Of a DNA stretch of 60,381 nt, positions 1 to 60,381 are shown in pieces. The stretch is from positions 1 through 60,381 of the forward strand of contig CAKZML010000273.1 in NCBI GenBank assembly GCA_937128475.1, in the 5' to 3' direction. The notes below the pieces were generated by a model, which was not told the origin of the DNA, did no database searches, and was given only the letters and a program-made list of their open reading frames with translations. The translations under genes were made by a program, and so were the position numbers. Origin of the DNA: an uncultured Chromatiales bacterium (GTDB lineage: Bacteria > Pseudomonadota > Gammaproteobacteria > Steroidobacterales > BM003). Positions within the stretch are counted from its first letter, which is position 1. Each line of letters starts with the position of its first letter.

Positions 1-330
1 CCGGGTTTCCACCATTCCCAGCAGGTCGTCCAACCCGGGCTCAGCATCCGGCACCTCGGCATCCGGCACCCGGTTCGCCCGCTCACCGAACAGATCAATA
101 TATCGCTCAGAGCGACGACCCATATTCATGACGCTGGCAAAATTGCCAGACGTGTTGGGCGCCCCGGAGAGCAGGTCCAGGGCAGCGGCAATAATTGAAA
201 CCGGGACGAGTATTACGTCGCGTAAACCGTCCACGAACAATTTGAACTGGAAAATCACCACCGTCCTGAGCAATCCCTTGCGACCGCCCTCTTCATCCAG
301 TGTTTTTCCGTCATCCCCGGTTTTCGGCAT
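1..330 (-). CDS. Conserved-looking hypothetical protein, 3' end runs off the window start (not in the ORF track)
   Basis: ATG at 330 with a GGAGG RBS upstream. Open frame reads MPKTGDDGKNTLDEEGGRKGLLRTVVIFQFKLFVDGLRDVILVPVSIIAAALDLLSG... to base 1 with no stop; one hydrophobic segment; divergent from hemH. Confidence 0.7.
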   Translation of the reverse strand, partial: MPKTGDDGKTLDEEGGRKGLLRTVVIFQFKLFVDGLRDVILVPVSIIAAALDLLSGAPNTSGNFASVMNMGRRSERYIDLFGERANRVPDAEVPDAEPGLDDLLGMVETR

Positions 331-453
331 CACTCTTCCTCCAGGTCTTTAGCCATCCTCTGCCAAAGCCGTAGATTTTGCTTTCAGTACTCACCCAGCG
401 ACCGGTGTCGGGTACAATCAGCGATCTGAGTAAGCAACATAACGATATCAATC

Positions 454-1551
454 ATGGCCTACACTGGTGACAAAGACTACCGCCACGGCAGCAAACAAAG
501 CCTGGGCATATTATTGGCAAACCTGGGAACTCCCGATGCGCCCACCACCTCGGCGGTGCGACGCTACCTGGCCGAGTTTCTCTGGGATGCCAGGGTTATT
601 GAAGTACCCCGACCCATCTGGTGGCTGGTACTGCATGGTGTGATTCTTCGCTTTCGTCCGCGGAAAAGCGCGGAAGCCTATCGAAAAGTCTGGACCGAGG
701 AGGGTTCCCCCCTGCTGGTTAATGGACGTCTTCTTCAGGAACAGCTGCAAAAGTCCATGGACGAGACCTTGCCCGGCACGGTGAAAGTGGAACTGGGTAT
801 GCGCTACGGAAGTCCGTCTATCGAAAGCGCCATGGAAGCCCTGCGCAAGGCCGGTTGCCGTCGCCTGCTGGTATTGCCCATGTACCCACAGTATTCAGCA
901 ACCACCAGCGCATCGATATTTGATGCCGTGTGGGATGTATTGCGCCAATGGCGCTGGGTGCCCGAAGTACGCACCATTAACCAATATCACGACGACCCGG
1001 GCTACATTGAGGCCCTGGCAAACTCGATCACCGAACACTGGGCCCGCAAGCCCCGGGGCGAACGCCTGCTGTTTTCATTCCACGGTGTACCCAAGCGCTA
1101 CATCACCAACGGCGACCCCTATTTCTGTCATTGCCAGAAGACCGCAAGACTGGTGGCGGAGAAGCTGGGACTGGGCAAGGATGAATGGTTCTTGAGCTTC
1201 CAGTCCCGGGTTGGTCGCGAAGAATGGCTGCGTCCCTATACCGACCACCAGGTGATGGCCTTTGGTGACCAGGGCATGAAAAATCTGGACGTGGTGTGTC
1301 CGGGCTTTGCGTCCGACTGCCTGGAGACACTGGAAGAAATCGCCATGCAGAATAACGAGTTCTTCCAGGAACACGGCGGCGACCAACTGCGTTACATCCC
1401 CGCCCTGAACGCCCGGGAAGACCATGCCCGCGCCCTGGCAAGGCTGGTGGTGCAACATGTTGGTGGCTGGCCCGAGGCCAGCAGCCCGGAAGATTCCGAT
1501 GCACTGAACACCTCTCGCGATCGTGCGCTGGAGATGGGTGCGGAGCGCTAG
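454..1551 (+). CDS. hemH: Ferrochelatase
   Basis: Motifs LLANLGTP, LGMRYG.PSI, LPMYPQYSATT, FSFHGVP, SFQSRVG..EWL.PYT and GFASDCLETLEEI. Confidence 0.97.
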   Translation: MAYTGDKDYRHGSKQSLGILLANLGTPDAPTTSAVRRYLAEFLWDARVIEVPRPIWWLVLHGVILRFRPRKSAEAYRKVWTEEGSPLLVNGRLLQEQLQKSMDETLPGTVKVELGMRYGSPSIESAMEALRKAGCRRLLVLPMYPQYSATTSASIFDAVWDVLRQWRWVPEVRTINQYHDDPGYIEALANSITEHWARKPRGERLLFSFHGVPKRYITNGDPYFCHCQKTARLVAEKLGLGKDEWFLSFQSRVGREEWLRPYTDHQVMAFGDQGMKNLDVVCPGFASDCLETLEEIAMQNNEFFQEHGGDQLRYIPALNAREDHARALARLVVQHVGGWPEASSPEDSDALNTSRDRALEMGAER

Positions 1552-1553
1552 TC

Positions 1554-2285
1554 TTGATCGGGCGCTTTCTGGAAATCAGCATCGAGACACCGGACATCCT
1601 GGCCTCCATGGAGTTTTACCAGGGCCTGGGAATGCTATCCGCCACGGTGGGTGAAGTGTGGCCCCATCGCTACGGCGTGGTGACCGACGGTAACCTGGTC
1701 CTGGGCTTGCACGATTACAGTTTTGAATCGCCCTCACTGACCTATGTACGCCCGGAACTGAGAAAGAGCCTGCCGGAACTCCAGGCCCGTGCAGGTTCCC
1801 TGGCGTTTTCAAAAACCGATGATGACGAATTTAACGAAGCTGGATTTACCGACCCGGATGGCCAGATGATTGCGGTGCTTGAGGCCCGCACATTTTCACC
1901 ACCGGAGATCGCCGGTTCAGACATCACCGCGCTGGGACACTTCTCTGAATTCAGCTTGCCGGTGACCCGCCTGGACGCATCCATCACCTTCTGGGAAAAC
2001 ATGGGCTTCGTGCTCACCGATCGTGAAGAGGAGGGTCTTGAAGGCGCCTGTTTAACCAGCGACTTCCTGAACCTGGGCTTGTATGTGAACCCACGAATGC
2101 GCGTCCCCGGCCTGACCTTCAGGGAGCCGGACATGGCCGAACGTATCGAATATGTCAGGGCCCAGGGCTACCGGCTTATCCAGGGCACGCCGATTTCACG
2201 GGAACGCCATGCAGGGGCCACCTTGATTGCCCCCGAGGGCACGCCCATATATCTGCTGCCGGAGCTCACCGATCAGGAAACCTGA
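1554..2285 (+). CDS. VOC/glyoxalase-fold protein with two tandem domains
   Basis: TTG start 2 nt after the hemH stop. Two similar halves (GRFLEISIETPDILASMEFYQGLG and GHFSEFSLPVTRLDASITFWENMG), ending in the VOC-type motifs FTDPDG and LIAPEG. Confidence 0.75.
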   Translation: MIGRFLEISIETPDILASMEFYQGLGMLSATVGEVWPHRYGVVTDGNLVLGLHDYSFESPSLTYVRPELRKSLPELQARAGSLAFSKTDDDEFNEAGFTDPDGQMIAVLEARTFSPPEIAGSDITALGHFSEFSLPVTRLDASITFWENMGFVLTDREEEGLEGACLTSDFLNLGLYVNPRMRVPGLTFREPDMAERIEYVRAQGYRLIQGTPISRERHAGATLIAPEGTPIYLLPELTDQET

Positions 2286-3154
2286 TCAAGCAACTCCCTG
2301 ATCCGGCCATGGGCATCGCGCCCGTAACCGCCGCCGAACAGATTGGCGTGATTCAAAACATGATAAAGCTGGTAAAGGTTGCGACGTGCTTCCCAGCCTG
2401 GCGATAGCGGCCACTCTGACTCGTAGGCCTGGTAAAAATCCCGACCGAATCCGCCAAACAAACCCGTCATGGCCAGGTCTGTTTCACGGTCGCCGTAATA
2501 CACCGCGGGATCAAATATTACCGGCTCGCCGTTATCCATGCGGCCCTGGTTACCCGCCCACAGGTCACCATGGAGCAAAGACGGTACCGGCTGGTAACCC
2601 TCAAAGAAGCTAGCCAGTGATTCCATCAGTTGCCGGCCGTCGGCCAGTAAGAATCCGAATCCGTTATCAGCCGCCAAGCGCAACTGAAATCCCATCCGTT
2701 GTTCACGAAAGAAGTCGATCCAGTTTTCCGTCCAGGGGTTGGGCTGGGGTGTGCTGCCAATGAAATTATCCCGGGTGAAACCAAACGCCTTGCCGGTATG
2801 ACGATGCAGTGCCGCCAGCCCCTTGCCCAGGCTGTCATCGCCAATCCCACCCGGGCCGGTCAGATCCAGCCATTCCAGCAGCAAGTAGGCCTTCTGATGC
2901 GCCTCTGCGCAGCCCAACACCCTGGGCACCCGTAGAGTACTGGTAGCAGCCAGCGCCTCCAGGCCCATGGCTTCGGCTTCAAATCCTGCCAGTTGGTCTG
3001 GTGTATTCAGCTTCATGAACACCGCGCCTGAATCCCCCTGCAGGCGGTAGGCATGGTGAATACTTCCACCGCCAATTTGGCGAACATTGTCCGGCAACAG
3101 GCGAAGGCCGGTCTGCTCGCCTATCTGGTGCAACAGTTCGCCCCAGTCAGTCAT
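2273..3154 (-). CDS. Fructosamine kinase family protein
   Basis: Motifs GGGSIH, FEAEA.GL, DNFIGSTPQ.N, PSLLHGDLWAGN, IFDPA.YYGDRE.DLAM and LYQLYH.LNHANLFG. Confidence 0.93.
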   Translation of the reverse strand: MTDWGELLHQIGEQTGLRLLPDNVRQIGGGSIHHAYRLQGDSGAVFMKLNTPDQLAGFEAEAMGLEALAATSTLRVPRVLGCAEAHQKAYLLLEWLDLTGPGGIGDDSLGKGLAALHRHTGKAFGFTRDNFIGSTPQPNPWTENWIDFFREQRMGFQLRLAADNGFGFLLADGRQLMESLASFFEGYQPVPSLLHGDLWAGNQGRMDNGEPVIFDPAVYYGDRETDLAMTGLFGGFGRDFYQAYESEWPLSPGWEARRNLYQLYHVLNHANLFGGGYGRDAHGRIRELLDQVS

Positions 3155-4059
3155 GGCCCCGGGGGTTCCCCGGCGTAGGCAGCATGCAGGGCTTCGGAGC
3201 GTCGACGTAATCGTCCGCCCAAGCCCGCCTCATCCAGGACCTCCAGCAAGAGTTCGAGATTCGGTGCGCTTCGCGCCACGTTTACTCCTTCCAGGGGCAT
3301 ATCATCGGCGATGACTGTCAGGCGCCGGGCCAGCATCGCATCCTCTTTGTGCTGACTGAGCTTGTCGAAAATTCTCGCCGCGCCACGCAAGGGTAGTTCC
3401 TTCACCCGGGGCAGGTCCTGGTAAAGATGTTCGAGGCTTTCAAATTCCGTGAGCAACACCGTCGCGGTTTTCTTGCCCACACCGGGAACCCCGGGGATGT
3501 TATCCACCGGGTCGCCAGTCAGCGCCAGGAAGTCAGCCATGCGTTCCGGCAGCACACCGAAAGCATCGGCAATCTGCCCATAGGCCAGGCGCCGGCGGCC
3601 AGAGTAATCCCAGAATTCATCGCCCGGTTTCAAGACCTGGGTCAGGTCCTTGTCCCGGGTCACCACCACGCAGGACCGTCCCTGTTCTCGCTGCAACCGA
3701 GCCAGGGTACCGATAATGTCATCGGCCTCGTAACGCGGGCTGGCCATCTCTGAAATACCCAGGGCCGCGGTGAATCGACGGCAAAGCCCAAACTGGGCTT
3801 CCAGTTCTGGCGGCGGCAATTCTCGATTCGCCTTGTAGGCGGGGAAAATTTCATTGCGGTACGAACTGGTGAGACTCTCATCGAACGCCACCGCCATATT
3901 GATCGGTTTCTCTTCGTCGATCACATCCAGCAGGAATCCGGCATAACCATAAAAGGCATTCACGGGCATTCCACCGGGGCCGGTCATGGCATCAGAAATT
4001 GAAAACCAGGCCCGGAATATCCAGACGCTTGCGTCAATCAGGTAAACAGCTTGGGACAC
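3151..4059 (-). CDS. Stand-alone 5'-3' exonuclease / flap endonuclease (PolA N-terminal-like, Xni/ExoIX family)
   Basis: Motifs LIDAS..IFRA, VAFD, YKANR, EADDIIGTLA, TRDKDL.Q and LTGD..DNIPGVPGVGKKTA; no polymerase domain. Confidence 0.92.
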   Translation of the reverse strand: MSQAVYLIDASVWIFRAWFSISDAMTGPGGMPVNAFYGYAGFLLDVIDEEKPINMAVAFDESLTSSYRNEIFPAYKANRELPPPELEAQFGLCRRFTAALGISEMASPRYEADDIIGTLARLQREQGRSCVVVTRDKDLTQVLKPGDEFWDYSGRRRLAYGQIADAFGVLPERMADFLALTGDPVDNIPGVPGVGKKTATVLLTEFESLEHLYQDLPRVKELPLRGAARIFDKLSQHKEDAMLARRLTVIADDMPLEGVNVARSAPNLELLLEVLDEAGLGGRLRRRSEALHAAYAGEPPGP

Positions 4060-4065
4060 GGGTTC

Positions 4066-4677
4066 TCAGTAATGTCTGGAAAGCTCTCCGGCGAGCCTTG
4101 CGTGCAAGGGACTGCTGCGCGGGAAGTGGGCCAGCAGATACTCCATCTGATCAGCCAGTACACGGCGACCTTTAAGGAAAATGTATTCGGCATAGGTTGG
4201 CCGAAATGGAACCGCCAGCAACTGGGTACAGGCTTGTTCGGGTGTGCGTCCTGCCTTGTAATTATTGCAACTGCGACAGGCTGTCACCACGTTGGTCCAG
4301 ACATTTCTCCCACCCTGGCTGATGGGCTTGACGTGGTCGCAGGAGAGTTGATCGTCAGAGAATTTTTCACCGCAATACAGACACAAATGAGCATCACGCC
4401 TGAAGAGAGTGATGTTGTTCAACGGCGGAACATAATCGGAACGCAACCGGGCCTGGATCTGGTGGGTTCCACGGGTAGCGATAATGCTATTGATTTCCAC
4501 CACACTGTGCTTGCCGGTGTGAGCATTTACTCCGCCATGTAGCACGTACAGGGGAGTTCCACAGGCATAGACTACCTGCTCGGTATGATAAAGGCGTACA
4601 GCATCCCGGTAGTCCACCCACTCCAGTGGCATCCCGGCCATGTCGGTACGCAATACTTCTTGCGATAAATTTTGCAC
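4066..4677 (-). CDS. HNH endonuclease
   Basis: LFRRD..LCLYCG, DHVKP.SQGG...WTNVVTACRSCNNYK (Zn-binding CxxC pairs plus HNH core). Confidence 0.9.
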   Translation of the reverse strand: MQNLSQEVLRTDMAGMPLEWVDYRDAVRLYHTEQVVYACGTPLYVLHGGVNAHTGKHSVVEINSIIATRGTHQIQARLRSDYVPPLNNITLFRRDAHLCLYCGEKFSDDQLSCDHVKPISQGGRNVWTNVVTACRSCNNYKAGRTPEQACTQLLAVPFRPTYAEYIFLKGRRVLADQMEYLLAHFPRSSPLHARLAGELSRHY

Positions 4678-4774
4678 TCTGTGTGCCCGACGGGTGTTTA
4701 GCTACCCCAAGTGTCGGCATTTGCCACAGCATATGCAAGAGGGTGGGGCAGAAACGCCCCGGTCGGCAGATGCA

Positions 4775-4810
4775 AGCTACGCTACAGCGAGAAGACGCTG
4801 CAGCGTAGCT
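4775..4810 (-). terminator. Strong hairpin just downstream of pntB (terminator or mRNA-stabilising stem)
   Basis: AGCTACGCTACAGCG-AGAAGA-CGCTGCAGCGTAGCT. This is a 15-bp stem with one G-U pair on the minus strand, and no long U-tract. Confidence 0.5.
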
Positions 4811-4817
4811 GCTGTTG

Positions 4818-6218
4818 TTACAGTGCTTTGAGCACCTCGTCCAGCGTCTCTTTCGCGTCGCCAAACAACATCCGGGTGTTCTCTTCAAAGAACAGCGGAT
4901 TTTGCACACCCGCATAACCGGTGGCCATACTGCGCTTGAGTACGATGGAGACCTTGCCTTTCCAGCACTCAAGTACCGGCATGCCGGCGATGGGGCTGTT
5001 GGGATCGGTAAGAGCAGACGGGTTCACGATGTCGTTCGCGCCGATAACCACCGACACATCAACCTTCGGGAAGTCCTCGTTGATTTCTTCCATCTCGAAG
5101 ACGATGTCATAAGGCACTTTGGCCTCGGCCAGCAACACGTTCATATGGCCGGGCATCCGACCAGCGACCGGATGGATACCGAATCGAACATTGACGCCCT
5201 TGGCACGAAGCGCCTTGGTGATTTCAAAAACCGTATGCTGTGCCTGGGCGACGGCCATACCGTAACCCGGGATAATCATGACTTCCTTGGCGTTGGCCAG
5301 CAGCTCGGCGGTTTCCTGGGTATCAATAGGAACGACCTCACCCTGTTCCTCGCCCTCAACTGCTGCTGCCGCCTTGCCACCACCGGTACCAAAGCCACCG
5401 GCGATAACGGCAATGAACTTGCGGTTCATGGCACGGCACATGATGTAACTCAGGATTGCACCACTGGAGCCAACCAGCGCACCGGTGACGATCAACAGAT
5501 CGTTACCCAGCATGAAGCCGGTTGCTGATGCAGCCCAGCCAGAGTAGCTGTTAAGCATCGACACAACGACCGGCATGTCAGCACCACCAATCGCCATCAC
5601 CATGTGTATGCCGAACAACAGGGCAATACCGGTCATGATCATCAGCGGTGCAAAACCTGCGCCAGCGGCAGACTGGATCACAAACTCACGGCCGAACCAG
5701 ATAGCACCCAGCAAGAGTAAAAGGTTGAACCAGTGGCGCCCGGGCAGGGTAAGCGGGCTACCACCAATGCGTCCGGAGAGCTTGCCAAAGGCGATGATCG
5801 AACCCGAGAACGTCACGGCGCCGATCAGGATGCCCAGGTAGGTTTCGATGTCGTGAATGGTTTTCTCTACACCGGCAAGCTCGGATGTATGGTCCATGAA
5901 ACTCACGTAACCCACAGCGACTGCGGCAAGACCCACGAGACTGTGCAAGATGGCAACCAGCTCGGGCATATCAGTCATTTTCACGCGACGCGCGAGGACG
6001 ATACCAATGCTGCCGCCTACCAGGAGCGCGACCATCAAGATCACGTAATTCTGGGTCACCACTCCAAGCACCGTTGCGACCAGTGCAATCACCATGCCGC
6101 TGATGCCATACCAGTTACCGCGGCGTGCGGTCTCCTGGTTGGAAAGGCCACCCAGGGCCAGGATAAACAGGACCGTCGCAGCGATATACGACACAGTTAC
6201 AATTCCACTACTAATCAT
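4818..6218 (-). CDS. pntB: NAD(P)+ transhydrogenase subunit beta
   Basis: Motifs [68 protein letters not shown] and GANDIVNP. Confidence 0.98.
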
Positions 6219-6225
6219 GTCGTTC

Positions 6226-7761
6226 TCACTTCCTGAACATTTCGAGCATGCGACGTGTTACGGCGAATCCGCCTGCGATATTGATGCTCGTTATCAATAC
6301 CGTTGCTGCAGCTATCCACATTGTCACGGTGTCCGTTGCACTAATCTGCATTAGCGCGCCGATCACGATGATGCTTGAAATCGCGTTGGTTACGCTCATC
6401 AAGGGCGTGTGCAGCGATGCCGACACATTCCAGATCACCATGTAGCCGACGAAGCATGCCAGCACGAACACCGTAAAGTGCGCCATGAAATCAGGCGGTG
6501 CCACGGCACCCAGACCCAGTAACGCGGCCGCAGCGATAATTACGCCAATAATCGGACCCGCCTTTGACGGTGGTTTTTTCTCAACAACAACAGGCTCCGG
6601 GGCAGGCTTGGTCTTTTTCGGTGCCGCCGAGAGCTTCGGTGCCGGCGGCGGCCAGGTGGTCTCGCCAGCCTTGCAAACTGTCGCGCCGCGAATCAGCTCG
6701 TCGTCCATATCCACGACGATGTTGCCGTCTTTTTCAGGAGTCAGGTCGGTGAGCAGGTGACGCAGGTTGGTCGCGTACAACTGGCTGGACTGTGCAGCCA
6801 GTCGGCTGGGCAGGTCGGTGTAACCAATGATTGTTACGCCATTGGCCTTGGCAACCTTGCCAGGCTCGGTCAGTTCGCAGTTACCGCCTTGCTCTGCGGC
6901 CAGGTCAACGATGACGCTGCCGTCCTTCATGGAGCTAACCATTTCCGCCGTGATCAGTCGCGGCGCTGGTTTGCCCGGGATCAGTGCGGTGGTAACAATG
7001 ATGTCGACGTCTTTTGCCTGTTCAGCGAACAGGGCCATTTCGGCCTCGATGAACTCGGCGCTCATGGTCTTGGCGTAACCGCCTTCGCCAGAGCCGTCCT
7101 CGTCCTTGAAGTCGAGCATAAGGAATTCGGCATTCATGCTCTCGACCTGTTCCTTCACCTCGGGGCGAGTGTCAAAGGCGCGAACGATCGCACCCATGCT
7201 GTTCGCGGCACCGATGGCAGCAAGGCCGGCAACGCCTGCACCGATCACGAGGACCTTGGCGGGGGGCACCTTGCCTGCGGCCGTGATCTGACCAGTGAAG
7301 AAGCGACCGAAGTGCTGGGCGGCCTCGACGATTGCGCGGTAACCCGCGATGTTCGCCATGGAACTCAGGGCATCCGCTTTCTGCGCACGTGAAATACGCG
7401 GCACGCTGTCCATTGCCAGCACGGTGGCGCCACTGTCGCTCAGCAGTTTCAGCATTTCGGGGTTCTGGGCCGGCCAGAGGAAACTGATAAGCGTCTTGCC
7501 AGCGGTAAGCCGGGAAGCTTCTTCTCGCTCCGGACCTCTGACCTTCATAATAATGTCGGCCTGGGACCAGACTTCGTCAGCCCCGGCGACGATCTCGCAG
7601 CCTGCGGCGCGATAAGCATCATCCGAGTAGTTCGCCTCGGCGCCAGCGCCAGACTCTACAAGAACGCTAAATCCGAGCTTTTGTAGCTGCCCGACAACGT
7701 CAGGTGTCGTCGCAACGCGTCGCTCACCCGCAAAAATCTCTTTCGGTACACCGATTTTCAT
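6226..7761 (-). CDS. pntA: NAD(P)+ transhydrogenase subunit alpha (single-chain type)
   Basis: Motifs MKIGVPKE...[42 protein letters not shown] and C-terminal membrane segment [13 protein letters not shown]. Confidence 0.98.
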
Positions 7762-8150
7762 TCGTAAGTCTCCATTTGGATCGCGGCAGTCTAACCGAAC
7801 GGCCCTCGGGTCTGCAAAGACGGAAAGTAGGCACTTTGGTAAGTGATTTACGAAGCAGAAGCCTTACATCGGGCCCCTCGCCGGCCACTTAATGAGTTCA
7901 CATAGAACTGGATGTGATCAATGCAAAACTCCAGGCCGGCAAGCCGGCCCTGGTCATCGATGCCAACCGTGGGGCCAAACCAATGGCCAGCAGCGGCTAC
8001 ACCTGACCGATCAGTGCACTGCCTGACCCCACTCCGGTTTGCTCTGGGCGATGGTCAAAAATGGAGCGTCGGACCTCATCCACCTGGGTGGGAAATCCTG
8101 GGCAAGCCCTCCGATCTCTACCCCCTGGAGAGGCGACTGGTCTTGCGCCC

Positions 8151-8191
8151 AACGCCTGCCGCGGCCACAGTGTCACGGCAGGCGTTTCTTT
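8151..8191 (+). terminator. Rho-independent terminator with no annotated + strand gene upstream
   Basis: AACGCCTGCCG (8151-8161) pairs with CGGCAGGCGTT (8176-8186), followed by TCTTT. Confidence 0.6.
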
Positions 8192-8376
8192 CGGCCCATG
8201 AATACCCGCGAGAACATTGACTCGCGGCCCGAAATAGCCGATTTTGCCGGCCTCTGGATGGATTTTGGCAAGGTCTAATTTCATCTTTGGTCTTGGCAAT
8301 TATGAATTTTATGCACATTACTGAAAATTTAAGTGTATTTTGCATGCAACTGAAGACTGACTCTTGGAAAGATTCA

Positions 8377-8423
8377 TAACTTATTGTTTTATATATAGTA
8401 TTAACTTCGCTCACTTTTTAACC
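8377..8423. promoter_or_regulatory. IHF-like and Fis-like sites in an AT-rich tract
   Basis: 8377-8389 reverse complement AAACAATAAGTTA is 1 mismatch from IHF consensus WATCAANNNNTTR. 8409-8423 GCTCACTTTTTAACC is 1 mismatch from Fis consensus GNTYAWWWWWTRANC. Confidence 0.5.
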
Positions 8424-8473
8424 AATCTGTAACAACCCCACTGATACAAGCCAGGAACCCCCTTTGTCCCAAG

Positions 8474-8508
8474 TCATCCACAGAGTTATCCACAGGAACT
8501 GTGGACAA
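8474..8508. promoter_or_regulatory. Cluster of three DnaA boxes (DARS-like core)
   Basis: TCATCCACA (8474-8482), 3 bp, perfect TTATCCACA (8486-8494), 5 bp, inverted TGTGGACAA (8500-8508). Confidence 0.8.
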
Positions 8509-8537
8509 AACCGACGCCGCCAGGGGGCCGATGGCCG

Positions 8538-10730
8538 ATGATTTTCCAGGTTGCCATCAATGCCCCCCTGCACGGGCTGTTTGATTACCTGCCGCCGGCG
8601 GACTGGACGGGCGACCAGGACGTCCTGGGAAAGCGCGTGGAAGTGTTTTTTGGGCGGAGTAAAACCACCGGGCTGATTGCCGGAGTGGCCGATGAGTCCT
8701 CGTTCCCGGCCTCCCGCCTGCGCAAGGTCAACCAAATCCTGGATAAGGACCCGGTGCTGAATGAGGAGATGCTGTCACTCCTGCTGTGGGCCGCGGCGTA
8801 CTACCAGCATCCGGTGGGCGAGGTGATCGCCACCGCTCTGCCCCTGGCCCTGCGCCAGGGAAAGCCCCTGGGTGGCATTGAACTGGTTTGGAGCCTGACC
8901 CCCAGCGGGGCGGAACAGGATTCTGCCGCCCTTGCCAGGCGAGCCCCCCGACAATGGGAGCTCTGGCAAAAACTCCAGCAATCTCCCGCTGGAATATCCG
9001 AAATCGTCCTGGCCGACCTTGCCCAGAACTGGCGTGACACCCTCAAGCGCATGCTGGACAAGGGCTGGGTGAGCAGCCGGGAAGAACAAATCAGCACTGA
9101 ATACCCGCTGGAGATTCATCCCGGGCCCACCCTCACCGGGGACCAGAGCACTGCAGTGGCGGAAATTATCGATGCTTGCTCCGGATTCAGTCCTTTCCTG
9201 TTATTTGGCGTCACCGGCAGCGGCAAGACCGAGGTGTACTTCGAGGCCATGGAAAAGGTCTTGCGGGAGGGGCGGCAAGTCTTGCTGCTGGTTCCCGAGA
9301 TTGGACTGACCCCCCAGTTACTGGCCCGGGTCAGGGCACGTTTCGATGGCAAGCTGGCAATTCTGCACTCGGGACTGGCAGACGGAGAGCGACTGGCATC
9401 CTGGCGTGATGCGGCCAGCGGCGCCGCCCACATCGTCATCGGCACCCGCTCCGCCGCCCTGGTCCCACTAGCCAGGCCCGGCATGATTATCGTCGATGAG
9501 GAACATGACCCCTCCTTTAAGCAATGGGAAGGATTTCGCTATTCGGCCAGGGACATGGCAGTTGCCCGTGCGCGGCGACACAAGGTTCCAGTCATCCTCG
9601 GCTCGGCGACACCTTCCCTGGAGTCCCTGTACAACGTGCATCGCGGGCGATACCGGCAACTGGATCTGCCCGAGCGGCCCGGCGCGGTCACCCACCCCGA
9701 GATTCGACTTGTGGACCTGCGGGCCCACGCAAGCAATGAAGGGCTATCCACCCCGCTGGTGCTGGCTGCAGAGAAACACCTGGCCAAGGGCGGCCAGGTA
9801 CTGATTTTCCTGAACCGGCGCGGCTATGCACCCACTTTGTTCTGCACCGGCTGCGGATGGACCGCCCGCTGCAAGCGCTGTGACGCAGGAATGGTGGTAC
9901 ATCACCGGGAACGTCGACTGCACTGCCACCACTGCGACACCCGGCGACCAATCCCCGAGACCTGCGAGGAATGCCACGAGGAACTGGCACCGGTGGGACA
10001 GGGCACCGAGCGAGTGGAAGAAACCCTCTCGCAACTGCTGCCGGACTACCCCCAGGTACGCATAGACAGGGACTCGACCCAACGCAAAGGCTCCATGGAG
10101 GGCCTGCTTGATCAAATCAGGTCCGGCCATGCCCGCATCCTTACCGGCACCCAGATGCTGACCAAGGGCCATGATTTTCCTGACGTCAGCCTGGTCGGGG
10201 TGCTCAACGCAGACCAGGGCCTGTTTGGCACGGACTTTCGTGCCAGCGAAAGACTTGCCCAGACCATTATCCAGGTGGCCGGGCGCGCCGGCCGGGCGGA
10301 AAGACCCGGGCTGGTGCTTGTGCAGACTCAATACCCGGAGCACCCCCTGCTGACCAAGCTGGTGACCGAAGGCTATGCGGCCTTCGCCGAAGCCGCCCTC
10401 GCCGAGCGCGAGGAATCAGGCTGGCCACCCTACAGTCACCTTGCACTGATGCGTGCCGAATCGCCCAGTATGCAGCAGACCCTTGCCTTTCTTGACGATG
10501 CCCGCCGGCTCCTGATACTGCCCGAGGACAACTCGGTTGGCGCCCTGGGACCGGCAGCGGCACCGATGGAAAAACGCGCCGGCCGTTTCCGCGCTCAGCT
10601 GCTGGTAGAGTCCAGGGACCGGTCAGCCTTGCACAAGCTGCTCACTCCCTGGCTGGCCCAGGTTCGGGAATTACCCGAGGGCCGCAAGGTTCGCTGGTCT
10701 ATAGATGTGGATCCCATCGAGCTTTTCTGA
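8538..10730 (+). CDS. priA: Primosomal protein N' (replication restart helicase)
   Basis: Motifs GVTGSGKTEVY, LVPEIGLTPQ, DEEHD, LGSATPSLES, LNRRGY, four CxxC pairs, QVAGRAGRA and WSIDVDP. Confidence 0.98.
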   Translation: MIFQVAINAPLHGLFDYLPPADWTGDQDVLGKRVEVFFGRSKTTGLIAGVADESSFPASRLRKVNQILDKDPVLNEEMLSLLLWAAAYYQHPVGEVIATALPLALRQGKPLGGIELVWSLTPSGAEQDSAALARRAPRQWELWQKLQQSPAGISEIVLADLAQNWRDTLKRMLDKGWVSSREEQISTEYPLEIHPGPTLTGDQSTAVAEIIDACSGFSPFLLFGVTGSGKTEVYFEAMEKVLREGRQVLLLVPEIGLTPQLLARVRARFDGKLAILHSGLADGERLASWRDAASGAAHIVIGTRSAALVPLARPGMIIVDEEHDPSFKQWEGFRYSARDMAVARARRHKVPVILGSATPSLESLYNVHRGRYRQLDLPERPGAVTHPEIRLVDLRAHASNEGLSTPLVLAAEKHLAKGGQVLIFLNRRGYAPTLFCTGCGWTARCKRCDAGMVVHHRERRLHCHHCDTRRPIPETCEECHEELAPVGQGTERVEETLSQLLPDYPQVRIDRDSTQRKGSMEGLLDQIRSGHARILTGTQMLTKGHDFPDVSLVGVLNADQGLFGTDFRASERLAQTIIQVAGRAGRAERPGLVLVQTQYPEHPLLTKLVTEGYAAFAEAALAEREESGWPPYSHLALMRAESPSMQQTLAFLDDARRLLILPEDNSVGALGPAAAPMEKRAGRFRAQLLVESRDRSALHKLLTPWLAQVRELPEGRKVRWSIDVDPIELF

Positions 10731-10819
10731 ATTCTGAAAACCCTGCAAAACAGACGGCACAGCCAGCCTTTCTGTTAAACTATGTGGCTGTTTTATTTCT
10801 CCCTTCCGGTTACAAAAAA

Positions 10820-12568
10820 ATGAAGTCATCCATTCATGCATTGCTGACAAAAGCGCTGGAGAATCTTGTCTCCAAGGGCGTACTGGAATCGGTTCCCGCC
10901 GAGGAAACTATCCAGGTAGAACGTACCCGCGACCCCAGTCATGGCGACTTCGCCAGCAACTGCGCGATGATGCTGTGCAAGAGCGCCGGCATGAAGCCCC
11001 GGGACCTGGCCCAGCAGATCATCGACTCCCTGCCTGGCTCCCACCTGATCCAGGAAGTCAGCATTGCCGGACCCGGCTTTATTAACTTCCGTTTTTCCTC
11101 CAGCGCCTGGCATACCGAAATCCGCCGCGTGCTGGAAGAAGGCGTCAGCTACGGCACCAGTCATTTGGGCAAGGGCGAGCAAGTGCTGGTGGAATTTGTA
11201 TCCGCCAACCCCACCGGGCCCTTGCACGTAGGTCATGGCAGGCACGCCGCTTACGGCGCCTCCCTGGCGAACCTGCTGGAAGCAGTCGGATATAACGTCC
11301 GTCGCGAGTACTACGTCAACGATGCCGGCCGCCAAATGCAGATCCTGGCCCTGAGCCTGTGGCTGCGTTACCTGGAACTTCACGATGTGGCGGCGGCGCT
11401 GCCCGAAAACGCCTACCAGGGTGAATACATCATCGATATCGCCCGTGACCTGCAGGCAGAGCACGGCGACTCACTGGTCAGGGATCCCTCGGTACTGCCT
11501 TCGGTGACCGATGCCGAGGACAAGGAAACCGCGCTAAGTGACTTGATCGCCGCCTGTCGGGAACTTCTGGGCGAGGACACATTCCGGATCGTCCAGGACA
11601 AGGCGCTGGATGCCATCCTGTCGGACATCAAGGATGACCTGTCAGAATTCGGCGTGGTCTTCGATCGCTGGTATTCCGAGCGCAGCCTGTCCGAGACCGG
11701 CGCCATCGATCGGGCCCTGGAAAAACTCCAGGCCAACAACCACACCTACATCAAAGGTGGCGCCACCTGGTTCCGCGCCAGCGACCTGGGCGACGAAAAA
11801 GACCGGGTGGTGGTCCGTGATAACGGCCAGACAACCTACTTCGCCTCAGACATCGCCTATCACCTGGAAAAACGCGAACGGGGCTTCGAGATCCTGCTTG
11901 ATGTGCTGGGCGCCGATCACCACGGCTACATTGCCCGGGTGCGGGCCGGCCTGGAAGCCATGGGCGAGCCCCCCGGGTCGCTGGAAGTCAAACTGGTACA
12001 GTTTGTCAGCCTGTTCAGGGCCGGCAAGAAAGAACAGATGTCTACTCGCTCCGGCCAGTTCGTAACCCTCCGGCAACTGCGCGAGGAAGTCGGGAACGAT
12101 GCGGCACGTCTGATTTACGTAATGCGCTCCAACGACCAGCACCTGGATTTTGACCTGGAACTGGCCAAGTCCCAGTCATCGGACAATCCGGTGTACTACA
12201 TCCAGTACGCCCACGCCCGGGTGGCCAGTGTCACCAGGCAGTTACATGAAAAGGGCTATCGCTGGGATCCGGAGTCGGGCCTGGCCTCACTGCATGCCCT
12301 GGAAAATCCCCACGAAATGGCGCTGATGAAAACCGTCACGCGCTATCCCGAGATCGTTGAAACAGCTGCCTTGAATCGCGCCCCGCACATGCTGGTGCAT
12401 TACCTGCGCGACCTGGCGAATGACTTCCACACCTATTACAACGCCCACCAGTTCATCGTCGAAGACCAGGCGCTTCGCGATGCCCGTATCGGCTTGATTC
12501 ACACCGCCAGGCAGGTCATCGCCAACGGACTGGGTCTGCTGGGCGTATCTGCACCGGACTCCATGTGA
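10820..12568 (+). CDS. argS: Arginine--tRNA ligase
   Basis: Motifs HGDFASN, AGPGFIN, EFVSANPTGPLHVGHGR, EYYVNDAGRQ, GADHHGY, MSTRSG and YYIQYAHAR. ATG 10820 preferred over the track's GTG 10784. Confidence 0.97.
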   Translation: MKSSIHALLTKALENLVSKGVLESVPAEETIQVERTRDPSHGDFASNCAMMLCKSAGMKPRDLAQQIIDSLPGSHLIQEVSIAGPGFINFRFSSSAWHTEIRRVLEEGVSYGTSHLGKGEQVLVEFVSANPTGPLHVGHGRHAAYGASLANLLEAVGYNVRREYYVNDAGRQMQILALSLWLRYLELHDVAAALPENAYQGEYIIDIARDLQAEHGDSLVRDPSVLPSVTDAEDKETALSDLIAACRELLGEDTFRIVQDKALDAILSDIKDDLSEFGVVFDRWYSERSLSETGAIDRALEKLQANNHTYIKGGATWFRASDLGDEKDRVVVRDNGQTTYFASDIAYHLEKRERGFEILLDVLGADHHGYIARVRAGLEAMGEPPGSLEVKLVQFVSLFRAGKKEQMSTRSGQFVTLRQLREEVGNDAARLIYVMRSNDQHLDFDLELAKSQSSDNPVYYIQYAHARVASVTRQLHEKGYRWDPESGLASLHALENPHEMALMKTVTRYPEIVETAALNRAPHMLVHYLRDLANDFHTYYNAHQFIVEDQALRDARIGLIHTARQVIANGLGLLGVSAPDSM

Positions 12569-12571
12569 ACC

Positions 12572-13114
12572 ATGCCACGGGACTATAAAAAAACTCGCCG
12601 CAAGAGCAAACAAGTCCCCGGGTGGGTCTGGATGTTATACGGCCTGGGCGTCGGCCTTGCCGTCGCCCTGTGGGTTTACCTGCACGATCGCCAGCCGGAA
12701 CACCTGGCCGGACCGACCGCCAAACCCCAGGCCTCTGTCAGCGCCAGCACCGCTGACGAAGAAGAAGAGGTGCCCAGCAGGCGCTTCGATTTTTACGAAA
12801 TGCTGCCCAGGTTCGAGGTGGTGATACCGGAAATGGAATCCGGCGCGCCCACCCCCAAGGATTCCCCGGTTGAAAAACCCGGCTCCTATGTCCTGCAAGC
12901 CGGATCGTTCAAGAATTTCGCCGATGCAGATCGGATGAAAGCACAGCTGGCCCTGCTGGGAGCAGAAGCCAACATTCAGCGCGTTACCATCGACGACAAG
13001 ACCTGGCACAGGGTGCGGGTGGGACCACTGACCCGCCTGGATGAGGTCAACAGCCTTCGAGAGCGGATGAGAAATGCAAAAATTGATGTCTTTGTGGTTC
13101 GACTCAGCGATTAA
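12572..13114 (+). CDS. SPOR-domain cell division protein (FtsN-like)
   Basis: N-terminal TM helix, FDFYEMLP motif, SPOR domain (YVLQAGSF...WHRVRVGP); typical position after argS. Confidence 0.88.
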   Translation: MPRDYKKTRRKSKQVPGWVWMLYGLGVGLAVALWVYLHDRQPEHLAGPTAKPQASVSASTADEEEEVPSRRFDFYEMLPRFEVVIPEMESGAPTPKDSPVEKPGSYVLQAGSFKNFADADRMKAQLALLGAEANIQRVTIDDKTWHRVRVGPLTRLDEVNSLRERMRNAKIDVFVVRLSD

Positions 13115-14351
13115 GCCCCACCGGCTAATCCTGACCCTGGCGCTGTGCTCCTGGATCGCAGGCTGTGCCACACCAATAGAAGAAAAACCCGCCCCCGTTG
13201 CCGAGGCTATAGTTCCCGCCCCGGTGGCAGAAGTCATACCTGAACCGGCACCCCCGCCTCCTCCGCCCAAACCGCCAATCACCATCGCCGCTGTGGGCGA
13301 CATGATGATTGGAACCGATTTTCCGACTAACCGGCTGGCCGATGACGACGGAAAAGGTCAGCTTTCCGAGGCCGGCATCTACCTGTCCCGGGCCCAGGTC
13401 GCCTTTGGCAATCTCGAGGGCGTGTTGATGGACGGCGGCGAACCGGCCAAGGTCTGCAAGGACCCGTCCCTGTGTTACCTGTTTCGCAGCCCCGCCCGGT
13501 ATGCAGAACACTTTCGTGATGCCGGCTTCGATGTGCTGAGCCTGGCCAACAACCACGCCCGGGACTTCGGTGAAGAAGGTCGGGACGCCAGCATGCTTGC
13601 CCTTGATGAGGTTGGCATTGCACACAGCGGCCGGGTGGGCGACGTGGCGTCCTGGCAGCAAGGCGACTACCGACTGGCCATGGCGGCATTCGCGCCCAAT
13701 ATCGACTCACACTCCATACATGACGAGGATGCCGCTGCCTGCCTGGTAAGCAAGCTGGCACAGGATCATGACCTGGTGCTGGTGTCTTTTCACGGTGGCG
13801 CAGAAGGTGAAGCCGCCATGCATGTGAGCGACGTTGAAGAATTTTATTACGGAGAATCCCGTGGCAACGTGGTCAGCTTTTCTCACCGGATGATTGATGC
13901 CGGCGCGGACATGGTGATCGGGCACGGACCTCATGTACCCAGGGCAATAGAGTTATACCGGGAACGCCTGATCGCCTACAGCCTGGGGAACTTCGCCACC
14001 TATTACGGGATTAGTGTTAGCGGCGACAAGGGTGTGGCGCCAATGCTGATGGCAACTGTCGATGAAGATGGTCGCTTGCTTGAGGGCAAGATCATTTCCT
14101 TCCGTCAGCGGCGTCCCGACGGTCCGCGACTGGATAGTCAGGAAACTGCTGCAACCCTGATCCGCAGTCTTACCCGAACGGACTTCAATGGCGGCGGCCT
14201 GGAGTTTACCGATGGAGGCAGCTTCAAGCCCTCGATCAGTCGTCAGCCCCAGCCTGGCGAAAATCCACGCCTAGCGCCCGCAGCTTGCGATACAGGTGAG
14301 TCCGCTCCATCCCAACCCGCTTCGCCAGCTGACCCACTTTCCCACCACTGA
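13074..14351 (+). CDS. CapA/PgsA-family metallophosphoesterase, predicted lipoprotein (start uncertain)
   Basis: Motifs AVGDMMIG, FGNLEG, LSLANNHARDFG, VSFHGGAE, VIGHGPHV and YSLGNF. Lipobox-like WIAGC followed by a Pro-rich linker. Confidence 0.88.
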   Translation: MQKLMSLWFDSAIKPHRLILTLALCSWIAGCATPIEEKPAPVAEAIVPAPVAEVIPEPAPPPPPPKPPITIAAVGDMMIGTDFPTNRLADDDGKGQLSEAGIYLSRAQVAFGNLEGVLMDGGEPAKVCKDPSLCYLFRSPARYAEHFRDAGFDVLSLANNHARDFGEEGRDASMLALDEVGIAHSGRVGDVASWQQGDYRLAMAAFAPNIDSHSIHDEDAAACLVSKLAQDHDLVLVSFHGGAEGEAAMHVSDVEEFYYGESRGNVVSFSHRMIDAGADMVIGHGPHVPRAIELYRERLIAYSLGNFATYYGISVSGDKGVAPMLMATVDEDGRLLEGKIISFRQRRPDGPRLDSQETAATLIRSLTRTDFNGGGLEFTDGGSFKPSISRQPQPGENPRLAPAACDTGESAPSQPASPADPLSHH

Positions 14352-15597
14352 GAATAAGCTGCTGTTGCAAGTAGGCGCGCTCAAAGTGCTCCCTGGCTTC
14401 GCGCAGGGGCAGGGCCAGCAAGTCCTGCTTTACCAACGGTTCGTTGGCGGCAGCCGCCACCTGCAATTCGCTTTCGATTTCCTCCAGGGAAACCGATTCG
14501 TCCTCACCCGAAATCAGCAGGCGATGGACCAGGTTTCTAAGCTCCCTGACATTTCCAGGCCAGGGATAATTGCGTAACCGGTTCTGTGCAGCAACCGAAA
14601 ACTGCCGGTATGGAAGACCTTCCTGGTCAACCATTTTTTCAACGTAATACTTCAACAGTTCCGGCACGTCCTCGGAGTAGTCACGCAGCGGAGGAATCTT
14701 CAGGCTAAGCACACTGATATGCGACAGCAAATCCCTTCGTACCGGCGAGTCAGCGGACTCCACCGACTGATTGGCCGAGGCCAGCAATCTGACATTCAGT
14801 GGTACAGCTTCAGTCGAGTGCTGGGGGATGAAATTGTGTTGCTCCAACACGCCAAGCAATACGGTCTGACCACGCGGACACAGGTCCTCGAGTTCATTGA
14901 TGTACAACGTGCCACCCTGGGCGCGTGCCAGGTAACCGGCATCAGAACCTTGTTCATGCACCGCGCCCAGCAACAGGCCGTCCGCATTGTCTTCCGTCAA
15001 AGTACCCGCGGCAAGCGAGACAAAAGGCCCTTTCGCCCGATCGCTAACGCTGTGTAAATAGCGGGCGAATGCTTCACGGCCCGCACCGGACTCGCCGAGT
15101 AACATCACCGGCGTGTCGTGGGGCGCAACTTTGGTTATTTGCAGCCTCAAGGCGCGCATGATTTCACTTTTACCGATGGGCGTCAGGACCGAAGATGCGA
15201 GTTGCATGGCAGTCGATTCACGACTGGGCCTGCCTTCATCCAGACCACGCTGCACGGAGCGCAGCAGTTTCGACAATGAAAGCGGCTTCTCAATGAAATC
15301 ATATGCCCCGAGTCGCGTGGCCTCCATGGCCGCATCCACTGTGCCATGACCAGACATCATTACCACCGCGCTTTTCAGGCCGCGGCTCACCCATTCCTTG
15401 AGCAGGGATATACCGTCGGTACCCGGCATCCAGATATCAAGCAGGATCAGGTCAGGAGCATGCTCGGCATATTGCCGGCGGGCCTCTTCGGCATCAGCCG
15501 CCACCCTGACCTCGTACCCCTCGTCGGAAAGAATTTCCTGCAAAAGACTGCGGATATCGGCCTCGTCATCGACGACCATGATTTGCGGAGTACTCAA
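14236..15597 (-). CDS. ntrX: NtrX-type response regulator (receiver, degenerate AAA+, Fis HTH)
   Basis: Motifs [32 protein letters not shown] and [11 protein letters not shown]; follows an NtrY-like kinase. Confidence 0.85.
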
Positions 15598-15616
15598 TTG
15601 GGCTCTCCCAGAAATT

Positions 15617-17821
15617 TTATCGGCGAACCAGTCTTGGCATCATCGCATTGCGGGATGCCTCGTTCAAAGGTAGCAAGATGGTAATACAGGCACCGCCACC
15701 TTCACGGTTCCGGGCATCAATGCTACCACCATGTTCCTCAATCAATTTCTTAACGATGGCCAACCCCAGTCCGGTGCCCTTGGGCTTGGATGTCACGTAG
15801 GGATCAAAGACCTGGTCGACACTGTTCATGTCGAAGCCGGGACCATTATCTTCAATTTTTAATTCAACCGCCCCATGACTCTCATCCTTGCGCAGGCTGG
15901 TGGTGATGTAGATCTCGCCATCCTCGCTACCCGCAAGAGCCTCGACAGAATTTCTGATCAGGTTATGCAGGACCTGGCGCAATCGGCCACTGTCTGCCTC
16001 AACCGATGGGATTTCCCGGTCCAGGTTCAAATTCAACTTGATACTAAAATCCCGGGCGCGGTAAAGATCACCCACTTCCAACACAATCTCGTTGATATCC
16101 AGCCTGGAAATTTCCAGGTCCGGGGCCCGGGCGTAGTCCCGAAATGCATCCACCATATCCTTCATGGCTTCAACCTGCTGCACAATAATGTGAGTAGAGC
16201 GATCCAGAACCTCACCCTCCTCCTCGCTCATGGTGCCCAGGTATTTCCTGCGCAAACGCTCGGCGGACAGCTGGATGGGCGTCAGCGGATTCTTGATCTC
16301 GTGTGCCAGTCGACGGGCCACTTCGCCCCACGCAGCGTCTCGCTGGCCCTGCAGCAATGCGGTGATTTCATCAAACACGACCACCACGCTACCCAGGTCA
16401 CCAGGCAACGCGCTACAGGCAAAAATAAGCACCCTGTTTCCTGTTTCGCCACGCAGCACAATTTGTTCGCGCCACTCGGTTTTTCCCTTGCGCAATTGCG
16501 GCTCCACCGCATCAACGAACTGCTGCACCAGGGGATAGTCCTGAGCAATACTCGGTAAGGGCTGGCCCATCCACTTCTCAAGTTGCACATCCAGGATAGC
16601 GGAGGCTGCCTGGTTGGCAGTGCGAACAACCATTCCGGGATCCATGGAAATTACCCCGGTTGATAGCCGTGCCAGGATGATGGCCAGCCTGGAGCGTTCT
16701 GCCTCCACCTGCTGTTGGTGATGGATGGATTCTTCACGAGTGCGGGCAAGCCTTCGAGTCATGTCGTTAAACGAATCCACCAGGAACCCAAGTTCGTCGC
16801 GAGGCTGCTGGGGCAGACGCATATCGAAGTCGCCCTTGGCCACCGCCCGGGTACCTGCAACCAGGTCCGGAATCGGTTTCAGCAACACCCGGGCTACGAT
16901 GAATGCGCCGTTTACTGCCAGCAACAAGGCCAGGAACAACACCAGCGTCAGGGTCAGGGTGAAACTGGTTTTCAGTGGCTCACGCAAATACTTCAGTTCA
17001 CCATACTTGTCATAGGCCAGCAGCACACCATCAGCCAGTCGACTCAATCTCTCCGGGACAAGATATTCGACGATCAGAACCCTGGGCTCGGAACCTGGAA
17101 CCCGGTTAAGCAAGGGCGTGGCGGTAATAATGACGTAGCCACCTTCGGCCAGCGCCTCCAGTTGAACATAGTCACGACCCTGGCGGGTCTGAAACATGAT
17201 TTCTCCCACCCTGCGGGCAGGCTCAAAACCCGGACGATCCGAGCTGGTTGCAATGATGCGATTGTTGGCGCCGGCAATGGTGGTTTCCAGCGCGTTATTT
17301 TCCCGTCGCAGGAGACTCATCTCCTGGACCAGTTCGGAATCCGCCAATCGACCCAGGATCCCTGACATGTTGGAGGTGCGCTCCACATATTCGCGCTTGC
17401 GCAATTCCAGCGCCGTGCGACTCAGCTCCAGGGCCTGGCTAAGGCCCCGGTCCACTTCAACATTAAACCAGCTGTCGATGCCTTTATTCAGGAACTGCAC
17501 TGCGAAGTAAAAGACCACCAGCAAGGGCACGATCGCCAGGGCTGAAAACATGGTGACCATGCGGGCCCTTAATCGGGAACCCGGAACCAGTTGCCGGTAA
17601 TCGCTGACCAGGCGAAACAGGTTGCCACCAATGAGCACCAGCAGGAGCAGTACGCCCACCGCGTTGATTAGCAGCATGGCCTCGTGAGTGCGAGAAAATT
17701 GGGCCCAGTTCTGGCTAGTCTCTGCCAACAGGTACAAGGAAGTACCCCAGAGCAGCGCGCCGGCAATCAGCAGCGAGCGAAACGCAAGGCGCCTCAGGGT
17801 TTGAGCGGCCATCGGTACCAT
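15617..17821 (-). CDS. ntrY: NtrY-type sensor histidine kinase (HAMP, PAS)
   Basis: Motifs [47 protein letters not shown] and GTGLGLAIV. Confidence 0.88.
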
Positions 17822-18384
17822 TCACTGGCGGTGCGCAGATCTCCCCACCAGAAAGTCATCCAGCGAATTGCACCGGGCAGGTCTCGAAGCTCCAGCACTG
17901 AACGCAGCGATACCTCGTAGGGCTCATCAGCATCCAGCAACGATTCATCGATCAGCGGGAGCTGGTTAATGTGCCCGATTGCATCCAGGGCATCAGCCAG
18001 GGTGTAATAACTGAACTGCTCACCACTGTTAAAATTAGTGACCATGTAACGCTGGGTGAGAGCATGAAATTGCAGCTGCGACATCTGGTGCAGGCTGGCC
18101 ACCTCGGCATCCAGCCACCAGCGTCGCTTCTGACTGAGGCGGATTTCCAACTCCAGTTGCAGCGGTACCCCGCTGTGCAGCGCCTCCCGGGCCGGGTCAC
18201 TCAAGCTATAACTCACCCTGCCATTGAGGTAATACACACCTTCACGAAACTCGGTGTAAACCGATCGAATCTCGAAGAGTCCCTCACTGGAATCTGCCGT
18301 GGCCAGGGCACAGGACAACAGCAGACACAGCGCAATGCACCGCCCTACAATTTTCCCGAAGCCCCTGACACCCTGCATATTCAT
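17794..18384 (-). CDS. DUF4390-family exported protein
   Basis: Signal peptide; REALHSGVPL, R.WWLD and LQFHALTQRY; usual position between rsmB and ntrY. Confidence 0.82.
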   Translation of the reverse strand: MNMQGVRGFGKIVGRCIALCLLLSCALATADSSEGLFEIRSVYTEFREGVYYLNGRVSYSLSDPAREALHSGVPLQLELEIRLSQKRRWWLDAEVASLHQMSQLQFHALTQRYMVTNFNSGEQFSYYTLADALDAIGHINQLPLIDESLLDADEPYEVSLRSVLELRDLPGAIRWMTFWWGDLRTASEWYRWPLKP

Positions 18385-18400
18385 TGGGATCCTTTCCCGA

Positions 18401-19720
18401 TCAGCGCTTTATTAACGCCACATAATAGAAGCCGTCCATCGCCGAGTCACCCGGCAATATCTGGTAACCATATTCCATGCGTGTCGCCACGTCCTCCAGC
18501 AGTGCCAGGGACGCTTCCTCTGCGTTAGCGGTTTCAGCAAGGAACGGCCCTACAACCGCCTCGTTCTCCTGCCTCAATACCGAACACGTACAATACAAAA
18601 GTCTGCCGCCGGTGGCCAAAAGCGGCCAAAGAGCGCGGATCATTTGCGCCTGGAGTCGGGCCAGTTGTTCAATATCCTCGCTTCTGCGCAGCCACTTGAT
18701 ATCCGGGTGCCGACGAATCACACCCGTGGCGCTACACGGAGCATCCAGCAAGATCCGGTCAAAGGGCTTGCCATCCCACCAGGCAGCCGGGTCACTGGCA
18801 TCGCCTTCGCGCACCCCGGCCTGGTAGCCGGTTCGTTGCAGGTTGGCCTGCAGCCGCTCCAGGCGCCTCCCCGAGTTATCCAGTGCCACCAGGTCCAGAT
18901 TGCCATCCACCAGTTCCAGCAAGTGCGCGGTCTTGTTTCCCGGCGCTGCACAAGCGTCCAGCACCCGCTGTCCGGGCTGCACGTCCAGGCAATGTCCGGC
19001 CAGTTGGGCCGCCCCGTCCTGCACGGATACCCGCCCGCTACCAAACCCGGGCAGGTGCTCCACATCCATGGCTTTTTCGAGTAGCAAGGCTGAGGGAACG
19101 CTCTGCACAATCTCCGCCTGCCGGTTGCGCGCGCTGTGCACCGCCGCCACATACTCCTCCCGAGTACTCCGCTGCAGATTCACCCGCAGCCAAAAAGGCG
19201 CCTGGCTGTTATTCGCAATCAGTATCTTTTCCCAATCGGCAGGCCAGTCCGCCTGCAAGCGTTCCAGCAACCATCCGGGATGGGCATGACGCGCCGCGGG
19301 TTGCTTATCCAGTTTTTCAAGAACCGCCGCGCCCTCGCGCTGGCTGCGACGCAGGATGGCGTTAACCATTCCCGCGGCGCGGGGCTGCCGAAGTTTCCTG
19401 GCGGCGCTGACGGTTTCCGAAATCACCGCATGTTCCGCGGTGGACAAGTAATGCTGCTCGTACAGGCCGCAAATCATCAGGGCATGCAACACCCGTTGCT
19501 TGCGTGGCACGGGACGCTCCAGGAACACTGAGAGCAACCCATCCATTCGGCTATACCAGCGCAGTGCCCCGTAGACCAGCGCACCGAGCATTCGCCGATC
19601 GCTGTCACTGTCCAGGCCGGCCTGGGATTCAGGAAGAAGTTCCGACAGGGATTTCCCCTGGTGAACCACACCGGAAATCAGCTTGGCGGCTTCGGCCCTG
19701 ATGATGGAAGAGCTACTCAT
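18401..19720 (-). CDS. rsmB: 16S rRNA m5C967 methyltransferase
   Basis: NusB-like N-terminus; SVQD, VLDACAAPG.KT, ILLDAPCSATGVIRRHPDI, LYCTCS and DGFYY. Start at 19720 overlaps the fmt stop. Confidence 0.96.
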   Translation of the reverse strand: MSSSSIIRAEAAKLISGVVHQGKSLSELLPESQAGLDSDSDRRMLGALVYGALRWYSRMDGLLSVFLERPVPRKQRVLHALMICGLYEQHYLSTAEHAVISETVSAARKLRQPRAAGMVNAILRRSQREGAAVLEKLDKQPAARHAHPGWLLERLQADWPADWEKILIANNSQAPFWLRVNLQRSTREEYVAAVHSARNRQAEIVQSVPSALLLEKAMDVEHLPGFGSGRVSVQDGAAQLAGHCLDVQPGQRVLDACAAPGNKTAHLLELVDGNLDLVALDNSGRRLERLQANLQRTGYQAGVREGDASDPAAWWDGKPFDRILLDAPCSATGVIRRHPDIKWLRRSEDIEQLARLQAQMIRALWPLLATGGRLLYCTCSVLRQENEAVVGPFLAETANAEEASLALLEDVATRMEYGYQILPGDSAMDGFYYVALIKR

Positions 19721-20655
19721 GAGCCCAGGCACACGTCAGCAAGCGGATAGGCATTGGCAAATTCTCCGGCCGTGACATTTCGTTTGCCCGGCATTTGTAC
19801 CTGCAACAATCTCAATAGACCGTCACCCGTGGCGACTACCACTCCATGCTTGTCACCGCAGACCACCGAACCCGGTGGGGCCTTGGAAACCCCCGGTTCA
19901 GGCCTGGCCATCCAAATTCTCAGTCGCTTGTCCTTGTACAGGGTCTCGGCCACGGGCCAGGGATTAAATGCCCGGACCCGCCTGGCAATAGCCTCCGCCG
20001 AGTCGTTCCAGTCAATCATGGCCTCGGATTTATCCAGTTTGCTGGCGTAACACGCACCTTCCCCGGGCTGGGGAGCGGGTCCGGACTTCGCCGCCATGAT
20101 GGCCGGCAGGGCGCGCATCAAGGCCTGGCCACCCAGTACTGTCAGCTTGTCATGCAAACTTCCGCCGGTATCGTCATCCTCGATTGCCAGGCTTTCCGCG
20201 GACCATACCGGGCCCGTATCCAGACCGGCATCCATCTGCATAATGCAGACCCCGGTTTCCCGGTCGCCGGCCAGTATGGCCCGCTGGATTGGCGCGGCAC
20301 CGCGCCAGCGCGGCAGCAAGGAGGCATGAATATTGATACAACCCAGCCGTGGAATAGCCAGTATTGGCCGGGGAATGATAAGACCGTAGGCCACCACAAC
20401 CATTACATCCGGCTCCAGGGCGGCAAATTTGGCGGCCATCTCCGGCCCACGCAATGACACTGGCTGGGCAACTTCAAGGCCCAACTCCAGGGCGCGCTGT
20501 TTTACCGGGCTGGGAGTGGGTTTTCGACCACGACCCGCCGGCCTGTCGGGCTGGGTGAGAACCAGTGAAATCTCATGACCTGCCGCTGACAGCGCATCCA
20601 GGGCGGATACCGAGAATTCCGGTGTGCCGGCGAAAATAACTTTCAAGGATGACAA
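19717..20655 (-). CDS. fmt: Methionyl-tRNA formyltransferase
   Basis: Motifs FAGTPEF, TQPDRPAGRG, VVAYG, INIHASLLPRWRGAAPIQRA and MDAGLDTG. Confidence 0.98.
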   Translation of the reverse strand: MSSLKVIFAGTPEFSVSALDALSAAGHEISLVLTQPDRPAGRGRKPTPSPVKQRALELGLEVAQPVSLRGPEMAAKFAALEPDVMVVVAYGLIIPRPILAIPRLGCINIHASLLPRWRGAAPIQRAILAGDRETGVCIMQMDAGLDTGPVWSAESLAIEDDDTGGSLHDKLTVLGGQALMRALPAIMAAKSGPAPQPGEGACYASKLDKSEAMIDWNDSAEAIARRVRAFNPWPVAETLYKDKRLRIWMARPEPGVSKAPPGSVVCGDKHGVVVATGDGLLRLLQVQMPGKRNVTAGEFANAYPLADVCLGS

Positions 20656-20664
20656 GCAAGGCCT

Positions 20665-21213
20665 CTACTGGTCTGATCGATCGCGGGAGACCGGGACCGG
20701 TTCGGGCTGGGAGCCGGTGATTTTTCGGGCCTTCTCTATCTTCTTGCGAATGCGCTGGCGCTTGAGCTCAGACAGGTAATCAACGAACAGCTTGCCTTCC
20801 AGGTGATCCATCTCGTGCTGGATACACACAGCCAACAGCCCTTCCGCCTCCATATCCATCGGCTCGCCAGTAATGCCCAGCCCACGAACCCTGATCTGCT
20901 GGGCCCTGGCCACTTTTTCGTATACATCCGGCACCGATAAACATCCCTCATCCGACCAGGCATCGCCCTCGGATTCTGTGATCTCGGGATTAATCAGCAC
21001 CACCGGGGCCGACTGGTCTTCACTGACATCCGCCACCAAAATACGCTGGTGTACATTGACCTGGGTAGCAGCCAGTCCAATTCCCGGGGCTGCATACATG
21101 GTTTCAAACATATCTTTAATCAATTCACGGGTGTCATCAGTTACCTCGGTAACTGGTGTAGCCACGGTTCTGAGCCGCGGATCGGGGTATTCAAGTATTT
21201 GTAACTTTGCCAT
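20665..21213 (-). CDS. def: Peptide deformylase
   Basis: Motifs [15 protein letters not shown] and QHEMDHLEG; ATG 21213 ([11 protein letters not shown]) preferred. Confidence 0.98.
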
Positions 21214-21294
21214 GTTTAGTAGGTTCGTCAATTCGTGTGTTTTCGAGAAAATGCTGCTAAAGTTCTTGAGGATTCAGAAGAATTGTCTGAATTA

Positions 21295-21310
21295 TGCGAA
21301 ATGTGTCACA
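21295..21310. promoter_or_regulatory. CRP/Vfr-type site in the def / lysM-dprA divergent region
   Basis: TGCGA-AATGTG-TCACA, i.e. two half-sites with an exact 6-bp spacer. Confidence 0.5.
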
Positions 21311-21444
21311 TCACCCTCTCACAGGGAAGTAGACACTGGCAACTAACGATTAGAGTGCCGGAATCCATAAGCCGGAATCATTATAACAACGCGGGCTGCC
21401 TTAATGGGCAGTAGTGTAGACAGACGGAAGGAGCGATCCAGATA

Positions 21445-22545
21445 ATGTCTCTTCCGAAGCTTGCAATGACAAAGCTGGGACACAGTTTGTGCCTGGCATT
21501 GGCGATGGTAGCCGTAGCGGCTCCTGTGAATGCTTCGACTGGTGATGCAGCAATACGTGTAGCCCAGGCGAACACTTCAGACACTGTGCAACTTGCCCAG
21601 GGGCATCCCGACCGCTATGTGGTGGTCAAGGGTGACACCCTGTGGGATATCTCCGGCAAGTTCCTGACCAATCCCTGGCTGTGGCCAGAGATTTGGTATG
21701 TGAACCCCCAGGTGGAAAACCCACACCTGATCTATCCAGGCGATGTCCTGGTGCTGATCTGGGTGGATGGTCGTCCCCAGCTCAGGCTGGAACGCGGCAC
21801 CACCGAGAAATTCTCCCCACGAGTCCGTTCGACCGCCCTGGACGAAGCAATCACCACGCTTTCCCATGACGCCATCGCCGGATTCTTGTCACGCCCCGGG
21901 ATAATTTCCGAGGAACAACGTGAGAGCGCCCCTTATGTGCTGTCAACCAGGCAGGGACATCTCGTGGCAGCGGCTGGCATGGACCTGTATGTGCGCCGTA
22001 ACAAGTCGGCTGCCGGATCAGACCTGTCCATCATGCACGTTGGCGAACCCCTGGTGGACCCGGATAACGGCGACCGCCTTGGCTACGAAGCCCATTACGT
22101 GGGCATGGGCAATGTGAGTTCTGTTGGCGACCCGGCAACCGTGAAGATGACGGAAAGCCACCGGGAAGCGCTGGAAGGCGACCTGCTATTTGCCGAAGCC
22201 GAGGATTTCCCGAACCACTACATCCCTCATGCGCCGAATTCCGAGGTGAATGGGCAGGTTATATCGGTTGCCGCAGGCAGCGCCATGGCCGGACAATTCA
22301 TGGTCATAGCCTTTAACCGTGGCAGTCGCCATGGAATCGAGCCTGGCCATGTGTTGTCAGTCTGGAACAAGGGCGATGTCGTCATCGACCGCGTGAAAGG
22401 CGGAATGATGGGTGAAAAGGTTCAGCTGCCTGATGAGTACGCCGGAAAGTTAATGGTGTTCAAAGTCGGAGACCGCATGAGCTTCGGACTTATCATCAGC
22501 GCAGAGAGAGAGATTGGAAAACTGGATTTCATTCGAAACCCCTGA
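21445..22545 (+). CDS. LysM peptidoglycan-binding protein (TsaP-like)
   Basis: Signal peptide; LysM YVVVKGDTLWDISGKFL.NPWLWPEIW..NPQVENPHLIYPGD; usual position between def and dprA. Confidence 0.9.
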   Translation: MSLPKLAMTKLGHSLCLALAMVAVAAPVNASTGDAAIRVAQANTSDTVQLAQGHPDRYVVVKGDTLWDISGKFLTNPWLWPEIWYVNPQVENPHLIYPGDVLVLIWVDGRPQLRLERGTTEKFSPRVRSTALDEAITTLSHDAIAGFLSRPGIISEEQRESAPYVLSTRQGHLVAAAGMDLYVRRNKSAAGSDLSIMHVGEPLVDPDNGDRLGYEAHYVGMGNVSSVGDPATVKMTESHREALEGDLLFAEAEDFPNHYIPHAPNSEVNGQVISVAAGSAMAGQFMVIAFNRGSRHGIEPGHVLSVWNKGDVVIDRVKGGMMGEKVQLPDEYAGKLMVFKVGDRMSFGLIISAEREIGKLDFIRNP

Positions 22546-22569
22546 CCTGATGCCACTGGTATTGTTGAG

Positions 22570-22604
22570 CACTGCCCGCGCTTCGTCGCGGGCAGTGTCG
22601 TTTT
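22570..22604 (+). terminator. Hairpin between the LysM gene and dprA (partial terminator)
   Basis: CACTGCCCGCG-CTTCGT-CGCGGGCAGTG followed by TCGTTTT. Confidence 0.6.
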
Positions 22605-22607
22605 GAA

Positions 22608-23726
22608 ATGCTCAAATCACCCGAATTCTGGCTCAAACTGATCCGCTGTCCGGGAGTCGGGCCCCAACAGGGACGAAGCCTGCTGGACGCGTGGGCGGCG
22701 GAAGCACCCCCCGGCCCCTCAGACGCCTCCTTCCTCGCTCAATGCGGTTGGAGCAGCGCAACTATCCAGGCATTCCAGAGGCTGGACGAAGAGATCCTGG
22801 CTGCCGACCTGGAATGGCTGTCCCAGCCAGGCAACCACCTGGTAGGCATGGATGACCCACGCTATCCGGCCCTGCTGCGTAGAATCCAGGACCCACCCCT
22901 GGCGCTATTCGTGCGCGGCGAGCCCAGGCTGCTCCAAGCGCCCCAGATTGCGGTGGTTGGCAGTCGCAACCCCACCCAGGGAGGCGTTGAAAACGGGCGG
23001 AAATTCGCTCGATTTATCGCCAGCCAGGCAGTGGTGGTGACCAGTGGCCTGGCCCAGGGCATAGACTGCGCGGCCCACGAGGGCGCCATGGAAAGCGGCA
23101 CCACCATCGCGGTAACCGGCACCGGCCTGGACAAAGTATATCCCCGATCCAGCGAGGCGGTGGCCCAGGCCATTTCCGAACAAGGCGCCCTGGTAAGCGA
23201 ATTTCCTCCAGGCACGCCACCCAGGCGGGAAAACTTTCCGCGCCGGAATCGCATCATCAGCGGCATGTCACTGGGAACCCTCGTAGTGGAGGCCACACGC
23301 CGCAGCGGCTCATTAATCACCGCCAGGCTGGCCAGCGAGCAAGGCCGGGAAGTCTTTGCCATCCCGGGCTCCATCCACAACCCCATGGCCCGGGGCTGCC
23401 ACCAGCTAATCCGGCAGGGAGCCAAGCTGGTGGAGTCTGCCGGGGACATTTTTGAGGAGTTGGGACCGCTGGCAGCCACTGTGGAAAAGCAACCGGTCCA
23501 GGCCCCCCAGGCCGACCTGCCAGGGATTCCGCCCAGGGATCCCGAGTACACCTTATTACTGGACGCCCTGGGCCATGATCCGGTATCTCTGGACCAATTA
23601 GGCCAGCGGACTGGTTTGACGGCTGGTGAGCTTTCCTCCATGCTCCTCGTCCTAGAATTAGAGGGTGAGGTCACCCGAGAGCGTGGGGGACGCTATACGC
23701 GGACCCCGAAAGAGGCTGATAGATGA
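22608..23726 (+). CDS. dprA: DNA-processing protein DprA (Smf)
   Basis: Motifs IAVVGSR, VTSGLAQGID..AH, FPRRNRIISG, VVEA..RSGSLITA and EVFAIPGSI; C-terminal winged helix. Confidence 0.97.
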   Translation: MLKSPEFWLKLIRCPGVGPQQGRSLLDAWAAEAPPGPSDASFLAQCGWSSATIQAFQRLDEEILAADLEWLSQPGNHLVGMDDPRYPALLRRIQDPPLALFVRGEPRLLQAPQIAVVGSRNPTQGGVENGRKFARFIASQAVVVTSGLAQGIDCAAHEGAMESGTTIAVTGTGLDKVYPRSSEAVAQAISEQGALVSEFPPGTPPRRENFPRRNRIISGMSLGTLVVEATRRSGSLITARLASEQGREVFAIPGSIHNPMARGCHQLIRQGAKLVESAGDIFEELGPLAATVEKQPVQAPQADLPGIPPRDPEYTLLLDALGHDPVSLDQLGQRTGLTAGELSSMLLVLELEGEVTRERGGRYTRTPKEADR

Positions 23727-24202
23727 AGCAAGACGTGCTCGATGTACTTATGTACCTGTTCGAGACATACATGACGGACGAGAGCGCCGAAAACGAGCCT
23801 GACAGGTCTGAACTGAAGGGTGAGTTGGAGCGTGCGGGTTTCCATAACCGTGAAATTGATCGCGCCCTGGACTGGTTGGACGGCCTGACTGACGGACCCG
23901 ACATCTCCCGCCTGCGTGCTCCAACCGCGCGGGCCAGCCGAATTTTCAACGATGTTGAACGCGCCCACCTGGATATCCACGCCCAGGGCTACATCATGTA
24001 CCTGGAACAAATTGGTATCTTGTCGGCGGAGCAACGGGAGTTGCTAATTGATCGCCTGATGGCGCTGGGAACCGATGAAGTCGATATCGAACAAATTAAG
24101 TGGGTGGTGCTGATGGTGCTGTTTAGCCAGCCGGGTCAGGAAACCGCCTATGCACGGATGGAAGACCTGGTTTTCGATGAAAACCCGGGATTGCTGCATT
24201 AA
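23723..24202 (+). CDS. smg: Smg / DUF494 protein
   Basis: DVLDVLMYLFE, L..AGF...EI.RAL.WL and QRELLIDR; coupled to dprA. Confidence 0.92.
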   Translation: MKQDVLDVLMYLFETYMTDESAENEPDRSELKGELERAGFHNREIDRALDWLDGLTDGPDISRLRAPTARASRIFNDVERAHLDIHAQGYIMYLEQIGILSAEQRELLIDRLMALGTDEVDIEQIKWVVLMVLFSQPGQETAYARMEDLVFDENPGLLH

Positions 24203-24270
24203 GTAACGCGTTGATCGGATAGAAATATTCAATCTGAACCAATTACTAACAAGAGAAACCTGAACCTCCG

Positions 24271-26763
24271 ATGTCCAAGAATCTTGTCATTGTAGAGTCG
24301 CCTGCCAAGGCGAAAACTATCAAGAAATACCTGGGGAAAGATTTCCAGGTCATGGCCTCCTATGGCCACGTACGCGACCTGGTTCCCAAGGAAGGCGCGG
24401 TAGACCCCGAGCAGGGTTTCGCCATGAAGTACGCGCTCATCGAGAAGAACATCAAGCATGTCAGCGCCATCCGCAAAGCCATGAAGCAGGCTGATGCCCT
24501 GTACCTCGCGACTGACCCTGATCGCGAGGGTGAGGCGATCTCGTGGCATTTGCTGGAGCATCTCAAGGAACAGGGCGATCTGGAGAATAAGGCGGTATAC
24601 CGGGTAGAGTTTTACCAGATCACCCAAAACGCCGTGCGCGAGGCGATTGCCAGCCCCAGGGAATTATCCATCGACCTTATTAATGCCCAGCAGGCTCGGC
24701 GAGCCCTGGATTACCTGGTGGGTTTCAATCTTTCTCCCCTGCTATGGCGCAAGTTCTTTCCCGGCCTGTCTGCCGGCCGCGTACAAAGTCCTGCGCTGCG
24801 ACTGATCGTTGAGCGTGAAGACGAGATCCGGGCCTTCCTGCGTCGGGAATTCTGGTCTGTAGAAGCCGCGGTATCGAAGAACTCGACGAGCTTCCCGGCC
24901 CGCCTGGCTGAATACAAGGGCGAGAAAGTAGAACAGTTCAGTTTCGAGAACGGCGACGCAGCGAAGGAGGTCGAAGAAACCCTGGCCGCTGCCGCCAATG
25001 GCAAGCTGACGGTCTCGGAAATCCAGAAAAAGCAGCGTCGCCGCAACCCGGCAGCGCCGTTCACGACGTCCACCCTGCAACAGGATGCCAGCCGGAAACT
25101 CGGCTTTGGCGCCCAACGCACCATGATGCTGGCCCAGCGCCTGTATGAAGGCCTGGATTTCGGTGAAGGCCCGGTGGGTCTGATCACCTATATGCGTACC
25201 GACTCGGTCAACCTGGCCCCCGAAGCCATCGATGAAATTCGCGGCGTCATTGCACAGCGATACGGTGCGGATCGGGTTCCGGCTGAACACCGGCTTTTCA
25301 AAACAAAGTCGAAAAATGCCCAGGAAGCCCATGAAGCCGTCCGTCCGGCCCAGGCCACCATTACTCCTGACGTTCTCAGGGGCAAGATCGACAACGACCA
25401 GTTCCGGCTGTATGAACTGATCTGGCGACGGGCCATTGCCTGTCAGATGATTCCGGCGGTATACGATACCGTTGCGGTAGATATGCTGGCAGGCCCCGAC
25501 GGTGACCAGCGCCACCGCTTCCGGGCCAACGGCTCGATACTGGTGGAGCCCGGTTTTATGGCGGTCTACCAGGAAAGTAAGAGCGTGCAAGCCACCAAAG
25601 CCGAAGGCGATGGCGATGGCAACGGCCAGGACCGCATCCTTCCAGCCATGGAAGAAGGCGACACTATTACCCTGCAGCAAATAATTACCGAACAGCATTT
25701 CACCGAGCCGCCGCCGCGTTATTCAGAGGCCAGCCTGGTGAAGTCACTGGAAGAACACGGCATTGGCCGCCCATCCACCTATGCCAGCATTATCCAGACC
25801 CTGAAGAACAAGGATTATGCTGAACTGGATGGCAGGCGCTTCTTCCCCACAGACCGTGGAATCGGCGTTAACCGCTTCCTGACCAAGTATTTCGAGCGCT
25901 ATGTAGATTACGATTTTACGGCCCGCCTGGAAGACGAACTGGACGCGGTATCCCGTGGCGAAGAGGAATGGCTGCCCCTTATGGGCCAGTTCTGGAAACC
26001 GTTCGAGGAACTGGTCGAACAGAGCAAGGAAATCTCCAGGGATGAAGCAAACCCGTCCATTCCCCTGGGTACCGATCCAGTAACCGGCAAGCCGGTTAGC
26101 GCCCGACTGGGTCGCTACGGTTCTTTTGCCCAGATTGGCTCCCGGGATGACGAGGACAAGCCGAAATTTGCCGGTCTGCGCCCCGGGCAACGGATGTCCG
26201 ACATCACCCTGGAAGAAGCGCTGATCCTGTTCCAGCTGCCACGGGACCTGGGAGAAACTCCTGAAGGCGAGCCCATGACTGTGGCCATCGGACGCTTTGG
26301 TCCGTACGTGCGTTACGGCAGCAACTTTGCCAGCCTCAAGACCGACGACCCCTATACCATCACTCCCGAGCGAGCCCTGGAAGTGGTGAACGAGAAAAAA
26401 CTGGCGGACGCGGAACGACTGATACTGGAATTTGAAGAAGAAGGCATCCAGGTCCTGAAAGGACGCTGGGGACCTTTCGTCACCGACGCAAGCAAGAAAA
26501 AAGCCCGGGTCGCCAAGGACCAGGACGCCAGCAAACTGACCCTGGAAGAATGCCAGGCCATGCTGCTGGCCGCGCCTGAACCCAAGGGCCGGGGTGGCCG
26601 GAAAGTAAGCGCCAAAAAGAAGGTCGCGAAAAAAGCGACTACCAAGAAAAAGGTCACAAAGAAGAAGGTGACCAAGAAGAAAACCAGGAAAAAGGCAGCG
26701 AACAAAAAGAAGGCCACGAGCAAGAAGAAAGCTGCGGTGAAGACCAAGGACTCAAAGGCCTGA
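24271..26763 (+). CDS. topA: DNA topoisomerase I with Toprim_C repeats and a Lys-rich tail
   Basis: Motifs LVIVESPAKAKTI, ATDPDREGEAI, SAGRVQS, ITYMRTDS, AHEAVRP and GIGRPSTY; C-terminal GRYG/GRFGPY/GRWGPF repeats. Confidence 0.97.
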   Translation: MSKNLVIVESPAKAKTIKKYLGKDFQVMASYGHVRDLVPKEGAVDPEQGFAMKYALIEKNIKHVSAIRKAMKQADALYLATDPDREGEAISWHLLEHLKEQGDLENKAVYRVEFYQITQNAVREAIASPRELSIDLINAQQARRALDYLVGFNLSPLLWRKFFPGLSAGRVQSPALRLIVEREDEIRAFLRREFWSVEAAVSKNSTSFPARLAEYKGEKVEQFSFENGDAAKEVEETLAAAANGKLTVSEIQKKQRRRNPAAPFTTSTLQQDASRKLGFGAQRTMMLAQRLYEGLDFGEGPVGLITYMRTDSVNLAPEAIDEIRGVIAQRYGADRVPAEHRLFKTKSKNAQEAHEAVRPAQATITPDVLRGKIDNDQFRLYELIWRRAIACQMIPAVYDTVAVDMLAGPDGDQRHRFRANGSILVEPGFMAVYQESKSVQATKAEGDGDGNGQDRILPAMEEGDTITLQQIITEQHFTEPPPRYSEASLVKSLEEHGIGRPSTYASIIQTLKNKDYAELDGRRFFPTDRGIGVNRFLTKYFERYVDYDFTARLEDELDAVSRGEEEWLPLMGQFWKPFEELVEQSKEISRDEANPSIPLGTDPVTGKPVSARLGRYGSFAQIGSRDDEDKPKFAGLRPGQRMSDITLEEALILFQLPRDLGETPEGEPMTVAIGRFGPYVRYGSNFASLKTDDPYTITPERALEVVNEKKLADAERLILEFEEEGIQVLKGRWGPFVTDASKKKARVAKDQDASKLTLEECQAMLLAAPEPKGRGGRKVSAKKKVAKKATTKKKVTKKKVTKKKTRKKAANKKKATSKKKAAVKTKDSKA

Positions 26764-26803
26764 CGCGCCCCGAGGGCCGTCAGCTGGCGTGAGGACGTCC
26801 GGC

Positions 26804-28301
<1,498 letters not shown>

Positions 28302-28316
28302 CCCGGGTTCACGCTG

Positions 28317-28712
28317 CTACAGGAACAGCAACACCAGGTTGCCGATGGCCAGGGCCAAAAGGATTATCCAGGTAAATAGCGTCCCGTAGAAACGGCCAAC
28401 GCTGCGACCCTTTGTGGAGGCCAGGCCCCAGGCATGCATAACGCGAGCGATAAAAATTCCGGCGCCGGCGACATGCAGCAACCAACCCGACAGGTGATTG
28501 AGTTCCGCCAACAGCAGCAGGAAAAGGATGGTGGGCACGTACTCAACGAAGTTCGCCTGGACACGGATTGCGCGCTCAAGCTCCGGATTATCGGCATCAC
28601 CCAAATTAACCCCGAGGGTCTGGCGAAAACGCACCACCCGATATGAGAGCCCAAGCAGCAGCAGGGCGCACAAGGAAGCGTAGAGCGTGGTGACGGGTAC
28701 CAGGTTAATCAT
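28317..28712 (-). CDS. MAPEG-family membrane protein (YecN/YhhL-like)
   Basis: T.LYA, RAIRVQANFVEYVP and ARVMHAWG; about four hydrophobic helices. Confidence 0.88.
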   Translation of the reverse strand: MINLVPVTTLYASLCALLLLGLSYRVVRFRQTLGVNLGDADNPELERAIRVQANFVEYVPTILFLLLLAELNHLSGWLLHVAGAGIFIARVMHAWGLASTKGRSVGRFYGTLFTWIILLALAIGNLVLLFL

Positions 28713-28805
28713 GCTGCGAACCTCTCAGACATCCAGGGTTTATATTCAACGGGCAAGACTAGCACGACCGGCATTCGTGAGGCATGACGGACATAGCACC
28801 GCGGG

Positions 28806-29399
28806 CTACGCAAGACGCGCGCACTGGGAATACCTGAAACATCCCGTCTGGTGATCATTGACCAGTCCCGCCGCCTGCATGTGAGCGTACATGATAGTGC
28901 TGCCGACAAACTTGAACCCCCGCTTTTTAAGATCCTTTGACAAGGCGTCGGACTGCTCGGAAGTGGCAGGCAGTTGCTTATGGGTTTTCCAGCGGTTCTG
29001 AATGGGCTTGCCGCCAACAAAACCCCAGATGTAATCATTGAAGCTGCCGAACTCCTCTTGCACCTGCAAAAACGCCCTGGCATTGGTCACCGCGGCGGCC
29101 ACCTTCAGGCGATTACGAATAATCCCGGTATCCTGCAGCAACTGCTGAATCTTCTGGTCATCAAATTCAGCCACCACCCGGGGGTCGAAATTACAGAAAG
29201 CCTTGCGGTAACCCTCACGCCTGTTCAGCACCGTCGCCCAGCTCAATCCGGCCTGGGCGCCCTCAAGTATCAAGAATTCGAATTGTTGCCGGTCATTGCG
29301 AACAGGCACACCCCACTCATGGTCGTGATAGTGGTAATACAGATCGTTGCCACCTTCTACCCAGCGGCAGCGGGACTTTCCGTCATCCAAAACACTCAT
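28806..29399 (-). CDS. tag: DNA-3-methyladenine glycosylase I
   Basis: Motifs RCRW, YHDHEWG, FEFLILEGAQAGLSW, IIRNRLK and FKFVGSTI.YAHMQA.GLVNDH...C. Confidence 0.97.
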   Translation of the reverse strand: MSVLDDGKSRCRWVEGGNDLYYHYHDHEWGVPVRNDRQQFEFLILEGAQAGLSWATVLNRREGYRKAFCNFDPRVVAEFDDQKIQQLLQDTGIIRNRLKVAAAVTNARAFLQVQEEFGSFNDYIWGFVGGKPIQNRWKTHKQLPATSEQSDALSKDLKKRGFKFVGSTIMYAHMQAAGLVNDHQTGCFRYSQCARLA

Positions 29400-29424
29400 G
29401 GGATACCCCGGGGTTCATCACTTC

Positions 29425-29464
29425 AAAATAAAAACGGCCCGTGACCTTTGCAGGTCACGAGCCG
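29425..29464 (-). terminator. Rho-independent terminator of the EGKCG-repeat gene
   Basis: Minus strand CGGCTCGTGACCT-GCAA-AGGTCACGGGCCG followed by TTTTTATTTT. Confidence 0.85.
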
Positions 29465-29505
29465 AACTTTAGCGCGTGCCACATGGTGTGGCACAGGGTC
29501 GGGCG

Positions 29506-30015
29506 TTATTCTTTATCGCCGCCGCACTTGCCCTCGGCTTTGTCGGCTTTTTCACCACCGCACTTGCCCTCACCGCATTTACCCTCGGCCTTGTCGGCTT
29601 TCATGGCTTCGCCGCACTTGCCTTCACCGCATTTGCCCTCGGCATGGGCGGCTTTTTTATGGTCACAATTTTCTTCATCGCACTTGTGCTTGCTGTGGCC
29701 GGCTTTCATGCCTTCACCGCACTTGCCTTCAGCATGGTGAGCTTTCATGGCTTCACCACACTTGCCCTCACCGCATTTACCCTCGGCTTGTTTGGCTTTC
29801 ATGGCTTCGCCACACTTGCCTTCACCGCATTTGCCTTCGGCTTCAGAGGCCTTTTCGCCTCCAGCACCCTCGGTGCCCGAGGCAACCATGTAGCCCGAAG
29901 ACAGGCCAGCCATCGCAAACGGGCCAGTATCGGCGTTGGCGGTGACGCTAAGGCCACCGGCCAGGGCGGCGCTGACTGCAATTGCAACAGGCTTCAACAA
30001 ATTCATCTTTCTCAT
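29506..30015 (-). CDS. Secreted EGKCG-repeat low-complexity protein (HvfA-type RiPP metallophore precursor)
   Basis: RBS GAGGAG; Sec signal ending ANA; PF....L..GY.VA motif; 10 EGKCG repeats; 12 Cys and 6 His. Confidence 0.85.
   Translation of the reverse strand: MRKMNLLKPVAIAVSAALAGGLSVTANADTGPFAMAGLSSGYMVASGTEGAGGEKASEAEGKCGEGKCGEAMKAKQAEGKCGEGKCGEAMKAHHAEGKCGEGMKAGHSKHKCDEENCDHKKAAHAEGKCGEGKCGEAMKADKAEGKCGEGKCGGEKADKAEGKCGGDKE
29521..29838 (-). repeat. Coding tandem repeats (15-bp EGKCG units within ~54-bp higher-order units)
   Basis: Recurrent + strand CCGCAYTTRCCYTC units with synonymous variation, in frame with the minus-strand ORF. Confidence 0.9.
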
Positions 30016-30079
30016 CTTTGCATCTCCTCGATTATTGCTCGCCTTTTGGGCGAATCACTACTGCGCAATCGGAGACACT

Positions 30080-30112
30080 GGTATCTCAGATACCCCAATA
30101 CACGCGGGTTAT
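30080..30112 (-). promoter_or_regulatory. Candidate ECF-type promoter with an overlapping palindrome, upstream of the EGKCG gene
   Basis: Minus strand ATAACC-N16-TCTGA (30112-30086); perfect palindrome GGTATCT-C-AGATACC at 30080-30094. Confidence 0.35.
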
Positions 30113-30266
30113 ATTTGTCCTGGCATTTCCCGGGAAACGACTCACGGGTCTGCTCTTGGAATTTCAAACAATCATGCACGTAACGACGGTAATTTGCAGT
30201 GTTTAGTTTGGAATAAGTCCACTACAAATCTTATTCTAAAAACGGATATTTCTATTTTATTATAAA

Positions 30267-30279
30267 AATCAGCGTGTTA
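30267..30279 (+). promoter_or_regulatory. IHF-like site in an AT-rich divergent intergenic region
   Basis: AATCAGCGTGTTA matches WATCARNNNNTTR and is preceded by an A/T tract. Confidence 0.45.
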
Positions 30280-30434
30280 TATATCAACGTCCGACCAGGA
30301 AATCTTTCTGGCCCGCGGGGTGAGAACCTGCCAGGACCAGCCCCTGTGACCGGGAAATGCCAGCTAAAAGCATAATCCGACAAATCCGTCACCCTCGGAA
30401 ACCACGGGCGGAAACTTCTCTCCGAATCTGTTAA

Positions 30435-32316
<1,882 letters not shown>

Positions 32317-32320
<4 letters not shown>

Positions 32321-32607
32321 CCCCCGGCCACCGCCGGGATAATGAAGATCTCATCGCCGGTTTCTATCCGGGATTCCAGTCCCTGCCTGTCACGCACGTT
32401 TATTTCACCCAGGAACACATTCACGTGACGCCGCAGGTTTCCCTCGGGTCCAAGTATGCGTGCGCCTGCCAGGGGATGCTCACGGGCCAGTTCACCCAAG
32501 GCCTGCCTCACGGTTCCACCAGCCACCGTAATCCTCTCCTGGCCGCCCACAAACTCTCTCAGGGCCAGGGGGAGATGCACTGTCACCATGTTGGCAGGCT
32601 CGTTCAT
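32317..32607 (-). CDS. MoaD/ThiS-family ubiquitin-like sulfur carrier
   Basis: V.LP..LR, G.TV..AL, HVNVF and GDEIFIIPAVAGG (C-terminal Gly-Gly). Confidence 0.92.
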
Positions 32608-33356
32608 CGCCAGATCACATCCACCAGGGGATTCGCATCCCGTTTCATACAGGCCAGTATCACCCGGTCAAATCGGCTGCTGCGCTCCAATGCCAGGTGG
32701 GCCGCCTCACGGGCCATGGCTTCCCTGGCCTCATCGTCCACCATATTGATAACCGGGATCACCGTGTATCCCTCACTGCCCTTTAGCAGCCCACGCTCAT
32801 CACTGAACAGGGTGGCCAGGTGTTGTGGAGAAAAGACATCTCCGGGCCGGGTTCCGCACAGGGCGTGTATCTGCTCCAGGCGCAGGGCAATGCGCTCGTC
32901 CAGGGGTTCACCCAGGGCGCGGGCGGAGGCCAGCATCAACACCGTGGTGGCCCCGTCGGGAATCACAGGCTCATCCTCCCTGGGGGATTTCAGCCAGCGC
33001 ATGCGCGCCCCATCGGCTTTCACAAATGTAGCGTCAAAACCGCCCATCTCATGCAGTTTCCTGACCAGGGAAATTGGCAGGCCACGCAAGCGGGCAGGTT
33101 TGTCACCGGTTCGTGCATAGGCAACACAACCGGGGCCCTCGCTGGCCAGCACCCGCTGTTCAAGCTCCGGAAGCTCGGACACGATTTCCAGGGCATTCAA
33201 TTCGGCCGGAAAATACGTGGTGTAGGAGGTGGCTGTGACCCCAACCCTGCCCGGGTGCTCACGGGCCAGTCGATACAAAGTGCTCTTCTTGCCCCCGGCA
33301 CCCACCGCACAGACGATACCCTCACGGGCATTAAACGCGTCCAGCAACGCACTCAA
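32604..33356 (-). CDS. yqeC: YqeC-family molybdenum hydroxylase accessory protein
   Basis: N-terminal VGAGGKKS, VKADGAR...LK.P...EPVIP, GLLKG and VINMVD. Confidence 0.8.
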   Translation of the reverse strand: MSALLDAFNAREGIVCAVGAGGKKSTLYRLAREHPGRVGVTATSYTTYFPAELNALEIVSELPELEQRVLASEGPGCVAYARTGDKPARLRGLPISLVRKLHEMGGFDATFVKADGARMRWLKSPREDEPVIPDGATTVLMLASARALGEPLDERIALRLEQIHALCGTRPGDVFSPQHLATLFSDERGLLKGSEGYTVIPVINMVDDEAREAMAREAAHLALERSSRFDRVILACMKRDANPLVDVIWR

Positions 33357-34459
33357 GAGTCACCGCCATGCTGAGTCAAATCCAGGGCCTTCACGCACAG
33401 CACCCTGGGCAGGTAACTGGCCAACAGCTCCCAGTTTCCAGCTCCATCGGGGCTGCCAAAAACATGACCGCTGGTGGTACCGAAATACACGCCGCAGTCC
33501 GGACGGCTGTCGGTACACATGGCCTGCCTGAGTACACTCACGTAGGCATGCTCCTGGGGCAATCCGCGACTGGCCGACTGCCAACTGCCGCCACCGTCAT
33601 CACTTCGGAACACCCGCAGCTTTCCGTCCACCGCGGCACGCATATGGGAACCGGACTCCGGCACCTGGAACACGGTGTCCGCACAAGATGGCGATACCGC
33701 CAGCGCATAACCAAAATCACTGGGCAGGCCGGCGGTAATTTCACGCCAGTTCAGGCCAAAGTCATCGCTGCGATACAGACCGTTGTAGCACTGGCGGTAC
33801 AACCGGGAAGGCTCGCTGGGCGCCTGGACCACCCGGTGCACGTTATGCCCCAACTCGGGAAACTCTCCGGGCAGATTCTCGGCACGCACGCCACGGTTGG
33901 CAGGCTCCCAACTCTGGCCGCCGTCCTCGCTACGGAATACTCCACCGGCGGACACCGATGCCACCATGCGCCGGGTATCATCCGGATCGATACGAATCGA
34001 ATGCACAGAAAAACCACCCCGGGCCGGTTCCCAGCGATTGCGGGTGGGATGGTTGTTCAACCCTTTCACCGGCTCCCAGGTATTCCCTGCATCAGGACTA
34101 TAGAACAACCCTGCCGGGTCTATGCCGGCATAGACGCCATGACCCTGGGGCATGGTTGCAAGAAACCAGATGGCCTTCAGGCTGGGAGAAAAACTGCCGG
34201 GCTTGTGGTGAGGGGTATTCTCCAGCGACTGCCAGTTATGCCCCTGGTCGTGACTTGCATAGATGTGAGCGCCCCAGATCGGATGATTGGTCGATACCAG
34301 CAGATGAGCCGAATGCTCCGGGGACTGCACGATATGCATGATCTCATTGCCAGCCATGAATGGACCGCTAAGCTGCCAGTTACCGCGGACCGGGTCCGAC
34401 TCGAGTCGGAACAGGCCTTTCCGGGTTCCCACCAGCAGAGTCACGGCCGATTCGCTCAT
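33353..34459 (-). CDS. BNR/Asp-box (sialidase-like) beta-propeller protein, no signal peptide
   Basis: LLVGTRKGLF start; six Asp-box-like motifs SHDQGHNW, SPDAGNTW, SEDGGQSW, SDDFGLNW, SDDGGGSW and SPDGAGNW; GLPSDFG. Confidence 0.88.
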   Translation of the reverse strand: MSESAVTLLVGTRKGLFRLESDPVRGNWQLSGPFMAGNEIMHIVQSPEHSAHLLVSTNHPIWGAHIYASHDQGHNWQSLENTPHHKPGSFSPSLKAIWFLATMPQGHGVYAGIDPAGLFYSPDAGNTWEPVKGLNNHPTRNRWEPARGGFSVHSIRIDPDDTRRMVASVSAGGVFRSEDGGQSWEPANRGVRAENLPGEFPELGHNVHRVVQAPSEPSRLYRQCYNGLYRSDDFGLNWREITAGLPSDFGYALAVSPSCADTVFQVPESGSHMRAAVDGKLRVFRSDDGGGSWQSASRGLPQEHAYVSVLRQAMCTDSRPDCGVYFGTTSGHVFGSPDGAGNWELLASYLPRVLCVKALDLTQHGGDS

Positions 34460-34992
34460 TAGCGCTCCAGCAACCTGGGCATCAACTCCACCAGGTTGCA
34501 GGGCCGGGTGCGGTAATCCAGCTGGGCGTTAATCAATTCATCCCAGGCCGTGGCGCAGGCTCCGGTGGAACCGGGCACACAAAAAATGTAGGTCCCGTTG
34601 GCCACCCCGCCCAGGGCCCGGGACTGGATGGTGGAGGTGCGAATTTGCTGCAGGGAAATTGATCTGAATACCTCGCCGAAACCATCGATCTGTTTATCAA
34701 GCAAGGGCTGAACCGCCTCCGGCGTACCGTCCCTGCCAGTCACGCCGGTGCCACCGGTTGTGATCACCACCTGGGTATCCGGGTCGGCAATCCAGCGTGA
34801 GACAATGGCCCGTATTGCGTACACATCATCCGGGACAATTGCCTTCTCGGCGCAGCGATGGCCGGCTGAGGTCAATCGCTCCACCAACAGTTTCCCCGAC
34901 TTGTCGGTGCTCTCATCCCGGCTATCCGAAACGGTGAGTACGGCAATATTCAGCGGTACAAAATCACGTGCATTTCCATCGCTATGCGCCAT
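34459..34992 (-). CDS. moaB: Molybdenum cofactor biosynthesis protein B
   Basis: Motifs IAVLTVSD.R...TDKSG, ITTGGTG.TGRDGTPEA, IQSRA and PGSTGAC. Confidence 0.95.
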   Translation of the reverse strand: MAHSDGNARDFVPLNIAVLTVSDSRDESTDKSGKLLVERLTSAGHRCAEKAIVPDDVYAIRAIVSRWIADPDTQVVITTGGTGVTGRDGTPEAVQPLLDKQIDGFGEVFRSISLQQIRTSTIQSRALGGVANGTYIFCVPGSTGACATAWDELINAQLDYRTRPCNLVELMPRLLER

Positions 34993-35019
34993 GGGTTCTC
35001 CTTGGGGTAATAAGCTGGC

Positions 35020-36294
35020 TCAGACCAGTCCGCGGAACGGCTGTACCTTCACCATGTCTCCCGGCTCAACCGCGCCGCGATCCTCTTCCAAAACAATAAA
35101 ACAATTTGCTGCGGCCATGGAACTCAACACCCCGGCGCCCTGGTGGCGGGTGCCGGTAACCTGGTAATCCCCCTGGGCGTCACGCTGCAAAACCCCCCGC
35201 TGGAATTCCCGGCGGCCGGGCTTCTTTTTCAGTCGATGAGTCACCCGCGCGTCGAGCATTATTACCGGGTCCTCGACCCGGGCTCCGGTCATGGCCAGCA
35301 GGGCCGGCTGCACCAGTTGGTAAAACGTGGACATCACCGACACGGGATTGCCCGGCAAACCAAAAAAGCAGGCCCGACCAATGCGACCAAAGGTAAACGG
35401 GCGACCCGGTTTCATGGCCACCTTCCAGAAATTCACCTGACCGACTTTCTCAAGTATCTGGGTAACAAAGTCCGCTTCGCCCACCGAAACGCCGCCGGTG
35501 GTCACGATGGCATCCGCCTGTTGGGATGCCTTCATCAGCACCGACTCCAGTACATCCGGGTCATCGGGCACTACGCCCAGGTCCATGACGTCCATTCCCA
35601 ACCGGGTCAGCACGCCGTAAAGAGTGTAACGATTACTGTCGTAAATCTGGCCTTCCTTGAGTGTCTCACCGATTCCGACAAGCTCATCCCCGGTAGAGAA
35701 AAATGCCACCCTGGGTCGGCGCAGCACCGACACGCGGCCAACCCCCAACGAGGCCAGCACACCCAGCATGGCTGGATGAATCACGATTCCTGCCCGGGCG
35801 CCCACCGCCCCCGCCGCAACGTCCTCACCCGCCGGGCGAACGTGCTGGCCGGCGCGATGCCGGTCATCAATTACGACGCCGTCATCCACCCGTTCAACAT
35901 GTTCCTGCATGACCACCGTATCGGTGCCCGCGGGCATGACTGCCCCGGTCATGATGCGGGCGCACTGGCCGGCCTCGACCCGGGCCTGCAAGGGCCTGCC
36001 CGCCCAGGCGGTGCCCACCAGTTGCAAGGTGCATTTACCTGCCTTGGGTAAATCCGAACCTGCCAGGGCGTAACCATCCATCGCCGAATTGGTATGCGCC
36101 GGGACATCCACGGCAGAGATCACATCCTCCGCCAACACCCTACCAAGAGCCTCCCGGATATCCAGAACCTCAACCTCGCTGACCGGCTCCACCACGGCCA
36201 GCACTTGCTCAAGCGCCTGGTGCAGGGGCATGGCGGTGTCGGCATGACTATCCGTGCAACAATCCCCAGGGGCCATAGGCTCTCCGTGACTCAT
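35020..36294 (-). CDS. moeA: Molybdopterin molybdo/tungstotransferase
   Basis: Motifs GRVLAED, NSAMDGYA, RIMTGA, FSTGDEL, IYDSN, TTGGVSVG, MKPG.P and GLPGNPVS. Confidence 0.96.
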   Translation of the reverse strand: MSHGEPMAPGDCCTDSHADTAMPLHQALEQVLAVVEPVSEVEVLDIREALGRVLAEDVISAVDVPAHTNSAMDGYALAGSDLPKAGKCTLQLVGTAWAGRPLQARVEAGQCARIMTGAVMPAGTDTVVMQEHVERVDDGVVIDDRHRAGQHVRPAGEDVAAGAVGARAGIVIHPAMLGVLASLGVGRVSVLRRPRVAFFSTGDELVGIGETLKEGQIYDSNRYTLYGVLTRLGMDVMDLGVVPDDPDVLESVLMKASQQADAIVTTGGVSVGEADFVTQILEKVGQVNFWKVAMKPGRPFTFGRIGRACFFGLPGNPVSVMSTFYQLVQPALLAMTGARVEDPVIMLDARVTHRLKKKPGRREFQRGVLQRDAQGDYQVTGTRHQGAGVLSSMAAANCFIVLEEDRGAVEPGDMVKVQPFRGLV

Positions 36295-36896
36295 TCTTTT
36301 ACTCCACCTTGTGCTGCCAGCCTGGCTTCCAGTTGCTCACGGTCAGCCGGTTCATTGATGTTCAAAAACGTATCCTGGCAATCGCTGAAATCCACTTCCT
36401 GCATGGCATGCTGCCGGTACCATCGATCTATCTTGCGGTCGCCGGCGTCCAGGTAGGCCTGGAGACTTTCAAGCAGGTTACAGCGAATCATCGCAAACAC
36501 CGGTTGCAGCCGTTGCCCATCGTGGGCGACAGCAATCTCGGCGCCCTGTTCACAAGCCTGCAACATACGCTGGGCCAGTAGCGGTGAAACCAGCGGCGAA
36601 TCACATGGCGCGGTCAACAACCAATCGCCCCGCGCTGCCTGCATGCCACTGGCCATGCCGGCCAGGGGTCCCTGGAAGTCTCCGCTGCGATCCGCCACCA
36701 CTGGATACCCCATGGCGCCGTATACATCCTGGTTGCGGTTGGCATTAATGATCAACTCATCAACCTGTTCCCGGAGACAATCAATCACCCAGGCAACCAT
36801 GGGCTTTCCGGCAAGCTCCACCAGGCCCTTGTCCGATCCGCCCATACGCAGGGCACGGCCACCCGCCAGTACCAGGCCGGTAATCTGACCATTCAT
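36291..36896 (-). CDS. mobA: Molybdenum cofactor guanylyltransferase
   Basis: Motifs LVLAGG...RMGG.DKGL, GPLAG, APCDSP and FLNIN; ATG 36896 preferred. Confidence 0.95.
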   Translation of the reverse strand: MNGQITGLVLAGGRALRMGGSDKGLVELAGKPMVAWVIDCLREQVDELIINANRNQDVYGAMGYPVVADRSGDFQGPLAGMASGMQAARGDWLLTAPCDSPLVSPLLAQRMLQACEQGAEIAVAHDGQRLQPVFAMIRCNLLESLQAYLDAGDRKIDRWYRQHAMQEVDFSDCQDTFLNINEPADREQLEARLAAQGGVKE

Positions 36897-36939
36897 CGAT
36901 TTGCTTGTCGTGTCCTGGCTTCCGGGCAAGATATTCTCC

Positions 36940-37770
36940 TTAGTGATCAACCATAGCATCAGGAAAAAACACCGGCGCCCCGTCAATAGCATAAGCGGCA
37001 ATCAGCGCCTGCCCTCGAGTCGATACCAACCAATCAATAAAGGCCTGCCCGAGGCTCGCCCGAACATGGGGAAAGCGCTCCGGGTTGACCAGTATTACCC
37101 CGTAGGGATTGAACAGTCGGGGGTCACCTTCAAGCACGATCTTCAGTTCGCCCTTGTTGCCAAAACTTGCCCAGGTCGCACGGTCGCTCAGCGCATAGGC
37201 GCCCATGGCGACGGCGGTATTCAAGGTGGCGCCCATGCCGGAACCGGTCTCCCTGTACCAGGCGCCGCTGTCCACCACCGGGTCCACCCCGGCCTCGGCC
37301 CAGAGACTGAGTTCCTTCTTGTGGGTACCGCTGTCATCTCCGCGGGATGCAAACAACGATTCCGAGCGAGCGATTGCCTGCAGCGCCTGCAACATATCCG
37401 CCTGACCGATCACCGAGGCTGGATCAGCGGCCGGCCCGACCAGCACGAAATCATTGTGCATTACCGGATAGCGACGCACTCCCAGTCCTTGTGCAACAAA
37501 CGCATCTTCCGACGGTCGATGGTGCACCAGCAAAACATCCGCATCGCCGCTGCTTGCAAGACGAATCGCCTGTCCGGTTCCCACCGCAACAACCCGGACC
37601 TGGATGCCGGAGTCTCGGGTGAATTCTGGCAGGATGTAATCGAACAGCCCGGAATTCTCGGTAGAGGTGGTGGACGCCAGGACCAGGAAAGGTTGCTCCT
37701 CAGTGGCCGCGCAAAAATTTCCCAGTAATGCACCCGCAAGAGCCACGAATACAAACAAAAACTTTTTCAT
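36940..37770 (-). CDS. tupA: Tungstate ABC transporter substrate-binding protein
   Basis: TupA signature ASTTSTENSGL, GTGQA, DVLLVH, SRGDDSGTH.KE and G.GMGATL; signal peptide MKKFLF. Confidence 0.93.
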   Translation of the reverse strand: MKKFLFVFVALAGALLGNFCAATEEQPFLVLASTTSTENSGLFDYILPEFTRDSGIQVRVVAVGTGQAIRLASSGDADVLLVHHRPSEDAFVAQGLGVRRYPVMHNDFVLVGPAADPASVIGQADMLQALQAIARSESLFASRGDDSGTHKKELSLWAEAGVDPVVDSGAWYRETGSGMGATLNTAVAMGAYALSDRATWASFGNKGELKIVLEGDPRLFNPYGVILVNPERFPHVRASLGQAFIDWLVSTRGQALIAAYAIDGAPVFFPDAMVDH

Positions 37771-37781
37771 ACTGACCTCTC

Positions 37782-38516
37782 TCATTCGAGTAATTCACCA
37801 CGTAAAAATCGTCTCGCCTCGTCGGTCTTCGGTTCGGCGAAAAATTCGCTTGCCGAGGTGTGTTCCAGCAATCCTCCGCGGTGCAGAAACAGGACTTCAT
37901 CCGCCAGTCGCCTGGCCTGCAAAATGTCATGGGTGGTCATGATGATCCGGGTGCCATCCGCGTCGGCGGCGCGAATCATTCCCTCTACCGCCGCGGTGGC
38001 GCCGGGATCGAGATTCGAGGTGGGTTCGTCCAGCAACAAAACCCGGGGACGCAGCACTCTTGCCCGGGCGATACTCAGTCGTTGTTGCTCACCACCTGAG
38101 AGGGTGCGTGCCGGATGATCCTCCAGCTCCGACAGTCCGGCTTCTTTGAGCGCAGTGTCGATACGGGAACTTCGTTGCTCCCGTGGCACACCCATGATGG
38201 CCAGGGTATGAGCAATGTTGTCGGCAACCGTGCGCCGAAGCAAAACCGTTCGCTGGAAAACCATAGCCAGTTCGCGGCCTGCCTGTGACGGCGTACGGCC
38301 TGCCCAGCTGACGCTGCCGGAGCCAGGCTGCAGCAATCCGTGGCAGACCCGCAGCAACAAGCTTTTCCCCGCGCCATTGGGGCCAAGTATGACCGTGCGG
38401 ACTCCATCCTCCAGGCGGAAATCAAGCTTGTTTAGCAAGGTCTTTCCACCGGCGTCATAGGAAAGATCCAGGACCTCCAGTGGCATCACCCGATTCGGTT
38501 CGATCGCCTTATCCAT
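37782..38516 (-). CDS. tupC: Tungstate ABC transporter ATP-binding protein
   Basis: GPNGAGKS, LSGGEQQR and LLLDEPT; lies between tupB and tupA. Confidence 0.9.
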   Translation of the reverse strand: MDKAIEPNRVMPLEVLDLSYDAGGKTLLNKLDFRLEDGVRTVILGPNGAGKSLLLRVCHGLLQPGSGSVSWAGRTPSQAGRELAMVFQRTVLLRRTVADNIAHTLAIMGVPREQRSSRIDTALKEAGLSELEDHPARTLSGGEQQRLSIARARVLRPRVLLLDEPTSNLDPGATAAVEGMIRAADADGTRIIMTTHDILQARRLADEVLFLHRGGLLEHTSASEFFAEPKTDEARRFLRGELLE

Positions 38517-39213
38517 AACGCTTGCTCGCTGCATCACCGATCAGCACTGCCGCGGCGTTCACGCTGGCCGCGAGAATAATCAGTACGATGCCAAGGGCCA
38601 GGGCCAGGTTCAGATTTCCCTTGCTGGTTTCCAGGGCGATGGTGGTGGTCATTACCCGGGTAACGTGATTGATGTTGCCGCCAACGATAATCACCGCACC
38701 GACCTCGGCGCTGGCCCGGCCGAATCCTGCCAGCAGCCCGGTGAGCAGTCGAAAGCGACCGTCCCATAACAAGGTGGTGATTCTCTGCAAGTGTCCCGCG
38801 CCCAGTGAACACAGGTATTCATCATATTCTTCGTGCAGGTCTGAAATAGTCTGCCGGGTCAGAGCGGCGATAATTGGCGTGATCAGGATGCTCTGGGCGA
38901 TAACCATGGCCGCGGGAGTAAAAAGAATCCCCAACTCACCCAGGGGTCCGGCGCGAGACAACAGCAGATAGACGACCAGGCCAACCACTACCGGTGGCAG
39001 GCCCATCGCGGCATTCAGCAAAATTACCGCTCCCCGGCGACCCGGAAATTTCACCAGTGCAACCGCAGCACCCAGTGGCAGCCCCACCAGCGCAGCAATC
39101 AGCACGGCGGAAAGACTGACCTTCAGGGACAGGGCAACAATTTCCACCAGGTCCGGATCCAGCCTGACGACCAGTTCTACGGCTGTGGCCACAGCGGAAA
39201 AAACCTCACTCAT
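38509..39213 (-). CDS. tupB: Tungstate ABC transporter permease
   Basis: Motifs MGLPPVVVGL, GPLG.LG.LFTP.AM and AGFGRA.AEVGAV.IVGGNI...TRVMTT.IALE. Confidence 0.93.
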   Translation of the reverse strand: MSEVFSAVATAVELVVRLDPDLVEIVALSLKVSLSAVLIAALVGLPLGAAVALVKFPGRRGAVILLNAAMGLPPVVVGLVVYLLLSRAGPLGELGILFTPAAMVIAQSILITPIIAALTRQTISDLHEEYDEYLCSLGAGHLQRITTLLWDGRFRLLTGLLAGFGRASAEVGAVIIVGGNINHVTRVMTTTIALETSKGNLNLALALGIVLIILAASVNAAAVLIGDAASKRYG

Positions 39214-39280
39214 TGACTCGCCGCCTCCCCAGCGACATGTGCTCTAGTTTTACGAGCCGATTCGACAGACCTGCATACCT

Positions 39281-39295
39281 GCAAGTTGAGTGCCA
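39281..39295 (-). promoter_or_regulatory. Sigma-54 (-24/-12) promoter of the tup-Moco operon
   Basis: Minus strand TGGCACTCAACTTGC (GG-N10-GC), about 68 bp upstream of the tupB start. Confidence 0.8.
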
Positions 39296-39369
39296 CTGCG
39301 GAGTATTGGGCTTTTTTCGAGGCCCTTCTACCCCGCTTTCCAATTCGCACCCCAAGTTTAGGGAAAAAA

Positions 39370-39448
39370 CGGGTCAAATTGACGATATCCGAAGGTCTTA
39401 TTGCGTCATCTTGTCCCAAAGAGTAGTTTCATGGGACATATCGGACTG
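39370..39448. promoter_or_regulatory. Enhancer-like (UAS) repeats for the tup promoter
   Basis: CGGGTCA-AAT-TGACGAT (39370), TGCGTCA-TCT-TGTCCCA (39402) and TGGGACA-TAT-CGGACTG (39432), spaced about 31 bp apart. Confidence 0.5.
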
Positions 39449-39520
39449 TCGAACAACCATACGCGGGCCCGGCTCGAACCCAGGCTCCAGCGATAATAAT
39501 GGGCAATCTGGCTGAGAAGA

Positions 39521-40948
39521 TTGGATGCATATCCTGTTTTCCCGCCAGGACTGCCGACTAAGCAGGGTGAGATGACGAGGACGAAAAGGACTAACGGACA
39601 CCAGGACTCCCCCGGTAAAGAAGGCGCCTGCAAACGGCTGTCGGTGATGCTGGTAGGGGGCGAACAAAATCATCGTTCACAGCTACAGCAGCGGCTGGCC
39701 AGGCAGTGCGGACTGGTGGAGTCTGCGGACAGCCTGGAAAAGGCCAGGCAGCTGGTAGCGCGCTGTCACTTCGATTTCCTGGTGGTGGATCCGGCGGACA
39801 ATGGAGACTGGAGCCTGGACTGGATCCCCGCATTAAAGGGCTCATCCAGCATAATCCTCAGCGCCTACCGCCCCGATACCGAGCTGGCAATCAACGCCCT
39901 GCGTGCCGGTGTCAGCGATATCGTAAACCGCCCGGCACAGCCTGAGGATCTGATGGACGCCTTCAGGCGGCACCTCTCCATTCATGCTAAAGGGGTTGTT
40001 CCCAAGCCACCACGGCTGATTCATACGTCAAAGCACAGCTTGGTGGGAGAAAGCCCGTCAATCCGGCAGGTCAAGGCCTTGATCGAACGAATAGCGGCCT
40101 CACCGGCCACCGTGTTGATCCAGGGGGAAACCGGAACCGGCAAGGAACTGGTAGCGCGACTGCTACACCACAGCAGCGGACGTAATGGCAATTTCGTGCC
40201 GGTCAACTGCGGGGCAATTGCCCCCGAACTGCTGGAAAGCGAGCTGTTTGGACACACCCGGGGCGCCTTCACCAACGCTCACCAGGGCAGGGACGGACTT
40301 TTTGTCTCGGCACGTGGAGGCACGGTATTCCTGGATGAAATCAGTGAAATGCCTTTCGACATGGAAGTGAAGCTGCTGCGGGCCATCGAAGAAAGCGCGA
40401 TTCGCCCGGTGGGTTCAGACCGGGAGGTGGCTATCGATTGCCGGATCGTGGCCTCCACACAGCACGAACTGACCACCCGTATAAAAATGGGCCAGTTTCG
40501 TGAAGATCTCTACTACCGCTTGAACGTAATTCATATCGACCTGCCATCTCTGCGCAGCAGACGAGAGGACATTCCGGCCCTGGTGGACCACTTCATCGCG
40601 AGCCTGTCAGCAGAACTGGCGGTGCCTCCAGTACCCATAAGCCAGAGAACCCTGGACACCCTCCAGGCTCATACCTGGCCTGGAAATGTGCGAGAGCTGA
40701 AGAATGTCCTGGAACGGACGCTACTGCTGGGCATCCCGCCGGAGGAATCCCTGCAACTGCTAACTGAAACCAGCGCGGAGGACCAGTCCGACTACTCCCT
40801 GGACTGGACCCTGGAGCAGGTTAAGCAACGCCACATGGCCCAGGTGCTCGAGGCCAGCGGTGGCAACAAATCCGAAGCGGCCCGCCGCCTGGGGATCTCT
40901 CGCAAGACCCTCGAGCGAAAGCTGCCTGCAGAACCAGGCAATCACTAG
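39521..40948 (+). CDS. Sigma-54-dependent transcriptional activator with a degenerate receiver domain (start uncertain)
   Basis: Motifs [54 protein letters not shown] and Fis HTH (GNKSEAARRLGISRKTL). Confidence 0.92.
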   Translation: MDAYPVFPPGLPTKQGEMTRTKRTNGHQDSPGKEGACKRLSVMLVGGEQNHRSQLQQRLARQCGLVESADSLEKARQLVARCHFDFLVVDPADNGDWSLDWIPALKGSSSIILSAYRPDTELAINALRAGVSDIVNRPAQPEDLMDAFRRHLSIHAKGVVPKPPRLIHTSKHSLVGESPSIRQVKALIERIAASPATVLIQGETGTGKELVARLLHHSSGRNGNFVPVNCGAIAPELLESELFGHTRGAFTNAHQGRDGLFVSARGGTVFLDEISEMPFDMEVKLLRAIEESAIRPVGSDREVAIDCRIVASTQHELTTRIKMGQFREDLYYRLNVIHIDLPSLRSRREDIPALVDHFIASLSAELAVPPVPISQRTLDTLQAHTWPGNVRELKNVLERTLLLGIPPEESLQLLTETSAEDQSDYSLDWTLEQVKQRHMAQVLEASGGNKSEAARRLGISRKTLERKLPAEPGNH

Positions 40949-40991
40949 GCGAGCTATCCGCCGACAACTTTTTCCGGGACGGAACACCACA

Positions 40992-41219
40992 ATGAGCGAA
41001 ATTACACTGGACGAGGATCGACTGAATATGGAGATTCGGAAATTCCTCAAGACGGTCGGCGTCACCTCCCAGCGGGAGATCGAAAAAGCGATTCGCGCTG
41101 CCGCCGGACAAGGCACGCTGAAAAACGGCGGAATCGCCGCGAAGATCACTCTCGAGGTGCCTGAACTGGGGCTATCCCACGTGATTGAGCACGAACTTCA
41201 CCCCAGGAATGACGCCTAG
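40992..41219 (+). CDS. Small conserved protein (DUF6494-like)
   Basis: MSEITLDEDRLNMEIRKFLKTVGVTSQREIEKAIR... motif; ATG 40992 preferred. Confidence 0.7.
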   Translation: MSEITLDEDRLNMEIRKFLKTVGVTSQREIEKAIRAAAGQGTLKNGGIAAKITLEVPELGLSHVIEHELHPRNDA

Positions 41220-42112
41220 GTCGGCCAGACCAGCTTCCCCAGTTCCTTGAAATCGTAGCCGCCCAGCATCTGGGCCAGGCGCTGACATTCCGGCGCCCGC
41301 AATTGTTCCAGTAACTTCTGGAACAGGGTTCGGAAGAAAATCCCCCGGGGCATGGCCAGATCGAATGCCTCTGCACCGATAGGAATAAAGTCCAGTCCGA
41401 ATTCGGCAGCTGTCGCACGAACGCCCAGCGCCACATCTGCCTGGCCCATGGCTATCATGCTCGCCCCATCGCGCTCCGACAGGGCCTGGCAAGTCACCCT
41501 GCGAGCAGCCGGATTCAATCCATGCCGGGTGGTGATTTCCTGCAGGAAGCGGTTGGACCCCGCCCCTTCCTGGCGCATTACCCAGCGCACCTCTGAGGAA
41601 AACAAATCGCTGATGTCCGACTCGGCGGTCCACATACCCGGCACCACGATCAACCCCTGGTCCCGCAAGAACAACCTCACCAGTACCCACTCATGGTGCT
41701 GGGCATATTGCTTGAGCAAGGCCGGGTGACGCATGAGGCTTTCCTCGGCAGGACCCCAGTGCAAGGCACAGATATCCGCCCTGCGGCGGGCGAGCAGGGA
41801 CAGTCCAAGCTGGGTGCTGGTCGATGTGCAGCCAATCAGGGCGCGGGCCTGGATCTGGTTGGATACCTGCATGATCGCCCTGGCCAGCAGTGGATCATCA
41901 CTGCCGGCGATAATCATCCTGTCAGTGAGCAGCCCACCATGGCTGGATTCGAGTATCCATTGGTCCACCAGGTCCCGTGGGAAAAGCCATTTTCCTGTGA
42001 GCTTGCTGGCCGGAATCTTTCCCTCGTTGACCAGGGAATACACTTTTTTCTCGTTAATGTTCAGATACCGGGCGACCTGGCGAACACTCATAAACCGCGG
42101 CAGCGGCTCCAT
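41216..42112 (-). CDS. Excisionase-type HTH plus PBP-like domain transcriptional regulator (TaoR/YvgK-like architecture)
   Basis: HTH_17-like MSVRQVARYL...KKVY.L...GKIPA.K..GKW.FP; PBP-like AGSDDPLL, RQEGAGS and ADVALG...AAEFGLDFIP...E.FDL. Confidence 0.85.
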   Translation of the reverse strand: MEPLPRFMSVRQVARYLNINEKKVYSLVNEGKIPASKLTGKWLFPRDLVDQWILESSHGGLLTDRMIIAGSDDPLLARAIMQVSNQIQARALIGCTSTSTQLGLSLLARRRADICALHWGPAEESLMRHPALLKQYAQHHEWVLVRLFLRDQGLIVVPGMWTAESDISDLFSSEVRWVMRQEGAGSNRFLQEITTRHGLNPAARRVTCQALSERDGASMIAMGQADVALGVRATAAEFGLDFIPIGAEAFDLAMPRGIFFRTLFQKLLEQLRAPECQRLAQMLGGYDFKELGKLVWPT

Positions 42113-42330
42113 GGGCACGCTACCGGACTCTGCGGCCGCCCTGAATGGCCCTTCCAATCTGCGGCTGATTGTTGCTATCCCCATATGCGGTGTCCTGATG
42201 TTGACGGCACCGTAATCATCTCCGATCACCGGTGCTCAACAAGCAGCGATGCAAAAAGTATTCCCTGAACCGCAGAACGACCAAGCGCCCTACTGGATCG
42301 CCTGTTCAACCATGCGGAAACTCAAAAGAT

Positions 42331-42378
42331 AGTGACAAAATGTCCCAGCCTATCTACCCCGTGGCGCATTTTGTCCCT
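42331..42378. promoter_or_regulatory. Enhancer-like (UAS) pair for the DUF3305 promoter
   Basis: AGTGACA-AAA-TGTCCCA (42331) and TGGCGCA-TTT-TGTCCCT (42362), 31 bp apart. Confidence 0.55.
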
Positions 42379-42440
42379 GCATTCCCGGCATAAACCCCAA
42401 TGGGATTACCGGCCACGGGAACTAACACCGAAATCGCGCT

Positions 42441-42455
42441 TGGTACGCAACTTGC
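42441..42455 (+). promoter_or_regulatory. Sigma-54 promoter of the DUF3305-DUF3306-ferredoxin operon
   Basis: TGGTACGCAACTTGC (GG-N10-GC). Confidence 0.75.
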
Positions 42456-42557
42456 TTCGTCCTAAAGGCAGTCGCGCATCCAGCGACAGGGAGCGCTGCC
42501 TGACCCGCGCTAAACGCTGGGGAAAACTTGTAAGAACTGGAGGCTGTCCAAAGATTT

Positions 42558-43037
42558 ATGAGCAACCAACTGACCATACCGGTTTCCGTGATCATGCAGA
42601 CCAAACAGGTCAAGCAGGGGCAATGGAGTGTCGCCAGTTGGGAGGCTGTCGGCGTCATGCCCTTCGACCCCGAATCCGGCGTCCAGCGCAAACAACTGAT
42701 GCGCGATGGGGCCGACCTGCAGCATTACCTGTGGTCCGGGTTCCGGATGTGCCTTTATCGAGATGGCGCTGAAAACTACTGGTACAACCTGGTTGGAAAC
42801 AATCCCTCCCTGTATGTGCTCTGTCATGAAGATCCGAATGGCGATGTAGAGCCGTTTGCGGTGACCGCAAACCACGATGAGGCAAGTGCCGGCATAGAGG
42901 GTGACGATCGCGTCTACTCGGTACCGATAGCTCCGGAAATCTACCGGCAACTGGAGAGTTTCGTGGTGCAACACTATGTGCCCAAGGAAAAGTCGGTTCG
43001 GAAGCGCAAGAAGTGGCTGGACGAGAAGCCCTCATGA
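42558..43037 (+). CDS. DUF3305-family protein (FDH-associated)
   Basis: LYRDGAENYW.NL...PSLYV, VTA..DEA, F...HY..K...RKRK; first gene of the usual FDH accessory set. Confidence 0.82.
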   Translation: MSNQLTIPVSVIMQTKQVKQGQWSVASWEAVGVMPFDPESGVQRKQLMRDGADLQHYLWSGFRMCLYRDGAENYWYNLVGNNPSLYVLCHEDPNGDVEPFAVTANHDEASAGIEGDDRVYSVPIAPEIYRQLESFVVQHYVPKEKSVRKRKKWLDEKPS

Positions 43038-43591
43038 GTGAATCAGACCAGGATCCCAGGGAACTGGAAACCGCGGACCCGGACGTCCCGGCGGAAGATT
43101 TCATATCCCGATGGTCCCAGCGCAAGAGCGAGGCCCGGGAGCCACAGGCGGAGCCCAAGGCGGAGGCGGGTGAGGCTGTCGAAACAGAGCAACCTGTGCT
43201 CACCGACGCCGATATGCCCCCCCTGGAAAGCCTGGACCAGGACTCGGATTTCAGCGGTTTTCTCTCTGCAGGGGTGAGTGAAAAATTACGCAAGACGGCC
43301 CTGCGAAAAATGTTCCATGGAGCAAAGTTCAATATCACCGACGGGATGGACGACTACGCCGAGGACTATTCAATCTGGGTACCCCTGGGCGATGTGGTGA
43401 CCTGTGATATGAAGCACGCTATAGAGCGTATGAAAGAAAAACTGCAGCAAACCCTTGACGATGCAAAAGAAAAACTCACCGATGACTCCCCTGCCGACAA
43501 TGAAGCGGCGGACGAAATCGAAGATCTGCCGGACGAGACCAAGAACAGCAACTTGAAGACGGAGACACAGGATGACCAAGGCCAGTCATGA
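43034..43591 (+). CDS. DUF3306-family protein (FDH-associated)
   Basis: FISRWSQRK, SDFSGFL..GV...LR..ALRK.F....FN..DG.DDY.EDY; ATGA overlap with DUF3305. Confidence 0.85.
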   Translation: MSESDQDPRELETADPDVPAEDFISRWSQRKSEAREPQAEPKAEAGEAVETEQPVLTDADMPPLESLDQDSDFSGFLSAGVSEKLRKTALRKMFHGAKFNITDGMDDYAEDYSIWVPLGDVVTCDMKHAIERMKEKLQQTLDDAKEKLTDDSPADNEAADEIEDLPDETKNSNLKTETQDDQGQS

Positions 43592-45233
43592 ACTTCCCAG
43601 CACCGGCGCCAATGGCGCTGCACGAGCCAGGGCACTGGCCGGGGAGCCGCAACACGAGTTCACTCCTACCTCTCTGGTCAACTACGTCTCCCAGGGACGT
43701 TTGCTGATTATCGGCCCAGACTCGGATTGCCTGTCCACGGCGGCAACACTACGGGACGATCTGGAATGCACGCTCTGGGTGCCCTCTGATACGCCTCCTG
43801 TTACCTCCCTGGAAAACGGCTTTCGCGTCATCCGTGGTGGGCGGCCCGCACTGAAAGGCGCATTGGGGCAATACAAAATCTCGGTAATCCAGCCCGATGA
43901 TGCGTCGCCGCTGGACAAGAAACTCCTGGAGTACGACCTGGTGCTGGACCAGGGGTCGCCCAGGTTGATTGACGCGGAAATCCTGCCTGTCGGCTATTAC
44001 TCCCCATCCAGCCCCGAGAGCCTGGAACGGGACCTCAAGCTTCTCCCTGGCATGACCGGTGAATTCGAGAAGCCAAAATATTTCCAGTACAACCCGGACA
44101 TTTGCGCCCACGGACGCAGCGGCGTACCCGGGTGCACCCGCTGCCTGGATGCCTGTCCGGCGGTGGCCATTACATCGCTGGGCGACACGGTAAGCGTGGA
44201 TCCCTATTTATGCCAGGGCGGTGGCAGTTGTGTTGCGGCCTGCCCTACCGGCGCCATGACCTACGCCTTCCCCAAGGTCAGCGAGCTGCTGGGCCACATA
44301 CAAACACTGCTTACCGCCTACCAGGAAGCCGGCGGAGAAGACCCCATCCTGTTGTTTCACGACGGCTGGAGCGGCATGGCAATTTATGGCGGGTTGGCAG
44401 AGTCGCTGTCCGAGCGAATCATCCCTGTTCAACTCGAAGAAATTGGCTCCATCGGCATGGACGCCTGGATGGCCAGCCTGGCGTTTGGTGCGGCGGGCGT
44501 GCTGATGGCGGTGACTGGCGGCACACCGGCCAGGATGCGCTCCGAACTGGCCGACCAGATCAGTTTTTCCCAGCCCATTCTCCAGGGCATGGGATATCCC
44601 GAAGACTGCCTCGGGCTGGTGGATGTAGAACAACCTGACGCCGCCGGGCGGCTTGGAGACTCGCTTCCTCGTTCCCAGGTGAAGCGGGCGGCGCGCTTCG
44701 TGCCCCAGGAAGACAAGCGGACCACCCTGCGCAACGCATTTAACCACCTGTATTCCCAGGCCGGCTCCACCCGAAAATCGGTGGATTTACCTGCTGCGGC
44801 GCCATTCGGTGATATTCGCGTGGACAAGCAGGCCTGCACCCTGTGCATGGGATGCGTGGCGGTTTGCCCCACCAAGGCCCTGCGTGACGGCGCCGACCTG
44901 CCCCAGCTCAAGTTCATGGAGTGGGACTGCGTGCAGTGCGGCCTGTGTGAAAAAGCCTGCCCCGAAGATGCCATCACACGGCATGCCCGGTTTGTTTATG
45001 ACAACGACAAGCGCCACCAGGTGCGGCTGCTGAATGAGGAGCAGCCCCTGTGCTGCATCGTCTGTGGCAAGGCCTTCGCCACCCAGTCCATGCTGAAAGT
45101 CGTCAGCGAGAAACTGGATGGCCACTGGATGTTCCAGACAGAGGACGCCAAGCGACGGCTGTACATGTGTGAACACTGCAGGGTGAAGGACATGATGCAG
45201 TCCCAGGCTGATAAGTCTGACATGCCCATTTAG
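43572..45233 (+). CDS. Polyferredoxin-like 4Fe-4S protein (FDH-associated)
   Basis: CAH...GCTRCLDACP, CQGGGSCVAACP, CTLCMGCVAVCP, CVQCGLCEKACP; C-terminal CIVCG...CEHC. Confidence 0.9.
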   Translation: MTKASHELPSTGANGAARARALAGEPQHEFTPTSLVNYVSQGRLLIIGPDSDCLSTAATLRDDLECTLWVPSDTPPVTSLENGFRVIRGGRPALKGALGQYKISVIQPDDASPLDKKLLEYDLVLDQGSPRLIDAEILPVGYYSPSSPESLERDLKLLPGMTGEFEKPKYFQYNPDICAHGRSGVPGCTRCLDACPAVAITSLGDTVSVDPYLCQGGGSCVAACPTGAMTYAFPKVSELLGHIQTLLTAYQEAGGEDPILLFHDGWSGMAIYGGLAESLSERIIPVQLEEIGSIGMDAWMASLAFGAAGVLMAVTGGTPARMRSELADQISFSQPILQGMGYPEDCLGLVDVEQPDAAGRLGDSLPRSQVKRAARFVPQEDKRTTLRNAFNHLYSQAGSTRKSVDLPAAAPFGDIRVDKQACTLCMGCVAVCPTKALRDGADLPQLKFMEWDCVQCGLCEKACPEDAITRHARFVYDNDKRHQVRLLNEEQPLCCIVCGKAFATQSMLKVVSEKLDGHWMFQTEDAKRRLYMCEHCRVKDMMQSQADKSDMPI

Positions 45234-45278
45234 TCCCCAATTGCCAACATATGACTCAGGTTGAGCCAAATTGTCGCA
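45222..45278. promoter_or_regulatory. Enhancer-like (UAS) sites for the fdh promoter
   Basis: TGAGCCA-AAT-TGTCGCA (45262), with weaker copies at 45242 and 45222. Confidence 0.5.
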
Positions 45279-45347
45279 GCCGGGTCACAAAAATTTGAAT
45301 TATTTGAAGTTATAGGTTCGTTTTACTCCGATATTTCCAAAAATACT

Positions 45348-45362
45348 TGGCCCACAACTTGC
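45348..45362 (+). promoter_or_regulatory. Sigma-54 promoter of the torD-fdhABC operon
   Basis: TGGCCCACAACTTGC (GG-N10-GC), preceded by an AT-rich stretch. Confidence 0.75.
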
Positions 45363-45398
45363 TTTTATTTAGGTCTGAATAGACCAAGAAGGTGACGA

Positions 45399-46064
45399 TT
45401 GTCCGAAGCACCCCAGACCAGTGAAGCCGAAGTCCGGCAATCGGGTGGCCCCACAGAGGCCCCCGAGGATGTGTTGCGCGCCAACACCTATAGTCTGCTT
45501 GCCCATTTACTGTCCGCACCACCGGTTGAAGACAGCCTGAACCTGCTCTCCCGGATCGATGTACAAGACAGTGAGTCAGGAGACCTGCTGGGTGCAGCAT
45601 GGCAAATGCTGCGCCAGGCCGCCGGCCGATCCGACACCGCAGAACTCAATGACGAGTATCACGATCTGTTTACCGGCATGGGTCGGGGCGAACTCATGCC
45701 CTTCGGCTCCTGGTACATGACAGGATTTCTGATGGAGCAGCCCCTGGCCAAGCTTCGGGGTGATTTGCTGGAGCTGGGATTCGCGCGCCAGGAAGGCGTC
45801 ACCGACCCTGAAGATCACGCAGCGGCCCTGTGCGAAGTCATGTCCATGATTACCACCACTGACCTGGCTGCCCAGGGCCAGTTTTTCCAACGTCACATCG
45901 CAACCTGGATGCCGCGCTTTTTCCGCGACATGCAGGAAGCATCCTCCGCGCGTTTTTACCGCGCGGTGGGGCAACTGGGTGAGCAATTTATGGAAGTGGA
46001 GAAGGAATACCTCCGCTTTTGGGAGCCGTCAGAGCCAGCTAACGCTGGGGAACGGCAAAACTGA
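45399..46064 (+). CDS. TorD/DmsD-family molybdoenzyme chaperone
   Basis: RANTY.LL..LL..PP, EY.DLF.G.GRGE..PFGSWY.TGFL.E.PLA.LR and PEDH.AALCE.M; TTG start. Confidence 0.93.
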   Translation: MSEAPQTSEAEVRQSGGPTEAPEDVLRANTYSLLAHLLSAPPVEDSLNLLSRIDVQDSESGDLLGAAWQMLRQAAGRSDTAELNDEYHDLFTGMGRGELMPFGSWYMTGFLMEQPLAKLRGDLLELGFARQEGVTDPEDHAAALCEVMSMITTTDLAAQGQFFQRHIATWMPRFFRDMQEASSARFYRAVGQLGEQFMEVEKEYLRFWEPSEPANAGERQN

Positions 46065-46111
46065 AATATCGAAACCGATGACGACCAAGCAGTCTGATTG
46101 AGGAGAGTGTA

Positions 46112-46318
46112 ATGACCCGGGAATCGCAAGTGGATAAGAAAAGCAGGCGAACATTCCTCAAGGAACTTGCGGTAGCCGGTGGTGCGGCAGCCGTAGTATC
46201 TGCCGCCGGCACGGCAAATGCGGAACCAACACCTGTTGCAACCAATGAAAAGCCCCATGCCAAGGGCTACCACCTCACGCCGCACATCAATCGTTATTAC
46301 CAAAAGGCCCGCTTCTGA
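46112..46318 (+). CDS. Small twin-arginine protein of formate dehydrogenase loci
   Basis: SRRTFLK Tat motif; KGYH.T.H...YY..ARF C-terminus; RBS GAGGAG. Confidence 0.88.
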   Translation: MTRESQVDKKSRRTFLKELAVAGGAAAVVSAAGTANAEPTPVATNEKPHAKGYHLTPHINRYYQKARF

Positions 46319-46372
46319 TTGAAGTGACCGATGTGCTGATGCGTTAAAGAACTACAGTGAGGAGTCTCAGCG

Positions 46373-49285
46373 ATGAAGCTGACAAAAAAACGAGACCTTA
46401 GCCCTGATGGAACCACAGTTCCTTTAAAAGGAATCCTTGGTAGCGCGATCGACAGGCGCACCTTTTTACGTCGCACCAGCCTGGCTGTTGGCGGCGGTGC
46501 AGTAGCCGGAGCACTGCAACCGGTCATGATGCGGCGCGCTGAAGCGGCAGCCGGTGCGGCCGGAGGCGAAACCGAAATTCGTAAATCGGTTTGTACGCAC
46601 TGTTCTGTCGGCTGCGGCGTTGTTGCAGAAGTGCAAAACGGCGTATGGACCGGACAGGAACCGGATTTTGATTCCCCGTTCAACCTGGGTGGTCATTGCG
46701 CCAAGGGCGCATCGGTTCGCGAGCATGGACACGGTGAACGCCGTCTGAAACATCCCATGAAGCTCACTGGCGGCAAATGGAAGCAGGTGTCCTGGGACGA
46801 GGCCATCAACGAGATTGGCGACAAGGTGCTTGATATTCGCAAGCGCTCAGGCCCTGATTCGGTGTACTGGCTGGGCTCCGCCAAATTTAATAACGAGCAG
46901 GCTTACCTGTTCCGCAAATTTGCCGGCCTGTGGGGCACGAACAACGTGGACCACCAGGCGCGAATTTGTCACTCCACCACCGTGGCAGGCGTAGCGAATA
47001 CATGGGGCTACGGCGCCATGACCAATTCCTACAACGACATGCATAACAGCAAGGCGATGTTCTTCATCGGCAGTAATGCCGCGGAAGCCCACCCGGTTGC
47101 CATGCAGCACATTCTGAAAGGCAAGGAAAACGGCGCGAAGATGATCGTGGTTGACCCGCGTTTCACACGTACCGCCGCCCACGCCGACCAGTTCATGCGG
47201 ATTCGTCCCGGAACCGACGTGCCGCTGATCTGGGGAATGCTGTACCACATCTTCGAGAACGGCTGGGAAGACAAGGAATACATCCGCCAGCGCGTATTCG
47301 GACTTGACGAGATCCGAAAGGAAGTCGCCAAGTGGACTCCGGACGAGGTGGAAAGAGTCTCCGGCGTACCTGGTGACCAGGTGAAACTGGCGGCCCAGAC
47401 CATGGCCGAAAATCGACCCGGAACCATCGTCTGGTGTATGGGCGGCACCCAGCACACCATCGGTAACAACAACACCCGCGCCTACTGCGTGCTGCAACTG
47501 GCACTGGGTAACGTGGGCGTTTCCGGCGGCGGCGCCAACATCTTCCGCGGCCACGATAACGTGCAGGGCGCAACTGACCTTGGAATCCTCTCTCACACGC
47601 TGCCCGGCTACTACGGCCTGGCAGAAGGCTCCTGGGCCCATTGGGCACGAGTCTGGGGTGTGGACTTCGACTGGCTGAAGGGTCGTTTCGACACCGGCTA
47701 CATGGACACCAAGACCGGGGACGAGGATGGGGCAATGGGCATTCCTTTTGCCAACCCCATGAACTCGGCCGGCATACCGGTATCGCGCTGGATTGACGGT
47801 GTGCTGGAAGACAGCCGCAACATTGACCAGCGAGACAATCTGAAAGCGATGTTCTTCTGGGGACATGCTCCCAACAGCCAGACCCGCGGCCCGGAAATGA
47901 AGAAGGCCCTGGAAACCCTGGAAATGGTAGTGGTCGTCGATCCCTACCCGACCCACACGGCTGTAATGCCTGATCGTCAGGAAGGCATGTACCTGCTGCC
48001 CGCAGCAACCCAGTTCGAGACTTACGGATCGGTTACCGCGTCCAACCGCTCATTCCAGTGGCGCGACAAATTGATCGAACCATTGTTTGAAGCACTGCCC
48101 GATCACACCATCATGTACAAGATGGCCAAGAAGCTGGGCTTTGCTGACGAGCTGTTCAAGAACATACAGGTCAACAGCGCTGACGAGCCCCTGATCGAGG
48201 ACATCCTGAGAGAAATCAATCGCGGCATGTGGACTATCGGCTATACCGGCCAGAGTCCAGAAAGACTGAAGCTGCAGTTGCTTAACAAGCACACCTTCAA
48301 CACCACGACCTTGTTAGCCGAAGGTGGTCCTTGCGATGGCGAGTACTACGGTCTGCCGTGGCCATGTTGGGGCACGCCGGAAATGAAACATCCGGGCACT
48401 CCGATACTCTACGACACCAGCAAGTCTGTAGCGGATGGCGGACTGAATTTCCGCGCCCGTTTCGGTGTCGAGTTCGAGGGCAAGAACCTGCTGGCCGAGG
48501 ACTCCTACAGCGTAGGCGCAGAGATTCAGGACGGTTATCCGGAATTCAGTGCGGACATGCTCAAGCAGTTGGGCTGGTGGAAAGACCTGACCGCGGAAGA
48601 AAAAGCTGCCGCGGAAGGAAAGAACTGGAAGACCGACCTGTCTGGCGGTATTCAGCGTGTAGCCATCGCTCACGGTTGTGCACCATTTGGCAACGCCAAG
48701 GCGCGCGCCATCGTCTGGACATTCCCGGATCGAGTGCCGATTCATCGCGAACCCCTGTACACGTCACGGCGTGACCTGGTGGAAAAATATCCCACCTACG
48801 AGGATCGCAAGAGTCACTATCGTCTACCCACCCGTTATGCCTCCATCCAGGCCCAGGACAAGACATCTGAGTATCCCTTGATCCTGACCAGCGGAAGATT
48901 GGTTGAATACGAGGGTGGCGGCGATGAAACCCGCTCCAACCCCTGGTTGGCTGAGCTGCAACAAGAGATGTTCGCCGAGATTCATCCCGGAGACGCCAAT
49001 GACACCGGCATCCGTGACGGCGACTGGATCTGGCTCGAAGGTGCGGAAGGTGCAAAGGTGAAAGTTCGGGCCCAGATCACCGAGAGAGTCGGACGCGGCG
49101 TGGTATTTATGCCATTCCACTTCGCCGGCTGGTATGAAGGCAAGGACCTGCTCGACAAGTATCCGGAAGGCGCGGCACCTTATGTGCGCGGCGAGGCGGC
49201 CAACCAGGCCTTCACCTACGGTTATGACTCGGTTACCCAGATGCAGGAAACCAAGTGCACCCTTTGCAAGATCAGCGCGGCCTGA
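46373..49285 (+). CDS. fdhA: Periplasmic formate dehydrogenase alpha subunit (bis-MGD, Cys ligand)
   Basis: Tat motif IDRRTFL, CTHCSVGC...HCAKG, DHQARICHS (Cys codon TGT), RGHDNVQG and LTSGRLVEY.GGG.ETRS. Confidence 0.95.
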   Translation: MKLTKKRDLSPDGTTVPLKGILGSAIDRRTFLRRTSLAVGGGAVAGALQPVMMRRAEAAAGAAGGETEIRKSVCTHCSVGCGVVAEVQNGVWTGQEPDFDSPFNLGGHCAKGASVREHGHGERRLKHPMKLTGGKWKQVSWDEAINEIGDKVLDIRKRSGPDSVYWLGSAKFNNEQAYLFRKFAGLWGTNNVDHQARICHSTTVAGVANTWGYGAMTNSYNDMHNSKAMFFIGSNAAEAHPVAMQHILKGKENGAKMIVVDPRFTRTAAHADQFMRIRPGTDVPLIWGMLYHIFENGWEDKEYIRQRVFGLDEIRKEVAKWTPDEVERVSGVPGDQVKLAAQTMAENRPGTIVWCMGGTQHTIGNNNTRAYCVLQLALGNVGVSGGGANIFRGHDNVQGATDLGILSHTLPGYYGLAEGSWAHWARVWGVDFDWLKGRFDTGYMDTKTGDEDGAMGIPFANPMNSAGIPVSRWIDGVLEDSRNIDQRDNLKAMFFWGHAPNSQTRGPEMKKALETLEMVVVVDPYPTHTAVMPDRQEGMYLLPAATQFETYGSVTASNRSFQWRDKLIEPLFEALPDHTIMYKMAKKLGFADELFKNIQVNSADEPLIEDILREINRGMWTIGYTGQSPERLKLQLLNKHTFNTTTLLAEGGPCDGEYYGLPWPCWGTPEMKHPGTPILYDTSKSVADGGLNFRARFGVEFEGKNLLAEDSYSVGAEIQDGYPEFSADMLKQLGWWKDLTAEEKAAAEGKNWKTDLSGGIQRVAIAHGCAPFGNAKARAIVWTFPDRVPIHREPLYTSRRDLVEKYPTYEDRKSHYRLPTRYASIQAQDKTSEYPLILTSGRLVEYEGGGDETRSNPWLAELQQEMFAEIHPGDANDTGIRDGDWIWLEGAEGAKVKVRAQITERVGRGVVFMPFHFAGWYEGKDLLDKYPEGAAPYVRGEAANQAFTYGYDSVTQMQETKCTLCKISAA

Positions 49286-49299
49286 GGAGGATATAGATC

Positions 49300-49890
49300 A
49301 TGGCAAGAATGAAATTTCTTTGTGATGCCGAGCGCTGCATTGAATGCAATGGCTGCGTAACCGCATGTAAAAACGAGCACGAAGTCCCGTGGGGTGTTAA
49401 TCGCCGTCGCGTGGTCACTTTGGATGACGGTGTACCGGGTGAGAAATCCATCTCGGTGGCCTGCATGCATTGCAGCGACGCACCTTGCGCCGCTGTGTGT
49501 CCCGTCGACTGCTTCTACACCACCGACGATGGCATCGTTCTGCACGACAAGGACCTGTGCATTGGCTGCGGCTACTGCTTCTACGCATGTCCTTTCGGCG
49601 CGCCACAGTATCCCCAGAAAGAGGCCTTCGGGGTCAGGGGAAAAATGGACAAGTGCACCTTCTGCGCAGGCGGTCCCGAGGAAGATGGATCCCAGGCCGA
49701 GTTCGAGAAATACGGCCGGAATCGTATCTCCGAGGGCAAACTGCCACTATGTGCAGAGATGTGCTCGACCAAGGCGCTCCTGGGAGGTGATGGCGACATG
49801 GTGGCTGACATCTATCGCGAACGCGTCCTGAAGCGGAGCTCTCGTCCCCAAACCTGGGGCTGGGGAGTTGCTTACAAGGCTGACAGCTAG
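49300..49890 (+). CDS. fdhB: Formate dehydrogenase iron-sulfur subunit beta
   Basis: CIECNGC..AC, CMHC..APC..VCP, CIGCGYC..ACP and KCTFC...CAEMC. Confidence 0.95.
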   Translation: MARMKFLCDAERCIECNGCVTACKNEHEVPWGVNRRRVVTLDDGVPGEKSISVACMHCSDAPCAAVCPVDCFYTTDDGIVLHDKDLCIGCGYCFYACPFGAPQYPQKEAFGVRGKMDKCTFCAGGPEEDGSQAEFEKYGRNRISEGKLPLCAEMCSTKALLGGDGDMVADIYRERVLKRSSRPQTWGWGVAYKADS

Positions 49891-49901
49891 GCCGTGGCAT
49901 T

Positions 49902-49924
49902 CCGGGTCGGCCTGGCCGACCCGG
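49902..49924. other. Perfect inverted repeat after fdhB (no U-tract)
   Basis: CCGGGTCGGCC-T-GGCCGACCCGG. Confidence 0.7.
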
Positions 49925-49956
49925 TAAACCACCGCACAGCACTAAGGAGAATCGTG

Positions 49957-50151
49957 ATGCGAAAAGTAACCGTTACCCTGTTAATCATGGCCTCTTTCGC
50001 CATGGGGGGTTGTTACGAGGATACCGACATTACCCTGCATGACCCGGGGGTCTATCGGGGCACCACAGATCCATTGCTGGCAAAGCAGGCCAATCCGGAA
50101 CAGCAGGCCAAGTTGGCCGCGCGTTTCCTGGAAGGGCAGTCAGACCGCTAG
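49957..50151 (+). CDS. Small predicted lipoprotein inside the fdh operon
   Basis: RBS AAGGAG; MRK plus hydrophobic core plus MGGC lipobox-like motif; 64 aa. Confidence 0.72.
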   Translation: MRKVTVTLLIMASFAMGGCYEDTDITLHDPGVYRGTTDPLLAKQANPEQQAKLAARFLEGQSDR

Positions 50152-50239
50152 GACGGAACAACGACAAAAGAGGCTCTGCAGATGCACTTGCTGAAACAAC
50201 AGGAAGCAAAGACTGTAGAGCACAGGAGGACTTGAGGCG

Positions 50240-51310
50240 ATGGCCGAACGAGCAAACACCACCTTAAATGGGCGGGATCCGAGGCGCAGCAGGCGCATTC
50301 TGTTCTGGAGCCTTGCCCTGTTACTGCTCAGCACCATGGCGCTACCGATGGCCGGTTACCTGGTCACCGGAGTGAATAGCGTCGAGGCCGCAGCACAACA
50401 GGATTCCAGCAGCAATCCCAGATCTGAATTCTGGCGTGCCGTACGTGGCAGTGAACCTGGCGTTACCCAGGTAAAAGGCCAGGAAACCAACGTGCTGATT
50501 CAGAACGGCGGACAGAACTGGAGAGAGATTCGACAGGGACCATTAACCACCTACGGAGCAATTGCCCTGGGCGTGGTGATCCTGTTGATAGTCATTTTCC
50601 AGGCAGTTGTCGGGAAAGCGAAGCTGGAGACACGAACAGGCAGGACGGTTACACGCTGGTCAATGGTCGATAGGATATTGCACTGGTATGTAGCAATCCT
50701 GTTTATCATTCTCGCGATAACCGGTATGGCGACACTGTACGGGCGAGAGGTCTTGATACCCCTCATGGGCAAGGAGGGCTTTGCGGCCTTCGCAGCTTTC
50801 GCCAAGCCTGTACACAATTACCTGTCGCTGTTCTTCACCGCTGGCGTAACCATCATGTTGCTGAAGTGGATCTCACAGAACATTCCCAATTCCAGTGACA
50901 TTAAATGGATACTCACCGGCGGCGGATATTTCGATGGCGTTCACAGGCCTGCAGGCTTCGTGAATGGCGGCGAAAAGATGTGGTTCTGGATTCTCTTCTG
51001 GGGAAGCGTTGCGATGGTTGGATCAGGTATCTTCCTGCTGTTCCCCAACCTGGACTGGACCCGGGAAACCATGCAGCTGGCAAACATCATCCACGGCATC
51101 AGCAGCCTGGCGTTAATCGCCGGCAGCATCGGCCATATCTACCTTGGCACCATCGGCAACGAAGGCACCCTGGAAGGCATGATCACCGGGGAGGTCGACG
51201 AAGCGTGGGCAAAGCAACACCATGGCCTGTGGCTTGATGAGGTTAAGGGAGAGTCGCCCAGCATTTCTGGCGGCGCAGCTCGCCCCTCTCCTGCGGCACC
51301 TGAAAAATAA
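50240..51310 (+). CDS. fdhC: Formate dehydrogenase gamma subunit (cytochrome b) with an N-terminal extension
   Basis: DRILHW, VHNY, G..NGGEK.WFW and IIHG....GHIY.GTIG.EG.LEGM.TG.VD..WAK.HH..W. Confidence 0.93.
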   Translation: MAERANTTLNGRDPRRSRRILFWSLALLLLSTMALPMAGYLVTGVNSVEAAAQQDSSSNPRSEFWRAVRGSEPGVTQVKGQETNVLIQNGGQNWREIRQGPLTTYGAIALGVVILLIVIFQAVVGKAKLETRTGRTVTRWSMVDRILHWYVAILFIILAITGMATLYGREVLIPLMGKEGFAAFAAFAKPVHNYLSLFFTAGVTIMLLKWISQNIPNSSDIKWILTGGGYFDGVHRPAGFVNGGEKMWFWILFWGSVAMVGSGIFLLFPNLDWTRETMQLANIIHGISSLALIAGSIGHIYLGTIGNEGTLEGMITGEVDEAWAKQHHGLWLDEVKGESPSISGGAARPSPAAPEK

Positions 51311-51327
51311 AGGGCCCTGGAGGCACT

Positions 51328-51362
51328 AAAAAGAAAAGGGGCGCCTGGCGCCCCTTTTTTTA
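51328..51362. terminator. Bidirectional Rho-independent terminator between the two FDH operons
   Basis: AAAAGGGGCGCC-T-GGCGCCCCTTTT with an A-run on the left and a T-run on the right. Confidence 0.9.
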
Positions 51363-51387
51363 TTCCTGATAACCCTTGTTCACCACG

Positions 51388-54156
51388 TTACGAATTCCAG
51401 ATCTCTGCCAGCGCCTCAACCTTGCAGGCGCAATATTTAAACTCGGGTATCTTTCCGTAAGGATCAAGCACCGGATTGGTCAGCTTGTTGACCGCGGCCT
51501 CGGCATAACAGAAGGCAATGAACACCGCCCCGTCCGGTACCGCATCATCACAACGCGCCTTGAGTTCAATTTCTCCGCGGCGTGTAGTCACCCGAATCGG
51601 CCCACCAGGCTCCACGCCCAGCGCCTGCAACTGCCTGGCTGACAAACTGGCCACCGCTTCGGGTTCCAGCTCATCCAGCACTGCCGTTCTGCGGGTCATG
51701 GTCCCGGTATGCCAGTGCTCCAGTTGCCGCCCGGTGGTCAGCACCAGGGGATACTCGGCATCGGGAACCTCGGCCGGTGGGGTGGGAACGGTGGGGACCA
51801 GCAATGCCCGGCCGCCCTCCCTGGGGAATCCGTTTCCGAAAACAATATCCGTACCGGGCTGATCTTCCGCAGGACACGGATAAGTTACGAATCCTTCTCT
51901 TTCCAGCCGGTCCCAGGAAATATTCGCAAACGATGGCATCAACGAGCCCATCTCGGCAAAGACATCCCTGGGGTGGCTGTAATTCCAATCCAGACCCAAA
52001 CCCCGGGCAAGCTCCTGGATAATCCACCAGTCCTGTTTCGCCTCACCGGGAGGATCCAGCGCCGGCCTGCCCAGTTGCACCTGGCGGTTGGTATTGGTGA
52101 CCGTTCCATCTTTTTCAGGCCAGGCAGAAGCCGGCAGCACGACGTCCGCGTGGAAGGCGGTTTCTGTCATGAACAAGTCCTGGACCACCAGGTGTTCCAG
52201 CTTGGCCAGGGCCTGTCGCGCATGCTGGACGTCCGGATCGGACATGGCCGGGTTCTCACCCATGATATACATGCCACGAATCTCACCGGCATGAATGGCG
52301 CCCATGATTTCCACCACGGTCAGGCCACGCTGGGGATCCAGGCTGGTCCCCCAGGCGTCTTCAAACCTGGCACGGGGGTCATCGCCATCCACTGCCTGGT
52401 AGTCCGGGAAAAACATCGGAATCAAGCCGGCATCCGAGGCGCCCTGCACGTTGTTCTGACCACGCAGCGGGTGCAATCCTGTTCCCGGGCGTCCCACGTG
52501 ACCGGTTATGGTGGCCAGGGCGATCAGGCACCTGGCATTGTCGGTTCCGTGACTGTGCTGGGATACACCCATGCCCCAGAAAATGATGCCCGCGCCGGCA
52601 CTCGCATAACAACGGGCCACTTCCCGCAAGCGCTCGGCCTCGATACCGCAAATTGGCGCCATTGCCTCGGGGGTAAATTCCTTCACCCGCTGGCGCAGGT
52701 TTTCAAACCCTTCCGTGTGCCTGGCGACGTAATCGCCGTCCCACAGGTCCTCACTGATAATGACGTTCAATATGGCGTTGAGCATGGCCACATCCGAGCC
52801 AGGCGTGAATTGCAGCATATGGGTCGCGTGACGCTTCAGGGCGGTACCCCGGGGATCCATGACGATGAGCTTCGCACCGGCTTTCACCGCCTGCTTGAAA
52901 AAGGTCGCGGCTACCGGGTGATTCTCTGTGGGATTGGCGCCGATCACGATAATCACGTCGGCCTGGGCCGCCGCAGTGAACGGGGCCGTTACTGCGCCCG
53001 AACCGATGCCCTCAAGTAACGCCGCCACCGACGAGGCGTGACACAGGCGAGTGCAGTGATCCACGTTATTACTGCCGAAGCCGGTACGCACCAGTTTCTG
53101 AAACAGGAAAGCTTCCTCGTTGGAGCCCTTGGCGGAACCAAAGCCTGCAAGCGCCCTGCCCCCGTGCTCATCCCGTATACCGGCCAATCCACCGGCCGCC
53201 TTGCCCAACGCCTCTTCCCAGCTGGCTTCGCGGAAATGGCTGAGGGGATTCGCCGGGTCTACATACCCTGCAGCATCCTTGGGCGCATCGTCACGACGAA
53301 TCAGCGGGCGAGTCAGTCGATGGGGGTGGCGCAGGTAATCCAGCCCAAAGCGTCCTTTGACACACAGACGCCCCTGGTTGGCCGGTCCATCACGACCCTG
53401 CACCGCCACAATATGATCATCGGCCACCTGGTAGGTAACCTGGCAGCCCACACCGCAGTAGGGGCACACGCTGTCTACATTCTTCAATTCCGGTGCGCAC
53501 GCCCTGCCCTGTTCGTCCACCAGGGACTTCTCTATCAACGCTCCGGTAGGACAGGCCTGGACACACTCACCACAGGCCACGCAGGTGCTGTCGCCCATCG
53601 GATCGTCAAAATCAAACACGATCTTGCTGCCGTGTCCGCGACCCGCCATGCCGATCACGTCATTCACCTGCACTTCACGACAGGCCCTGACACACAGGTT
53701 GCAATGAATACACGAATCCAGGAATACGCCCATGGCCGTGTGACTTTGATCCGCCGGCACCGGGTGTCGGGCAGTGAACCGGCTACCGGCCAGTCCCACC
53801 TTGTCACTCCATTGCCAGAATTCCGACTCTGGATCGTGGGCCTGCTCACGCTCGGGCTGATCAGCCATCAACAATTCAAACACCAGTTTCCGGGCATCGC
53901 CGGCCCGATCCGTCTGGGTATGAACTTTCATGTCGGGAGTCGGCTGACGAACGCATGATGCTGCCAACACCCGCTCGCCCTCGATCTCAACCATACATGC
54001 CCGGCAGTTTCCGTCTGATCGATAGCCGGGTTGGCCGCTGTGACACAGGTGAGGAATGCTGGTGCCCTGGCGCCTGGCAACTTCCCAAATGCTCTCCCCT
54101 TCGCCAGCCTCGACCTGCACGCCGTCGAGATAAAATCTGATTGGACCCTGGCTCAT
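51388..54156 (-). CDS. Cytoplasmic NAD-linked formate dehydrogenase alpha subunit (FdhF/Fdh1A type)
   Basis: 2Fe-2S motif (LCH...GNCRAC...SC), two 4Fe-4S motifs (CIHCNLC, CVACGEC), CPYCGVGC, DHCTRLCHAS and LRGQNNVQG; no Tat signal. Confidence 0.93.
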   Translation of the reverse strand: MSQGPIRFYLDGVQVEAGEGESIWEVARRQGTSIPHLCHSGQPGYRSDGNCRACMVEIEGERVLAASCVRQPTPDMKVHTQTDRAGDARKLVFELLMADQPEREQAHDPESEFWQWSDKVGLAGSRFTARHPVPADQSHTAMGVFLDSCIHCNLCVRACREVQVNDVIGMAGRGHGSKIVFDFDDPMGDSTCVACGECVQACPTGALIEKSLVDEQGRACAPELKNVDSVCPYCGVGCQVTYQVADDHIVAVQGRDGPANQGRLCVKGRFGLDYLRHPHRLTRPLIRRDDAPKDAAGYVDPANPLSHFREASWEEALGKAAGGLAGIRDEHGGRALAGFGSAKGSNEEAFLFQKLVRTGFGSNNVDHCTRLCHASSVAALLEGIGSGAVTAPFTAAAQADVIIVIGANPTENHPVAATFFKQAVKAGAKLIVMDPRGTALKRHATHMLQFTPGSDVAMLNAILNVIISEDLWDGDYVARHTEGFENLRQRVKEFTPEAMAPICGIEAERLREVARCYASAGAGIIFWGMGVSQHSHGTDNARCLIALATITGHVGRPGTGLHPLRGQNNVQGASDAGLIPMFFPDYQAVDGDDPRARFEDAWGTSLDPQRGLTVVEIMGAIHAGEIRGMYIMGENPAMSDPDVQHARQALAKLEHLVVQDLFMTETAFHADVVLPASAWPEKDGTVTNTNRQVQLGRPALDPPGEAKQDWWIIQELARGLGLDWNYSHPRDVFAEMGSLMPSFANISWDRLEREGFVTYPCPAEDQPGTDIVFGNGFPREGGRALLVPTVPTPPAEVPDAEYPLVLTTGRQLEHWHTGTMTRRTAVLDELEPEAVASLSARQLQALGVEPGGPIRVTTRRGEIELKARCDDAVPDGAVFIAFCYAEAAVNKLTNPVLDPYGKIPEFKYCACKVEALAEIWNS

Positions 54157-55859
54157 GATTCAAACTCTTCAGGGAAATAACGCAAGGTACACAGCAACGG
54201 ATTTGGTGCCGCCTGCCCCAGTCCGCAAATCGATGCGTCCGCCATGACCGTGGCCAACTCTTCAAGTAACTGGCGGTCCCATTGTTTCTCCTGCATCAAG
54301 GCAACGGCCTTTTCCGTTCCCACCCGGCAGGGAGTGCACTGGCCGCAACTCTCGTCCTCAAAAAATCGCATCAGGTTCAGGGCAAGACCTCGAAGATCAT
54401 CCTGGTCACTGACAATCACCACCGCATGTGAGCCAACGAAACAGTCCTCGGCAGCCAGGGAACCAAAATCCAGCGGCAGGTCCGCCTTGGACGCCGGAAG
54501 TATGCCTCCCGAAGCACCGCCAGGCAGATAGGCCCTGAACTCGTGTCCCGGCAACATGCCGTCACAATATTCATTGATCAACTGGCGGGCGGTGATCCCC
54601 GCCGGCGCCAGCTTTACGCCGGGAGTCTTCACCCGACCAGATACCGAATAACTTCGTAATCCCTTGGCACCGTTACGACCATGACCGGCAAACCATTCGG
54701 AACCCCGCTCCACGATATCCCGCACCCAATGCAGGGTTTCCACGTTATTCACCAGGGTGGGACAGCCGAAAAGTCCACGCTCAGCCACATAGGGTGGTCT
54801 GTGCCTGGGAAGCGCACGCTTGCCCTCGATGGACTCGAGCATGGCGGACTCTTCGCCGCAGATATAGGCCCCTGCGCCACGCCGCAATTGCACCTTCACG
54901 TGAGGCGACAATCCGGCTTCCTGCAATGCAGCTATCTCGGTCTTGAGGATTTTCCTGATCGCCGGGTATTCATCCCGCAGGTAGATAAACAGCGTGTCGG
55001 CCTGGACCACCCACGCGGCAATTAACGCACCTTCCAGCATCCGGTGCGGATCCCGCTCCAGGTGGTAGCGATCCTTGAAGGTGCCGGGCTCGCCTTCATC
55101 GGCATTTACCGCCACATACCGGGGACCGGGGTAACTTCTCACCACCTCCCACTTGGTACCGGTGGGGAATCCTGCTCCACCCAGCCCACGCAACGACGCA
55201 TGCTTGAGTGATTGAATAATTTCCTCGGGACTGCGGGTCTCGGCAAGGCACTGGCCAAGCAATTGATAACCGCCCTGCTCCCGATAACTGTCCAGCCCGA
55301 TGTAAGACGGTATCTGCGGCGCGAGTTGGCCCCGCTCCACCGCATCTGTGACCAGCTGGACACTGGCATGGTCAATATGACGCTGATTGACCGCAACCAC
55401 CGGGGCCGTATCGCAACGGCCCATACACGGGGCGCGCACCACCCTCACCTGCCCGGCCAGTCGCGTCTCCAGCTGTGAAGCCAGGCTGGTGGCGCCGGCC
55501 ATTTCACAGCCGGGACTGTCACACACCCTCAAGGTAATGGCCGGGGGCGGCGACTGATCTTCTTTTACGATAGTGAAGTGAGCATAGAATGTGGCCACTT
55601 CATAAACTTCGGCCTGGGCGAGGTTCATTCGCTCTGCCAGGGCCGCCAGGTGAGCAGCCGAAAGATAGCCATAGCTGTCATGAATCACATGCAGGTATTC
55701 GATCAGCATGTCCCGACGAGGTGGTTCCGAACCAAGCAGCTCATCCAGCTCTTCCCGAGAACCAGCCAGAACATGGCGTCCTCGCGGTGCCACCCGGGTT
55801 TTCTTTTTGCTTTTGCCAGGATGTCCGCGTCCGGCACTGGAGGTGGATTGCACCGTCAT
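54153..55859 (-). CDS. NAD-linked FDH beta subunit (fused NuoE-like plus NuoF-like, FMN/NADH-binding)
   Basis: VATFY, CDS..C, CMGRC, LRGLGGAGFP.G.KW, NADEGEPGTFKD, GAGAYICGEE and ESCGQCTPC...CGLG. Confidence 0.93.
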   Translation of the reverse strand: MTVQSTSSAGRGHPGKSKKKTRVAPRGRHVLAGSREELDELLGSEPPRRDMLIEYLHVIHDSYGYLSAAHLAALAERMNLAQAEVYEVATFYAHFTIVKEDQSPPPAITLRVCDSPGCEMAGATSLASQLETRLAGQVRVVRAPCMGRCDTAPVVAVNQRHIDHASVQLVTDAVERGQLAPQIPSYIGLDSYREQGGYQLLGQCLAETRSPEEIIQSLKHASLRGLGGAGFPTGTKWEVVRSYPGPRYVAVNADEGEPGTFKDRYHLERDPHRMLEGALIAAWVVQADTLFIYLRDEYPAIRKILKTEIAALQEAGLSPHVKVQLRRGAGAYICGEESAMLESIEGKRALPRHRPPYVAERGLFGCPTLVNNVETLHWVRDIVERGSEWFAGHGRNGAKGLRSYSVSGRVKTPGVKLAPAGITARQLINEYCDGMLPGHEFRAYLPGGASGGILPASKADLPLDFGSLAAEDCFVGSHAVVIVSDQDDLRGLALNLMRFFEDESCGQCTPCRVGTEKAVALMQEKQWDRQLLEELATVMADASICGLGQAAPNPLLCTLRYFPEEFES

Positions 55860-55888
55860 CTTTTCGTCCTTTTAACCTGCTCAGTGTC

Positions 55889-55903
55889 GCAGTTACCGGG
55901 CCA
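55889..55903 (-). promoter_or_regulatory. Candidate sigma-54 promoter of the NAD-linked FDH operon
   Basis: Minus strand TGGCCCGGTAACTGC (GG-N10-GC), 30 bp upstream of the start codon. Confidence 0.55.
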
Positions 55904-56193
55904 CGAAGCGGTTTCCGAATGGCCATGTAAGCGCAAAATCATGCTTTTGAGCATAGGTGCTGAAATTTTAATAGGCAACTTCCAGAATCCCTGTCCCTGC
56001 TCGCTACCCCTGGCCGCCGCCAGTAACCCCATGCACCAGTTCACTACCAACTGCTACAGAACTAGCCCGGCAGTCGCCAAAGACCTGGGCGAAGTCATCC
56101 GCGCAATGCCCGCCTGCAATGAACAGCGGCATTAACGGGCGCTCTTCCAGGAAGAAGCCGGTCACAGTGTTTGGGTCGCCGGCCATTAGGTCG

Positions 56194-56745
56194 CTAGTCC
56201 CGGGACAGACCAAGATAGTTATTTTTTATAGTCACATAGTGCTCGGCGGAATAACGCAGGCGCTGAATTTCCTCTTCAGCCAGTTCCCTTACCGGGCGTG
56301 CCGGGGCGCCCCGGTACAAATGTCCCGACAGCAGGCGCTTACCCGGTGAGACCAGGCTGCCCGCGGCAAGCAGGACATCGTCTTCGATCACCGCTCCGTC
56401 CAGGACAATGGCGCCTATGCCTATCAGGCAGCGATTTCCTACCGTGCAGGCATGCAGGGTGACCTGGTGACCAACGGTTACGTCATCGCCGATATACAAG
56501 CCACGCCCGCCGGGGCTAAAGGGACCGTCGTGGGTTACGTGCAACACCGCGTTATCCTGCACGTTGGTGCGATTGCCGATGTGAATTTCATGCACATCCC
56601 CGCGCACCGCGGCCCCGGGCCAGAACGAGCAATCATCGCCAATGGTCACGTCACCGATCAACGCCGACAGCGGATCAACATAAACTCGTTCGCCAAACTT
56701 CGGGGTGCTGTTGTTATAGGGGCGAACTGCGCTGCTATCTGACAT
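56194..56745 (-). CDS. yrdA: Gamma-carbonic-anhydrase-family protein (YrdA-like)
   Basis: Hexapeptide repeats; RGDV, TNVQDN.VLHVTH and TVGH...LH.C. Confidence 0.9.
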   Translation of the reverse strand: MSDSSAVRPYNNSTPKFGERVYVDPLSALIGDVTIGDDCSFWPGAAVRGDVHEIHIGNRTNVQDNAVLHVTHDGPFSPGGRGLYIGDDVTVGHQVTLHACTVGNRCLIGIGAIVLDGAVIEDDVLLAAGSLVSPGKRLLSGHLYRGAPARPVRELAEEEIQRLRYSAEHYVTIKNNYLGLSRD

Positions 56746-56764
56746 CAAAAACTCCGGTGCGCGT

Positions 56765-58123
56765 CTAGCGCATGGTCACCAATTCTTCAGCACTGGTGGG
56801 GTGGATAGCAATAGTATCGTCAAAGTCGCGCTTGCATGCACCCATTCGTATCGCCACCGCGAATCCCTGCATCATTTCGTCGGCGCCATCACCGATTACG
56901 TGGCACCCGACCACACGTTCCTCTTCGCCAACGGTTATCAGTTTCATGCTCGCGCGTACTTTGCGCTCCATCAGGGCGTAGTACATGGGAACAAATTCCG
57001 AGGTATAAACCCGCACTTGCTGATCGGGGTATTGCGCCCTTGCCTGGGGCTCGCTCAGTCCCACGGTTCCAATAGGAGGATGAGTAAATATGGCCGTGGC
57101 GATGGTCTGGTAATCCAGGTAGCGCCCGGGCATCCCTCCGAACAGGCGATCTGACAATCGGCGTCCGGCTGCAATAGCTACCGGCGTCAGGGCCTCACGG
57201 CCCGTGATATCGCCAATCGCGAAGGTCCCGGCAAGGCTGGTTTCCTGAAACTTGTCGGTCTGGATAAATCCCCGGTCATCGGTCTCGATGCCCACATCGG
57301 CCAGCCCAAGTCCACCCACATTGGGCGCCCGCCCGATGGCCCACACCAACTCGTCCATCTCCGAATGACGGCGCCCATCCCGGGTGACCAGGGTCAGCCC
57401 GTCTTCGTTGCGTTCAAGGCAGGAGGGGGTAGCGTTGCTCACCACCCGGATTCCGTCCTGCTCCATCTGTGCCAGGAGCTTTTCCTGCAACATCGGGTCA
57501 AAACTTCTAAGCACGGAATCAAAACGCACGAAAATCGTGACTTCACTGCCCAGGGCCCGGAATACCCCCGCCAACTCGGTGGCAATGTATCCGCTACCCA
57601 CGATGCCCACCCGCCGGGGCCGTGAGTGCAAGGTGTTGAAAAAATCATCGGAGGTCATGCCCAGTTCCGCCCCCGGAATATCCGGTATAACCGGGTAGCC
57701 TCCGGTGGCCAGAACCACGCAGTCGGCGCTGAGCTCCCGGTCGTCGACGGTTATCCGGCCAGGACCGGTAATTCTACCAAAGCCTTTGAATACATTGATA
57801 TTTTTGCGTTCCAGGTTGCCGGCGTAGATCCCGTTAAGACGTGCAACATAGGCATCCCGGCTACGACGCAGGGCTTCCCAGTCATGGCCGTTAAGGTTCA
57901 CATCAAAACCGTACGCCGCAGCATCTTCGAGGGCATGGGCCTGGTGCGCGGCATACCACATGACTTTCTTGGGTACACAGCCCACGTTCACGCAGGTGCC
58001 ACCCAGCCTGCCGGCCTCAATGACCGCACAGCGCTTGCCATACTCGGCAGCGCGCTGGACCATGGCCAGGCCACCACTGCCACCGCCAATGGCTATCACA
58101 TCGTATTTGCTGTTCTCGGACAT
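56765..58123 (-). CDS. gor: Glutathione reductase
   Basis: Motifs GGGSGG, GGTCVNVGCVPKK, GSGYIA.E, LTPVAIAAGR and IHPTSAEE. Confidence 0.97.
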   Translation of the reverse strand: MSENSKYDVIAIGGGSGGLAMVQRAAEYGKRCAVIEAGRLGGTCVNVGCVPKKVMWYAAHQAHALEDAAAYGFDVNLNGHDWEALRRSRDAYVARLNGIYAGNLERKNINVFKGFGRITGPGRITVDDRELSADCVVLATGGYPVIPDIPGAELGMTSDDFFNTLHSRPRRVGIVGSGYIATELAGVFRALGSEVTIFVRFDSVLRSFDPMLQEKLLAQMEQDGIRVVSNATPSCLERNEDGLTLVTRDGRRHSEMDELVWAIGRAPNVGGLGLADVGIETDDRGFIQTDKFQETSLAGTFAIGDITGREALTPVAIAAGRRLSDRLFGGMPGRYLDYQTIATAIFTHPPIGTVGLSEPQARAQYPDQQVRVYTSEFVPMYYALMERKVRASMKLITVGEEERVVGCHVIGDGADEMMQGFAVAIRMGACKRDFDDTIAIHPTSAEELVTMR

Positions 58124-58517
58124 CTGTTACTCCGGCATTACCTTGTTGGCCCGTCCTGGGCCGCATATCGAGCCCCGGTCGAGCGTCAGTGTACTTCAGG
58201 CCAACCCGCCATCCCACCATGGCTGAAAACACCCGCGGAGGCACTGCAAACCGCTTACCCCACAGTCACTGGCGACAGCAGCATTCCAAGTGTTTACACT
58301 CTCCTGTTGAAAAGATCCCCAGGCTTGGTAGGTCGCAAACCACATGCGTGCTTTGGCAGGCGGTTTTAACAGCCTTCACCTGCAAATTGTCGCAACTCGG
58401 GACACAAACTGGCGCGTAAGACAGCACTCGCATAAAATCAGGCATATTCGCTATATATGACCGTAAATGACCGTATAGGGAAATTCAGTCAGAAGAACGC
58501 TGATATAAAAAAGGAAA

Positions 58518-60381
58518 ATGAGTTCAAATATGAGTGATTCCAAGGTTAACCCGCTACTCGACATGACAACCTTGCCAAGGTTTTCTGCCATCCGCCCCGA
58601 ACATGTAGAGCCTGCGATCGCGGAAACCCTGCGAAAGAATCGGGAAAAACTTGAGAGCCTGCTGGACCGGGAGGACACTCCAACCTGGAACAACCTGGTG
58701 ATTGAACTGGAACTGATGGAGGAAACCCTCGATAGAGTCTGGTCACCGGTCAGTCACCTGAATTCCGTGGTCAACTCGCCCGAACTGCGTGAGGCCTATA
58801 ACGCATGCCTTGCCGATCTCAGCGCCTACAGCACAGAACTGGGACAAAACAGTCGCCTTTACCAGGCATTCGTGACGATCAACGAGCGCGAAAGAGACAG
58901 CCTGGACGCGGCACAACGAAAGTTGCTGGACAACAGCCTGAGAGATTTCCGGCTTGCCGGCGTCCACCTGGACCCCGAGCGGAAGGCCCGGTTCAAAAAA
59001 ATCCAGCAGGAATTGGCGGCCCTGGCAGCACGCTTCGAGGAAAACGTTCTCGATGCCACCAACGACTTTCAACGCCACCTGACTCATGAGGACCAGATGC
59101 GGGGCATTCCGGAAGTCACCAGGGCCCGGGGCCGTGAAGCCGCGAAGGAGCAGGGCAAGGATGGCTGGATACTGTCCCTGGACTACCCCAATTACCATGC
59201 GGTGATGTGCTACGCCGACGATGCAGCACTTCGCCAGGAATTCTACACAGCGTGGTCCACCAGGGCCTCGGACCAGGGCCCAAGCGCCGACCGCTGGGAT
59301 AACAGCACGGTCATCGAAGAAACCCTCAGCCTTCGCAATCAGATTGCCCGGCTGCTGGACTTTCAGGACTACGCCAGCCTTTCGCTGGCGACGAAGATGG
59401 CCGGAACGACGGCCGAAGTCGTGGCATTTCTTGAGGACCTGGCCAAGCGTAGCCGAGGGATTGCCCGATCGCAGCTTAAGGAACTGGAAGCGCTTGCCGG
59501 CCGCAAACTGGAAGCCTGGGACTTGATGTATTTCGGCGAGAAACTCAAGACCGAGAAATTCCAGATTTCAGATGAAACCCTCAAGAACTGGTTCCCGGTA
59601 GAAAAAGTCCTGGAGGGAATGTTTGGCATTGCCGAGCGCCTCTACGGAATCACACTTTCCCAGCGGGAGTCGGTGGACACCTGGCATCCGGATGTACGGT
59701 ATGTAGATGTATTGGATAAACAGGGACAACCCGCCGGCGGCCTGTTCATGGATTTGTATGCCCGCAAGAAGAAGCGTGGCGGCGCCTGGATGGACGATTG
59801 CATTAATCGCAATGGCATGAAGTCACCATTGCAACAACCGGTTGCACACCTGGTCTGTAATTTCTCGCCACCCACGGCATCTCATCCGTCTTTGCTGACC
59901 CATGACGAGGTCGTGACCCTGTTCCACGAATTTGGCCACACCCTTCACCACCTGCTTACCACCGTGGATGTTCCCGGCGTAGCAGGAATTCATGGCGTGC
60001 CCTGGGACGCGGTAGAACTTCCCAGCCAGTTCATGGAAAATTTTGCCTGGCAGGAAGAGTCACTACCGTTGATTTCCAGTCATTACAAAACAGGCGAGCC
60101 CCTGCCTCACGATCTGTTCCTGCGCCTCAAGGGATCGCGACAGTTCCTGGGCGCCATGCAAATGATTCGGCAACTGGAATTCGCCTTGTTCGATATGCGC
60201 CTGCACAGCGAATTCGATCCCGAACGGGGAGGGCAGGTACTGGAGATTCTGCAGCAAATTCGTGATGAAGTTTCAGTCATTACCGTGCCGAACTTCAATC
60301 GCTTCTCGCACAGTTTTTCTCACATCTTCGCAGGTGGATATGCTGCCGGGTATTACAGCTACAAATGGGCAGAAGTGCTTG
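58518..60381 (+). CDS. prlC: Oligopeptidase A (M3 family), runs off the window end (not in the ORF track)
   Basis: ATG 58518 after AAGGA. Reads NPLL...LPRFSAIRPEHVEPAI, WSPVSHLNSV.NSPELREAY, KRGGAWMD, LFHEFGH, WDAVELPSQFMEN and FSHIFAGGYAAGYYSYKWAEVL. Confidence 0.96.
   Translation, partial: MSSNMSDSKVNPLLDMTTLPRFSAIRPEHVEPAIAETLRKNREKLESLLDREDTPTWNNLVIELELMEETLDRVWSPVSHLNSVVNSPELREAYNACLADLSAYSTELGQNSRLYQAFVTINERERDSLDAAQRKLLDNSLRDFRLAGVHLDPERKARFKKIQQELAALAARFEENVLDATNDFQRHLTHEDQMRGIPEVTRARGREAAKEQGKDGWILSLDYPNYHAVMCYADDAALRQEFYTAWSTRASDQGPSADRWDNSTVIEETLSLRNQIARLLDFQDYASLSLATKMAGTTAEVVAFLEDLAKRSRGIARSQLKELEALAGRKLEAWDLMYFGEKLKTEKFQISDETLKNWFPVEKVLEGMFGIAERLYGITLSQRESVDTWHPDVRYVDVLDKQGQPAGGLFMDLYARKKKRGGAWMDDCINRNGMKSPLQQPVAHLVCNFSPPTASHPSLLTHDEVVTLFHEFGHTLHHLLTTVDVPGVAGIHGVPWDAVELPSQFMENFAWQEESLPLISSHYKTGEPLPHDLFLRLKGSRQFLGAMQMIRQLEFALFDMRLHSEFDPERGGQVLEILQQIRDEVSVITVPNFNRFSHSFSHIFAGGYAAGYYSYKWAEVL

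Follow-up and report, generated by a model that had tools for sequence, protein, structure and literature searches.

The question raised by this locus is what a compact group of DnaA boxes is doing directly in front of priA, the gene for the replication restart helicase, and whether it belongs with the DnaA-reactivating sequences (DARS), elements that have to our knowledge been studied almost only in E. coli. In the E. coli DARS complex ADP-DnaA releases ADP and can rebind ATP. DARS1 (bioD-uvrB) is active without accessory proteins and DARS2 (rppH-mutH) needs IHF and Fis. A sequence-only reading of the present DNA had proposed a DARS2 analogue linked to priA. The window, that is the whole stretch of DNA that was analysed (60,381 nt), is an entire 60 kb contig (C273) of an assembly of 307 contigs that totals 3.06 Mb with 57% G+C. 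The features on which the argument turns are given below, with positions counted from the first base of the window and offsets counted from the first base of DnaA box III.

8309 to 8317, plus strand: DnaA box IV, TTATGCACA, which fits TTWTNCACA and lies 165 nt 5' of box III.
8377 to 8389, minus strand: IHF-like site, TAACTTATTGTTT (AAACAATAAGTTA on the minus strand), one mismatch to TAANNNNTTGATW, at -97 to -85.
8409 to 8423, no strand assigned: Fis-like site, GCTCACTTTTTAACC, a perfect match to GNNYANNNNNTRNNC, at -65 to -51.
8424 to 8473, no strand assigned: spacer between the Fis-like site and the three clustered boxes (the trio), conserved in length and not in sequence.
8474 to 8482, plus strand: DnaA box III, TCATCCACA, one mismatch to TTATCCACA, separated from box II by GAG (3 bp).
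8486 to 8494, plus strand: DnaA box II, TTATCCACA, full consensus, separated from box I by GGAAC (5 bp).
8500 to 8508, minus strand: DnaA box I, TGTGGACAA (TTGTCCACA on the minus strand), one mismatch, head-to-head with box II.
8538 to 10730, plus strand: priA (replication restart helicase), directly 3' of the trio, identified by Pfam and NCBIfam.

The consensus sequences used in the scans, TAANNNNTTGATW for IHF and GNNYANNNNNTRNNC for Fis, were taken from PMC4245941. Direct scanning bears out the arrangement first proposed. Two tandem boxes with a 3-bp gap and one inverted box at a 5-bp gap occupy 8474-8508, and since priA starts at 8538 the trio ends 29 nt ahead of it. The IHF-like and Fis-like sites that had been placed on the tandem-box side are consensus matches, at positions that are conserved across loci. 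Box IV is an addition to the boxes first listed and is conserved in the four alignment rows that cover its position (the window and three same-genus genomes). The priA product carries the Pfam domains PriA_3primeBD, DEAD, Zn_ribbon_PriA and PriA_C and scores 964 bits against NCBIfam NF004067. The priA-linked module is non-coding; by Pfam, pntA and pntB lie upstream of it on the opposite strand and argS follows priA. Downstream of priA and argS are genes for a SPOR-domain protein (12572-13114) and then for a PGA_cap family protein (13074-14351), and we take this priA/argS/SPOR-domain neighbourhood to recall priA-cytR-ftsN of E. coli.

Searches for the trio used the 30-nt pattern CACA-N3-TTATCCACA-N5-TGTGGAHAA with up to two or three mismatches, depending on the search. 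At up to three mismatches it matches once in the window and not at all in 100 shuffles, and a chance origin of the trio is excluded. The genome as a whole (3.06 Mb) contains 26 perfect and 519 one-mismatch DnaA boxes, and clusters of at least three boxes within 60 bp occur only twice in it, as the priA trio and upstream of nrdA. The second of these clusters (contig C254:24004-24034; locus L171, 2505-2535) consists of three one-mismatch boxes repeated in tandem every 11 bp, after which comes an AT-rich tract. It lies about 300 nt ahead of the gene for the ribonucleotide reductase large subunit and is probably a classical DnaA-regulated nrd promoter.

In the DARS complex a full-consensus box II is a high-affinity site from which assembly is nucleated. 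PMC6868365 describes the DARS core as three boxes of which box I is inverted relative to II and III, with boxes I and II opposed across 5 bp; it gives box II of DARS1 as full consensus and the inter-box spaces as highly conserved. The trio has each of these characters, namely the inverted box I, the 5-bp and 3-bp spaces and the full-consensus box II. When the bioD-uvrB, rppH-mutH and priA-rpmE regions of E. coli K-12 were scanned directly, the core geometry proved to be the same at DARS1 and DARS2 as in the window, in agreement with the likeness that had been claimed. DARS1 has a 9-3-9-5-9 trio with two, zero and one mismatches in boxes III, II and I respectively. Its I-II spacer is GGAAT as against GGAAC here and, like the trio of the window, it lies upstream of a DNA repair or replication gene. 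A ChIP-seq table records binding of DnaA to DARS1 upstream of uvrB (PMC11317965). Unlike the present locus, where both accessory sites are present and conserved, DARS1 lacked both in the scan, an IHF consensus being absent over 330 nt and a Fis consensus from the neighbourhood of the core. DARS2 has the identical trio spacing and orientation (box mismatches 2, 1, 2 as against 1, 0, 1 here), is likewise non-coding and belongs to a host with Hda, IHF and Fis. Its neighbour is mutH where that of the present trio is priA, and position 208 of the host DnaA is Gln in E. coli and Gly here.

The tandem part of this arrangement is shared more widely. The III-3bp-II unit by itself is a generic 'double DnaA box' present at many E. 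coli replication and repair promoters, and purH, polA, datA and oriC all have it (Stringer et al., 2024; PMC11317965). As in the window, the second box of these sites is full consensus and is followed by G, and the GAG spacer occurs among them. In contrast to the window they are without an inverted third box at 5 bp, and fixed IHF and Fis sites are not reported for them. What is specific to DARS in the trio is thus its inverted box I.

The distribution of the trio pattern was determined in several genome samples. On the E. coli K-12 chromosome (4.64 Mb) the pattern at up to three mismatches matched only DARS1 and DARS2, with no control matches. At up to two mismatches it matched in 339 of 401 genomes of a class sample, and the reversed pattern gave a single match. 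In a phylum sample matches were present in 73 of 82 genomes of the same class and in 99 of 219 genomes of other classes, where on a reading of the phylum table they are concentrated in a few families. Perfect head-to-head box pairs, with spacers of 0-14 bp allowed, were present in 68 of 151 genomes. Among the 75 sites listed out of 93 the spacer was 5 bp in 73, 6 bp in two and of no other length; the spacing is specific. A DNA search with 8270-8560 as query matched in 31 of 41 genomes (the source genome and 40 relatives). It gave 30 loci, and in 27 of them, including that of the window, the trio was identified by script. Of the 24 best matches from outside the genus, 23 span essentially the trio alone; the remaining one, in G023, is to the AT-rich tract only, as are the matches in G029 and G040 within the genus. 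The tallies of the DNA search, class sample and spacer control include the unpublished genomes G022, G078, G180, G334 and G346, and any of these counts moves by one or two when they are dropped. G180 supplies two of the 75 listed spacer sites, and the G022 locus (L034) is among both the 82 loci and the 17 rpmE-linked loci considered below.

The surroundings of the trio were compared in 82 loci aligned by the first base of box III, comprising the window, a second copy from the same genome and 80 others with enough flanking sequence. These loci contain close relatives and a few near-duplicates and the counts therefore overstate independence. A match to a looser form of the IHF consensus (at most one mismatch, minus strand) is present at -105 to -94 in 58 of the 82 loci, and one to a stricter form at -101 to -95 in 41. 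Perfect Fis matches at -66, -65 and -64 number 31, 9 and 2 respectively, where the mean over the 82 loci is 0.16 per position. With up to one mismatch allowed the Fis consensus is found at -68 to -63 in 65 loci, and the information profile shows the same block. A fourth DnaA box, oriented as II and III, lies at -200 to -150 (mostly -181 to -167) in 62 of the 82 loci, and none of them has an inverted box upstream of the trio. Throughout the 82 loci the approximately 50 nt from the Fis site to the trio have a flat information profile, and the motifs on either side of them remain in gap-free register. By context, box IV occurs in 36 of 44 priA, 19 of 20 rpmE and 7 of 18 other loci, the IHF site in 30 of 44, 18 of 20 and 10 of 18, and the Fis site in 41 of 44, 11 of 20 and 13 of 18. 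Because the window carries all parts of the module, both the IHF site and the Fis site that had been proposed in it fall at conserved positions.

The second copy in the source genome is at contig C36:6672-6706 (locus L172, 2673-2707). It has the trio, an IHF-like site at -98 and a Fis-like site within one mismatch, and it carries all the accessory sites, box IV included. The gene about 175 nt downstream of it is rpmE (ribosomal protein L31; Pfam, 118 bits), and rdgB and a HemN-like gene precede it.

The order of these parts is not that of DARS2. The E. coli element, as scanned for the consensus sequences, reads core, IHF, Fis and box V, whereas the order here is core, Fis, IHF and box IV. The IHF site of DARS2 is at -87 to -75, on the same strand and on the same box-III side, and that of the window, at -97, is displaced from it by roughly one turn of the helix; the scan found a second IHF consensus in DARS2 at -71 to -59. 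The perfect Fis consensus of DARS2 lies at -125 to -111, beyond the IHF site, whereas that of the window, at -65, is found between core and IHF site. The distal box V of DARS2, a perfect box at -185, is inverted, whereas the distal box here is oriented as II and III. The DARS2 layout obtained by scanning fits the sites IBS1-2, FBS2-3 and box V described in PMC11724364 and PMC4245941. The essential Fis sites FBS2-3 of DARS2 are beyond the IHF site and overlap low-affinity DnaA boxes; the Fis-like site of the window is not so placed, and no conserved Fis consensus farther from the core than the IHF site was seen across the 82 loci.

The proteins of the DnaA cycle were identified in the source genome with NCBIfam models. 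DnaA (TIGR00362, 604 bits), Hda on contig C123 (TIGR03420, 246 bits; cut-off 194.8), IhfA (TIGR00987, 170 bits), IhfB (NF001222, 152 bits) and Fis (NF001659, 104 bits; cut-off 99) each score above the cut-off. The presence of Hda is what is expected of a host for DARS, one that makes ADP-DnaA through RIDA. The DnaA of this genome is 69% identical to that of E. coli, and L290, K243, F239, Q215, V211 and R285 are invariant between the two, as are further functional residues. According to PMC6868365, Gln208 and Leu290 of E. coli DnaA are both needed for ADP release at DARS. Leu290 is invariant in seven of seven aligned DnaA sequences. Position 208 (E. coli numbering) is Gly in the source genome (G000; L001) and in the same-genus G001, and among the other module-bearing genomes G058, G064, G285 and G434 it is Ala in two, Ser in one and Thr in one (L166-L170, including G001). 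The residues beside it at the proposed head-to-head interface are invariant. The absence of Gln208 is the main evidence against a plain transfer of the E. coli mechanism, and the natural variation at this position offers a direct test of the proposed head-to-head mechanism.

On balance we lean towards the reading of the locus as a DARS2-type DnaA-reactivating module that is modulated by IHF and Fis, possibly with DnaA control of priA in addition. This reading starts from the anatomy, conservation and protein factors observed, and it predicts that DnaA, IHF and Fis bind, that the DNA loops, that nucleotide is exchanged and that priA may be affected. The original proposal of a DARS2 analogue holds for the core geometry, for the IHF- and Fis-like sites on the box-III side and for the encoded Hda, IHF and Fis. 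Two features depart from E. coli, the placing of the Fis site on the core side of the IHF site and the Gly in place of Gln at DnaA residue 208. Gln208 is absent, the order of the Fis and IHF sites is swapped and the III-3bp-II unit is generic, and all three count against the DARS2 reading.

If the locus is a DARS2-type module, 8309-8508 would form a single nucleoprotein assembly of about 200 bp in four parts, with box IV, the IHF site, the Fis site and, across a spacer of fixed length, the trio. The trio would act as a DARS core that binds three DnaA molecules, those on boxes II and III head-to-tail and those on I and II head-to-head. IHF would introduce a sharp bend about 92 bp 5' of the trio and Fis would bind 51 bp 5' of it, and together they may fold the module and bring the DnaA bound to box IV beside the trio. 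Through such folding the activity of the module would depend, like that of DARS2, on growth phase and on the cell cycle. The module probably helps to time chromosome replication. As the trio ends 29 nt before priA, DnaA bound to it would probably sit on or just after the priA promoter, for which E. coli DARS1 upstream of uvrB provides a parallel. DnaA control of priA is plausible, though the hints of it are weak.

In the likelier of the alternatives the module serves transcription alone. DnaA on the trio would repress the priA and rpmE promoters, Fis and IHF would tune the repression and there would be no nucleotide exchange, so that synthesis of the restart helicase and of ribosomal protein L31 would be coupled to DnaA level and growth rate. 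We consider this unlikely. It draws on a survey of 80 priA loci from public genomes (PriA 48-92% identical), 77 of which have enough upstream sequence. The trio lies 0-99 nt before priA, always in the same orientation, in 31 of the 77, a distance that in the window is 29 nt, and it is absent from the other 46, among them loci labelled Steroidobacter or Steroidobacteraceae. It draws also on the relatives recovered by the DNA search, where besides the window's own there are 26 loci at the level of the order, 17 upstream of rpmE, eight upstream of priA and one in which the sequence ends early; at the priA and rpmE loci the order is constantly III-II-I and then the gene. The class-wide sample points the other way. 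Of the 30 loci returned from it the trio was recognised in 25, and the downstream gene is priA in seven, rpmE in two and neither in 16. For the 16 loci with neither gene, 20 of the 27 flanking ORFs were run against Pfam and found to include hydrolases, a rhomboid protease, two integrases, an Abi protein, MinC and transporters, and about half of the downstream genes are convergent. The module thus behaves like an autonomous element that favours two addresses. Distances within it are fixed, whereas the gap between trio and gene start differs among loci, by at least 100 nt for priA and over a range of about 80 to about 680 nt for rpmE. The link to priA that had been claimed is not a specific one, given the rpmE copy, the unrelated neighbours of 16 of 25 class-wide loci and the priA loci without a trio. 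Between priA and rpmE of E. coli neither a trio nor any DnaA box at up to one mismatch is present, so that the priA address is not common to E. coli.

The comparison with DnaA-controlled promoters is similarly divided. The E. coli DnaA regulon is compact, consisting of replication, repair and nucleotide genes with double boxes (PMC11317965), and the source genome has its own DnaA-box array ahead of nrdA; the absence of Gln208 is also in keeping with control of transcription alone. Against this, the full trio pattern in E. coli is confined to DARS1 and DARS2 and is missing from DnaA-regulated promoters, and a promoter scan found no sigma-70-like promoter near the trio on the plus strand. The one promoter-like site in that scan is on the minus strand (8327-8299), and such sites are no more frequent than in shuffles. 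Contigs from four metatranscriptome runs were also compared with the window; they are without strand, and RNA libraries can contain DNA, so that they give weak hints at most. One contig (X8) bridges the module from 8335 to 8643, and two others (X20 and X21) begin at 8494 and 8505, a weak hint of a priA 5' end inside the trio. These starts and the position of the trio at 0-99 nt before priA in 31 of 77 loci fit an operator role, and to that extent weigh against the DARS2-type reading.

A second alternative is that the module resembles datA, an IHF-dependent site of DnaA assembly that titrates DnaA or promotes hydrolysis of DnaA-ATP, and is thus a negative regulator. The plan of datA, as given in PMC5742627 and PMC4245941, corresponds to the box cluster, the fixed IHF site and the distal box that bending could return to the cluster, and the absence of Gln208 is again consistent. 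Chromosomal position in the same-genus G001 can be read in the same direction. Its contig C1 has dnaA at 822,669, the priA-linked module at approximately 712,350 and another match at 915,053, so that the matches flank dnaA on either side at about 110 kb and about 92 kb. In four single-contig genomes the matches are 108-1,000 kb from dnaA. The head-to-head pair of boxes I and II across 5 bp is however a hallmark of DARS, and E. coli datA, which shares with the window an IHF site and a box cluster, has no match to the trio even at up to three mismatches. Moreover the module has only four boxes, and Fis sites are described for DARS2 and not for datA in the sections available. A datA-like function accordingly seems to us improbable.

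The source genome provides a better candidate for the chromosomal origin, which as a rule shows a switch of GC skew and has the densest group of DnaA boxes, usually close to dnaA or mnmG. On contig C189 three perfect boxes lie upstream of dnaA (1684-1763) and three between dnaA and the next gene (3123-3265), with an AT-rich tract beside those downstream of dnaA, and these flanks are likely the oriC region; mnmG is on contig C39. A chance cluster, or a chromosomal or cryptic origin at 8.3-8.5 kb, to which the AT-rich tract adjoining the DnaA boxes might point, is scarcely credible and is rejected because that tract is explained by the IHF and Fis sites, none of the 100 shuffles matches a pattern that is conserved class-wide, cumulative GC skew falls steadily along the 60-kb contig with no lasting sign change at 8.3-8.5 kb, and dnaA with its six perfect boxes and mnmG are on the other contigs named. 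This agrees with the check proposed at the outset, by which a skew inversion at this place, together with autonomous replication, would have marked the locus as oriC.

With the DARS2-type reading thus placed, a broader one can be put forward tentatively. The module may be ancestral and class-wide in the Gammaproteobacteria, with about two copies at priA and rpmE, and DARS2 may be a degenerate, rearranged derivative that has moved to mutH; Gln208 would then be generally dispensable and the level of priA would be set by the same DnaA complex. If this is true, initiation control would be linked to restart capacity, and the recurrence of the priA address in itself points to a coupling of initiation control with replication restart. 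The conservation of DARS described in PMC6090056 and PMC4245941 is confined to relatives that keep the uvrB or mutH address, and in the literature on DARS with priA or rpmE, on DARS homologues and on the DnaA regulon no description of the present module was found. A DARS core with its own fixed layout of IHF site, Fis site and box IV in most sampled genomes of the class would, if the assignment is right, make DnaA recycling general in proteobacteria and not a feature of enteric bacteria only. The consensus of the module is much cleaner than that of the E. coli elements and should be useful for structural and biochemical work.

Trio matches were also seen in unusual arrangements. Several genomes have pairs of trios in tandem on the same strand, 325 to approximately 2,250 bp apart (G218:C19:216008/216333, G362:C206:51221/51546, G147:C3:2505603/2505959, G112:C72:14582/15005, G317:C3:19500/21751 and G127:C1:768191/770362), and copy number is high in G229 (11), G093 (8) and G328 (8). 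The matches in L129 and L135 adjoin phage-type integrase genes and that in L137 adjoins an Abi-like gene; some copies of the trio may ride on mobile elements.

A second group of ends among the metatranscriptome contigs lies upstream of the trio. Contigs X19 and X20, which come from different studies, both end at 8361, and X19 and X21 begin at 8020 and 8021, a weak hint of a discrete RNA that would span 8020-8361 and be about 340 nt long. This candidate overlaps box IV and ends 16 nt before the IHF-like site, and its folding z-scores are -2.5 on the plus strand and -1.5 on the minus strand. In three of the four runs there are stretches without an RNA contig, and these are evidence of nothing. 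A known structured RNA was rejected, Rfam giving no match at E of up to 1 over 7600-8700 and, at E of up to 10 over 7990-8400, only four matches to eukaryotic snoRNA and miRNA families that are far below threshold. Small proteins were likewise rejected, since the ORFs of 98-100 aa that overlap 7921-8414 match no Pfam family and the short ORFs in 7762-8300 look like noise. At 8153-8190, with no recognisable gene ahead of it, an 11-bp G+C-rich inverted repeat with a loop of 13-14 nt is followed on the plus strand by TTTCTTTC; this repeat is terminator-like and is kept in a same-genus genome.

Follow-up and report, generated by a model that had tools for sequence, protein, structure and literature searches.

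A stand-alone EGKCG-repeat precursor gene from an uncultured Chromatiales bacterium and its probable maturation by enzymes encoded at a second locus

The window analysed here, a 60,381-nt stretch of DNA from an uncultured Chromatiales bacterium, contains a real gene for a cysteine-repeat peptide of a known copper-binding family, the product of which is predicted to be exported and to bind copper. In our estimation, it is probable (about 0.7) that this gene encodes an HvfA-family precursor of the Lys-Cys 'captophorin' or oxazolin/fontiphorin type, which is modified in trans by the HvfBC enzymes encoded on another contig of the same genome (C123), exported and engaged in Cu(I) binding. As a rule, the same-order relatives searched that retain the enzymes keep precursor and enzyme genes apart. 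Published work already covers the HvfA family with its enzymes, Cu(I) binding and 5-thiooxazole chemistry (PMC11252979; PMC13097082; bioRxiv 10.1101/2025.11.18.689057), the heterocycle having been reassigned from an oxazolone/thioamide to a 5-thiooxazole (PMC13097082). As described there, the hallmark of the family is the conversion of Cys to 5-thiooxazole, seen as a mass change of about -4 Da per Cys and absorbance near 305 nm, together with Cu(I) binding (PMC11252979; PMC13097082). Captophorins, with more than 20,000 clusters reported in RefSeq, require at least two repeats for turnover (PMC13097082).

Results

The window encodes an HvfA-family precursor with ten EGKCG motifs

The open reading frame at 29506..30015 (minus strand) comprises 169 codons and a stop codon, and its 169-aa product matched the NCBIfam model NF050137 (KCGExKCG_twice, HvfA family domain) with 75.8 bits against a cut-off of 19.5. 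Because the score against the HvfA equivalog model NF050188, representing the Haemophilus-type oxazolin precursor, stayed under its cut-off (70.8 vs 95 bits), we file the protein at the level of the HvfA family and not as an HvfA equivalog. The protein is not assigned to bufferin Buf1, marked by a DUF2282 domain with four conserved Cys: it had no match in Pfam, and a search of the whole genome found no DUF2282. Counting on the translation returned the ten EGKCG motifs given in the preliminary description, arranged as 2+2+1+2+2+1; of the 12 cysteines in total, the two outside these motifs lie within the central HKCDEENCDH segment, HSKHKCDEENCDHKK. The core repeat region (residues 60-165; 29521..29838, minus strand), matched by NF050137 in five stretches, is composed of ~17-residue units, AEGKCGEGKCGEAMKAxx, broken by HSKHKCDEENCDHKK, and its repeat type agrees with the description in PMC12452194. 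At the N-terminus (residues 1-28; 29932..30015, minus strand), inspection of the translation revealed the basic stretch MRKMNLLK, a 16-residue hydrophobic stretch and a TANA end before D29, a signal-peptide-like architecture, compatible with the Sec signal assigned earlier, that is likewise present in 27 aligned homologues.

The signal-peptide-like segment is followed by a conserved box, PFAMAGLSSGY (residues 32-42; 29890..29922, minus strand). An alignment of 27 precursors shows no variation at F33, G41 and Y42 and conservation of at least 90% at P32, and the pattern P-F-x7-G-Y is common to precursors encoded next to hvfB and to those linked to tag. Retention of the box in both kinds of precursor would be expected if HvfC still recognises a relocated precursor, making the box a candidate site of recognition by HvfC. 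A complex prediction for HvfB, HvfC and residues 1-92 of HvfA, with an alignment for each, scored 0.53, a control in which chain 1 was replaced scored 0.41, and the result is counted neither way on binding.

The precursor gene is separated from tag by an intrinsic terminator (29425..29464, minus strand; 13-bp stem, 4-nt loop, T-run). Its stem (29464..29435, minus strand) has 13 pairs, nine of them G-C, a loop of 4 nt and then TTTTTATTTT. Of the 13 loci examined, the window's own included, 12 have an equivalent hairpin and T-run after the stop codon of the precursor gene, with unrelated stem sequences. The conserved downstream neighbour tag (DNA-3-methyladenine glycosylase I; 28806..29399, minus strand) scored 227.7 bits against TIGR00624 (E 7.7e-68), slightly below the cut-off of 232.5, and the divergent upstream neighbour hemB (porphobilinogen synthase; 30468..31478, plus strand) scored 515.9 bits against NF006762. 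Further features named beforehand were thus recovered: these two neighbours by their profile scores, the distance of 41 nt between stop codon and stem, and the lack of DUF692, DUF2063 and DoxX genes in the 60 kb, as none of the three had a match on the window's contig.

Between hemB and hvfA, the spacer of our genome is 91% identical to that of G003, a genome of the same genus. It harbors an uncertain candidate sigma-70-type promoter, TTGATA-17-TATAAT (30259..30287, minus strand; 11 of 12 matches), from which the hvfA leader would be ~240 nt long; its -10 hexamer differs in G003. An Rfam scan of 29300-30600 with E up to 1 gave no match, so this long leader contains no known riboswitch or sRNA. 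It does contain a perfect 7-1-7 palindrome, GGTATCTCAGATACC (30080..30094), which is conserved in G003 and overlapped by a weak RpoE-like TAAC-N17-TCTGA at 30086-30111. As an operator common to hvfA and the maturation genes, the palindrome was dropped because it is unique in the 3.06-Mb genome and missing upstream of hvfB.

Twenty-three public runs contain the stretch, and six of them are RNA libraries. Contigs of all four estuary metatranscriptome runs compared (X8, X17, X20 and X21) cover the open reading frame, the cover by X21 being limited to 29504-30148, that is, the ORF plus its leader. Such contigs tell nothing about strand, expression level or where transcripts end, the libraries may contain DNA, and window parts without RNA-contig cover in X17, X20 and X21 are not read as silence; the assemblies weakly suggest that hvfA is expressed. 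The earlier designation of the gene as monocistronic is borne out only in part: contigs of X20 and X21 break at the terminator, and those of X8 and X17 bridge it. At the other end, the upstream reach of the RNA-run contigs (30148-30223) fits the candidate hvfA promoter at 30287..30259.

The genome holds a single, precursor-less set of maturation enzymes

Our genome (G000; 3.06 Mb in 307 contigs, 96% complete, 2.09% contamination), in which the window is contig C273, was searched for DUF692 and DUF2063 genes and for further EGKCG reading frames, as the preliminary description had proposed. It contains exactly one DUF692 and one DUF2063 match, and the pair is adjacent on contig C123. The genes of this locus (L008) encode HvfB (9402-10268; NF003818, 441.2 bits, cut-off 360), HvfC (8645-9409; NF050145, 308.6 bits, cut-off 142) and HvfX (7976-8569; NF050144, 241.2 bits, cut-off 80), all above the equivalog cut-offs and overlapping or consecutive, as befits an HvfB/HvfC/HvfX set. 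Against BufB, the same MNIO reached 270.3 bits, under the cut-off of 310. In a 33-sequence alignment, HvfB exhibits nine invariant H/E/D/N positions. Within the gene order rsxE, nth, DUF1841, hvfB, hvfC, hvfX, the 95-nt gap between DUF1841 and hvfB has no Cys-repeat ORF, and no precursor ORF lies beside the operon. DoxX matches occur three times in the genome, on C123, C88 and C26, and none in the window.

The precursor side is equally singular. In a genome-wide search with NF050137 the window ORF was the sole match, and in a six-frame scan for G[KS]CG repeats it stood out with 10 motifs, the next frames having two and looking like noise. From these single-match searches, the genome therefore comprises one precursor gene standing apart from any maturation enzymes and one enzyme set devoid of a precursor. 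According to gene positions within the two contigs, hvfA and hvfBCX are at least ~53 kb apart. The setting typical of the HvfA family, a precursor encoded beside an MNIO (DUF692) and a DUF2063 partner, is thus not found on the 60-kb contig, and the co-occurrence of these genes is found at the level of the genome.

Precursor and enzymes are encoded at two loci in most enzyme-bearing same-order relatives

We compared 41 same-order genomes, G000 included, which as related genomes are non-independent samples; one of them, G022, is unpublished and enters some counts but no alignment, and no claim is based on it alone. NF050137 matched in 19 of the 41 genomes and HvfB exceeded its cut-off in 30. All 19 EGKCG-positive genomes were also HvfB-positive, and an EGKCG match was missing from all 11 genomes in which HvfB did not exceed its cut-off. 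Two members of the window's genus, G001 and G004, had neither.

Only in G038 is hvfA located directly upstream of hvfB. Upstream sequence was available for 28 of the 30 hvfB loci, and in 27 of these (26 of 27 without G022) the nearest upstream gene is DUF1841 (n=21) or nth (n=6), across a gap of 20-258 nt that holds no candidate precursor; the 28th locus is that of G038. At the other site, 20 of 30 tag loci (our genome and G022 included) have a Cys-repeat precursor upstream of tag on the same strand. One further tag locus is cut by a contig end and nine are without precursor, five of them in genomes without HvfB above cut-off (G001, G004, G014, G021 and G036). NF050137 found no precursor in 11 of the 30 HvfB-positive genomes, five of which carry a divergent, EGSCG-type or EF-hand-type precursor upstream of tag; precursors at tag missed by the model are EGSCG-rich in G017, G020 and G023 and EF-hand-bearing in G039. 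The usual layout consists of two loci, one with ECF sigma, DUF3379 anti-sigma, hvfA, terminator and tag, the other with rsxE, nth, DUF1841 and hvfBCX.

The split is not an assembly artefact, because in three genomes of 6-20 contigs (G006, G007 and G026) hvfA and hvfB are situated deep within separate large contigs. Within the genus, G003 has both loci, with protein identities of 88-96% for the flanking genes. The notion of the window gene as an orphan oddity of one genome was hence not borne out; its separate position is what same-order relatives usually show.

Outgroup synteny points to a relocated precursor gene

A scan of named genomes yielded 29 outgroup loci, the nearest in a 'Chromatiales bacterium' MAG (70% identity) and in Thiogranum MAGs. 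At 23 of these loci, the precursor gene is followed by hvfB at a distance of no more than 0.8 kb. Seven outgroup loci have nth at most 1 kb upstream of hvfA-hvfB, with DUF1841 between in three: two Thiogranum MAGs, Thiohalobacter, two Methylococcaceae, Methylotenera and a Lysobacterales MAG. This synteny leads us to infer an ancestral order nth-(DUF1841)-hvfA-hvfB-hvfC-hvfX, from which the precursor gene departed in the window's lineage. Outgroup synteny is the sole basis of this direction because the HvfB tree (33 rows, quick method) is poorly resolved, with 17 of 30 inner branches unresolved. On this tree, the split label changes three times, and the starred branches force only one change; it is compatible with a single origin of the split but does not establish one.

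Both loci share a promoter motif in relatives and hvfB has a different box in the window's genus

The relatives' precursor gene has, as its immediate upstream neighbor, a gene for a DUF3379 protein (117.9 bits; H-x3-C-x2-C motif), which in turn is preceded by a gene for an ECF sigma factor of the PRK12517 subfamily. DUF3379 was detected in 22 of 41 genomes and, by coordinate comparison, adjoins the precursor in 18 of these 22; the sigma gene is present in all 16 extended loci. A motif, TAATAA-N13-17-GGTC, is found at most 70 nt from the sigma start in 12 of the 16 loci and farther from the called start in two more. Of the relatives' 29 hvfB loci, 15 also carry this motif in the proper orientation, 27-199 nt ahead of the gene, and three more have near-variants. 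We read this pattern as pointing to one autoregulated ECF regulon that would drive both loci in the relatives. Throughout G000, the motif occurs only six times, and none of these sites is near hvfA or hvfB.

In the window's genus, DUF3379 was found in none of five genomes (one-protein query in G000, then family model), and neither G000 nor the four other genomes yielded the dedicated pair of ECF sigma and DUF3379 genes. Because G000 is 96% complete, we speak of DUF3379 as 'not found' and not as 'absent'. The nearest relative in G000 of the relatives' ECF sigma is RpoE, with 29% identity (TIGR02939, 301.7 bits). In relatives, according to our own translation, hemB sits divergently upstream of the sigma gene, placing sigma and DUF3379 between hemB and hvfA, and for this reason the hemB-then-hvfA layout of G000 looks like a deletion of the sigma/anti-sigma pair. 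As the pair was not found in the genus, the co-regulation proposed for the relatives is not directly transferable to G000, and in G000 itself we found no motif common to the regions upstream of hvfA and of hvfB.

Upstream of hvfB, the three genus genomes that retain the system (G000, G002 and G003) carry CGGAAC(C/A)ACC-N12-GGTCTGA at -76, with conserved -35 and -10 boxes and a varying spacer between them. The geometry of the boxes, GAAC-N18-TCT, equals that of a promoter-like site upstream of G000 rpoE, AGAACTT-N16-TCTAT, and the genus-type box was seen in none of 27 other hvfB loci. We therefore put forward, as a hypothesis, an RpoE-type box GGAAC-N18-TCTGA as hvfB promoter of the genus. It is kept as such because the loose pattern GAAC-N17-19-TCTGA is at chance level genome-wide (54 found vs ~55 expected), and its weight comes from the conserved position in the three genomes and not from the pattern alone. 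Extending this thought, one may tentatively picture, at odds that we put below even, a RiPP pathway whose halves are kept apart across the sampled relatives and joined only by a shared ECF-sigma promoter, and a genus that lost the sigma/anti-sigma pair, had the hvfB -35 rewritten from TAATAA to GGAAC with the GGTCTGA -10 kept, and so shifted the pathway to the general RpoE envelope-stress regulon. If true, this would be a natural, datable rewiring of the regulon of a natural-product pathway.

Discussion

Proposed mechanism and alternatives

In the mechanism that we favor, the hvfA precursor would be synthesised with a Sec-type signal peptide, and its EGKCG cysteines would be oxidised to 5-thiooxazoles in the cytoplasm by the single HvfB, a multinuclear non-heme iron oxidase, together with HvfC. 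Both enzymes would be supplied from the distant hvfB-hvfC-hvfX operon on C123, which has no precursor of its own. The modified protein would then be exported and bind Cu(I) in the periplasm within an envelope, metal or oxidative stress response. In relatives, one ECF sigma regulon may act through TAATAA-N15-GGTC before the sigma/anti-sigma/hvfA unit and before hvfBCX; in the window's genus, where this pair was not found, the RpoE-type box at hvfB might serve instead. The preliminary description had offered two alternatives, and the lone precursor-less hvfBCX set along with the co-occurrence of both components in relatives now supports the first, maturation in trans by a distant cluster.

Other explanations have to be weighed against maturation in trans. 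Given that hvfA is physically and transcriptionally separate from the enzyme genes, the protein could work unmodified as a periplasmic metallothionein-like, Cys/His-rich metal buffer, with HvfBC acting elsewhere or on nothing. The central HSKHKCDEENCDH segment could hold metal without modification, and Table 3 of PMC12452194 lists EGKCG precursors without a maturase for 67 of 2583 genomes. We nevertheless regard this explanation as unlikely, as an intact precursor-less hvfBCX has been kept in a genome offering no other candidate substrate, the 11 relatives without HvfB above cut-off gave no EGKCG match, and the tag-linked precursor has retained the N-terminal box of hvfB-adjacent ones.

Decay of the system poses a related question, since two of the five genus genomes lack it as a whole and it may be dispensable or decaying there. 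That hvfA is a poorly expressed or unregulated relic, left behind after loss of the sigma/anti-sigma pair, appears quite improbable to us: its reading frame with ten motifs is intact, HvfB, HvfC and HvfX each exceed their curated cut-offs, all four RNA-library assemblies compared contain the ORF, and sequence conservation extends to the hemB-hvfA spacer and to the hvfB -35 and -10 boxes, which persist despite the varying spacer between them. These features outweigh, in our view, the failure to find DUF3379 in any of the five genus genomes as against 22 of 41 overall, the missing hvfA and HvfB of G001 and G004, and the sigma-70-like -10 hexamer that is not conserved in G003. Finally, the same two-locus arrangement in G006, G007 and G026 and the presence of both loci, with similar flanking genes, in G003 make it very improbable that hvfA and hvfBCX stem from different organisms binned into one metagenome-assembled genome, even though they lie on different contigs of an assembly with 307 contigs and an estimated contamination of 2.09%.

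Implications and comparison with known systems

Few RiPP classes are as populous as the one that includes EGKCG-type peptides, and mining for this class starts from the immediate surroundings of the enzyme. In most relatives that keep the enzyme, the precursor is encoded at another locus, so that neighborhood mining would call the MNIO loci precursor-less and the precursors orphans. The split layout further offers a clean experiment of nature on whether the HvfC partner recognises a precursor in trans, the promoter motif may be used for finding the remainder of the stress regulon, and the genus may exemplify how a promoter is rewired once its dedicated sigma factor has been lost. The supposed function of the HvfA family is unchanged by the present case, the value of which lies in genome mining and regulation studies.

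Like the precursor of the hvf system described for nontypeable Haemophilus influenzae (hvfX-hvfA-hvfB-hvfC, oxazolin; PMC11252979), which has a signal peptide and AEGKCGEGKCG repeats, the window protein combines such repeats with a signal-peptide-like N-terminus, and G000 encodes orthologues of HvfB, HvfC and HvfX above the NCBIfam cut-offs. In contrast to that system, the window precursor lies outside the operon, on another contig, and it has ten motifs in 169 aa, whereas H. influenzae HvfA is reported with six modified Cys in 95 aa (PMC11252979). The non-repeat cysteines differ as well, forming Cys-x4-Cys in the middle of the window protein and being two in number before the repeats in H. 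influenzae HvfA (PMC11252979). Fontiphorin (fonABC) and gonophorin represent the same Lys-Cys EGKCG class, and by analogy 5-thiooxazole would be expected in the window protein; in their clusters, as described, precursor, MNIO and partner stand side by side, whereas the window precursor is separate and has its own terminator (PMC13097082; bioRxiv 10.1101/2025.11.18.689057). According to PMC12452194, some precursor genes are single-gene transcription units that are possibly modified from another locus. The window gene resembles these stand-alone Buf_EGKCG/oxazolin precursor genes, for which that paper appears to give no case analysis; nor do the words 'DUF1841' and 'endonuclease' occur in its main text. 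Searching the literature text for DUF3379 returned the name only on an unrelated topic.

As to regulation, the Neisseria meningitidis genes NMB2140-NMB2145 are presumably hvf homologues. They form the sigmaE-MseR operon, in which an autoregulated ECF sigma factor with a zinc-binding (ZAS) anti-sigma factor is described as controlling a DoxX-like gene among hypothetical genes (PMC2893595), and a Haemophilus RpoE2 paper is among the references of PMC13097082. The relatives studied here likewise pair an ECF sigma factor and an H-x3-C-x2-C anti-sigma factor (DUF3379) with hvfA, distributed over two loci with a common promoter motif, whereas in Neisseria all genes are reported in one operon (PMC2893595). 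Unlike in Neisseria, the sigma/anti-sigma pair was not found in the window's genus. A precedent for RiPP precursors encoded far from a single modifying enzyme is provided by the prochlorosins, dispersed lanthipeptides with many procA genes and one ProcM. Prochlorosins involve another enzyme class and many diverse precursors, whereas here one precursor is met by one enzyme set. Because the HvfA family and stand-alone precursors have already been published, the window gene and its distant enzymes are a variant of a known system, with an unsurprising mechanism.

Gene neighbourhood and leader of hvfA

The gene next after tag, the downstream neighbour of the precursor gene hvfA, encodes a MAPEG-family membrane protein (28317-28712, minus strand; 90.3 bits). 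A tblastn search revealed similar MAPEG genes in one genome of the same genus (G002), in three of the sister genus (G005-G007) and in G026, another member of the order. Together hvfA, tag and the MAPEG gene form a syntenic block. The hvfA leader carries a perfect 7-1-7 palindrome, GGTATCTCAGATACC (30080-30094), which occurs once in the 3.06-Mb genome, is kept in the congeneric G003 and may be an operator for some regulator. In Marinicella litoralis (locus L099, 5782), TAATAA-N14-GGTC lies 144 nt 5' of an hvfA that hvfB adjoins. Because the ECF-type promoter motif precedes an hvfB-adjacent hvfA, it may have originated before hvfA and hvfB were split.

Precursor variants and MNIO genes

The tag-linked precursor of G039, a same-order relative, contains EF-hand-like segments amid its EGKCG repeats (731-1378 of locus L079, on contig C14). 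A second EGKCG ORF ends within the 330 nt upstream and is followed by a terminator-like hairpin of its own; G039 therefore has tandem precursors. Within the estuary metatranscriptome run X8, one contig diverges from the window at 29769, in the repeat region, leaving 51 letters unmatched; it probably represents a strain with another repeat arrangement. G001 and G004, congeneric genomes lacking hvfA and HvfB, still encode one MNIO each (G001, contig C12, 245936-246724; G004, contig C160, 1684-2469). With the HvfB model these two reach ~243 bits, short of the cut-off, and they may be part of a bufferin-type system. For G012, G015, G018, G025, G027 and G034, which have HvfB above the cut-off, no precursor was found with the domain model NF050137, nor upstream of tag in G018 and G027, the two of the six whose tag regions were read; the tag search itself gave no match in G012 and G025.

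A DUF1841 gene beside hvfB

At the hvfB locus of the window's own genome (contig C123), a DUF1841 gene (10364-10798 of locus L008, minus strand; 183.2 bits) lies between nth and hvfB, an order seen in 21 of the 28 evaluable hvfB loci. DUF1841 may be an unrecognised component of the hvf system; in the cis clusters of Thiogranum and Methylotenera, it likewise precedes hvfA.
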